Positions 1 through 43,833 of a stretch of 43,833 bases of DNA are shown here, piece after piece. Below the pieces are notes generated by a model. That model ran no database searches. It was not told the origin of the DNA and saw nothing but the letters and a program-made list of their open reading frames with translations. How positions within the stretch are numbered: position 1 is the first letter of the stretch; each line of letters opens with the position of its first letter. The DNA is from Bacteroidia bacterium (lineage in GTDB: Bacteria; Bacteroidota; Bacteroidia; AKYH767-A; OLB10), in NCBI GenBank assembly GCA_046160245.1, contig JBJXGU010000383.1, positions 1-43,833 on the forward strand. The letters run 5' to 3'. The translations under genes were made by a program, and so were the position numbers.

Positions 1-34
1 GAGGCTTCGAGTTGTTCACTCAAAGCGCCAGCCT

Positions 35-67
35 AATTCTGAATTCTACATTCTAAATTCTTAATTC
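35..67. repeat. Short heptamer tandem repeat (AATTCTN)x~5
   Basis: aattctg aattcta cattcta aattctt aattc directly after the stop of the rhodanese gene. Confidence 0.6.
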
Positions 68-395
68 ACCTCGGCCACGCCGAGATTCCGTCTTTCAAAT
101 TTATCACTTTCAAACCAATCTTCGACATCATATTGGCTGCGATTCCACTTCTTGACCCACTTCTGCAAAAAACAAAATAGGTTTTAGTTGGATCCATGGA
201 TATTATTTCAGAAGAGAAAGATGGGCTTAACATGTTTGAATTTTTAGCGCCCTTTATCGTTCCCGATTTAAATTCGGAGGCTGAACGTACGTCTACCAAC
301 ACAGCATTGGTATTTTCATTCAGTCTTGCTTTAAACTCGCGTCCATCGCAATCTTCGTAGTTTTTTTTAATTAAACTTTGCAAGAATTTTATCAT
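66..395 (-). CDS. Single-domain rhodanese (sulfurtransferase)
   Basis: LVDVRSASEF...G.IKGA and active-site loop FCRSGSRS, C-terminal LKDGISAW; last gene of the sulfur cluster. Confidence 0.9.
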   Translation of the reverse strand: MIKFLQSLIKKNYEDCDGREFKARLNENTNAVLVDVRSASEFKSGTIKGAKNSNMLSPSFSSEIISMDPTKTYFVFCRSGSRSGIAANMMSKIGLKVINLKDGISAWPR

Positions 396-422
396 ATTCG
401 AATTTTCATTTTTAATTATTTA

Positions 423-1838
423 TTACAACAAAGTAGTGGGCTCATGATAAGCTGAAACATTAAACAATCCAGATTCTTTTAAGGCATTAAAACCTCCTAT
501 CACATTTATTAATTTATCAAAGCCTCTTGCCTTTAAAATAGAAATAAAGATTACTGAACGATATCCACCTGCACAATACACATAAGCATCTTTAGTACGA
601 TGGATTTTACTCATACTCTCATTGATATAATCCAAAGGCGCAACTTCGGTATTTAAAAGATGCTGTGCATCGTATTCGCTTTTTCTTCGCACATCGAGAA
701 GTGCAATATGATTATCCCTATCTATTCGTCTTCTTAATTCTTTCGCATCAATGGACTCAATATGATCAACAGGTTCACCACTCTTCCAATAAGCTGAAAA
801 TCCTCCCTCCAGATATCCCACTGTATAATCGAATCCAACTCTAGAAAGTCGAGTAATAACCTCCTCTTCTCTGCCCGGCTCAGTAACCAACAGTATTTCT
901 TGTTTCAAATCAGGAATCAAAGCACCTGCCCAAGGAGCAAAATTTCCATTCAATCCTATGTTGATAGAGCCGGGAATAAAACCTTTCACAAATTCATCCG
1001 GATTTCTTGTATCTAAAATTAATACATCCGATTCATCCGCAATAAATTTAAAAGAAGCTACATCCAACGGACGTGATCCTCGATCCATCACTTCCTTGAA
1101 ACTTTGACTATCCATTTTATTCATTGCAGCATTCTTTGGGAAATACGCAGGAGGAGGCATTAGTCCGGTCAACACTTCTGTCACAAATTCTTCCTTCGAC
1201 ATATTAGCTCTTAAGGCGTAATTATTTTTAAGCTGGTGACCTAATGTGTCGATGGTTTCGTTCGACATGTTTTTACCACAAGAAGAACCTGCACCATGCC
1301 CTGGATACACAATCACCTCTTCCTGCAAAGTCATTACTTTATTTCGCAATGAATCGTATAAATAACCGGCTAAAACTTCTTGTGTAATCTCTCCTTTTTG
1401 TGCTAAGTCGGGACGCCCCACATCCCCAATGAACAAAGTGTCGCCCGAAAACAATGCATGTTCTTTTCCATGCTCATCAATCACTAAAAAGCAACTCGAC
1501 TCCATCGTATGTCCAGGTGTATGTAATACTTTGATAAAAATATTTCCAAGTGGCAACATTTCATTATCCATGGCTTCGTGGAATTTAAATTCGGCTTTGG
1601 CGCTAGGACCGTACACAATTTGAGCTCCGGTATGTCGAGCTAAATCCAAATGACCGGAAACGAAATCAGCATGAAAATGGGTTTCGAGCACATACTTGAG
1701 TTTTGCATTTCCTTTATGAAGACGATCCATATAGGGTTTGTACTCTCTCAATGGATCAACAATAGCCGCTTCACCATTTGATTCAATATAATAAGCTCCT
1801 TGAGCTAAACATCCAGTATAAATTTGTTCGATTTTCAT
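423..1838 (-). CDS. MBL-fold persulfide dioxygenase fused to two rhodanese domains (CstB-like), paralog 2
   Basis: ETHFHADF, HTPGHT, GDTLF.GDVGRPDL, PGHGAGSSCGK; Cys-less middle rhodanese domain; C-terminal YCAGGYRS. Confidence 0.88.
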   Translation of the reverse strand: MKIEQIYTGCLAQGAYYIESNGEAAIVDPLREYKPYMDRLHKGNAKLKYVLETHFHADFVSGHLDLARHTGAQIVYGPSAKAEFKFHEAMDNEMLPLGNIFIKVLHTPGHTMESSCFLVIDEHGKEHALFSGDTLFIGDVGRPDLAQKGEITQEVLAGYLYDSLRNKVMTLQEEVIVYPGHGAGSSCGKNMSNETIDTLGHQLKNNYALRANMSKEEFVTEVLTGLMPPPAYFPKNAAMNKMDSQSFKEVMDRGSRPLDVASFKFIADESDVLILDTRNPDEFVKGFIPGSINIGLNGNFAPWAGALIPDLKQEILLVTEPGREEEVITRLSRVGFDYTVGYLEGGFSAYWKSGEPVDHIESIDAKELRRRIDRDNHIALLDVRRKSEYDAQHLLNTEVAPLDYINESMSKIHRTKDAYVYCAGGYRSVIFISILKARGFDKLINVIGGFNALKESGLFNVSAYHEPTTLL

Positions 1839-1866
1839 AAGGTAATTTTCAATGTTTTAACAATAG

Positions 1867-1911
1867 CAAAAGTATATTGAATGGATAGCTTTCTAGGTTA
1901 CTAAAGTTACA
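1867..1911 (-). promoter_or_regulatory. Bacteroidota -7 box (TACTTTTG) plus a putative Crp/Fnr operator TGTAAC-N4-GTAACC
   Basis: -7 box at 1867-1874; dyad at 1896-1911; same spacing as the site at 4547-4591. Confidence 0.65.
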
Positions 1912-1945
1912 TAGGAGGTATGATTTTAGTCATTGGTTTTGTGAA

Positions 1946-2026
1946 GATTTTAGATGTTGGATGTTGGATGTTGAATGTTGGTTGCGAGGCTTCGCGATTG
2001 GATGTAAGTCGCGAGGCTTAGCGATT
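1946..2026. repeat. (GATGTTG)x4 heptamer repeat followed by two GCGAGGCTT(C/A)GCGATT units
   Basis: Read directly; a partial GAGGCTTCG is also present at positions 1-9. Confidence 0.6.
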
Positions 2027-2095
2027 AAATTATAGTTTAATCAACAAATACTTACTGCTCGAAATGAATACAGATTATTAACATTAATATTCTAG

Positions 2096-2130
2096 CCTCT
2101 CCTCAACCCCTCTCCAAAGGCGAGGGGCTA
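2096..2130. repeat. REP-like hairpin CCCCTCTCC-AAA-GGCGAGGGG
   Basis: Imperfect GC-rich inverted repeat in AT-rich intergenic DNA; resembles the widespread CCCTCTCC...GGAGAGGG REP-like family. Confidence 0.45.
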
Positions 2131-2221
2131 TAGAAAAATTCAATTACTCTAGTGGACTCTTTTAACCTCTAGTGCCTCGAATGTTTAAAAGAAATCATTA
2201 TTAGGAAATAAATTTCTATCC

Positions 2222-2258
2222 AAAAAAAATCCCGTTGCAAAGTGAATCGCAACGGGAT
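2222..2258 (-). terminator. Rho-independent terminator of the tauE-PDO operon
   Basis: Stem ATCCCGTTGC/GCAACGGGAT followed by a T-run on the minus strand, just after the stop at 2275. Confidence 0.8.
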
Positions 2259-2274
2259 AATATTAACCACTATT

Positions 2275-3693
2275 TTACTTTGCTAACGTTGACGGGCAAA
2301 CATAATCTGTTAAATCAAACTTACCTGTACTTTTTATTGCATTATACCCGCCTTTAATATCTACTAAATTATGATAACCTCTCGCTCTAAGAATAGAAGT
2401 AAAAATCATGGAACGATATCCGCCTGCGCAATGAATGTAAACGGGTTCATCTTTGGAGATTGCAGGCATCGCATCATTCACAATATCAAGCGGAGCATGG
2501 ATAACTCCATTGATATGTTCAGATACATATTCTCCGTGCTTTCTTACATCCACCACTTTTGCTTTTTCGTTTTTAGAAACAATCTCTGCTAATTCATCAG
2601 CAGAAATTGAAGTGATGGTATCAATCTCCTTTCCTGCTTTTTGCCAAGCACTTATTCCTCCAGCTAAAAAACCTATGGCATTATCATAACCAACACGCGC
2701 TAAACGTGTGACCACTTCCTCCTCACGACCTTCATCGGCAATAATTAATAGTTCTTGTTTCACATCCGGAATTAAAGCGCCCACCCAAGGGGCAAATCCA
2801 CCATCAATTCCAATATTAATGGAGTTCGGAACAAATGCTTTTGCAAAAACTTGTGGATCTCGAGTATCCAATAACAAGGCTCCTGTTTCATTAGCAGCTG
2901 CTTCAAAGGCTTCAGGAGTCAATCCTTGATTGCTGCGCTTCATTACATTGGAAATGCTTTCATAACCTTCTTTATTCATCATTACATTCTGTGGAAAATA
3001 GGCAGGTGGCGGCATTAATCCATCCGTTACTTCTTTAATAAATTCAGCCTTCGTCATGTTTGCACGCAATGCGTAATTCACCTCTTTCTGATGTCCTAAT
3101 GTATCATAGGTTTCCTTACTCATGTTTTTTCCACAAGCAGAGCCCGCACCGTGCGCCGGATAAACCAACACATCATTCGGCAAGGTCATTACTTTGTTGC
3201 GTAAAGAATCAAATAATAATCCCGCTAAATCATCTTGTGTAACATTTGATTTTTGGGCAAGGTCAGGTCGACCTACATCACCAATAAACAACGTATCTCC
3301 TGTGAAGAGTGCTACTTCTTTTCCATTTTCATCCATCAACAAATAACAAGTCGATTCCATGGTATGTCCGGGAGTATGTAGTACTTTAAATCGCAATTTC
3401 CCTATTTTAAATTCCTCGCCATCGGTAGCAATATGCGAAGTAAAATTCGTTTTTGCATTTGGACCAAAAACAATACTCGCTCCTGTCGCATTGGCTAAAT
3501 CCACATGACCCGAAACAAAATCGGCATGAAAATGCGTTTCAAAAACGTATTTAATTTTTACACCTTCTTTCTCTGCGCGATCCAAATACGGTTGCACCTC
3601 ACGCAATGGGTCAATAACAATTGCTTCATTTTCTGATTGGATGAAATATGCACCTTGTGCTAAACATCCTGTATAAATTTGTTCTATTTTCAT
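2275..3693 (-). CDS. MBL-fold persulfide dioxygenase fused to two rhodanese domains (CstB-like), paralog 1
   Basis: ETHFHADF, PAHGAGSACGK, HCAGGYRS; colinear with 423..1838 over its full length. Confidence 0.88.
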   Translation of the reverse strand: MKIEQIYTGCLAQGAYFIQSENEAIVIDPLREVQPYLDRAEKEGVKIKYVFETHFHADFVSGHVDLANATGASIVFGPNAKTNFTSHIATDGEEFKIGKLRFKVLHTPGHTMESTCYLLMDENGKEVALFTGDTLFIGDVGRPDLAQKSNVTQDDLAGLLFDSLRNKVMTLPNDVLVYPAHGAGSACGKNMSKETYDTLGHQKEVNYALRANMTKAEFIKEVTDGLMPPPAYFPQNVMMNKEGYESISNVMKRSNQGLTPEAFEAAANETGALLLDTRDPQVFAKAFVPNSINIGIDGGFAPWVGALIPDVKQELLIIADEGREEEVVTRLARVGYDNAIGFLAGGISAWQKAGKEIDTITSISADELAEIVSKNEKAKVVDVRKHGEYVSEHINGVIHAPLDIVNDAMPAISKDEPVYIHCAGGYRSMIFTSILRARGYHNLVDIKGGYNAIKSTGKFDLTDYVCPSTLAK

Positions 3694-3725
3694 TTCTATT
3701 TTATGTAATCGTTTTCAATGCCATT

Positions 3726-4529
3726 TTATTTTAACCAAAGCTCTTTAATTATGATGTAAATTCCGGTGATCAGAACAAACCAACCAAATCCCTTTTTCAA
3801 TTTTGCACCATCAAACTTTTTGGACAAGGCATTTCCAATAAAGATTCCAATGACTGCTATCCCGGTCACAGAGAGAAGAAGCACCCAATTTAAGTCATAA
3901 TGTCCAAAATCACCCGTAAATCCAATCAATGATTTTACAGCAATGATTAACAGCGAAGTTCCAACCGCTTCTTTCATGGGTAAACCACTTAATAAGACGA
4001 GTGCTGGAATAATTAAGAAACCTCCTCCTGCTCCTACCATTCCGGTTAAGGTGCCTACAAACAATCCTTCCAAGATAATGATGGGATAATTATAGGTTCT
4101 TTCATTTTTCGAAACAGAAACTTTATTTAATCCATTGCTTCTGATCATAGAATATGCAGCAATAACCATCAACACCGCAAAAAGAAGCAACATAAATATT
4201 GACTTGGTCACAATAAATCCAGAAACAGTAAAAACTACATCCGGTATGGCAGGTACTATGAATAACCGAGTTAAATAAACGGCAATTAAGGATGGAATGC
4301 CGAAAATAGCAGCCGTTTTCATATCGATCATTCCTTCTTTAAACTTAGGAATAGCACCTACTAAAGCAGTTGTTCCCACTATAAATAATGAATACGATGT
4401 AGATAATACAGCATCTTGATTAAATAAATAGACTAAGACCGGAACAGTGAGAATACTTCCTCCGCCGCCTATCAATCCTAAAGAAATTCCAATTAATGCC
4501 GAAGCGAGATAACCAATGAGTACTAACAT
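3726..4529 (-). CDS. Sulfite exporter, TauE/SafE family
   Basis: Two GxxGxGGG repeats (GLIGGGGSIL, GMVGAGGGFL), AVGTSL, about 8 hydrophobic segments. Confidence 0.9.
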   Translation of the reverse strand: MLVLIGYLASALIGISLGLIGGGGSILTVPVLVYLFNQDAVLSTSYSLFIVGTTALVGAIPKFKEGMIDMKTAAIFGIPSLIAVYLTRLFIVPAIPDVVFTVSGFIVTKSIFMLLLFAVLMVIAAYSMIRSNGLNKVSVSKNERTYNYPIIILEGLFVGTLTGMVGAGGGFLIIPALVLLSGLPMKEAVGTSLLIIAVKSLIGFTGDFGHYDLNWVLLLSVTGIAVIGIFIGNALSKKFDGAKLKKGFGWFVLITGIYIIIKELWLK

Positions 4530-4546
4530 ATCGTTTTTAACAGGTG

Positions 4547-4591
4547 CAAAGATGGGGCATCAAATCAAGATAATCGGTAACATTCATTACA
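4547..4591 (-). promoter_or_regulatory. -7-like box (CATCTTTG) plus a putative Crp/Fnr operator TGTAAT-N4-GTTACC
   Basis: Box at 4547-4554, dyad at 4576-4591 overlapping the stop of the regulator gene; same 21-nt gap as the 1867-1911 site. Confidence 0.6.
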
Positions 4592-5273
4592 CAGCCATGT
4601 TTTTTAGGTCGATGGCATTACGGTTGAGCTTCAACTTGCCGGCTTGCTCCATACTTTTGAGTAATCGAGAAATAACAACGCGAGAAGTACCCAAATCATT
4701 AGCAATTTCCTCATGCGTAATTTTCAATTCATCCGACTTAAAAGTATCCCGTTGCTTCTTCAAATAAAACTCAAGTCGCTCATCCAAACCTTTAAAAACC
4801 GTGTGCTCAATCAAATTCAATAATTCTTCAAAACGATTTCGATAACTTTCTAAAACAAAGTAATACCATGTTTTATAAGTTGCCATCAAATTATCCATGA
4901 TAGCGATAGGTACCAAAATTACTTCAGTAGGCTCTATGGTTTTGGCTAAGAGCTCACTCTGTTCTTGTCTGTCGGCGCAAATCATTGATAAAGCACAAGC
5001 ATTTCCTGGTTCGAGGTAGTACATAAAGAACTCACTTCCTTGATCTCCTTCCTTATAAACCTTTACTCTACCCTTGGTTATCAGCATGGTAGACTTAAAA
5101 AATTGCCCGGGCTTCATTAAGATTTCTCCGGCTGAAAAATCACGAATCAACGAGTTATTTGCTATTTCACGCATCAATGCCGGTTCAAGCATTGGGTAAA
5201 ACGACTTCAATTTATCGAGAATTTCCTGTTTTTCTGGGGTGATGACCTCATTCATAAGCACCAATTTAATCAT
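4587..5273 (-). CDS. Crp/Fnr-family transcriptional regulator (true start possibly 5255)
   Basis: cNMP-binding-like N-domain (G.VKVYK..D.G.E) and C-terminal HTH ITHEEIANDLGTSRVVISRLLK. Confidence 0.92.
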   Translation of the reverse strand: MIKLVLMNEVITPEKQEILDKLKSFYPMLEPALMREIANNSLIRDFSAGEILMKPGQFFKSTMLITKGRVKVYKEGDQGSEFFMYYLEPGNACALSMICADRQEQSELLAKTIEPTEVILVPIAIMDNLMATYKTWYYFVLESYRNRFEELLNLIEHTVFKGLDERLEFYLKKQRDTFKSDELKITHEEIANDLGTSRVVISRLLKSMEQAGKLKLNRNAIDLKNMAV

Positions 5274-5417
5274 ATTTTTAGAATATTTGATTCTTCCTCC
5301 AATAATTCAAAGAATATCTTCGTTCAGTTTTACACATTTGACTGTTCAATAAGCATACAGTGCACAGTGTAAAACAAGAAGGAAATCTCGGTACTTTTAA
5401 CCGCTAAACCAATTGAC

Positions 5418-7997
5418 ATGGCTGGAAAGGGAAATAGAATAAAAGAACCCATCGTTCAAGACGATGCGGAGATGGAAGAAGAATTGGTTGCTGAGAAGCC
5501 ACAAAAAAAAGTTCGTCAGCGCAAAGAAAAAGTGGTTGCTGATGAACCAAATAACGTAAAGTTGTTTTTGACGAACGAAAGAACGCATAAAATTTTCGGA
5601 CTTTTTTTATTGCTTATTTCCGTTTATTCTTTGATTGCATTCACCTCTTATTTTTTTACTTGGAAAAATGATCAAAGCTTAGTGACGGGATCATGGTTCG
5701 ATCTTATTCGTTTCTCAGATAAGCAAGTGGAGAATTGGTTAGGGAAGATTGGTGCCATCGTGTCTCATCAGTTTATGTACAACTGGTTTGGATTGGCTGC
5801 GTATGCATTTGTGTTGCTTTCCTTCATTACTGGATTTAAAATATTATTTCAAGCATCCTTATTGCCCATCAAGAAAACTTTTCGGTATAGTTTATTCTGT
5901 TTATTATTCTTCCCTGCTGCATTATCATTTTTATTTAGCAGCAAGCCCGATTTACTCTTTTTAGGAGGAGGAATTGGCTACCAAATAAACACCTGGTTAA
6001 ATCTTTCCATCGGAAAAATTGGAACTGGATTCTTAATTGGCTTCACCGGATTTTCTTTTTTAGTGGCGGTTTACAATTTTAGTTTTAAAATTCCATCTCG
6101 GAATAAAAAGAATGAAGAGGAAGCAGATGCATTAATTTCTGAAGAAGAGGATTTCGTTGTTGGAAATAAGTTAAAAGATTTTGAAGATGATTTAGGAGAT
6201 GATAATATGGAATTGGAATTGCCCGATGATTATTCGCATCGTGATGAAATTCCAGAATTAGTTTCGCCATTACTCGCTACAAATACTGCTCCGCAGCCCG
6301 AGATTCATTTGTTAGATGCCGACATTCCAGAAATGGAATTGGATGTAAAGAATGATGATCTCACCTTGGAAATTGAATCATTGAAAGAAGGTGATGATTT
6401 GTTACGGGGAGATGGTATTGTAACGAGTGCAGAAGATGTAGATTTAGTTGAGCAATTGGGTGAATACGATCCGAAATTGGATTTAAGTCAATACCAACAT
6501 CCTACTCTTGACTTACTTGAAAATTATACAAGCAGTCGTTCTCAATTGAGTCGTGATGAGTTGATGGCAGAATTAGAAGCCAACAAAAAACGCATAATCG
6601 AAACACTCGGACATTATGCGATTGAAATTGATAAAATAAAAGCGACAGTAGGTCCAACGGTTACACTTTTTGAAATTGTACCGAAAGCCGGAATTCGTAT
6701 TTCGAAAATTAAAAATTTGGAAGATGATATCGCTTTAAGTCTGGCCGCACTTGGAATTCGTATTATCGCTCCTATTCCTGGAAAAGGAACGATTGGTATT
6801 GAAGTACCCAATCAAAATCCAGATATTGTAAGTATGCGTTCCGTGATTGGCTCTGAGAAATTCCAGAACACCGATTATGATTTGCCGATTGCATTAGGTA
6901 AAACCATTTCTAATGAAATCTTTATTGCAGACTTAGCCAAGATGCCTCACTTGTTGATGGCAGGTGCTACAGGACAAGGAAAATCGGTAGGATTAAATGC
7001 GATTTTAGTTTCTCTACTTTATAAAAAACATCCGGCACAAGTAAAATTCGTTTTGGTAGATCCGAAGAAAGTGGAGTTAACACTTTTCAAAACCATCGAA
7101 CGACATTTCCTTGCTAAACTTCCGGGTGATGAAGATGCGATTATCACCGACACAAAGAAAGTGGTGAATACATTGAACTCGCTTTGTATTGAAATGGATG
7201 ATCGCTACGAATTATTGAAAGAGGCACAAGTAAGAAATATTCGCGAGTACAATGTCAAGTTTATCTCCAGAAAATTAAATCCTAATAACGGACATCGTTT
7301 CCTTCCCTACATTGTGTTGGTGGTGGATGAGTTTGCCGATTTAATTATGACGGCTGGTAAAGAAGTAGAAACACCCATTGCACGTTTAGCGCAGTTAGCG
7401 CGTGCCATCGGAATTCACTTGATCATTGCAACGCAGCGTCCTTCGGTAAATATTATTACGGGTACTATCAAAGCCAACTTCCCGGCTCGATTAGCCTTTA
7501 GGGTAACTTCCAAAATTGACTCAAGAACTATCTTAGATACGGGCGGCGCCGATCAATTAATTGGTCGTGGGGATATGTTATTATCGACTGGTTCTGATTT
7601 AGTTCGGATGCAATGTGCTTTTGTTGACACACCTGAAGTAGAAGCGATTACCAACTTCATTGGCAACCAGCGCGCCTACTCACAAGCGTACCAACTCCCT
7701 GAGTATGTGGGCGAAGGAGAAGCTTCAGGTGGATCGAACGATATGGGAGCCGATGATTTTGATCCATTATTCGATGAAGCGGCTCATATGGTGGTTCAAT
7801 TCCAGCAAGGCTCTGCATCTTTATTACAAAGAAGATTGAAATTAGGATATAACAGAGCGGGTAGAATTGTGGATCAGCTTGAGGCAGCAGGCATTATAGG
7901 ACCTTTTGAAGGAAGTAAAGCTCGTGAAGTTCGTTGCAAGGACATGGCAAGTTTGGAACAGTTATTGAAAAGCCTGAAATCACCTTCGGGAGTTTAA
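5418..7997 (+). CDS. ftsK: DNA translocase FtsK
   Basis: N-terminal 4TM region, Walker A GATGQGKS, VVDEFADL, ATQRPS, gamma domain SLLQRRLKLGYNRAGRIVDQLE. Confidence 0.97.
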   Translation: MAGKGNRIKEPIVQDDAEMEEELVAEKPQKKVRQRKEKVVADEPNNVKLFLTNERTHKIFGLFLLLISVYSLIAFTSYFFTWKNDQSLVTGSWFDLIRFSDKQVENWLGKIGAIVSHQFMYNWFGLAAYAFVLLSFITGFKILFQASLLPIKKTFRYSLFCLLFFPAALSFLFSSKPDLLFLGGGIGYQINTWLNLSIGKIGTGFLIGFTGFSFLVAVYNFSFKIPSRNKKNEEEADALISEEEDFVVGNKLKDFEDDLGDDNMELELPDDYSHRDEIPELVSPLLATNTAPQPEIHLLDADIPEMELDVKNDDLTLEIESLKEGDDLLRGDGIVTSAEDVDLVEQLGEYDPKLDLSQYQHPTLDLLENYTSSRSQLSRDELMAELEANKKRIIETLGHYAIEIDKIKATVGPTVTLFEIVPKAGIRISKIKNLEDDIALSLAALGIRIIAPIPGKGTIGIEVPNQNPDIVSMRSVIGSEKFQNTDYDLPIALGKTISNEIFIADLAKMPHLLMAGATGQGKSVGLNAILVSLLYKKHPAQVKFVLVDPKKVELTLFKTIERHFLAKLPGDEDAIITDTKKVVNTLNSLCIEMDDRYELLKEAQVRNIREYNVKFISRKLNPNNGHRFLPYIVLVVDEFADLIMTAGKEVETPIARLAQLARAIGIHLIIATQRPSVNIITGTIKANFPARLAFRVTSKIDSRTILDTGGADQLIGRGDMLLSTGSDLVRMQCAFVDTPEVEAITNFIGNQRAYSQAYQLPEYVGEGEASGGSNDMGADDFDPLFDEAAHMVVQFQQGSASLLQRRLKLGYNRAGRIVDQLEAAGIIGPFEGSKAREVRCKDMASLEQLLKSLKSPSGV

Positions 7998-8032
7998 GTT
8001 TCTAAACTTTATCTTTACAGCCTACAAAACCT

Positions 8033-8686
8033 ATGAATAAATCTAAATTATTGAGCGCTTGCTTTGCGTTCTCGTTATTAATAAGCACATCGGTCTTCGC
8101 TCAAGGCGATGCTAAATCGACAGCCATATTAAAGTCGGTAAGTGCAAAATACAAATCTTATAAATCTTTATCCGCCAGTTTTAAATTATCGAGGGTAGAT
8201 CAAAAAACAAAAGCTTCTGAAAATTTTTCGGGTACCATCGTATTAAATGGTCCCAAGTTTCAGTTTGTTTTAAATAATCAAACGGTGATGAGCGACGGCG
8301 CCAGCACCTGGACCTTCTTAAAAGAATCGAACGAAGTACAAATTTCCGAATCAAAAATTGTTGAAGGTGCTATTAGTCCAACCAATATTTTTACCATGTA
8401 TGAAAAAGGATTCAAGACAAAATACATTGGAGATAAAAAAGAAAATGGTGGCTCTGTCCAACAAATTGAATTAACACCTGACGATACCAAGAAAAATTAT
8501 TTCAAAATTCTATTGTCCATCGACAAAGCGGGACAATTTGTGAAAGAAGCAAAAATTTATGAAAAGAGCGGCGCGATCCTCACCTATACCATCGTAAAAT
8601 TCACTCCCAACTCACCAGTCAACGATAACATGTTTGTTTTTGATATGAAGAAATATCCAGGTGTTGAAGTGATTGATTTGAGGTAG
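8033..8686 (+). CDS. lolA: Outer-membrane lipoprotein carrier LolA family
   Basis: Signal peptide, SDG..TW...NEVQI motif, FD..KYPGVEVIDLR tail; conserved position after ftsK. Confidence 0.85.
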   Translation: MNKSKLLSACFAFSLLISTSVFAQGDAKSTAILKSVSAKYKSYKSLSASFKLSRVDQKTKASENFSGTIVLNGPKFQFVLNNQTVMSDGASTWTFLKESNEVQISESKIVEGAISPTNIFTMYEKGFKTKYIGDKKENGGSVQQIELTPDDTKKNYFKILLSIDKAGQFVKEAKIYEKSGAILTYTIVKFTPNSPVNDNMFVFDMKKYPGVEVIDLR

Positions 8687-8739
8687 TTTTGTTCTAACGA
8701 GATGGTGGTCTGATAAAAATCTCACTTCGGATGGAGGAA

Positions 8740-8922
8740 GCTGCAAGCCTCAAGATTCAAGCTTCAAGTTTTTTTTTCGCTGCTCCCGCTGCGTGAACGT
8801 TGCGCCCGTTGCGTTTAAAAAGCCGTCGAATTTCAAAAAAAAACAAGCATTTCGCGCATTGGCGTATTCGTAAGATAGGTAAGATTCGTAATTCGTACAT
8901 TCGTATCGATTCGTAATTCGTA
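8740..8922. repeat. Cluster of short tandem repeats between convergent genes
   Basis: Four GCTTCAA-like units at 8740-8767, two CGTTGCG units near 8798-8813, six ATTCGTA copies at 8866-8922. Confidence 0.6.
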
Positions 8923-8958
8923 ACCTAACTAAAATTTTCAACCTGCCATTATTTAAAA

Positions 8959-11900
8959 TTACCTCACCAAATGCACATGCCCCACTTTCTTGTGTTGCTT
9001 ACCCCAAACATCTATCACTTTTACTTGATACACATAGGTTCCTTCTTGTGCTAATTGCGATTCACCTTCAATGCTTCCATCCCACGCGCGATTGCTTTTT
9101 CCTTCACTTTGGAAAATTCTGGCTCCCCAACGGTTAAAGATGCTTAACTCTACATCAACAATATATTCACCTTGAATGTTGAATCCTTCGTTAACACCAT
9201 CTCCATTTGGAGTGAATGCATTTGGAATCCACCAGCTGAAAATTGGATCTACACGCACCCAATGTGAAACGGAATCAGGACAACCGTATGAATTCACAAC
9301 CCATAAGGTTACTAAATAATTTCCGGTATCGCGATACGTGTAAGAGGGCTCAAACTGTGTTGAAGTACCACCATCACCAAAGGTCCAGTTGTATATTAAT
9401 GCACCTGAAGAAAGATTGATAAAATCGAAATTCGGATTGAGAATATTCTGCAATGCCGGATCCGGTTCAAACTGAGCATCCGGTCCAGGATAAACGGTAA
9501 CTGCGTTGTTGATGCTTACCGTATTGGTACAACCCGAATCAGAAACAACAGTTAAGGTGACGTTGAAATTTCCACTTGCCGTATAGGTATGTGTTGGATT
9601 TTGTAAGGTAGAACTTCCACCATCACCAAAATCCCAGGCCCATGAAACTACACCTCCTGAACTTACAAAAGAAGAATCAGTAAATGGAACTACGATAGGT
9701 CCGCAACCTGGATTACTCATCTCAGTAAAATAAGCTGTCGGTAATGGATTAACGAGAACCGTACCTGTGATGGTATCGTTACAACCATCATCACTCGTTA
9801 CAAGTAATGTAATGGTATAAGTTCCCTCTTGAGTGTATACATAAGTAGGATTCGCGGAACTAGAAGTACCTACTCCATCTCCAAAATTCCAAGAGTATCC
9901 TGTGATGGTTCCTCCAGGAACAAATGATGTACTGTTAAATTGTACCGGATTATTTAAACACGGAGTGTTCGCTGTAAATCCTGCAACAGGTAAATCGTTA
10001 ATGATTACATTGGCATTGGCTGTAGCTCTACAACCATTGGAATTAGTAGTTGTTAATGTGACTACATAAGTTCCGGCATTTGCATAAGTACTACTTTCAT
10101 TGGCTAACGTTCCTGTATTACCGTTACCGAAAGTCCAATCCCAATTTACAATATTGTTATTAGCACCGGAGCTGGTATCCGCAAATGGAATATTATCACC
10201 TACGCAACCTGTTCCTGCGGTTGGCTGCGGACTCGGAGCAGCGTACACTTCAACAGAATCTGTAATGGTGTTCTTACATCCTTGGTTCGATGTAGCTTCT
10301 AGAGTAATTGTATAGAATCCTGCAGCAGGATAAAACACGGTTGGATTTTGTGCAGTACTCGTTGTACCATTTCCTAATGTCCACGACCATCCCGATAAAT
10401 TCCCAGGATTAACTGTAGAGTTATCGATGATTTGCACAGGGAAATTCAAACATACATTTCCAGCAGTGAAATCAGGAACCGGTAATGGATACACCGTTAT
10501 ACTTCGCATCACATTCGCAGTACATCCATAAGGAGTAGTGATTGATAAATTAACATTGTACGTTCCTGCTGCAGTATACGTATGCTGAGGATGCATTAAA
10601 GTATCAGTTGTGTTATCTCCAAAATCCCAAGCGTATTGGAAAGTTCCTCCGCCTACAATTTGTGATTGATCGAAGAAGTTGGTACTTCCATTTAAACAAA
10701 CATCATTGCTGGAGAAATTGGCATTCGGCACCGGGAACACATTGATGCTTCTATTCACGGTATCGATGCAGCCATTTGCATTACTAACAATTAAACTAAC
10801 GGTATAGGACCCCGTTGAATTATAAGTATGGGAAGGATTTTGAGTAGACGATGTATTTCCATCTCCAAAATTCCATGCCCAATTACTGATGGCACCTGCT
10901 GTTCCTGAAGTCGTATCATTAAACACGATTGGATTTCCTAAACATGCATTTGAAGCTGTGAAACCGGCTTGAGGAATATCGTTAATTGTTGTAGAACGAT
11001 TCAATGTATCGCTACATCCTTTGTCGGTGCTTACTACTAAACTTACATTAAAAACTCCAGGATTTGCATAAAGATGATTCGGTTGTTGTGTGGATGAGAA
11101 TGAACCATCACCAAACTCCCAATACCATCCATTCACAACACCGGTTGTTACATTTGAATTATCAACAAAGACAATTGGAGATCCATTACATACTGGATTA
11201 GCTATAAAGTCGGCAGTTGGTTTTGGATTTACAACAATTGTTTTAGCAAGAATATCTTCACATGATTGATCCGATCCCACTCGTAAAGTAACGGAGTAAG
11301 ATCCTGGTGAAGTATAATAATGGACAGGATCACTTAGTTGACTAGTAGTTCCATCTCCAAAATCCCAATTGATATCACTAATGAATCCGTTAGTCAATTG
11401 AGAATTATTCGTGAATTGAACAGAATCTCCCTCGCAAACATCGTTGGCAACAAAGTCGGCGACAGGCATTGGATCGATAGTAATAGACTGTAAGATGGTG
11501 TCGTTACATCCAGCAGCACTTGAAACTATTAAGGTAACATTGTACACCCCTTCATTGGCGTAAGTATGCTGAGGATTTTGCAATGATGATGTTGTACCAT
11601 CACCCAATTGCCAAGCCCAAGTAGTGATGCTACCACCTCCTACCATCGATACATCGCTCAATTGTGTCACGCTGCCTTCACATACGTCAGGCGCAGTGAA
11701 ATCAGCAGTTGGCAACGGATTTACGGTAATGCTACCCGTTAGTGAATCTACACAACCAAATCCAGAAGTAGCTACTAAAGTAACTGGATACGTTCCAACT
11801 GTTGGAATGACTAAAGATGGATTTTGAACGATTGAGGAAGGACTTCCATTAACATTCCATTGCCATCCGATTATATTTCCACTCGTGATGGCAGATGTAT

Positions 11901-14900
11901 TTACAAAAGTATTGGCATCTCCTAAACAAGCCGGAGCAGCGGCAAAATTTACGGTTGGTAAAGGATGCACACTAACGTTATTCGTAAAAGATGCCGAACA
12001 TCCACCCGGATCGGTAATAGTTACTTGATATGTACCTGTACTACTCACATTGATAGATTGGGAAGCAGCTCCTGTCGACCATAGATACATCATACCCGGA
12101 TTACCTGCATCTAATAAAACATTCACACCTTGACATGCATTTACATTGATAGGTGTAGCACTCAAACCGGTTCCTCCTTCCGTTACATTGAAGGTTCCCG
12201 AACCTTGACAACCAAAAGCATTGGTAACAACAACTGAATAAACACCGGGATCCGTCACACCTATGGTTTGCGTAACAGCACCACTTGGCGTCCATAAATA
12301 AGTCATTCCGGGATTACCTGCATCTAATGTTGCGCTAAATCCTGTGCAGAAGAAAGCGTTCGATCCCACCACCGATGGTGTTGGATTTGTATTTACTTGT
12401 ACAGTATCTTTTCTTGAACAACCCGCAGAACTTGTCACGGTTACAATATAATTTGTAGAAGTAGTTGGATTCACATAAACTGTTGCAGTAGTTGCACCGT
12501 TATGTTGCCATAAATAAGTGCTTCCTCCGGAAGCGGTCAACGAAGTTGTTGTTCCAAAGCAAATTGTTTTATCAGGACCTGCATTCGCCGTTGGCAAAGG
12601 ATTCACTACAACACGAGCAGTATCGTTTCGCGTACAGCCATTTGCTGCCGTAACGGTAACAATATAATTCGAAGTTGCCGCTGGAGAAACCGTAATCGTT
12701 GGTGTGGTAGCGCCTCCCGGATTCCAGGAGTACGTTCCACCTCCTGTTGCTGTAAGCGAAATATTACCTCCCACACAAAAAGCTTTATCAGGACCTGCAT
12801 TAGCAACCGGTAGCGCATTAATATTTACTCTTACACTATCTCTTGACGTACATCCGTTAGCGTTAGTTACTACGACGTAATACATTCCACTGGCAATTGG
12901 TGAAACGGTTATTGAATTGGCAGTAGATCCACCCGGTGACCATACATAAGTTCCACCTCCGGTTGCAGTTAATGTAGTGGATGTTCCGGCACAAATAGCA
13001 CGATTCGATCCTGCATCCGCTAAAGGTAACGCATTAATAGTAACCAACTGTGTCATGGTATCTGAACAACCATGAGTGGTTGTACCAATCAAAGTAATCG
13101 TATAATTTCCGGCGGTACTGTAGGTGATGTTCGGACTCATCTGATTAGATGTTGTTCCATTTCCAAAACTCCACTGCCAATTATTAATGACACCATTGCT
13201 GGAAGTACTTGTATTATTTATTGAAACGGTACCTCCCAAACAAATAGTGGTTGGCGTAGAAGTGAATGACAAAACAGGTTCAGGGAAAATTTGCACAACT
13301 CTACTAATCGTCGCTTTACAACCTCCGGGAGTAGAAACCTCTAAGGATACATTATAATTTCCAGCTGCAGTATAAGCATGCTGTGGACTTTGAGAAGTTG
13401 AAGTTGTTCCATCTCCAAAATTCCAATTCCAACTAATTATATTTCCAAATCCAACCGTGGATTGATCGATGAACGGAATGTTGGTTCCAATACATCCCTG
13501 CGTAAAATTAAATGCTGCCGTAGGAATCGGATAGATATTCAACGTATCGGAAAGTGTAGCCGTACAACCTTGATTTGTTGTAACCGTAAGCACCACGTTG
13601 TACGCTCCTGGAGTATTGTATACTAAAACGGGATTTTGAGCATAGGAAATATTTCCATTTCCTAAATCCCAACTCCATGATGTGATACTTCCACCATTTA
13701 CAGAAGAGGCATCAAAGAAAAACACTGAATCATTTAAACACTCATCGTTTGGCGTAAAGGCTGCTTGTGGCAGCGGATTCACTTGAACTGTATTGGCAAT
13801 GGTTCCAGTACATCCACTGGCATCGGTCACCGTTACTGAATAAACTCCTGCTGCATTTACTGAAATGGTTTGAGAATTAGAACCTGTGCTCCAAACATAA
13901 GTTGATCCAGGGAAACCAGCATCCAAAGTCGCGGATTGTCCTTGACATATAGACGTTGTATTACTATTGCTAATGACTTGTCCACCCACAGTTACTTGTG
14001 TAGATGCTATTGACGTGCATCCGGCAGCGTTAGTAACGGTTACCGAATACAAACCTTGCGTGTTGACGCTGATGGTAGGTGTGGTGGCTCCAGTACTCCA
14101 TAAATAACTCGTTCCCGTTGCACCTGGATTTAATGTAGCACTTACTCCGCTACAAATAAATACTCCGGCTGGTAAACTGATTACCGGATTTGGATTTACC
14201 GTAACATTGACGAAGGCCGTAGCTTGACAACCATTCGCATTAATTACGTTTACTGCATAAGTAGTAGACGATCCCGGTGTTACAGTGATAGTATTTGAAG
14301 AACTTCCGGATGGATTCCAGCTATATGAAACGCCACCACCGGCTGTCAATGTTGTACTTTGTCCTTGACAAATACTCACGTTAGGACTTACGGTTGCCGT
14401 AGGTAATGGATTAACGAAAACTCTAACGGTATCAACCCCCGTACATCCATTCGCATCTGTAACAATTACAGAATAAGAAGTATTAGTAGAAGGAGAAACC
14501 GATATCGTATTACTTGTGCTTCCACCGGGAGTCCAGTTAAAAGATACTCCACCGTTTGCAGTAAGCACGGCATTGCTACCAATACAAATGGTAACATCGG
14601 GTCCGGCAGTTGCTACTGGCGGACCATTCACTTGTACTGTATGTTGAACGGTATCATAACAACCAAAAGCATTCATTGCTATTAGTGTTGCTGTATACGA
14701 ACCATTATTTCCATAAGTATGAGATGGGTTTTGTAATGTAGAAGTAGATCCATCTCCAAAAAGCCAGGTATACCCTGTTGCTCCACTGGAGGTATTATTA
14801 AAAGTGATAGGAGCTCCCTGACAATTATTACCAATTACTGCAAATGCAGCAACCGGTTGCGGATTCACCACAATATTTTGCGTTACCGTATCGGTACATC

Positions 14901-16758
14901 CTGCAGAATCCGTCACTACCAAAGTGGCTGTATAGGATCCTGGTCCTCCTAAAATCACAGATGGATTTTGAGAACTAGATGAACCACCGTTACTAAACGA
15001 CCATGACCAGCCTGACCCAGCCGGTGTACTGGTGTTCGTAAAGTTGATAAAGGACCCAGCACAAACCGTATCGGTACTAAAAGATGCAATTGGTAAAGGT
15101 GCAATTACTACAGGAAGAACAAGTGTATCGGTACAGCCAAAAATATTCTCAACAATCAATGAAACATTATAGGTTCCACTTCCCGGAAATGTATGTAAAG
15201 GATTTTGAAGATTTGATCCGGTACCATCACCAAAATTCCAAGTCCAACTTGACATTCCTCCTGCCGTCGTACTTAGATCGGTGAATTGAATGGGAGCATT
15301 TCCGCAAGCACCATCCCAGGTGAAATCAGCTAGGGGTTGAAAGGCTGCTATAATTTCAACTGTATCAGTACTCGAACAAGTACCATCAGAAACGGTTACT
15401 ACATACGTTCCCACTCCAACCGTTTGTGTTGGATTCGTAAATCCGTTGCTCCATAAATAAGTATAAGGAGGATTTCCACCACTTGCGTTGGCGGTGACGG
15501 TGGCAAGATCACTACAAGCTATGTATTGATCCGGGCCTGCGTCGACGGTAATACCCGTGACCGTTATACAATATGAATAAGTATTCGATCCGATAAAAGG
15601 ACAAGCATCATCACTTACACGAACTGTGAAGCAATGAGCGCTGTTACTAATATCAGCTTGAGTCGGAGTCCAGCAAAATGTTCCGGTTGGATGTGGAGAA
15701 CCCGCTGATGTAAACGTAGCATTTGGAATTGCATTATTCCAAAACAAGCCAACTTGTTGTCCAGCATTTATATCATTTGAAAACACATCAAAACAAAAAC
15801 TTTCATTTGCACAAACCGTCATATCAAAACTATTGGTTCCATTAATTCCTGTTAAAGTAGGAAGATCATTGGTACAATTTAAAACGGTAATTTGAATATC
15901 ACGCACTACATAACCAATCAACACACCGTTTCTATACTCTTTCACTAACACCGCCATTACGGTTACTTGCAATTGAGAAGGTGTAAAACAAATATCGCCT
16001 GTTTGAGGATTAAATTGAATTGGCCCAGTGGTCGCCAACGGATTAGTAGCATTATATGGAACGATATAACTCACATCATTGGTTACTGTTTGACGAGGGT
16101 TTACCAAAGAATAAACTAATGAGTCACCATCCGCATCTGTTGCACCATGGTTAAAACACAATTGCTGACCTAAGCAAGCGAAAGGAACGGGCTTATTAGT
16201 AAAGGTAGGAGAACTATTGCAAGGTGTGATGGTATTATTTAAAGAAGCATATATATAAAATGTATTAGAACCTGGACTACTGATGGTATTGATCGCTGCA
16301 TTTCTACAACATAGCGAATAAGAAAATTGCCAATCGGGACATTGCATCGGAAGTGTTACCACTCCTTCGTACACCCATTCTTGAATTCCTGTAAACGTTC
16401 CACCATTACAAGTACTTTGTGCAGTAGGACATAAATAGGTTACTTCTTGACCGGTGCCCGGGATGGGATTACAGGTAACACCTAATGTTTGACCACAACT
16501 TACAGATCGAATGTTTACATAAACATTAGCCGGAGCTAAGATTCCAATACAATCTCGATAAAACGACAATCGCACTTTGTAGGTGTTTCCACCAAGGCAT
16601 TCATAAGTCAGGTCGGCACCCATAGCGTGACTCGCTTTTGCTGGATCAGCCCGAAGGATGAACAGCAAGGCTGTCAGGATAAGTAAGCTTCTTCGTAGTT
16701 TTCGACTCATAACATCTCTTTTTTCGTTTCTACCACCTGTTAGTTGGGACAATTTCAC
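8959..16758 (-). CDS. Giant PKD/Ig-repeat surface protein with T9SS type-B (gliding-motility-associated) CTD
   Basis: Signal peptide ending AKA; about 17 WxW(F/L)G(D/N)G PKD repeats and about 10 YxWSTG/WxPGG Ig-like repeats counted by eye; C-terminal IPNAFTPNGDGVNE...IFNRWG...WDG...G.V.LVR. Confidence 0.92.
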   Translation of the reverse strand: MKLSQLTGGRNEKRDVMSRKLRRSLLILTALLFILRADPAKASHAMGADLTYECLGGNTYKVRLSFYRDCIGILAPANVYVNIRSVSCGQTLGVTCNPIPGTGQEVTYLCPTAQSTCNGGTFTGIQEWVYEGVVTLPMQCPDWQFSYSLCCRNAAINTISSPGSNTFYIYASLNNTITPCNSSPTFTNKPVPFACLGQQLCFNHGATDADGDSLVYSLVNPRQTVTNDVSYIVPYNATNPLATTGPIQFNPQTGDICFTPSQLQVTVMAVLVKEYRNGVLIGYVVRDIQITVLNCTNDLPTLTGINGTNSFDMTVCANESFCFDVFSNDINAGQQVGLFWNNAIPNATFTSAGSPHPTGTFCWTPTQADISNSAHCFTVRVSDDACPFIGSNTYSYCITVTGITVDAGPDQYIACSDLATVTANASGGNPPYTYLWSNGFTNPTQTVGVGTYVVTVSDGTCSSTDTVEIIAAFQPLADFTWDGACGNAPIQFTDLSTTAGGMSSWTWNFGDGTGSNLQNPLHTFPGSGTYNVSLIVENIFGCTDTLVLPVVIAPLPIASFSTDTVCAGSFINFTNTSTPAGSGWSWSFSNGGSSSSQNPSVILGGPGSYTATLVVTDSAGCTDTVTQNIVVNPQPVAAFAVIGNNCQGAPITFNNTSSGATGYTWLFGDGSTSTLQNPSHTYGNNGSYTATLIAMNAFGCYDTVQHTVQVNGPPVATAGPDVTICIGSNAVLTANGGVSFNWTPGGSTSNTISVSPSTNTSYSVIVTDANGCTGVDTVRVFVNPLPTATVSPNVSICQGQSTTLTAGGGVSYSWNPSGSSSNTITVTPGSSTTYAVNVINANGCQATAFVNVTVNPNPVISLPAGVFICSGVSATLNPGATGTSYLWSTGATTPTISVNTQGLYSVTVTNAAGCTSIASTQVTVGGQVISNSNTTSICQGQSATLDAGFPGSTYVWSTGSNSQTISVNAAGVYSVTVTDASGCTGTIANTVQVNPLPQAAFTPNDECLNDSVFFFDASSVNGGSITSWSWDLGNGNISYAQNPVLVYNTPGAYNVVLTVTTNQGCTATLSDTLNIYPIPTAAFNFTQGCIGTNIPFIDQSTVGFGNIISWNWNFGDGTTSTSQSPQHAYTAAGNYNVSLEVSTPGGCKATISRVVQIFPEPVLSFTSTPTTICLGGTVSINNTSTSSNGVINNWQWSFGNGTTSNQMSPNITYSTAGNYTITLIGTTTHGCSDTMTQLVTINALPLADAGSNRAICAGTSTTLTATGGGTYVWSPGGSTANSITVSPIASGMYYVVVTNANGCTSRDSVRVNINALPVANAGPDKAFCVGGNISLTATGGGTYSWNPGGATTPTITVSPAATSNYIVTVTAANGCTRNDTARVVVNPLPTANAGPDKTICFGTTTSLTASGGSTYLWQHNGATTATVYVNPTTSTNYIVTVTSSAGCSRKDTVQVNTNPTPSVVGSNAFFCTGFSATLDAGNPGMTYLWTPSGAVTQTIGVTDPGVYSVVVTNAFGCQGSGTFNVTEGGTGLSATPINVNACQGVNVLLDAGNPGMMYLWSTGAASQSINVSSTGTYQVTITDPGGCSASFTNNVSVHPLPTVNFAAAPACLGDANTFVNTSAITSGNIIGWQWNVNGSPSSIVQNPSLVIPTVGTYPVTLVATSGFGCVDSLTGSITVNPLPTADFTAPDVCEGSVTQLSDVSMVGGGSITTWAWQLGDGTTSSLQNPQHTYANEGVYNVTLIVSSAAGCNDTILQSITIDPMPVADFVANDVCEGDSVQFTNNSQLTNGFISDINWDFGDGTTSQLSDPVHYYTSPGSYSVTLRVGSDQSCEDILAKTIVVNPKPTADFIANPVCNGSPIVFVDNSNVTTGVVNGWYWEFGDGSFSSTQQPNHLYANPGVFNVSLVVSTDKGCSDTLNRSTTINDIPQAGFTASNACLGNPIVFNDTTSGTAGAISNWAWNFGDGNTSSTQNPSHTYNSTGSYTVSLIVSNANGCIDTVNRSINVFPVPNANFSSNDVCLNGSTNFFDQSQIVGGGTFQYAWDFGDNTTDTLMHPQHTYTAAGTYNVNLSITTPYGCTANVMRSITVYPLPVPDFTAGNVCLNFPVQIIDNSTVNPGNLSGWSWTLGNGTTSTAQNPTVFYPAAGFYTITLEATSNQGCKNTITDSVEVYAAPSPQPTAGTGCVGDNIPFADTSSGANNNIVNWDWTFGNGNTGTLANESSTYANAGTYVVTLTTTNSNGCRATANANVIINDLPVAGFTANTPCLNNPVQFNSTSFVPGGTITGYSWNFGDGVGTSSSANPTYVYTQEGTYTITLLVTSDDGCNDTITGTVLVNPLPTAYFTEMSNPGCGPIVVPFTDSSFVSSGGVVSWAWDFGDGGSSTLQNPTHTYTASGNFNVTLTVVSDSGCTNTVSINNAVTVYPGPDAQFEPDPALQNILNPNFDFINLSSGALIYNWTFGDGGTSTQFEPSYTYRDTGNYLVTLWVVNSYGCPDSVSHWVRVDPIFSWWIPNAFTPNGDGVNEGFNIQGEYIVDVELSIFNRWGARIFQSEGKSNRAWDGSIEGESQLAQEGTYVYQVKVIDVWGKQHKKVGHVHLVR

Positions 16759-16780
16759 AGGAATACTTTTATGGTAAAAA

Positions 16781-16788
16781 CAAAGCTA
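16781..16788 (-). promoter_or_regulatory. Bacteroidota -7 promoter box TAGCTTTG
   Basis: Matches TAnnTTTG 22 nt upstream of the giant PKD gene. Confidence 0.55.
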
Positions 16789-17111
16789 TGGTGAGATCAA
16801 GAGGAGTATTGTCTTCATTCTATCAGGATATGTACGATGTAAGAAATACAGTCTTCCTACATCCAATAATCAACATAAAATACTGGTTTACATGAATTTA
16901 TATAATAACAAATTGTATTCATGAAAAATTAAGATGAAAGAAAAACATCAAAAGAAATCGATTATAGAAAAATAAAAATTGAATAGATCAAAAAGTCATT
17001 ATTCATTACAAATGATAAATCAATGAATTAAAATTAAACCTTACTAAAACAAAAAAGAAATGTTGCTAAACTACCTATAAAATATCGTGCCATCACAGGC
17101 TATCAATCAAA

Positions 17112-17615
17112 TTAAATTAATTTTCGGTTGAAAATTTCTTTTAACCAATACGTATACTGATCGGGGTGCATTTTAATGTCAGCTTTAAGATCATCTAAAG
17201 AAATCCATTTATAATGCTGAGCTTCCTCTGGATTTAAAATCGGGGTATCACTCGACTCTCCTACTAAAATATAGTCAAGCTCATTTTCAATTAATCCATT
17301 CGGGAATTCCGCTCGATATATAAAATAATTCTTGATGATGAGTTCATCAACCTTTAAACCCATCTCTTCCTGCAGTCGTTGTTTAGCACATTCCACCAAA
17401 TCCATGGTAGGTGCAGGATGACTGCAACAGGTATTAGTCCACAATCCACCGCTGTGATATTTTCCTTGGGCACGCTGTTGAATTAGTAATTCCTTATTTG
17501 GATTAAAAATAAAGATAGAAAAAGCACGATGCAAAAGACCCTCTTGATGAGCTTTCAGCTTTTCGGACACGCCAATTTCTAAATCCTGTTCATCTACTAA
17601 AATAACTTCATTCAT
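17112..17615 (-). CDS. idi: Isopentenyl-diphosphate delta-isomerase, type 1
   Basis: KLKAH..GLLHRAFS, WTNTCCSHP, RL.EEMG, E.E.DY motifs. Confidence 0.95.
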   Translation of the reverse strand: MNEVILVDEQDLEIGVSEKLKAHQEGLLHRAFSIFIFNPNKELLIQQRAQGKYHSGGLWTNTCCSHPAPTMDLVECAKQRLQEEMGLKVDELIIKNYFIYRAEFPNGLIENELDYILVGESSDTPILNPEEAQHYKWISLDDLKADIKMHPDQYTYWLKEIFNRKLI

Positions 17616-17739
17616 AGTTCGAAGATAACACCGTTGTGGATGTAAAGTTTATCTTATTGAAAAATAAATTGAATACATTACCATTTCGAATTTCAATACT
17701 GCTTCGTTCATTACATACTGCTTAGTTCATTTCAAAGGT

Positions 17740-17880
17740 GACACTAAATATTAAATCCCCTAATGACTTAGATGTTTAAATGTCGCACAACCTACGCAGT
17801 ACACAGTATACGACATTAAATGTTAAATACCCTAATGCTTTTGATGTTTTATGTCGCATATCCTACGCAGTACGTAGTAA
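17740..17880. repeat. Imperfect tandem duplication of about 71-72 bp containing CCTACGCAGTAC
   Basis: Units 17740-17811 and 17812-17880 align (GACA.TAAAT.TTAAAT.CCCTAATG...ATGTCGCA...CCTACGCAGTAC). Confidence 0.75.
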
Positions 17881-17892
17881 AATTGAAAAGGA

Positions 17893-18546
17893 CTATTTTT
17901 TCGTAAACTTTTTTACTGAAATCTTTTTAAATGCGTCTTCGTAAATAAAAGTATAGAGTCCAACCGAAAGTTGACTGATATCGATTTGCATATTTTTTTC
18001 TTTAATCGTTGACTCTAACACCAAAGCGCCATGATTATTCATAATCCGATAAGCACCACCGAATAAATCGCTATTTAATTTCAACTGAAGCAAACTGGAG
18101 GCTGGATTTGGAAACAGTTCAAAAATTTCTTTTTCCAACTCTATATTTCCACTTGCAATATTAACAACGAATGTCAACGAATCGGTTGGTCCGGGAACAA
18201 TGCCGGGGGTACATGGCCCTGGTGACAATCCGGCATCTACATGATAATAGAAAATATAAGTCCCAGCGGGTATAAGACCGAGGTTGAAAGTATCTTTATC
18301 ATTACAAATAAAAAGTGCTGCCCCCAAACAATGAATAGCATCCGCAAGAATTGAATTGCCGGATTGAAACACATTTAACGTTTTATCAATACAATCGCCG
18401 GAAGGAAAATCCACTTCAGCAATTAATTGAACTGGAGTATTCGTTGTAAGGACAGATGGATTTGTCCACAATTGTTGAATCCATTGGCCTTGACAATTCA
18501 AGGTTGAGAGAAAACTAATGAAGCTAACGAGTAAGTATTTTTTCAT
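17893..18546 (-). CDS. Small secreted protein with T9SS type-A CTD
   Basis: Signal peptide; C-terminal FPNPA...IDIS.L..GLY...KKFTKK. Confidence 0.82.
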   Translation of the reverse strand: MKKYLLVSFISFLSTLNCQGQWIQQLWTNPSVLTTNTPVQLIAEVDFPSGDCIDKTLNVFQSGNSILADAIHCLGAALFICNDKDTFNLGLIPAGTYIFYYHVDAGLSPGPCTPGIVPGPTDSLTFVVNIASGNIELEKEIFELFPNPASSLLQLKLNSDLFGGAYRIMNNHGALVLESTIKEKNMQIDISQLSVGLYTFIYEDAFKKISVKKFTKK

Positions 18547-18666
18547 GGTATTTGAATTTAAAAGATAAAGGTATTAAAAGTGAATCATCTAATAAATCGA
18601 AACTTGAGACCTTCATCATAATAATGTAAAAATTTATGGTTCAAGTATTTAAATCAAAAAGCATAC

Positions 18667-18694
18667 GTAGTATCAAGGCATGCCTTGATACTAC
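18667..18694. repeat. Perfect 28-bp palindrome GTAGTATCAAGGCATGCCTTGATACTAC (GTAG-REP-like)
   Basis: Exact inverted symmetry with GTAG...CTAC ends. Confidence 0.7.
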
Positions 18695-18696
18695 AA

Positions 18697-18817
18697 TTTC
18701 TGCCTCGGCTTAAAAAAAGGATCACCCAGTAGCGTGCTTTGCTCTGCTACTGGGTGATCCCTTGGTATCCCATCGTCAACATCAAAAGAAACGCTGCGCT
18801 ATTTTTACTTTTTTATC
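18697..18817. repeat. Distal copy of the tRNA-linked structured repeat (modules D-A-C)
   Basis: 18719-18817 is nearly identical to 22274-22371; 18697-18761 matches 22392-22456. Confidence 0.9.
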
Positions 18818-19298
18818 TATTTACACACCTATGTGCCGAAGATAAAGCAATATCATTAAAGGAATTACACCAATTTGAAATGACAAATTTAAGCAACAAT
18901 AAGAACCATTTATTAGAAATTGCTTGTGGAATTGCACTTTAATGTATCAGGCCGAATGACAGAATAAACAACTCAACGGTTTTGTTTTCCAGGATTAACA
19001 AGCCACTAATAATATTAAACTTAAAATCCATCGGAAAACTATTTAAAATCCGAGCTCATATTAAAGTAAAGTTAGCCTTACTCTATTTTCCATATTCAAA
19101 AAAAAGAGCATATAACCCATTTCGGCTATGGAATAAGAAAAAGATTCAACAGCCATTGGAACTTCGAATGAAAAATCATAAATACAAAAATAATTCTGAA
19201 CTCCTAATTTCGATTTTAAATGCGCACACATTTTTTGGAAGTGGGCTCAAAACAAAATAGAACTTTAAAGAAAAGAACTTTATTCTTATTCTTCATAT

Positions 19299-19336
19299 AA
19301 AAAAAGCGAGGCATTTAATTAATAAAAATGCCTCGC
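19299..19336 (-). terminator. Rho-independent terminator
   Basis: GCGAGGCATTT/AAATGCCTCGC stem plus T-run on the minus strand after the stop at 19351. Confidence 0.8.
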
Positions 19337-19350
19337 CCGAAACAATTGAA

Positions 19351-21294
19351 TTATTTTGTTAACATCATTAACTTAGCATCTATATAATTATTATCTAATA
19401 CTAAATGATATATGTAAGTACCAATCGATAATGTATTTGCATTTATTTCAATCGAACCTATCCCTGTATTTGAAATTTCGTAAGATTGTAATTCTACACC
19501 ATTAAGTGAATAGATTTTTATGAATCCCAACTTAGTATTTAAAGGGATATAATATTTGATAATAGTTTTTTGATTAAATGGATTCGGTGAATTTTGCTCG
19601 AGCTTCGGCTGGTCATTGTTCAAAATACTGGCCGCTGTTTTGGCTTGATAATCTGAACAACAATTTGAAAGAATGTTTTCAAATTCAACTTGTTTCTGTT
19701 TTACTATTGACATTTCGTCTTTGAGCAAATTTAATTCTTGGTTTTTTGTTTCAATTTCAATTTGTTGATCTTTTATTGCTTCGCTTAATAATGGAATTAT
19801 CATGTCATAATTAATTATTAAAGTGCCATTTGATAATTCCATAACTGCCTCTGGTATTACTTCTTTAACTTCTTGAGCAATAAAACCTAATGATTTCCCT
19901 GACTTGAAATTATAATCTTTATATTCTTCAACTTTATACTCATATGAAAACCCTTTTAGTTTTTTTACTAATTCAAGTGAGTTGTTAATTTGTATAATAT
20001 TTGTCTTGAATTTCTTATCTGAAACAGTCCAATTCCCTCCTGAAGAAAATGAATTTCCATATACAGCAAAAATCATATTTGTTGGATTTCCCCCATTTGG
20101 AGTAGCGCATCCAAGAGGAGCACCTCCAATTGCAACTGCATTGGTTGCAATGCCTGAGCAATTCAAAGGCGACCCTTGTTGAATTATACTACAGGCCAAT
20201 GATCCACTACTATTCCATAACGGAATAAAACCAGAAGTAGAACATGTTCTAAAGACAAAATCACTTCTTCTACTTATTCTTCCTGTTGTTGCGTTCCAGA
20301 CTAGTCCAGCAATATCCGTTGAAACAGGTAAATCCTCAAATCGAATATCAGTAGAACCCGTTGCTGTAAGATTCATATCAGCTACATGAAAATTACCCAC
20401 TGGTGCATCAGTTCCAATGCCAACTTTGTAATTATTTAAAGCTCCGTTTCTATCTCTACCATGTCCTAACTGCATGCCATTCGGAATGCTTACAATTGAA
20501 CTACACCCTATTGCTGTTGAATTGTCTGAAGACGATCCAACCATTGCATAATAACCGATTGCTGTAGCATTTTGAGAATTTGTTACAGAAGAGTACCCAA
20601 TGGAAGTCCAATTAGACCTGCTTATTGTTGTAGCATTTAAGTTTGTACAACCAGAGTTGCTTCCAAGTGAAGTATTGAATTTACCCGTTTGATTAAAATA
20701 TCCTGCTGCAAATCCATAATAAGTATTATGATCTCCTGATATATGACCAGTACCAGCTGTGCCACCCATAAAGGTATTATTATTACCACTACTAGTATTA
20801 GTTGATGAGTTATAACCAACTTTATACCCAACGAAGCAATTTCCTGTACCACTACTAAAGCCCCTTCCAGATTCAGCTCCAACTAAGGTATTATTACTAC
20901 CAGTTAAAAGATTATCCGCACAATAAGTTCCTACATAAGTATTACTTCCTCCTGATGTATTTGCTAAACCAGAAAAAGCTCCTATAAATAAATTGCTTGC
21001 TCCTGTCGTTGAATTATGCCCTGCTTCATAGCCAAAAAAACTGTTTCCTTGACCTGTGTTTGCAAAACCTGCTCTATATCCAAACGCAGAGTTGAAGTTT
21101 GCATTAGCATTACTAGATCCTGCAAAATTACCTACAAATGTTCCTGACCAACCTGGAACATTACATGCAGGAGCTCCAGCCCAACCAGCTGGGAGAGTAG
21201 TGGGAGGAGGTATTGAAACCTGACCTTTTACATTTGTTATTACAGTCATAGCAACTGTAATGACAGCAATAATTTTGATGTGATTTCTTTTCAT
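19351..21294 (-). CDS. Secreted tail-fibre/tailspike-like protein: Gly/Asn repeats, S74-type intramolecular chaperone, coiled coil and T9SS type-A CTD
   Basis: Signal peptide; about 8 NxxxGxxxG repeats of ~17 aa; ATAIG/STAIG; VGIGT; SDKKFKTNI...GFIAQEV..VIPEAV; LEQNSPNPF...GTYIYHL CTD. Confidence 0.85.
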   Translation of the reverse strand: MKRNHIKIIAVITVAMTVITNVKGQVSIPPPTTLPAGWAGAPACNVPGWSGTFVGNFAGSSNANANFNSAFGYRAGFANTGQGNSFFGYEAGHNSTTGASNLFIGAFSGLANTSGGSNTYVGTYCADNLLTGSNNTLVGAESGRGFSSGTGNCFVGYKVGYNSSTNTSSGNNNTFMGGTAGTGHISGDHNTYYGFAAGYFNQTGKFNTSLGSNSGCTNLNATTISRSNWTSIGYSSVTNSQNATAIGYYAMVGSSSDNSTAIGCSSIVSIPNGMQLGHGRDRNGALNNYKVGIGTDAPVGNFHVADMNLTATGSTDIRFEDLPVSTDIAGLVWNATTGRISRRSDFVFRTCSTSGFIPLWNSSGSLACSIIQQGSPLNCSGIATNAVAIGGAPLGCATPNGGNPTNMIFAVYGNSFSSGGNWTVSDKKFKTNIIQINNSLELVKKLKGFSYEYKVEEYKDYNFKSGKSLGFIAQEVKEVIPEAVMELSNGTLIINYDMIIPLLSEAIKDQQIEIETKNQELNLLKDEMSIVKQKQVEFENILSNCCSDYQAKTAASILNNDQPKLEQNSPNPFNQKTIIKYYIPLNTKLGFIKIYSLNGVELQSYEISNTGIGSIEINANTLSIGTYIYHLVLDNNYIDAKLMMLTK

Positions 21295-22182
21295 ATTATA
21301 AGTTTTAGATTAGAGTGAAATACAATATTAATTATTAAATCCAATCCACAAATTATTTATTGCAAATAATTTTAAAAAAAAATTACACCTATTAGAAATA
21401 AAGATTCACCCATAATAATGATTATTTTATTTTTTTAATGTCTGAATTACTTAGACAAACCACCTAAGCCCGATTAAACTAATGTTCACCAATATTCCCA
21501 AAAACCGAATTTAGATTATGTAATCCACGAAGGCAAATAATCAATGTAAGAAAATTATCACACATGAGGTTTTACAACAATTTCAGCCATAGCTGGAAAA
21601 TTTGGTAACACTTTTTTAAATTACTAAACTACTTTTGGGGGAAGTAATGGTTGGTGGGTTGATTACTGAAATAACATAATTAAGTACATCGCAGTTGTTG
21701 GTTATGTCATGAAAATTGTTTCGGTTATGCTAATCGTATTATTAATTAAAAAGTTCGTTCAATCAAACAAGATTCCATTAATTTATATTAATTGATCATA
21801 TGATGTTGAGTACAACGTTTTTTGTTTAATAGAAATCCGAAGCTTTATCGGGCATTCGGAATCCATCTTCATATTTGATATGTTAAAGTAAAGAACAACT
21901 TGAATGTATTTCTGGAATTTGTAAAAAACGGGGTAACGGATAAGCAACTATTTGCTTTGGAAAAATATTTTTATCGGTTGGCCCTTCATGCGTATATTAC
22001 AGATATTTAGCAACTTAACACGTCAAGAGTTATATATTTTTTAAAACAAAGAACTGGCAACTGGAAAGCTTTCAAATAAGTCTATTAATATCCTAGTTTG
22101 TCAATATTAAAATTAAAAAAAGAGCCCAATAGCTCTTTATGACGCTCTAATACAAAATATGACTTTTATGTCTGGCGGATAT

Positions 22183-22800
22183 GGGTAGCTAAATCAATTT
22201 TCTATCGCCAGCGCACAACGCTGGACTATTTTCATTTAGCCTCAACCTTGCAAGCGAGCTTGCGGTTGGGAAGGGATTACCCAGCAGCGTGCTTTGCTCT
22301 GCTACTGGGTGATCCCTTGGTATCCCATCGTCAACATCAAAAGAAACGCTGCGCTATTTTTATTTTTTATCCAAGGCATTGAAAGCCTAGCTTTCTGCCT
22401 CGGCTTAAAAAAAGGATTACCCAGTAACGTACTTTGCGCTGCTACTGGGTGATCCCGTTTTGGGGGTAGCTACCCCGAAGCAGAGCCTTCGGCACGCTTC
22501 AGGGTAATTACATGATTTCTTAATCGCCAGCGCTTGGCGCTGGACTATTTCAATTAAATCCATCATTGCAAGCAAGTTTACAGGGTTGAGGAACGAAGTT
22601 TCTACCAGGAGGGATTACCGAGTAGTGTGCTTTGCACTACTACTCGGTGATCCCGTTTTGGGGGTAGCTAAATCAATATTCAATTGCCAACGCGTTGCGT
22701 TGGACCATTTTCATTTAAATCCATCATTGCAAGCAAGTTTACACGCTAGCGTAACGAAGTTTCTGCTACCCTATGCTTGCTGATGGGTTTAAATGAAAAT
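22183..22800. repeat. Modular array of covarying hairpin repeats downstream of tRNA-Ser
   Basis: Hairpin A at 22273-22316, 22414-22455 and 22611-22654; module B (GGGTAGCTA...CCA(G/A)CGC..GCG(C/T)TGG...TGCAAGC) three times; inverted partial B at 22774-22800. Confidence 0.88.
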
Positions 22801-22828
22801 TGCCCTGTAGCGAATGCTACAGGGCAAT
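22796..22828 (-). terminator. Terminator of tRNA-Ser
   Basis: ATTGCCCTGTAGC-GAAT-GCTACAGGGCAAT stem with a T-run on the minus strand. Confidence 0.75.
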
Positions 22829-22842
22829 AGAATATTGATTTG

Positions 22843-22927
22843 CGGAGAGTTAGGGATTCGAACCCCAGGAAGTGTTACCTTCAACAGTTTTCAAGACTGC
22901 CGCAATCGACCGCTCTGCCAACTCTCC
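22843..22927 (-). tRNA. tRNA-Ser (anticodon TGA), CCA not encoded
   Basis: GGAGAGT/ACTCTCC acceptor stem, discriminator G, anticodon loop CTTGAAA, long variable arm, GGTTCGAATCC T-arm. Confidence 0.96.
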
Positions 22928-23237
22928 GGGTGCGAAATTATATGATTTTATATTACCAATTTTAGAAAAAATAAAAATTCTTGCAGAATAGTGAATTTAG
23001 CGTTTTCTAAATTCCAATTGACCCATTTATTTTCTTAAAAAAAATGCTTTAGCTATTAATCACTAACAGATTAGCATTGGTAATGATGGTGAAGACATTT
23101 AAAAATTAATGTTTTAATAAATGGGTCTACCTTTCAATTTTAAAGCTTAGAAATGCCCATTATGCTCTATTTGATGTGACGAAAACATGACAAGATCAAT
23201 AGTTTTATTAAATACCTTTGATCTCAAACCTAAGCTC

Positions 23238-24713
23238 ATGAAAAAGTCAACCCTAATTCTGATCTGCTCTTGCTTATTAAGTATGTATTCACTTGAAGCT
23301 AAGAATCTTCAAGCGAATTTATCGTATGCTACATTTTTAGCTCCTCAAAACGGTCCTTATATTGAAACCTATTTAACTGTTGACGGGCACACTGTTCATT
23401 ATAAGAAAAACGGAGAGTCTCTTTTTCAAGCTTCCATCGAAGCCAGTATCCTATTTCTTCAAGGTGATAGCATTCGCTATTTTGATAAATTTAATCTTTT
23501 AAGCCCTCCAACAACAGATACCCTCGGTTCTGTGAGTAACTTCACAGATTTACATCGTATTTCTTTACCGAATGGTACTTATACCATGGAATTGAAAATA
23601 AAGGATAACAATGCACTTGGTGCTAAGCCCTATTTAGTTCGGCAAAATGTGATTGTTAACTATTACACCAATGTAATTAGTATTTCGGATATCGAATTAA
23701 TCGATTCTTATACCGTGGCGGAGAAAGAAGGTCCATTGGCTAAGAATGGATATGAGATAATCCCCTACGTTGACAATTTCTACGGAGCCAATAAAAACTC
23801 ACTGAAGTTTTATTGTGAATACTATCACACCAAATCGGTTTTAGGTACAACTGATTTTCTACTTACTTATCAAATAGTAAACTTTGAAAGTCATCGTATT
23901 GTTGATGCTAATTCAAATTTTTCAAAACAAAGTCCGAAGGATGTTGGCATTCTATTAACCGAATTCGACATTACTGATTTACCTTCAGGAAATTATAATT
24001 TAGTAGTGAATATACGCGACAAGGAAAATAATTTATTAGCATCGAAAGACTGCTTTTTCCAACGAAGTCGTCCATTAACATTAGCTCAAGATGCGGGTGA
24101 TTTAAACTATATGAAATTAGATGTTTCAACCACCTTCGCTGCAGAAATCTCTCATCGCGATACGATTGCCGAGTACATTCGTTGTCTATGGCCTATCAGC
24201 AGTCCCAATGAAAATACATTTGCATTAAATCAATTGGAGATGGCTGACACCAAACTTATGCAACAGTATTTTTATGATTTTTGGCAAAAGCGAAACGCAC
24301 AAAATCCACAACTCGCTTGGTTGAATTATAAAAAGGAAGTAGACTTAGTCAATGCCACTTATACGATAGGTAAAAAGAAAGGCTATATGACTGAAAGAGG
24401 AAGGGTTTATCTTGTTTATGGTGCACCTAATCAAATTTCGAAAGCTTATAACGAGCCCAGCACCTATCCATATGAAATTTGGCAGTATTACACCCTGAAA
24501 AATCAAAGCAATCGGAAATTTGTTTTCTATTGTCCAGAGATTGGTGGACATGACTTTTCGCTCTTACATAGTGATGCTCGAGGAGAAGTTTTTGAATCGC
24601 AATGGATGGTTATCTTAAAGAAAAGAACAGAAACCATGAACGATTTTGATAAAACCAAAGCTAGATCAACCTATGGGAATAATTTTGAACAGATATTTCA
24701 AAATCCAAGATAG
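23238..24713 (+). CDS. GWxTD domain-containing secreted protein (ORF track start 23187 probably too long)
   Basis: FWQKRN...GYMTERGRVYLVYGAP...PYEIWQY; signal peptide from MKKSTL; -7 box TACCTTTG at 23213-23220 supports the 23238 start. Confidence 0.85.
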   Translation: MKKSTLILICSCLLSMYSLEAKNLQANLSYATFLAPQNGPYIETYLTVDGHTVHYKKNGESLFQASIEASILFLQGDSIRYFDKFNLLSPPTTDTLGSVSNFTDLHRISLPNGTYTMELKIKDNNALGAKPYLVRQNVIVNYYTNVISISDIELIDSYTVAEKEGPLAKNGYEIIPYVDNFYGANKNSLKFYCEYYHTKSVLGTTDFLLTYQIVNFESHRIVDANSNFSKQSPKDVGILLTEFDITDLPSGNYNLVVNIRDKENNLLASKDCFFQRSRPLTLAQDAGDLNYMKLDVSTTFAAEISHRDTIAEYIRCLWPISSPNENTFALNQLEMADTKLMQQYFYDFWQKRNAQNPQLAWLNYKKEVDLVNATYTIGKKKGYMTERGRVYLVYGAPNQISKAYNEPSTYPYEIWQYYTLKNQSNRKFVFYCPEIGGHDFSLLHSDARGEVFESQWMVILKKRTETMNDFDKTKARSTYGNNFEQIFQNPR

Positions 24714-24782
24714 GACTATTCCCATTTATTATGATATTTTTGCAGAGCCGGTTATTCCGGCTCTGTGTATTTAAGAAAGCCG

Positions 24783-25814
24783 GTGAAAAAAATTGCTATT
24801 GTCATTCTCAACTGGAACGGAAAAGATTTTTTGAAAAAATTTCTTCCGGAAGTTATTCGATATAGCAATTCACTTTCAAGAATTGTCATTATTGATAATG
24901 CATCTTCCGACGATTCCATTTCATTTTTATCGCAGCAATTTCCCGAAATTGAAATTGTACAGCTCGACAAAAATTATGGTTTTACAGGTGGATATAATCG
25001 TGGGTTGCACGGAATAAAAGAAGAGTATTATGTGTTGTTGAATTCGGATGTTGAAGTTACTGAGAATTGGTTGCAACCCTTGGTCACTTTCATGGACAAT
25101 CACCCCGATGCTGCTGCTTGTCAACCTAAAATTAAATCCTATCATGATCGTAATTTATTTGAACATGCCGGAGCTGCCGGAGGCTATATTGACTACTTAG
25201 GGTATCCATTTTGCAGAGGAAGAATCTTGAACACATTGGAAGAAGATCATGGACAATATGATAGCATTCAGCGTGTATTTTGGGCGACTGGAGCTTGTTT
25301 ATTTATCCGCTCTAAGGTATTTCATGAACAAGGAGGATTTGATGATGACTTCTTTGCGCATATGGAAGAAATTGATTTATGTTGGAGAATTCAACAAGCA
25401 GGAAAAGAAATATATGTTGTTCCAGAAAGTCAAGTGTATCATGTAGGAGGTGGAACATTACCGAAAAGCAATCCAAGAAAGACTTATTACAATTTTAGAA
25501 ATAATTTATTCATGCTTTTCAAAAATCTACCGGGCAATCAACTTATTTTATTGATTCCGACAAGGCTTTTATTGGATGGTTTAGCAGGTATAAAATTTCT
25601 ATTTGACGGCGATTTCAAAGATACCGTTGCGGTATTTAAATCTCATCTTTCTTTTTATAGATACTTCTTACGTAATTTCTCAAAACGCAGAAAGCAGCAA
25701 CAACAAGTATTGAAACATCCTTCTCGGGGTATTTATGGAAAGAGTATCGTCGTTGAATATTTTATAAATAAGAAAAAACACTTTAAGGATTTACCATCTA
25801 ACAACTTCAGTTAA
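24783..25814 (+). CDS. Glycosyltransferase family 2 (GTG start; ORF track gives 24765)
   Basis: IVILNWNG, DNASSD, N.GF.GGYN, LLNSD, EEIDLCWR. Confidence 0.92.
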   Translation: MKKIAIVILNWNGKDFLKKFLPEVIRYSNSLSRIVIIDNASSDDSISFLSQQFPEIEIVQLDKNYGFTGGYNRGLHGIKEEYYVLLNSDVEVTENWLQPLVTFMDNHPDAAACQPKIKSYHDRNLFEHAGAAGGYIDYLGYPFCRGRILNTLEEDHGQYDSIQRVFWATGACLFIRSKVFHEQGGFDDDFFAHMEEIDLCWRIQQAGKEIYVVPESQVYHVGGGTLPKSNPRKTYYNFRNNLFMLFKNLPGNQLILLIPTRLLLDGLAGIKFLFDGDFKDTVAVFKSHLSFYRYFLRNFSKRRKQQQQVLKHPSRGIYGKSIVVEYFINKKKHFKDLPSNNFS

Positions 25815-25821
25815 TTCAGTT

Positions 25822-26436
25822 ATGAAAATAATTTGTGTAGGACGAAACTATGAGGCTCATGCCAAAGAATTAAACAATGCTGTTGAAGAAAGTCCTGTTA
25901 TCTTTTTAAAACCGGAAACTGCATTAATTCCAAACAAGCAACCTTTCTTTTATCCTTCCTTTTCTAACGATGTACATTATGAAACTGAACTGGTGGTAAA
26001 AATTTGCAAACTCGGAAAGCATATTGACGAAAAATTTGCTCATCGTTATTATCAAGAAATTACGCTCGGCATTGATTTTACTGCTCGAGATGTACAAAGT
26101 CAACTAAAAACAAAGGGGCTTCCATGGGAACTCGCTAAGGGATTTGATGGTTCTGCACCTTTAGGAAAATTCATCGCTGTTGAAACCATGCAAAAACCCA
26201 TACAAGATCTTCGTTTCTGCATGAAATTAAATGGAGAGACTAAGCAAGAAGGTCACACAGCAAATATGATCTTTAGCGTCGACAAAATCATTGCCTTTGT
26301 TTCCACTTATTTCACCTTAAAGATTGGCGATTTGATCTTTACGGGTACACCGGCTGGGGTTGGACCCGTAAAAAAGGGAGATCATTTGGAAGCTTGGTTA
26401 GAGGAAGAAAAGGTCTTATCGGTGAAAGTAAAATAG
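25822..26436 (+). CDS. Fumarylacetoacetate hydrolase family protein
   Basis: KIICVGRNY..HAKE, HYETEL, D.TARD.Q, GDLIFTGTPAGVG. Confidence 0.93.
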   Translation: MKIICVGRNYEAHAKELNNAVEESPVIFLKPETALIPNKQPFFYPSFSNDVHYETELVVKICKLGKHIDEKFAHRYYQEITLGIDFTARDVQSQLKTKGLPWELAKGFDGSAPLGKFIAVETMQKPIQDLRFCMKLNGETKQEGHTANMIFSVDKIIAFVSTYFTLKIGDLIFTGTPAGVGPVKKGDHLEAWLEEEKVLSVKVK

Positions 26437-26506
26437 ACTTTTCATTGTTGAAATATTTTTACAATATTGTTCTAATTTACAGGCTGATTTTCCTTAATAT
26501 TGAGTA

Positions 26507-28885
26507 ATGTTTCTGAAGCGATTTCTGAAAATATTTTTAGTTCTGTGCATCACAGGATTTGCACTCCCCTTTCAGAGTTCGGCAACGCATATTGTGGGTG
26601 GAGAGCTGAATTACAAATACCTTGGAAATAATATTTACCAAATCAATTTAACGGTGTATCGTGATTGTTATAATGGAGTACCTCCCTTTGATGATCCTGC
26701 TTCGGTAGGCGTATTTGATGCACTGACTAATCTATACATTCGTCAAAAATTTTTCAATTTCACTTCCCTTGATACCGTCCCTCCTACTATCAATTCACCT
26801 TGTTTTATTCCTCCGCTAGATGTTTGTTATGAGGTTACCACTTATACAGATACACTGATTCTGCCTCCTTCCAATGGAGGTTATATTTTATCATATCAGC
26901 GCTGTTGCCGTAATGTAACCATCCTCAATATTGTTACGCCTAATGCGGTAGGCGCAACCTATGAAGCATGGATTGCAGGAACGAGTACCTTTTCTCAAAA
27001 CAGCAATCCCGTTTTTAATAATTGGCCCCCTCCTTTTATTTGTGCAGGAACACCATTTATTTTCGATCATTCAGCATTTGATTTTGAAGGAGATTCCATT
27101 TTATTTGAGTTGGTCACTCCATTCGATGGAGCCACGCCTGCTATTCCAATGCCACAACCACCGGCAACACCACCTTATTTAAATGTGACTTTTGCTTTTC
27201 CTTACTCTCAAACCGATATGCTTGGAGGTACGCCTCCTTTCTCCATTGATCCGGCCACAGGATTACTCACTGCCTTTCCAACGACATTGGGTCAATTTGT
27301 GGTGGGAGTTAGAGCTAAGGAATTTAGAAATGGAATATTAGTTGGTTATACACGTAGAGATTTTCAGCTGAACGTAGTTCCTTGTCCGACACTAGTAGTT
27401 GCAGCGATACAAAATCCGTTAATCCGCTGTGGAAGTAATTCGGTCACCTTTCAAAATTTTAGTTTTAATGCAGGAACTTATCATTGGGATTTTGGGTTGA
27501 CTACAAGCACTTCCGATACATCCAACTTGTTTTCTCCGACTTTCGTTTACCCTGATACTGGCGTGTACACGGTTACCTTGATAGCCTACTCTAACATGGA
27601 TCCAACCTGCACGGATACCACTACAGGAACCGTAACGATATTGCCTGATTACACACCGTCCTTTACTTTTACCATGGACACTTGCACGAATATTATTACA
27701 TTTAATGATACATCCAATAGCATAAGTGGTGTCACTTCACAATGGAATTGGAATTTTGGAGATGGTGGAACAGCAACCATCACGGATCCCATACATCAAT
27801 ACAATTCTGCAGGGAATTATAACGTTTCACTCATTGCAACTTCAACTCGAGGGTGTGTTGATACCATTAGAAATCCACTAACCATTTTTCCTGGAATTAA
27901 TACCACTGTAACTAATCAAGCAGTTCGTTGCAATGGAGAGTGTAATGGCATAGCAACGGCGAATCCTGTGAATGGATGGCCTCCGTATTCTTATCACTGG
28001 AATGACCCGCTTTTACAAAATACGATTGCGGCGGATAGTCTTTGTATCGGAAATTATACAGTAACGGTAACGGATAGCCGAGGATGTACAGTTAATTCTA
28101 CTGTGCAAATTTCTCAACCCTTACCCTTATCCGTTTCGCTCACTTCTCTCCCCGATTATTGCGGCGGCATCTGTGCAGGTCAAGCCATAGCGAGTGGTGC
28201 GGGTGGAAATGGAAATTATACTTATCAATGGAATGATCCACAAAATCAAATCACGGCTACAGCAATTAGTCTTTGTCCAGATACATTTCAAGTGATTATT
28301 ACCGATCAACTGGGCTGCACAACCCAAGGGCAGGTCGTTGTTAATTACCTCGATTCATTTCCTACCGTGGATGCGATAGCCGATACTACATTACTTTATC
28401 AAGGACAATCCACCTCCCTGCATGGAATTATTCAAGCCGGTGGATTACAATTTCAATGGACACCTTCCGGTTCATTGAGTGATGACCAAATTCAACATCC
28501 TATTGCATCACCTTCCACTACTACTACCTACACTGTAGTGGCAACGGATGCTAACGGTTGTACTGCAGAAGATACAGTCACCATTTATGTAACGGAAGTT
28601 CTCTGCGCAGAACCTGAAATATTTATTCCTTCCGCTTTCTCTCCCAACAGTGATCAACAAAATGATGTACTCTATGTGAGAGGAAATACGATCGAAAAAG
28701 TATATTTAGCCATCTACGATCGTTGGGGAGAAAAAGTATTTGAAACGAATAGCCCAACGTTGGGCTGGGACGGCACCTATCAAGGGAAATTGCTTGCACC
28801 TGATGTTTACGTTTATTACGTTGAGGCTACCTGTTATAATAAAGCCGAGTTTAGAAAAAAAGGAAATATAACTTTGATAAGATAA
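26507..28885 (+). CDS. PKD/SprB-repeat protein with T9SS type-B CTD
   Basis: Signal peptide; N-domain THIVGGE...YRDC...CCRN; two PKD repeats; IPSAFSPN.D..ND...YDRWG...WDG...KGNITLIR. Confidence 0.9.
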   Translation: MFLKRFLKIFLVLCITGFALPFQSSATHIVGGELNYKYLGNNIYQINLTVYRDCYNGVPPFDDPASVGVFDALTNLYIRQKFFNFTSLDTVPPTINSPCFIPPLDVCYEVTTYTDTLILPPSNGGYILSYQRCCRNVTILNIVTPNAVGATYEAWIAGTSTFSQNSNPVFNNWPPPFICAGTPFIFDHSAFDFEGDSILFELVTPFDGATPAIPMPQPPATPPYLNVTFAFPYSQTDMLGGTPPFSIDPATGLLTAFPTTLGQFVVGVRAKEFRNGILVGYTRRDFQLNVVPCPTLVVAAIQNPLIRCGSNSVTFQNFSFNAGTYHWDFGLTTSTSDTSNLFSPTFVYPDTGVYTVTLIAYSNMDPTCTDTTTGTVTILPDYTPSFTFTMDTCTNIITFNDTSNSISGVTSQWNWNFGDGGTATITDPIHQYNSAGNYNVSLIATSTRGCVDTIRNPLTIFPGINTTVTNQAVRCNGECNGIATANPVNGWPPYSYHWNDPLLQNTIAADSLCIGNYTVTVTDSRGCTVNSTVQISQPLPLSVSLTSLPDYCGGICAGQAIASGAGGNGNYTYQWNDPQNQITATAISLCPDTFQVIITDQLGCTTQGQVVVNYLDSFPTVDAIADTTLLYQGQSTSLHGIIQAGGLQFQWTPSGSLSDDQIQHPIASPSTTTTYTVVATDANGCTAEDTVTIYVTEVLCAEPEIFIPSAFSPNSDQQNDVLYVRGNTIEKVYLAIYDRWGEKVFETNSPTLGWDGTYQGKLLAPDVYVYYVEATCYNKAEFRKKGNITLIR

Positions 28886-29899
28886 TTGAAAAAGTACATT
28901 TACATATCCTTCGTTATTTTATTCTTCTCTAGCTTAGAGATGAATGGACAGGATCTACATTTTTCTCAATTTCCACATTCTGCGTTAAATTTAAATCCTT
29001 CCAATGCCGGGAATTTTCCTGCTGATTTGCGTTTGAATGGAATGCTTCGTCGACAATGGAATTCGGTAACAGTGCCCTATAAAACGATTTCCATTGCAGG
29101 CGATTTAAAGTTAACCATGCTAAATGATCGCTTAAAAGGATTAGGCGCAGGACTACTTATCAATCACGATGATGCCGGAGATGGACAACTTCGCACACTG
29201 GACATTCGACTTTTTACATCTTACAATAAACCCATCAACCCTGATTCTATTCATTTCATACGAGCTGGAATTATGCTTGGAGGAAGTCAGCGCAGTGTTG
29301 ATTTTAGTAAATTAACTTTCGACAACCAATTCAATGGTGATACCTGGGATCCGCTTGCTTCATCGGGAGAAAATAGGGCTGGTGATAAAGTTACCTGGCT
29401 AGATCTGGGTTTTGGATTAGGCTGGGAGATGATCAAAGAAAATTCTACTTGGGATATTGGTTTTTCATCCACACATATCAATCGACCGAATCAAAGTTTT
29501 TATTCAGAAAAAGTACGCAGACCTGTATTATGGCAAATTCACACCACTCCAACTTTAAAATTAAATTCTAATTTAACACTCTTACCTTCTGCTGTATTTA
29601 TGATGCAACAAGAATATCGTGCACTTAATTTTGGCGCTGAGTTGAAGATAGATTTAATGCAAGAGTCTCGAAAAAATTATTCATTCGGAATTGGTCTCAA
29701 TGATCGCTGGGACGATGCGCTCATTCCATTTGTAGCCGTGTATTGGAATAAATTTAGAATTGGCTTCTCCTATGATGTGACGACCTCTTCACTCAAAACC
29801 GTGAATAATGGACGAGGTGGACCCGAATTTAGTTTGGTTTACCTCACCAAGAATATCAAAGCTCGTCCACAAAAACATGTAATTTGTCCTGTGTACTGA
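28886..29899 (+). CDS. PorP/SprF-family T9SS outer-membrane beta-barrel
   Basis: QD.HFSQF....LNLNP..AG, R.QW, G.SYD.T.S.L.....G.E; directly follows a type-B cargo. Confidence 0.9.
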   Translation: MKKYIYISFVILFFSSLEMNGQDLHFSQFPHSALNLNPSNAGNFPADLRLNGMLRRQWNSVTVPYKTISIAGDLKLTMLNDRLKGLGAGLLINHDDAGDGQLRTLDIRLFTSYNKPINPDSIHFIRAGIMLGGSQRSVDFSKLTFDNQFNGDTWDPLASSGENRAGDKVTWLDLGFGLGWEMIKENSTWDIGFSSTHINRPNQSFYSEKVRRPVLWQIHTTPTLKLNSNLTLLPSAVFMMQQEYRALNFGAELKIDLMQESRKNYSFGIGLNDRWDDALIPFVAVYWNKFRIGFSYDVTTSSLKTVNNGRGGPEFSLVYLTKNIKARPQKHVICPVY

Positions 29900-31863
29900 T
29901 GAAAAAATTGAAATTCTTTATTACTTCATTAGTCTTCTTCATTATGGTGGATGCTACAGGCTATGCTCAATCTAAGGCGGCTTACATCAATGCAGGTGAT
30001 GAATGCATCCAACGAAACGACCCTTTTTGTGGAATTAACAATTATCGTCTCGCTTTAGTATACGAGGAAGATGCTTCTCTTTGTTTTAAAATGGGAAGTG
30101 CTGAAAAATTATTACATAATTATGCTTCGGCTATTACTTGGTTTCAACGCTGCATCGCCCATCAACCCGAAAAAGAAATCAAGGTAAAAGCTTTCATTGA
30201 AAAAGCAGATTTGCAAAAACGATTAAGTGATTTCACTGCCTCCTATTCAAGCATTGATAGTTTGAAAAATTTGGATGCGACTCAAGAACTTACTTGGAAT
30301 AATTTATTCCTCGATTATAAAAATGCTGAATTACTTTCTGCAAAAAAAGCATTGATCGAAGTGTTTCCTGAACCTGGAGATGTAAACACAGATTATTCTG
30401 ATTTTGCTCCTGCTGCTTTAGGTGATTCGTTGTTATACTATTCTTCACTGCGCTTTACACTCCTCGAGAAAAATGAAAAAGTATCTACTTCGCGAATTGC
30501 AAGTATGAAAACAGATGAAGCTTCGAGAGAGAAATCAAAAATTCTACCTGAGTCCATCAACATGCCGGCATTTAATGATGCCAATGCATCCATCAGTCCA
30601 GATGGGAAAATAATGGTATTCACCAGATGCCTTTATGACGATAATGGAAAATTAAATTGTGCTTTGTATGAATCTGAATTGGTAAATGGAAAATGGAAAG
30701 AAGGGGTGAAATTATCATCAGAAATAAATCCAACAGGACGCACATCAACACAACCCAATATTACTACTAATAAAGCGGAAGGCTACTTATTGTTTTTTAG
30801 CAGTAATAAATCAGGCGGAATGGGTGGCATGGATCTTTGGATGTGCAAACGCAAATCGCCAAATCAATACGAGACGCCCATCAACCTTGGAAAAACAGTG
30901 AATACGATCAATGATGAGTGGTCACCATTTTACGATATTGAAATTGACAGCTTATATTTCGCAACTGAGAAAAATGATGGATTAGGAGGTCTTGATTTAT
31001 TTCAAATTGGATTTACTTCCATCGCGAAAAATATTGCCCTGTGTTTACCTCCGCCTTACAATAGTGGATACAACGATTTGTATTATACTCGTAGTTATGG
31101 TGAAAATCATCAAGCATTTTTAGTGAGTAATCGACCTCCGGCTGCTAAGTTAAATGGTTCTTCCTGTTGTTATGATATTTTTCGAATTCGACCGATTTTA
31201 CCATCCATCGATACTACCCACATCGCAAATAAAGAACCCGTTATTGCTGTCAACGATTCAAGTTCATCATTTGAAAAACTCCCAACGGAAGCTAAAATAT
31301 CGTCCATCAAACTCAATTTCCCGATCCGTTTATACTTCGACAATGACTATCCGGATCCGAAAAGCAATAAATCCAATACGGATAAAGATTACGATCATTT
31401 AGCAACCGATTACCTATTAAGAATGCAAGCTTACGTTACCCAACAGTCAAATGATTCTTTGAGAAATGTAATTACCGGCTTCTTCAAAGACTCTGTCGCG
31501 CTGAATTTCAGCAAATTAAGAGAATTTACGGATCAATTATTCTATTTATTGAGCCATAGTTCTACACGCTTAAAAATAACCATTTTGGGGAGTGCTAGTC
31601 CTTTGGCAGAACGTCGTTATAACCTAATTTTGTCGAATCGTAGAATTCGGAGTCTCGAGAATTACTGGTTGAAGCAGCAGGATGATCGTTTCACAAACTG
31701 GATAAAAGACAAAAAATTGCAAATTGTTTTTCTTCCAAAAGGTGAAGATGAGGCTGACAAGTCGGTAAGTGATCAAGCGAAAGACACTAAAAAATCAATT
31801 TACAGCAAAGAAGCTGCGATGGAAAGAAGAATTGAAATAGTAGATATTGAGGTATTGCCATGA
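29884..31863 (+). CDS. PorE-like TPR / PD40 beta-propeller / OmpA-like protein (likely start ATG 29899)
   Basis: N-terminal TPR-like helices; PD40 repeats (SPDGK.MVFT, FFSSN..GG.GG.DLW, GLGGLDLF); OmpA-like tail (YN..LSNRR, ERRIEI). Confidence 0.8.
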   Translation: MSCVLMKKLKFFITSLVFFIMVDATGYAQSKAAYINAGDECIQRNDPFCGINNYRLALVYEEDASLCFKMGSAEKLLHNYASAITWFQRCIAHQPEKEIKVKAFIEKADLQKRLSDFTASYSSIDSLKNLDATQELTWNNLFLDYKNAELLSAKKALIEVFPEPGDVNTDYSDFAPAALGDSLLYYSSLRFTLLEKNEKVSTSRIASMKTDEASREKSKILPESINMPAFNDANASISPDGKIMVFTRCLYDDNGKLNCALYESELVNGKWKEGVKLSSEINPTGRTSTQPNITTNKAEGYLLFFSSNKSGGMGGMDLWMCKRKSPNQYETPINLGKTVNTINDEWSPFYDIEIDSLYFATEKNDGLGGLDLFQIGFTSIAKNIALCLPPPYNSGYNDLYYTRSYGENHQAFLVSNRPPAAKLNGSSCCYDIFRIRPILPSIDTTHIANKEPVIAVNDSSSSFEKLPTEAKISSIKLNFPIRLYFDNDYPDPKSNKSNTDKDYDHLATDYLLRMQAYVTQQSNDSLRNVITGFFKDSVALNFSKLREFTDQLFYLLSHSSTRLKITILGSASPLAERRYNLILSNRRIRSLENYWLKQQDDRFTNWIKDKKLQIVFLPKGEDEADKSVSDQAKDTKKSIYSKEAAMERRIEIVDIEVLP

Positions 31864-33509
31864 GGAAGAAAGTAATTGCGAGTTATTGGATTTTGATCAT
31901 GGCGATGATCAGTGGAAATTTGTATGCACAAAATTTAGTACCCAATCCTGGTTTTGAAACTACGATTGGATCACCTACCGCCGAAGGGCAATGGAATTTA
32001 GCTCAGCCATGGTTAGGATTAAATGGCACTGCCGATTTATACGTACGCAATCAATCAAGCGGCGCCATTCTACCATGTGATGTAGTAAATATTCCTACCA
32101 ACGTTGCAGGTTACTGTAACGAAAGAAAAAACGGGAAAAATTACATGGGCTTGCAATTTGATTTATTGAATGGATATCGTGAATACATCTCGGTGCCTCT
32201 TGCAATACCTTGTGTTGCGGGCGGGATTTATCAATTAGAGTTTTACGTTCAACTTGCCGATAGTGCACGCTTTGCTTGTAATTCATTGGGGATGTTGTTG
32301 TCAAATAATATTCCAACTCAACCCGGAACAGGTGCTATCACCTTTACACCACAACTAGAAAATTCAGCGCAAATTCTAGATACCAATAACTGGACATTAA
32401 TTTCCGGAATGTATCAAGCCTTTGGTGGTGAAAATTATGTTACACTCGGTTTATTTAGAGATGACAACGATCCTCTTTTGCAAAAAACGAATTACGGAAC
32501 TCGTGCTAGCAATTGCACAAATATCGATAACAGTGCCTATTACTTTTTTGATGATATCGTTGTTCGAAAAGTAGATGTTACCGTTAATATTTTAGGAGAT
32601 ACTATTATTTGTCCGAATGAGACTACTATCCTATTTGCCGATTGCAATGTTCCATTCTGGTGGAGTGATGAAAATGCACCTAACGATACGTTGAGTTTAG
32701 ACACTGCAATTCAAATTAATCCAACCCTACCTACTACCTATTTTCTCAATACTAACTTTGGTACCGACAGTGTCACTGTATTAATTGTAAATCCACCAGT
32801 CTTTGATTTAGGAATTGACACTTCACTTTGCGAAGGCGACACTATTTTTCTCGATGCCACGACCATCGATGGGGTAAATTATTCTTGGTCGACAGGCGAT
32901 ACAGTAGCTATTCTAGCAATTACAGATACGGGAATGTACTCTGTAATAGTGGAAAACACTGGCTGCGCTAGAGAAGATTCCATTACAATTCCTACCTTCT
33001 TATTTAATCCTCCTATTGATATTGGAGAAGATTCCTTGTATTGTTTTTTTTATAATGATAGTTTAACACTTGATGCAGGCGATGCGCTTTCCTATTTGTG
33101 GACACCTACTTTTGAAACGAGCAGAGAAATTACAATTTTATATCCTGCCGTTTATTCTGTAGAAATTACCCGAGCTAATGGATGTAAAAAATCGGTAAGT
33201 TTACAAGTGTTAGAGATCTGCGAACCATCCGTTTTTATTCCGAATGCATTTACTCCCGATGGTGATGGCATCAATGATATTTTTAGAGCCTATGTAAACA
33301 ATTCACCCTTATTTAATTTTAAAATTATTAATCGAAGAGGTCAACAAATTTTTTATACAGAAGACCCCACCGAAGGATGGGATGGCACGTATGAAGGACA
33401 AGATGCTCCGATTGGAGTGTATGTTTACCGAATCAATTACCAAGGATTAAATAGTGAAGGAATAAAAGTGAAAAAGAAAAAACTAGGAACATTTACATTG
33501 CTTCGCTAA
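31860..33509 (+). CDS. Secreted protein with CBM-like N-domain, Ig-like repeats and T9SS type-B CTD
   Basis: QNLVPNPGFE start, AYYFFDDI, YSWSTG repeats, FIPNAFTPDGDGIND...WDG...GTFTLLR. Confidence 0.88.
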   Translation: MRKKVIASYWILIMAMISGNLYAQNLVPNPGFETTIGSPTAEGQWNLAQPWLGLNGTADLYVRNQSSGAILPCDVVNIPTNVAGYCNERKNGKNYMGLQFDLLNGYREYISVPLAIPCVAGGIYQLEFYVQLADSARFACNSLGMLLSNNIPTQPGTGAITFTPQLENSAQILDTNNWTLISGMYQAFGGENYVTLGLFRDDNDPLLQKTNYGTRASNCTNIDNSAYYFFDDIVVRKVDVTVNILGDTIICPNETTILFADCNVPFWWSDENAPNDTLSLDTAIQINPTLPTTYFLNTNFGTDSVTVLIVNPPVFDLGIDTSLCEGDTIFLDATTIDGVNYSWSTGDTVAILAITDTGMYSVIVENTGCAREDSITIPTFLFNPPIDIGEDSLYCFFYNDSLTLDAGDALSYLWTPTFETSREITILYPAVYSVEITRANGCKKSVSLQVLEICEPSVFIPNAFTPDGDGINDIFRAYVNNSPLFNFKIINRRGQQIFYTEDPTEGWDGTYEGQDAPIGVYVYRINYQGLNSEGIKVKKKKLGTFTLLR

Positions 33510-33522
33510 GCCCCCTATAATT

Positions 33523-34332
33523 TTGATGCAAGAAAATAAAATGAGTGAAGATGATAAAAACCCGCAAACTTTGCTCAATGCCGGATTGAGAGTGTTGCTG
33601 GTAGATGATAATAAAGTAAATCAGTTTTTAGGTAAAAGAATCTTAAGTAATTTAGGAATTCAAAGTATTGAGATCGCGGGATCGGGAGAAGAAGCGCTTT
33701 TAAAAACCCGCAATTTTCAATTTGATGTGATGTTAACCGATGTTGAAATGCCAGGGATGAATGGCTATGAATTGAGTCATCAAATTCGTTCTGAAGAAAA
33801 TGTAGGTTCACATCTTACCATCATCGCACTTACAGCAAATGCTTCCGATGATGATCGTGAAAACGCGAAGAAAGCAGGCATTGATGATTATTTAACTAAG
33901 CCTTATAGTCCGCAGGATTTGTTTGAAGTACTTTCCAAAAACACTAAAATTAAAAAAGATTTTCAATTCGAAGATATTGAACAAGAAGAAATCATTGGCA
34001 TTGCAAAATTATATGCGGTCTTCAATCACAATGAAAATGATGTTCAACAATTTTTAATAATGCTCAGTCAACAATTGCCTCAGTTGATTGACGAAGTATG
34101 GAAAGGTTTAGAAGAATCAAATCACGAAAAGACTTATCATGCTGCACATAAATTAAAATCACCTGTTAAGCTTTTAACGACTGCTTCGTTCGCACAAAAA
34201 TTCAGTGACTTTACAGAAGGAATACGAAGTCAGCATGATTTCGACATTGCAATTATCCAATTTGAAACGTTGAAAATTGATTTAGATGGATTGATTTTGA
34301 CGATTAATATGGAGCTGGAGAGAGGGAATTAA
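33523..34332 (+). CDS. Response regulator receiver plus HPt-like domain (start possibly 33526 or 33541)
   Basis: VLLVDDN, TDVEMPGMNG, ALTAN, YLTKP; C-terminal HAAHKLKS. Confidence 0.85.
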   Translation: MMQENKMSEDDKNPQTLLNAGLRVLLVDDNKVNQFLGKRILSNLGIQSIEIAGSGEEALLKTRNFQFDVMLTDVEMPGMNGYELSHQIRSEENVGSHLTIIALTANASDDDRENAKKAGIDDYLTKPYSPQDLFEVLSKNTKIKKDFQFEDIEQEEIIGIAKLYAVFNHNENDVQQFLIMLSQQLPQLIDEVWKGLEESNHEKTYHAAHKLKSPVKLLTTASFAQKFSDFTEGIRSQHDFDIAIIQFETLKIDLDGLILTINMELERGN

Positions 34333-34443
34333 GAATTAAGAATTAAGAATTAAGAATTAAGAATTAAGAATTAAGAATTAAGAATTAAGTCCCGATAGCT
34401 ATCGGGATAAGAATTAAGTCCAGATAGCTTAGGATAAGAATTA
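34326..34443. repeat. (GAATTAA)x9 microsatellite plus 18-bp palindrome TCCCGATAGCTATCGGGA and a degenerate second copy
   Basis: Nine perfect units at 34326-34388; palindrome at 34390-34407; degenerate copy at 34419-34434. Confidence 0.9.
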
Positions 34444-34578
34444 TTTCTGCACTTTTACTTCAAGCTAAATTAAGGTTGAAATTAACATTTTGTAAATTTC
34501 AATAAGGTCAAAATCTTTTAAATAGAGGATCATTAAAATACGGCCATACATAAATTCAGTTCCTAAAATCCTACAAAC

Positions 34579-34604
34579 AAAAAAACCTTCCCGATGTGAG
34601 AAGG
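34579..34604 (-). terminator. Rho-independent terminator
   Basis: Minus strand CCTTCTC-ACATC-GGGAAGG followed by T7. Confidence 0.65.
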
Positions 34605-34625
34605 CTTTTCCAATAGGGGTTGAAA

Positions 34626-35030
34626 TTATTTTCCGAGATCGTCGAAACTCAAATCAGTGAAGTTGGAGTTCTGTTCAACGAATTCTGGAGTTGTATGATT
34701 GGAGGAATTTTCTTCGGTGGAAGAGGGTTCTCGGTACATTTCTGTAGACCCACTTTCTTCACCTTCGCGCTTTTGCTTAATAAATCCTAAAGCTTCGTGC
34801 AGACCTTCCGTAAATTTATCGAAATCTTCTTTGTAAAGAAACAATTTATGCTTTTCAAAGAAGGGACGATCTTCTGATTCGCCAGGCTTTCTTTTACTTT
34901 CTGTAATGGTCAAGTAGTAGTCGTTTCCACGAGTAGCTTTCACATCGAAATAATAAGTTCTCTTACCTGCTCTAACTCTCTTAGAGAAATGAGCTTCGCG
35001 GCCAGAATTGTCAAATTCGTTCATATACAT
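34626..35030 (-). CDS. PUR-family ssDNA/RNA-binding protein (DUF3276)
   Basis: FSKRVRAGKRTYYFDVKATRGNDYYLTITESK...EKHKLFLYKEDF. Confidence 0.88.
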   Translation of the reverse strand: MYMNEFDNSGREAHFSKRVRAGKRTYYFDVKATRGNDYYLTITESKRKPGESEDRPFFEKHKLFLYKEDFDKFTEGLHEALGFIKQKREGEESGSTEMYREPSSTEENSSNHTTPEFVEQNSNFTDLSFDDLGK

Positions 35031-35195
35031 TGTTTGCTAACAAGAAGCAAGATTAATTAAAAATAGTTGAACAAAAAAAATTAATGCTCAGAATTTCACT
35101 ATTTTACTGCTTTGGTCTTTACAAAGTGCACAATAAATTGAAAGTGTAGGTTTCAAACTTTGCTTTAAACAAAAATATACTATTGATTTTGATGA

Positions 35196-35284
35196 TATTA
35201 CTGCTTAAGATTAAACCTGCTCAGTACAACGTACTGTGTTGTCAGTAGCATAACCTACGCAGTACGAAGTAATATAAAAAGGAC
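35196..35284. repeat. Imperfect inverted-repeat element with CCTACGCAGTAC core
   Basis: TACTGCTTAAGATTA ... TAACCTACGCAGTA arms; the right end matches 17856-17893. Confidence 0.55.
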
Positions 35285-35303
35285 GCTTTTCTTGATAAAT
35301 GGC

Positions 35304-37103
35304 TTACAATTTAGAGTCTTTAATTTCATCTTCCATCAATTGTGATTCAAAGAGATGACGATAGAATCCATTGTTTGCCAATAAAGATTCATGTTTTCCC
35401 ATCTCCACTATTCTACCCTCATCTAAAACAATAATCTGATCGCACGATTTCACGGTAGCTACACGATGACTTACAAAAAGCGTCGTTTTGTTTTTCATGA
35501 TAGCGGTTAGATTCGTTAAAATTTTCTCCTCTGTAATCGTATCTACCGCCGACAAACAATCATCAAAAATGAGAATATCTGGGTTACGAATGATAGCTCT
35601 TGCAATGGAGAGTCGTTGCTTTTGACCTCCCGACAAAGTAATTCCTCTCTCTCCTACCATGGTCTTAAACTGCAATGGAAACTCCTTGATGTTTTTATAC
35701 AAATCAGCATTTTTTGCAGCTTCTACAATGGCTCCTTCCGGATATGGTGTATCAATTCCAAATGCAATATTTTCTTCAATGGTATCTGAAAATAAAAAAA
35801 CATCTTGCGGAACACACCCAATTCTCTTTCGATATTGATCCGTATCGAAATTTTTAATTTCAATACCATCTACTTTTACCAAACCTTCATTCACATCCAC
35901 CAATCTTAATAGTACATTCACCAACGTAGATTTACCAGAACCTGTTTTACCGATGATCCCTAGTGAAGAGCCAGCTGGAATTTTAATCGACACATCATTC
36001 AATGCAGCTTTTCGATTTTCATCGTATCGAAAAGTCACATGAGATAATTCAATCTCACCTTTCAATGCATTACAAGGAATGTTGCCCGGTTGAATAGAGG
36101 GTATCTCTTTTAAAAATTCATTGATACGTTGTTGTGATGCAGCTGCTCTTTGTATGATGGTAACTACCCATCCTAAAGAAGCAACCGGCCATGTCAACAT
36201 GGTTACATATATGACAAACTCCGCAATATTACCAACGGTGAGTCGGCCCGCAATAACTTCCAATGATCCGACATAAACGGTGAGAATAGTACTTAGCCCC
36301 ACTAATAATACCATCGTAGGCATAAAAAAAGCGTTGATCTTCACTAGATCCATCGAAAAACGATGATATAAAGAAGTCTGCTCCTGGTAATATTCCTGAT
36401 AATCTTTTTCTCGTGCGTAAGCTTTAATTAAACGAATACCTGAGAAAGTCTCCTGTAAAAAAGTAGATAAAACAGAAAGCTGCCCTTGCACCCGTTCACT
36501 CTTTTTATTAATTCGATCATGGACATAATAAACCAAATAGGTCAGAATAGGTAAAGGCAACAACACATAGGTAGCTAACCTTGGATTCACACTATACATG
36601 GCCCAAATCACCAACACAAACAATACAATCATGTTTATCGAATACATGATGGCTGGACCCACATACATTCTCACGCGACCTACATCTTCACTAATACGGT
36701 TCATTAAATCGCCAGTATTATTGCGATTATAAAAATCTAGCCCTAGCTTTTGATACTGAATATAAATTTCATTCTTTAAATCATATTCGATGTGTCGAGA
36801 CATTACAATGATAGTTTGACGCATAAAAAACATAAATAACCCTTTCATCAAAGCCATGGAAAGCACCAATATTCCAAATATAAATATATTGAACATCAGC
36901 ATTTTATAAACTCCAGCTTGAGAATTAAATCCATCAAAAAGTCGATAAGTATCTATATTACTGAGTACTACATCTAAAGCATTACGCGTGAGCTGGGCTG
37001 GAAAAATTCCAAAGAGATTGGATATTGTCACAAATAAAATTCCACCTAAAAGGTGTCCTTTATACTTGACAAAATACTTATTCAAAACTCTTAATTCTTT
37101 CAC
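35304..37103 (-). CDS. ABC exporter, fused permease and ATPase (MdlA/YheI-like); GTG start 37103 preferred over 37169
   Basis: Six-TM domain, Walker A GKTGSGKS, LSGGQ, Walker B ILIFDD. Confidence 0.92.
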   Translation of the reverse strand: MKELRVLNKYFVKYKGHLLGGILFVTISNLFGIFPAQLTRNALDVVLSNIDTYRLFDGFNSQAGVYKMLMFNIFIFGILVLSMALMKGLFMFFMRQTIIVMSRHIEYDLKNEIYIQYQKLGLDFYNRNNTGDLMNRISEDVGRVRMYVGPAIMYSINMIVLFVLVIWAMYSVNPRLATYVLLPLPILTYLVYYVHDRINKKSERVQGQLSVLSTFLQETFSGIRLIKAYAREKDYQEYYQEQTSLYHRFSMDLVKINAFFMPTMVLLVGLSTILTVYVGSLEVIAGRLTVGNIAEFVIYVTMLTWPVASLGWVVTIIQRAAASQQRINEFLKEIPSIQPGNIPCNALKGEIELSHVTFRYDENRKAALNDVSIKIPAGSSLGIIGKTGSGKSTLVNVLLRLVDVNEGLVKVDGIEIKNFDTDQYRKRIGCVPQDVFLFSDTIEENIAFGIDTPYPEGAIVEAAKNADLYKNIKEFPLQFKTMVGERGITLSGGQKQRLSIARAIIRNPDILIFDDCLSAVDTITEEKILTNLTAIMKNKTTLFVSHRVATVKSCDQIIVLDEGRIVEMGKHESLLANNGFYRHLFESQLMEDEIKDSKL

Positions 37104-37216
37104 ACTCTGCTGTTTGGTAAATATTATGGCATCCCTATAGAATACCTTCGGTAAAAATAGACATAACATCCATTAGCATAAAGGCAATTAGTAGGTATTT
37201 ATTTTACAAAAAGACC

Positions 37217-37224
37217 TAACTTTG
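37217..37224 (+). promoter_or_regulatory. -7 promoter box TAACTTTG
   Basis: TAnnTTTG consensus 24 nt upstream of the Leu dehydrogenase start. Confidence 0.6.
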
Positions 37225-37248
37225 CGCACCCAATAACAACTCCTGTAC

Positions 37249-38358
37249 ATGATTGATGTGAAAGAAAAGAAGCCAGCGATGGCACAGGTTAATACGAATG
37301 TTTTCGAAAGTATTTCGGAGAGCAACCATGAACAAGTGGTGTTTTGTAATGATCCAGTCACTGGATTGAAAGCCATCATTGCGATTCATAATACCGTATT
37401 AGGACCCGCATTAGGGGGAACTCGTATGTGGAGTTATAAGTCGGAAGCCGAAGCAGTGAATGATGTTTTAAGATTATCTCGTGGGATGACCTATAAAGCT
37501 GCTATCTCCGGATTAAATCTGGGTGGTGGAAAAGCAGTGATCATCGGCGATAGTAAGAAAGACAAATCAGAAGCGTTGTTTCGCAAATTTGGTCGTTTTG
37601 TAAATAACCTAAACGGAAAATACATTACTGCTGAAGATGTAGGCACCAGCACCAAGGACATGGAATACGTGGCCATGGAAACCAAGCATGTTACTGGTTT
37701 ACCTGAATCGATGGGTGGCGGTGGCGATCCCTCTCCTGTAACTGCTTATGGCGTTTACATGGGTATGAAAGCTGCAGCACAATTTGCTTGGGGAAATGAT
37801 AACTTAAGCGGAAAGAAAGTGGTGGTGCAAGGTGTTGGACATGTAGGTGAAAATTTGGTAAAAAATCTTCGCAAAGAAAATGCGATTGTTTATATCACTG
37901 ACATTAATGACGAGCAATTAAAGAAGGTAAGTTTAGAATACGGTGCTGAAGTAATTCGTCCAGATGCAGTTTACGATATGGACATGGATATTTATGCTCC
38001 TTGTGCTTTAGGTGCTACATTAAGTACTGAAAACATCAATAAACTACGTTGTCAAGTAATTTCTGGTGCGGCCAATAATCAATTAGCGGATGAAACGATT
38101 CATGGACCTATGTTGATGGAAAAAGGAATCATTTATGCTCCAGACTTTTTAATTAATGCAGGTGGATTGATCAATGTGTACTCTGAATTAATTGGCTACA
38201 ACCGTCAACGTGCATTAACGCAAACTGAGCATATTTATGCTGTCACGTTGGAGATTCTGAAAACTGCTCGTGCTGAAGGAATTTATACGCAGTTGGCAGC
38301 TACTAAACTTGCAGAGAAAAGAATTTCTGATATCAGTAAAGTAAAATCGAATATGTAA
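37249..38358 (+). CDS. Glu/Leu/Phe/Val dehydrogenase (leucine dehydrogenase-like)
   Basis: LGPALGGTRM, GMTYK, GGGK, TAEDVGT, GDPSPVTAYG, QGVGHVG, GAANNQL. Confidence 0.93.
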   Translation: MIDVKEKKPAMAQVNTNVFESISESNHEQVVFCNDPVTGLKAIIAIHNTVLGPALGGTRMWSYKSEAEAVNDVLRLSRGMTYKAAISGLNLGGGKAVIIGDSKKDKSEALFRKFGRFVNNLNGKYITAEDVGTSTKDMEYVAMETKHVTGLPESMGGGGDPSPVTAYGVYMGMKAAAQFAWGNDNLSGKKVVVQGVGHVGENLVKNLRKENAIVYITDINDEQLKKVSLEYGAEVIRPDAVYDMDMDIYAPCALGATLSTENINKLRCQVISGAANNQLADETIHGPMLMEKGIIYAPDFLINAGGLINVYSELIGYNRQRALTQTEHIYAVTLEILKTARAEGIYTQLAATKLAEKRISDISKVKSNM

Positions 38359-38409
38359 TCAACCGGCATCTTGCCGAATTGAATAACCATTAACGTTCTT
38401 AAAAAATCC

Positions 38410-39348
38410 ATGTTAAGCAGAAGGCATCTTCGCATACGTGTTATGCAGGCATTATATGCCTTTTACCAATCAGAACCGAAAGACATTCGTCGCACAGAAC
38501 AAGAACTGTTGAACGGGACGGATAAGATTTATGAACTCTACTTGACCCAACTCCAATTTTTACTGGAGTTAGCCCATCAAGAGGAAATGTATTACAAAGA
38601 CACTCCTGCATCCATGGTGACAGGAATTCGAAAAACGGCGGCTTATACTTTAAAAAGTTTAGCATTTATTCAGTGGCTAGATAACGACAAGTCCTTTAAC
38701 GATCAAATCAAGAAAAGAAAAATTACTTGGCAACAGGATCATGATGCCATCAAAAAAGCTTTTCATCATCTAAAAAATCAAGAGGCTTATAAAACTTTTA
38801 TTCAATCGGAAAATCATACTTCTGAGGAGGAAGTAACCACCTTAAAATGGATCATGAAAGAATTTTTCTCCAAAACTGAATTCATTCCGCATGTGCTTGA
38901 AGAGAAAAATATTTATTGGGCAGAGAGCATTGAGCTGGTTGAAGGAATCGTTGTAAAGACATGCGAAAACGGAAAAGGAACCAATAACTATCAACTACTG
39001 CCACTCTATAAAGATGCAGAAGATGATGTACTGTTCATGCAAGATTTAGTTCAGAAAACAATACGTGACGATAGTTATTTTCACCAACTCATTGCAGACA
39101 AAACCAAAAACTGGGATGCCGAACGAATTGCTATGGTCGACATTATTTTAATGAAAATGGCACTCTGTGAAATCATGAATTTGAGTACCATTCCTGTTAA
39201 GGTTAGTATTAACGAATACATCGACATCTCAAAAGATTATAGCACTCCAAATAGTAAATCTTTCATCAATGGTGTGATTGACAAACTCGTTATTGAGTTA
39301 AAGAAAGAAGGGAAAATTCAAAAAATCGGAAGAGGATTAAAAGAATAA
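38410..39348 (+). CDS. nusB: Transcription antitermination factor NusB (long Bacteroidota form)
   Basis: MLSRRHLRIRVMQALYA; NWDAERIA..D; IPVKVSINEYIDISK.YST..S..FINGVID. Confidence 0.93.
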   Translation: MLSRRHLRIRVMQALYAFYQSEPKDIRRTEQELLNGTDKIYELYLTQLQFLLELAHQEEMYYKDTPASMVTGIRKTAAYTLKSLAFIQWLDNDKSFNDQIKKRKITWQQDHDAIKKAFHHLKNQEAYKTFIQSENHTSEEEVTTLKWIMKEFFSKTEFIPHVLEEKNIYWAESIELVEGIVVKTCENGKGTNNYQLLPLYKDAEDDVLFMQDLVQKTIRDDSYFHQLIADKTKNWDAERIAMVDIILMKMALCEIMNLSTIPVKVSINEYIDISKDYSTPNSKSFINGVIDKLVIELKKEGKIQKIGRGLKE

Positions 39349-39353
39349 AAAAC

Positions 39354-39827
39354 ATGAAAAAAAATCATTTAATTTTTGTCTTTGCAATAAGTATCATCAT
39401 CACATCTTGCGGAGAAAATAATTCTAAAAAAAACATCGAGCAAGTTGACCCAGACATTGTCAACATTGATGCTACTGCTTCCGGAAACGAAGTTAAATCT
39501 AAATCTGCCAAATTTTCCTTTGAAGAAAGCAATTTCGATTTTGGAACCATTAATTCAGGAGATGAAATTGTTCATGTCTTCAAATTTAAAAACGCAGGGG
39601 ATGACGATTTAATTATTTCTCAAGTAAAAGGATCGTGCGGTTGTACGCAACCCGAATATACGCAAAACCCAGTTCATCCTGGCGATGAAGGTGAAATAAA
39701 AGTAACTTTTAGAAGCAAGGGTATTGCGGGGCAAGTGGTAAAAGACATTACCATTTTAGCAAACACAGTTCCCACGACTAAAATTTTAACCATTAGCGGC
39801 GAAGTTTTGGCGGTGAAAGAAAAATAA
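39354..39827 (+). CDS. DUF1573 domain lipoprotein
   Basis: Lipobox ITSC; FDFG.I..G....H.F.F.N.G...L.I..V..SCGCT. Confidence 0.88.
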   Translation: MKKNHLIFVFAISIIITSCGENNSKKNIEQVDPDIVNIDATASGNEVKSKSAKFSFEESNFDFGTINSGDEIVHVFKFKNAGDDDLIISQVKGSCGCTQPEYTQNPVHPGDEGEIKVTFRSKGIAGQVVKDITILANTVPTTKILTISGEVLAVKEK

Positions 39828-39869
39828 AATTTCGTTCTAAAAATCAATCCATAATAATAAGTTTAATTT

Positions 39870-40196
39870 ATGAGTACATTATCCATTCTACTTCAAGCCG
39901 CTGGCGGCGGTGCTATGCAACAAATGATGATGATATTAATGATCATCGTTGTATTTTATTTTTTCATGATTCGTCCTCAGATGAAAAAAACGAAATTGGA
40001 AAAACAATTTAAAGAAAGTATCAAAAAAGGTGACAAGGTGGTTACTATTGGCGGAGTGCATGGCAAAATTATTGAAGTTCAAGAAAAAACTTTTACTCTG
40101 GAAATTGCAGATGATGTAAAAGTTAAGATTGAAAAGTCGGCGATCTCTGCTGAAGTGACCAAGCAATATGCTTCACCAGCAGAAGTGAAGAAGTAA
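39870..40196 (+). CDS. yajC: Preprotein translocase subunit YajC
   Basis: FYFFMIRPQ.KK; KKGDKVVTIGG.HG. Confidence 0.95.
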   Translation: MSTLSILLQAAGGGAMQQMMMILMIIVVFYFFMIRPQMKKTKLEKQFKESIKKGDKVVTIGGVHGKIIEVQEKTFTLEIADDVKVKIEKSAISAEVTKQYASPAEVKK

Positions 40197-40233
40197 TTCT
40201 TTATTGAATTCTTTCTTTATTTCTTCGTTCTCT

Positions 40234-40264
40234 GACCGAAGTAGTAATAATTACTTCTTCGGTC
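40234..40264 (+). terminator. Hairpin after yajC (possible terminator or processing site), adjacent to a CCTACGCAGTA motif
   Basis: GACCGAAG...CTTCGGTC stem; no strong U-tract. Confidence 0.4.
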
Positions 40265-40341
40265 TTCGACCTACGCAGTATAAATACTTCTTCGGCCTGG
40301 ATATACAAAGTATTCAGTATTTTAGTGTCCACTGAAAGAGC

Positions 40342-41274
40342 ATGAGAAAATTAGCTCAAAAGATCATTTCAAACACCAACCGTCAAGGCGTAAGTTTAAC
40401 GCTTTGCATATTGTTGGCTGCTTTTATTTGGGTGATCAATGCGTTGAACAATGTGCATATCACTTCGGTAACCATTCCGATTGTTTACGACAAAGAGATC
40501 TCCAAAAACAGTACTCACCCCCTTCCTCCATCTATACATGTTGAAATAAAAGGAAGAGGTTTTTCCCTTTGGAGCTTTCATCGAGCTGCACGAAACTTTT
40601 CGATTAATACTCCTTATCTAAACTCAAGAACAAAGGATACTGTTATTTCTTCTAAAGATGCCATTTCTTCATTGCTCTATCATTTTTCGAAAGAGATTAC
40701 CATCTCAGAAATAAAACCTGCTCAACTAAATTTTTCCGGTGTTGAATTTTACTCCAAAAAGTTAGCCGTAAAAGGAAATTTCAAATTGAATTTTCAAACT
40801 CCTTTTATTCAATCGGGTCCATCCATCTATTACCCCGACAGCGTTTGGGTTTATTCCAATAATAAAATCCCAGCGGATGTCACCGATATTTATGCAGAAA
40901 CCGTTACAGAAAAGAATGTTTCTCATTCCATTTTTAAGAAAGCAACATTGAAAAAACCTTTTGAAACTTATCGCTTGTTACAAAATGAAGTTTGGTTGAT
41001 GGTGCCTGTAGAAGAAGGTACTGAAATAGAATTAGACGTTCCTATTCAGACAAAATACGGAGAATTGTTTATTCCTTCTTCAGTTCAATTGACGTGTATG
41101 GTTCCGATGAGCAAATACAACCAAACAAACTACAAGCAGTTCAAAATTATTCAGCTATTGGGATCAGGAAGTGAGAACAAAGCCTTTATTGAAGTAGCTC
41201 ATGCTCCGTATTGGGCAAGTAGAGTGATGATTAAACCACAACAAGTAAACAAGCTTATAAAATCTTTTGATTAA
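40342..41274 (+). CDS. YbbR/CdaR-like membrane-anchored protein
   Basis: N-terminal TM (ILLAAFIW..NAL), V.IKGRGF.L, PDSV; usual position between yajC and coaE in Bacteroidota. Confidence 0.65.
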   Translation: MRKLAQKIISNTNRQGVSLTLCILLAAFIWVINALNNVHITSVTIPIVYDKEISKNSTHPLPPSIHVEIKGRGFSLWSFHRAARNFSINTPYLNSRTKDTVISSKDAISSLLYHFSKEITISEIKPAQLNFSGVEFYSKKLAVKGNFKLNFQTPFIQSGPSIYYPDSVWVYSNNKIPADVTDIYAETVTEKNVSHSIFKKATLKKPFETYRLLQNEVWLMVPVEEGTEIELDVPIQTKYGELFIPSSVQLTCMVPMSKYNQTNYKQFKIIQLLGSGSENKAFIEVAHAPYWASRVMIKPQQVNKLIKSFD

Positions 41275-41884
41275 GATGCTACGTGTTGGAATTACAGGAG
41301 GAATTGGCTCGGGCAAAACTACGGTTTGTAAAATATTTCAAACTTTAGGCATTTCAGTATTTGATGCAGATAGAAGTGCGAAACGGCTAATGGTAGAAAA
41401 TACTGCATTAAAAAATCAACTTATTGATCATTTTGGCGCTTCAACTTTTAGTGCTGATGGGTCATTAAATCGAAAGTACTTAGCTCAAAAAGTTTTTAAT
41501 AATGATCAAGAATTGATGCATCTCAATCAATTGGTTCACCCTTTCGTTTTGAAGGATTATGACAGTTGGCTTGCGAACATTCCACCCGCTCCCTACTCTA
41601 TTCGGGAAGCAGCGATTATGCTTGAATCGGGAACTTACAAAGATTTAGATGTAATTATTTTAATAGATTCACCCGAAGAATTACGGATTAAACGAGTGAT
41701 ACAGAGAGACAAACGCACTGAATCTGAAGTTCAATCGATTATATCTAAGCAGTGGCCTATTGAAAAGAAGCAAAAATTTACTAGCTTTATCATCCAAAAC
41801 AATGAAAAACAATTTCTGATTCCTCAGATATTGCATCTGCATGAACTTTTAATATCGCAAAGTGAACATAGTACCACCGCTTGA
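41267..41884 (+). CDS. coaE: Dephospho-CoA kinase
   Basis: GITGGIGSGKTT, DAD, LNR..LA..VF, VHP, EAA...E, R..RV..RD. Confidence 0.95.
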   Translation: MIKMLRVGITGGIGSGKTTVCKIFQTLGISVFDADRSAKRLMVENTALKNQLIDHFGASTFSADGSLNRKYLAQKVFNNDQELMHLNQLVHPFVLKDYDSWLANIPPAPYSIREAAIMLESGTYKDLDVIILIDSPEELRIKRVIQRDKRTESEVQSIISKQWPIEKKQKFTSFIIQNNEKQFLIPQILHLHELLISQSEHSTTA

Positions 41885-42806
41885 TGCTTCCAGTAAAGGT
41901 TTTCGAATTCCCGGAACCAGCATATTTATAGATCCCAAAGAACCAGTTGCTTGTGCCATCATAAGTCATGCACACGGCGACCATGCTGTGGAAGGACATG
42001 AAACCGTTTATTGCAGCGAGGGAACTGCAGCTTTAATAAAATCAAGATTTAAGTACGCCGCTAAAACAATAAACATAGTTTCGTTTGGCGAACAATTTAC
42101 CGTTCAAGATATTCCATTTAGTTTACATGGTGCAGGCCATATGTTGGGATCTTCACAAATTAAATGGGTGAAAGATGGTATCACGCATGTTTACACAGGT
42201 GATTACAAGCGTGAATTAGATAAAAGTTGCGAGCCATTTGAAATTGTAAAATGTGATGTATTAATTACTGAGGTAACTTTCGGAAAAGAAAATAAAATTC
42301 ATCCTCCTGCAGAAGAAAGTGTAGCCGCTTTATCGAAATACAAAGATGTAAATTTAATGTTGGGAGCTTATAATTTAGGAAAATCTCAACGTCTTACCCG
42401 ACTCATCAACGACATTCATCCTCATCTGCGCGTGATGGTTCACCCAAAGATGATTGCCTATCATAAAATTTATGAGAGCATGGGTTTTGATTTAGGAAAA
42501 TGGGAACCTTACAAACGCGAACAATTCAAGAACGAAAAGGGAATTATTTATTTGGTTCCGCCGCCTGTATTGCTAAATTTTAGGACAGGAACACATTTTT
42601 TGAGAGCATTCGCTACGGGCTGGGACGAGAAGCATTCACGCTATGATTTTCCATTTTATGTGAGTGATCATTCCGATTGGCCTTCGTTAATAAAAACAAT
42701 TTTAGAAAGCGAAGCCAAAATAGTGTATACCATTCATGGTATTGGAGAAGATTTAAAAACGGCACCGGAATTAAAAAGTGTACAAGTTTATACATTATCA
42801 GAGTGA
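41862..42806 (+). CDS. MBL/beta-CASP nuclease (ligase-associated DNA-damage exonuclease-like)
   Basis: ISHAHGDH, AGHMLGS, TGDYK, E.TFG, LGKSQR, SDHSDW, HG. Confidence 0.8.
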   Translation: MNIVPPLDASSKGFRIPGTSIFIDPKEPVACAIISHAHGDHAVEGHETVYCSEGTAALIKSRFKYAAKTINIVSFGEQFTVQDIPFSLHGAGHMLGSSQIKWVKDGITHVYTGDYKRELDKSCEPFEIVKCDVLITEVTFGKENKIHPPAEESVAALSKYKDVNLMLGAYNLGKSQRLTRLINDIHPHLRVMVHPKMIAYHKIYESMGFDLGKWEPYKREQFKNEKGIIYLVPPPVLLNFRTGTHFLRAFATGWDEKHSRYDFPFYVSDHSDWPSLIKTILESEAKIVYTIHGIGEDLKTAPELKSVQVYTLSE

Positions 42807-43833
42807 TAAAAGTCTTTTCTAAAGATCAAATTCGACAAGCAGACGAAGCGACAATTCGTCAAGAAAATATTTCTGAACTTGAATTGATGGAATATGCTGC
42901 TGAATGCTGCACAACTTGGATACTCGAAAATATTCCGCCAGGATTTTCATTTGCTATTTTTTGTGCGAAAGGAAACAATGGTGGAGATGGATTAGCCATA
43001 GCACGACAACTCTTCACCAGAGGGAAAAATATTGATGTTTATTTAGTAGATGGAACCGGAAACGAATCCAATTGCTTTACTCAAAATTTGAAAGCATGGA
43101 AATCGATTTCCGGAAATTCTACAACACTCATTCCCGATTTCAAATCCTTTCCTGAAATGAATTCATCCACCATCATTATTGATGCCCTATTTGGAATTGG
43201 ACTGAGTAGACCTGTTGAATCGCCTGTTGCAGAAATTATTCAAGAAATAAATGCTTCTCAGTGTAAGATTATTTCGATTGATGTCCCCAGCGGACTCTTT
43301 TGTGATCAAGCAACCTCAGATTTAAAAAATGTAGTAGCGGCACATCTTACTTTAACTTTTTCCTTTGCTAAACAAGCATTCTTCTATCCTGAATATTCCC
43401 ATCTCACCGGAAACATTGAAATACTAAATATCAATTTAGACAAAGATTTTGAGCGTAAAACAGCAGCAATAGCGCAAATACCTACCGATGCTACTATACA
43501 TTCGATGCTCGGCACTCGACCTTCGTTTGGACACAAAGGAACTTTCGGACATGCCTTACTGTTAGTAGGAAGTACTGGAAAATCTGGCGCTGCATTACTA
43601 TCTACACAAAGTTGTTTGCGTAGTGGTGTTGGATTAGTTACTGTGAGGACTCCTAAAGATTGTGTTTTACCGATACAAATTGCAGCTCCTGAAGCGATGT
43701 GCAGTGCCGACGAACATTCACACTTCCTAACTGACATTGTAAAACCTGATGGATACAATGCCGTTGGAATTGGTTCTGGAATTGGCATGGATCATCAAAG
43801 TGGAAATGTATTAAAGCGTTTAATTCAAGATTA
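42803..43833 (+). CDS. nnr: Bifunctional NAD(P)H-hydrate epimerase/dehydratase, truncated by the window end (absent from the ORF track)
   Basis: GTG overlapping the upstream TGA; in-frame LMEYAA, GNNGGDG, DALFGIG, DVPSG, HKGTFGH, GAALL, G.GLV, GIGSGIG. Confidence 0.92.
   Translation, partial: MIKVFSKDQIRQADEATIRQENISELELMEYAAECCTTWILENIPPGFSFAIFCAKGNNGGDGLAIARQLFTRGKNIDVYLVDGTGNESNCFTQNLKAWKSISGNSTTLIPDFKSFPEMNSSTIIIDALFGIGLSRPVESPVAEIIQEINASQCKIISIDVPSGLFCDQATSDLKNVVAAHLTLTFSFAKQAFFYPEYSHLTGNIEILNINLDKDFERKTAAIAQIPTDATIHSMLGTRPSFGHKGTFGHALLLVGSTGKSGAALLSTQSCLRSGVGLVTVRTPKDCVLPIQIAAPEAMCSADEHSHFLTDIVKPDGYNAVGIGSGIGMDHQSGNVLKRLIQD

Follow-up and report, generated by a model that had tools for sequence, protein, structure and literature searches.

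The window analysed here (a whole stretch of 43,833 nt from a Bacteroidia bacterium) carries a row of hairpins beside a tRNA-Ser gene, which raises the question of whether they make up a multi-unit structured RNA, an array of recombination or insertion sites, or something else. The first two possibilities had been put forward in an earlier note, whose observations were confirmed in our analysis and whose interpretation was supported in part. The note had placed one hairpin (hairpin A) at four places. A degenerate two-arm pattern gave 5 matches at these four places, because one of them is symmetric and matches on both strands; the starts fell at 18719, 22274, 22414 and 22612, and no match was obtained in 100 dinucleotide-preserving shuffles. 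Three copies of a second module (B) had also been reported: these are 54 nt each, begin at 22183, 22502 and 22662, and show 74–81% identity to the reference copy. The compensatory stem changes quoted in the note are present in the sequence. The array had been described as lying behind the tRNA-Ser gene; it is indeed downstream, because the tRNA gene is on the minus strand, but the hairpins had been written antisense to the tRNA. The array hairpins are spaced 140–200 nt apart and, leaving aside the insert described below, only chance ORFs of 52–65 aa lie between them (Table 1). Tandem Repeats Finder called no array in the window, where the divergence and mosaic structure of the units are too great for it; it did call arrays in two relatives (G011 and G017).

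Table 1. Features of the array and its surroundings, listed from the tRNA-Ser gene outwards (positions in the window)
Feature	Position	Strand	Basis
tRNA-Ser gene, anticodon tga	22842-22927	minus	ARAGORN; Rfam tRNA model, 52.6 bits
Module X, predicted tRNA intrinsic terminator	22790-22828	minus	inverted repeat I20; terminator scan
First palindromic unit	22662-22841	minus	inverted repeats I1 and I3; folds; R2 match 22644-22763, 87.1 bits
Module B copy 3, mirror copy of X with flanks	22662-22740	plus	families D2 and D3
Hairpin A copy 3	22610-22655 (pattern 22612-22653)	plus	pattern; model R1, 67.6 bits
Second unit (module B copy 2)	22446-22601	minus	R2 match, 44.3 bits
Hairpin A copy 2	22406-22457 (pattern 22414-22455)	minus	followed by seven T in tRNA sense
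Linker module D	22392-22413		repeated at 18697-18718 (own-genome BLAST)
Linker module C	22317-22371		repeated at 18761-18817 (own-genome BLAST)
Hairpin A copy 1	22272-22317 (pattern 22274-22315)	plus	pattern; model R1
Third unit	22165-22279	minus	R2 match, 51.2 bits; families D2 and D3
Strong terminator-like hairpin and T-run, just past the array	22113-22138	minus	terminator scan
3.45-kb insert, splitting the array	18818-22270		flanking direct repeats
Far array end: D', hairpin A copy 0, C'	18697-18817	plus	pattern; own-genome BLAST

The copy of hairpin A at 18719, which the note had listed as a further occurrence, is the far end of the same array, cut off by a 3.45-kb insert. The insert is flanked by 102-nt direct repeats that are 96% identical (own-genome BLAST of the linker repeats gave one match of 102 nt at 96% and one of 65 nt at 94%), and in relatives a homolog of the gene at 17893–18546 comes directly after the array, without the insert. 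A single gene is encoded in it (647 aa, 19351–21294, minus strand), with a Peptidase_S74 domain according to Pfam; its ortholog is absent from 19 genomes of the genus, and the best match in any other genome reaches 38% identity in the C-terminal part only. A recombinase or HUH gene in the window could not be found: Pfam gave no recombinase, HUH gene or integron integrase among ten large ORFs located from 5418 to 28885, which correspond to FtsK, LolA, adhesins, NUDIX, glycosyltransferase and similar proteins.

On the minus strand, module X shows a perfect 13-pair hairpin (22799–22828) and then a T-rich run, and thus has the GC-rich stem–loop and T-run of an intrinsic terminator. Module B is a mirror copy of this terminator: its flanks in tRNA sense are the reverse complements of the X flanks, both in the window and in G011; the second hairpin of the unit differs from the reverse complement of X. 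Joined, terminator and B make a long palindrome of about 120–170 nt, and the first unit has the order flank a, X, T-run b, central palindrome, b', second hairpin, a'. The inverted flanks a and a' differ in sequence by locus and covary. A 38-nt extra hairpin is held by the second unit (~22472–22509), identified from its matches to another contig of the same genome (C207) and in a scan for the dispersed inner hairpin family described below, and the third unit combines a short central palindrome (~22240–22270) with module B copy 1 (22183–22261). In its own genome modules B, C and D were found nowhere but in the window.

For the first unit a four-way junction is predicted whichever strand is folded, at −78.5 and −78.2 kcal/mol and with z near −10 in each case. 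Units from 9 genomes and three tRNA-Ser isoacceptors could be aligned. Of 27 consensus pairs, 15 change on both sides, and 88.3% of cells are paired compared with 74.6% in shuffles and 36–48% in slid controls; none of 500 shuffles reached any of the five measures used. Covariation was strengthened, not lost, when more homologs were aligned. The sequences of the central palindrome, the second hairpin and the C-rich linker are also kept from genus to genus and from one tRNA type to another.

Such a pattern could indicate a functional structured RNA, made as a 3' trailer by read-through of X or as an antisense RNA, in which selection would act on the four-way junction and on hairpin A as RNA. Strong covariation across loci is indeed also expected under selection on a folded strand. 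The covarying pairs and the conserved blocks extend across genera and tRNA types, the distance from the tRNA is kept (the first unit begins 25–43 nt past it in 43 loci), the fold is very stable, and G.U cells outnumber A.C cells (93 versus 46) in tRNA sense, albeit in an alignment made with a model that had itself been built in tRNA sense. No known family explains the unit either: with Rfam 15 the tRNA alone passed the gathering threshold in the window, in agreement with the note, which had assigned no named family, and permissive searches (E up to 10) of 21900–23100 and of three relatives' arrays gave weak hairpin-type matches far below thresholds. However, the unit begins with a canonical terminator, so that most transcripts should end before it, the two strands fold equally well, the non-Watson–Crick positions of hairpin A favour neither strand, and close relatives carry anything from 0 to 5 or more copies. 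Flips and swaps of the inner hairpins, in which the bulge changes arm, likewise speak against selection on an RNA, and we regard this explanation as quite unlikely. Out of 20 sequencing runs compared, none reaches half of the sampled words; the locus is present in one RNA run, which covers 22842–22942 only, i.e. the tRNA, as contigs of a kind that cannot show absence.

We then asked how far the unit is tied to tRNA genes. A covariance model of the palindromic unit (R2) was built from tRNA-Ser loci. Since the model includes GC hairpins together with a T-run and an A-run, weak matches at other tRNAs may in part reflect generic terminator features. R2 matched in 63 of the 146 genomes of the order, in 18 of the 19 other members of the genus and in 16 of 40 genera; the genome under study has three unit matches, all inside the window. 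A tRNA gene, mostly tRNA-Ser, lies directly upstream of the match in 43 of 49 inspected loci (25/29 and 18/20), which strengthens the tRNA association suggested in the note, and 79 out of 109 R2 matches are downstream of a tRNA on the same strand (Ser 62, Pro 13, Cys 3 and Arg 1). A known REP, MITE or Rfam family scattered through the genome without a tRNA link is thus not what was found. The number of units varies: G011 has 4.7 copies of 141 nt at 94% identity and G017 has 1.8 copies of 182 nt, and only plain terminators are seen behind the tRNA in G010, G012 and G013. In a tree of 46 units, where 6 of 43 branches are well supported, tRNA type requires 16 changes versus 27.2 in shuffles (0/200 as low) and genome label requires 37. 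Units therefore group by tRNA type and not by genome, which implies that they mostly stay with their locus. Literature searches for palindromic repeats downstream of tRNAs in Bacteroidetes gave no paper in which the module is described. Several of the arrays are located at contig ends.

Behind tRNA-Ser genes the arrays also contain hairpin A (36–48 nt). Its structure was analysed in 17 copies from 7 genomes over 16 outer pairs: 95.2% of the outer-pair cells hold standard pairs, and both sides have changed in 5 pairs. The covariation score was reached by none of 500 shuffles and the count of covarying pairs by 46 of 500; three of the five covarying pairs are not independent, because all of them belong to one swapped inner hairpin. 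The inner part has the window orientation in 8 copies, is flipped in 4, replaced by a different palindrome in 3 and shortened in 2. The three-T loop and single bulged T on the 3' arm, which the note had seen in all copies, are present in all four copies in the window but are not kept in relatives, since flips and swaps occur even between orthologous copies and the bulge moves to the other arm. This argues against a hairpin read by a strand-specific protein, and the comparison of loop and bulge with features of attC or REP sites is not supported as stated. Hairpin A is composite, with an outer stem resembling a T-arm (a pseudo-T-arm) around an inner hairpin; the window copies are read in this way by homology. 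Five copies are present in the genome under study, the fifth in contig C117 (the assembly is 90% complete and in 407 contigs), and full-length matches were obtained behind three isoacceptor types of tRNA-Ser gene as well as in another genus.

The T-arm reading is connected with copies of tRNA 3' ends. In 16 of 44 tRNA-Ser loci, at least 12 nt (mostly 15–19) of the tRNA 3' end recur exactly at a distance of one unit length downstream; a neighbouring tRNA gene accounts for one of the 16, which leaves 15, and 5 of 18 other tRNA loci also have such a copy. Direct repeats of the tRNA 3' end are present in C117 (13 nt), G014, G016, G017 and G004, among others. The printed Ser and Pro copies are preceded by the T-stem 5' strand of their own tRNA and a small palindrome, whereas the Cys and Arg cases are less clear. 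Copy and tRNA share the same trailer in roughly half of the printed cases, as predicted by tandem duplication; in about half the trailer after the copy differs, which fits insertion better, and in G014 the distal trailer resembles a native one with its own terminator. In C117, hairpin A is followed by 13 nt identical to a tRNA-Ser (gga) gene 4.4 kb upstream, while the longest run shared with the tRNA ends of other loci is 6 nt; the segment between this tRNA gene and hairpin A contains secreted-protein genes. A synteny test of C117 using the adjoining 509-aa gene was discarded, because each genome has tens of paralogs of this family. The four copies of hairpin A in the window have tails that match the tRNA end in runs of 4–7 nt only. 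The units there could not be accepted as recognizable tRNA fragments (local alignment against the tRNA, P about 0.15–0.8), and the last 24 nt of the tRNA gave best ungapped values of 13–14 against them, no better than shuffles. For the window, the pseudo-T-arm thus depends on homology with other loci.

Genes for tRNAs are classic landing sites for mobile DNA, and the regions downstream of them are usually treated as plain terminators. Tyrosine integrases of genomic islands, and of Bacteroides mobilizable elements that target tRNA genes, leave direct repeats of tRNA 3' ends. It is possible, though in our view unlikely, that the units are gene-less insertion modules integrating site-specifically into the segment from the T-arm to the 3' end, as genomic islands do. 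Each module would bring a replacement tRNA end and a terminator, hairpin A would be an att-type junction, the recombinase would act in trans, and the 3.45-kb insert or the 4.4-kb C117 stretch might, with the same low likelihood, be cargo. The insertion-site idea of the note survives in a changed form: the loop of the pseudo-T-arm takes up different palindromes, and a tRNA 3' end copy follows hairpin A in other loci. Several observations fit: (i) the unit is flanked by direct repeats of its own tRNA 3' end (15 tRNA-Ser and 5 other loci), with the exact last 13–19 nt, from the T-loop or T-stem, at the far side; (ii) the pseudo-T-arm keeps both T-stem strands, as a T-loop crossover junction would; (iii) full-length hairpin A occurs at three tRNA-Ser isoacceptors and in a second genus; (iv) the distal trailers are unlike the proximal ones in about half of the loci; (v) the 102-nt repeats bracket a species-specific gene; and (vi) the same tRNA-Ser bears an integrase-carrying insert in G001, with a tyrosine integrase gene 270 nt past it, and a partial relative adjoins the tRNA-Ser of G025. 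Read as a MITE, the unit would have a duplicated target of 13–19 nt or more.

Against this, no integrase was found in the window, and the inspected arrays adjoin tRNAs only, with ORFs annotated in a minority of loci. The G001 integrase was rejected as the missing enzyme, having no close relative in array-bearing genomes: none was found at E 1e-30 or better in G000 and 10 other genomes of the genus, and no tRNA-end repeat (16–30 nt) lies within 60 kb of it. Between the repeats of an array there is only 120–190 nt of gene-less DNA, the trailer is often duplicated too, as in the half of the loci with the same trailer after both copies (a tandem-duplication signature), and the distal T-loop always holds a palindromic filler. 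The clustering of units by tRNA locus makes movement rare at best, a single element family would need matching ends for Ser, Pro, Cys and Arg tRNAs, and a distant-mode search of phage and plasmid collections left the array unmatched.

The reading we prefer, with a probability of roughly 0.5, is that of a palindromic, terminator-derived DNA module that sits behind tRNA genes, evolves at the DNA level and is tandemly duplicated, the array in the window being an expanded, mosaic example of a module found across the order. Under this reading the tRNA terminator (X and its T-run) would have been joined, via the conserved central palindrome, to a mirror half made up of an A-run, the second hairpin and the reverse complement of the tRNA trailer, i.e. 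module B. Behind tRNA-Ser genes the module would end in hairpin A, whose outer stem would copy the T-stem and the outer T-loop bases of the tRNA, with the middle of the loop replaced by a GC-rich palindrome. Tandem duplication of whole periods, from T-arm to tRNA 3' end, trailer and module, would then account for loci with 1 to 5 or more units; the tRNA-derived part would largely have decayed in the window, where the insert splits the array. Replication template switching and unequal crossing-over would make and keep the palindromes, changing both arms at once and inverting loops. Neither a dedicated recombinase nor a trans-acting RNA would be needed.

Spacer inversion and arm homogenization are described as outcomes of template switching (PMC8604942 and PMC8794818, in excerpts). 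The array resembles the quasi-palindromes and inverted triplications described in such work in its co-changing arms, inverted loops, direct–inverted–direct order and short palindromes at junctions; in the excerpts concerned, however, the events occur at arbitrary sites, whereas here they lie behind many tRNA genes (PMC8794818, PMC8604942 and PMC4689423, in excerpts). The recurrence of one architecture behind tRNAs in 16 genera suggests either a preferred T-arm or terminator mechanism or selection, and conservation of blocks across genera is not predicted for a plain by-product of local inverted duplication.

Stopping transcription is the function we infer for the module. On the tRNA strand, X and two copies of hairpin A each consist of a GC hairpin with a T-run behind it; copy 2 with its seven-T run looks terminator-like on the minus strand, and copy 0 (18717–18762; pattern 18719–18760) also has seven T next to it in tRNA sense. 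A terminator scan called three minus-strand features (X, 22119–22138 and 18666–18695) and, on the plus strand, B1. X and those copies of A that have a T-run would terminate the tRNA strand, and the mirror half, which gives a hairpin and T-run on the other strand in the manner of a two-way terminator, would terminate the opposite one. To our knowledge, ordinary terminators are not conserved in sequence across loci or genera, lack any counterpart of the conserved central palindrome and C-rich linker, and do not multiply along with part of the gene upstream of them.

These peculiarities leave some room, though we consider it unlikely, for an undescribed functional element dedicated to tRNA genes, chiefly tRNA-Ser, that acts as folded RNA or as single-stranded DNA and combines a four-way junction, a T-arm mimic and a spare tRNA 3' end. 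Such an element might be where a trans-acting recombinase docks and crosses over, stacking small modules and at times gene cargo behind tRNA genes, or might be a trailer RNA that governs processing or serves as a decoy for tRNA-binding factors. A true recombinase site or functional trailer RNA would be a new kind of tRNA-linked element. If the terminator-derived module is only a product of replication errors at terminators and T-arms, it would be a natural example of template switching building hairpins that look selected, and a caution for RNA discovery based on covariation. The same architecture is found behind Ser, Pro, Cys and Arg tRNAs in 16 of 40 sampled genera, with pairing kept by compensatory change, in an order known almost only from metagenome bins; in either case the module breaks assemblies, and ncRNA screens of Bacteroidota should mask it or include a model of it.

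Our best reading, at about even odds, is also that the array is neither an integron-type site array nor a set of REPs of a Y1 transposase, its status as an RNA gene being putative. Integron attC sites are likewise imperfect hairpins with unpaired bases, arrayed with their outer stems in one orientation, but there is no integrase or attI near the array and no ORF between successive sites, and its unpaired bases switch arm or vanish in orthologous copies. REPs, according to the excerpted source (PMC3733652), are short GC-rich imperfect extragenic palindromes that form mosaic clusters in both orientations with conserved linkers, lie mostly downstream of genes and have been given proposed roles in termination and RNA stability; they are defined by a conserved unpaired four-base tag at one hairpin foot. 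The array shares with the REPs, BIMEs and REPINs of Proteobacteria its GC-rich imperfect palindromes, mosaic order, units in both directions and complementary stem changes (PMC3733652, in excerpt). In size, hairpin A and its inner hairpin (~30 nt) are comparable to REP palindromes (20–40 nt), but the dispersal of REPs in tens to thousands of copies is not seen in the genome under study. Reading by eye showed no constant unpaired tag directly at the foot of hairpin A.

We regard it as very unlikely that these are REP- or REPIN-type miniature elements spread by a RAYT-kind Y1 (HUH) transposase, the array being a BIME-like cluster. Y1_Tnp genes do occur in 34 of 41 genomes of the lineage, up to 9 each and one in the genome under study; the unit is a hairpin doublet, as in REPINs; and mosaic clusters with covarying sub-families are typical of REPs (PMC3733652, in excerpt). 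Yet a link to HUH/Y1 enzymes, with whose sites the note had compared the extrahelical bases, is not supported: on either side of the own Y1 gene lies a short repeat of another kind, the Y1 loci of six relatives carry other hairpins, and the unit is present in 6 of 7 relatives without a Y1_Tnp match (completeness 71–98%). Copy numbers in the genome under study (5 of hairpin A and 3 units) are far below those of REP families, B, C and D being confined to the window, and four helices per unit, a tight, strictly downstream linkage to tRNA genes and a T-arm with a tRNA 3' end copy are foreign to REPs.

In favour of this explanation, the inner hairpin of A belongs to a dispersed family with members in 21 of 121 genomes and 12 exact sites in the genome under study (a reversed control pattern gave 1 site in total). 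In G003, G008 and G011 its sites are not beside Y1 genes but on other contigs, or 35 kb apart on one. A scan of free stems for the internal-loop motif of this hairpin gave 25 matches against a control mean of 21.8 and hence no enrichment; only the family defined by sequence is real, not a generic internal-loop motif, and its members form tandem clusters after genes.

Apart from one distant copy, the hairpins described in the earlier note lie in a 1.9-kb intergenic stretch without ORFs longer than 65 aa. Hairpin A proved real, with four sites in the window and no match in shuffled sequence, and the three copies of module B were borne out by a repeat search of the window. Since the tRNA-Ser gene is on the minus strand, the array lies downstream of it, as had been proposed; the hairpins had, however, been written antisense to the tRNA. 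Directly after the tRNA, read in tRNA sense (the minus strand of the window), module X forms a perfect hairpin of 13 pairs followed by a T-rich run and, from its sequence, would be the terminator of tRNA-Ser. Because the flanks of B are the reverse complement of those of X in this reading direction, the two are mirror halves of one long palindrome (the unit), arranged around a short central one, and module B is no new element. A four-way junction is predicted for the first unit, and either strand folds equally well (−78.5 and −78.2 kcal/mol, z ~ −10). Since seven T come next in tRNA sense, the hairpin A copies at 22414 and 18719 resemble extra minus-strand terminators, and a strong terminator-like site ends the array. 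In a metagenome contig of sequencing run X3 one segment is missing and another replaced; the array and the upstream flank of the tRNA therefore differ among close strains.

Positions of the array, its surroundings and other loci mentioned (window positions unless a contig or locus is named)
Feature	Position	Strand	Remark
2599-aa protein	8959-16758		15-16 PKD repeats, CHU_C type IX secretion signal
Gene with homolog next to the array in relatives	17893-18546
Insert, 3.45 kb	18818-22270		species-specific; 102-nt direct repeats at its flanks, built of array modules
Peptidase_S74 (tail-fibre chaperone) gene, 647 aa	19351-21294	minus	bounds the intergenic stretch
Terminator-like site	22119-22138		terminator scan
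Hairpin A copies	22274, 22414, 22612; fourth at 18719		two-arm pattern search
First unit	22662-22841
Missing in X3 contig	22734-22775		40 nt
tRNA-Ser, anticodon tga	22842-22927	minus	sole tRNA gene of the 1.9 kb
Replaced in X3 contig	22984-23169		184 nt
Second gene bounding the intergenic stretch	23187-24713	plus
Y1 (HUH) transposase gene, RAYT kind, 153 aa	contig C260:13200-14497 (locus L021)		only one in this genome
Tripled gene end	contig C171:8300-11650		this genome
509-aa protein	contig C117 (locus L155:711-2240)		this genome; type IX secretion tail
Tyrosine integrase	L050:432-1673		relative G001; Arm-DNA-bind_5, Phage_int_SAM_5, Phage_integrase

The unit aligns over ~120 nt across 9 genomes and three tRNA-Ser isoacceptors. 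RNAalifold predicts 27 pairs in this alignment, 15 of them changed on both sides, and 88.3% of cells are paired, compared with 74.6% in shuffles and 36–48% when the partners are slid; none of 500 shuffles reached the observed values. A covariance model of the unit finds matches in 63 of 146 genomes of the order, in 18 of the 19 other members of the genus and in 16 of 40 genera. tRNA-Ser stands immediately upstream of 25 of the best 29 loci (for the other four, a contig end is close by or the examined stretch lacks a tRNA), and a tRNA (Ser, Pro, Cys or Arg) precedes 18 of 20 further ones. Over all DNA fetched, 79 of 109 matches are downstream of a same-strand tRNA (Ser 62, Pro 13, Cys 3, Arg 1), the Ser share being inflated by the use of tRNA-Ser loci to build the model. 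The first unit begins 25–43 nt past the tRNA in 43 loci, many loci carry two to five units in tandem, and the orthologous site of three relatives (G010, G012 and G013) holds a plain terminator. In a quick tree of 46 units with weak branch support, tRNA type required 16 changes (27.2 in shuffles, 0/200 as low) and genome of origin, at 37 changes, was not clustered; because the units group by tRNA type and not by genome, they seem to be mostly inherited with the locus and, to some extent, to have been exchanged between tRNA-Ser loci. The covariation of the unit pairs, together with a higher count of G.U than of A.C (93 to 46 when read in tRNA sense, in a biased alignment), would suit a functional trailer or antisense RNA, but the terminator at the start of the unit speaks against such an RNA, which we regard as distinctly improbable.

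A separate covariance model, of hairpin A, has full-length matches in 11 of 83 family genomes. Eight of these loci have a tRNA-Ser within ~600 nt in the same relative orientation, including those of G009 (gct) and of G049, from another genus; a copy on contig C117 of this genome is 4.4 kb from tRNA-Ser (gga), two loci are at contig ends and that of G007 has no tRNA nearby; G011 adds one short match. At many loci hairpin A is followed, in tRNA sense, by an exact copy of the 3′ end of the neighbouring tRNA, starting in the T-loop or T-stem. The copy measures 13 nt on C117 (with the tRNA ends of other loci it shares a run of 6 at most), 15–16 nt in G017 and 19 nt in G014 and G016. Copies of at least 12 nt occur at 16 of 44 tRNA-Ser loci, usually 145–190 nt downstream (one is an adjacent tRNA gene), and at 5 of 18 other tRNA loci, fractions that are not population estimates since the loci were picked via model matches. 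Where the copy is of a Ser or Pro tRNA end, it comes after the 5′ strand of that tRNA's own T-stem and a small GC palindrome replaces the middle of the T-loop, so that hairpin A can be read as a pseudo-T-arm with a filled loop. Copy and tRNA share a trailer in about half of the printed cases, as in tandem duplication; in the remaining half the two trailers differ, as after insertion. The hairpin A tails of the window have only runs of 4–7 nt in common with the tRNA end, and unanchored comparisons of its units with the tRNA were not significant; the tRNA-derived part of these units has probably decayed.

Hairpin A is composite. In an alignment of 17 copies from 7 genomes its outer stem of 16 pairs is 95.2% paired, with 5 pairs covarying, and the non-Watson-Crick positions favour neither strand (one plus-strand G.U wobble, two minus-strand wobbles). 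Of these copies, 8 share the inner orientation seen in the window and 4 have the inner part flipped; a different palindrome takes its place in 3, and it is shortened in 2. The TTT loop and bulged T stressed in the earlier note therefore vary. Low-copy, dispersed relatives of the inner hairpin make up a family present in 21 of 121 genomes of the order, with 12 sites in this genome (1 site in total for a reversed control pattern). Members stand directly behind tRNA-Ser (gga), tRNA-Asn and tRNA-Met of this genome, and also form tandem clusters downstream of protein genes. Contig C171 holds three copies of the final ~60 nt of a 1134-aa gene, each with simple repeats and tandem inner-family hairpins behind it.

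The reading that we prefer, at roughly even odds, is that the array is a palindromic module at the level of DNA, which has the tRNA terminator as its basis and has undergone repeated tandem duplication. It is drawn mainly from the way B mirrors X, the constant location after the tRNA, the number of units varying among close relatives, the inner flips and swaps, the equally good folding of both strands and the duplicated tRNA ends. Replication template switching and unequal crossing-over would be the likely engines of such a module, and a stop of transcription in both directions would be its likely use. The palindromic module does not account for the conserved parts of the unit (central palindrome, second hairpin, C-rich linker) or for the loci with a differing distal trailer, and for these reasons two rivals, insertion modules and a functional RNA, stay alive. 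A literature search found no description of a tRNA-downstream palindromic module of this type; the lineage is presumably known only as uncultured Bacteroidota bins.

Under the stronger of the alternatives, itself unlikely, the units are small site-specific insertion modules with hairpin A as the junction. In keeping with this idea, G001 has a tyrosine integrase 270 nt beyond its orthologous tRNA-Ser, but no associated recombinase was found in the window, no relative of the integrase (E 1e-30 or better) in the 11 genus genomes searched, and no repeat at the far side of the integrase insert within 60 kb. A partial relative of the integrase is beside tRNA-Ser in a genome of another family (contig C137 of G025).

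The array of the window has been split by an insert, which holds the Peptidase_S74 gene plus ~900 nt of non-coding DNA; in relatives the array directly abuts the homolog of the gene beyond it, and the hairpin A copy at 18719 is its ancestral far end. No ortholog of the Peptidase_S74 gene was found among the 19 other genus genomes. Paralogs of its C-terminal part are located 1–3 kb from tRNA-Asn genes in several relatives.

Rfam searches of the window and array regions recovered the tRNA alone. Within the genome, an assembly of 3.9 Mb in 407 contigs that is 90% complete, module B and the linker modules C and D are confined to the window, and hairpin A has one further copy, on C117. A REP/RAYT system is the least likely of the explanations considered. 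Y1 genes are common in the lineage (34 of 41 genomes), and that of this genome stands between arrays of a short GC hairpin repeat of its own, which differs from the hairpins behind tRNA-Ser and has 7 copies in the whole genome, on 2 contigs. None of the Y1 genes inspected was adjoined by hairpin A or its inner hairpin, and the unit is present in 6 of the 7 relatives without a Y1 match. The genome is repeat-rich for its size: two short perfect palindromes are found in ~75 and ~54 copies on 53 and 23 contigs, and simple tandem repeats are plentiful in intergenic DNA.

Contigs C231 and C244 of this genome carry two tRNA-Leu genes, behind which long hairpins stand between an A-run and a T-run; these two-way terminators have no sequence relation to the unit. 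Beyond the PKD-repeat protein, the window encodes several more secreted proteins that bear a Por_Secre_tail or CHU_C domain, and the family of the 509-aa protein on C117 has up to 29 matches per genus genome (E 1e-40 or better).
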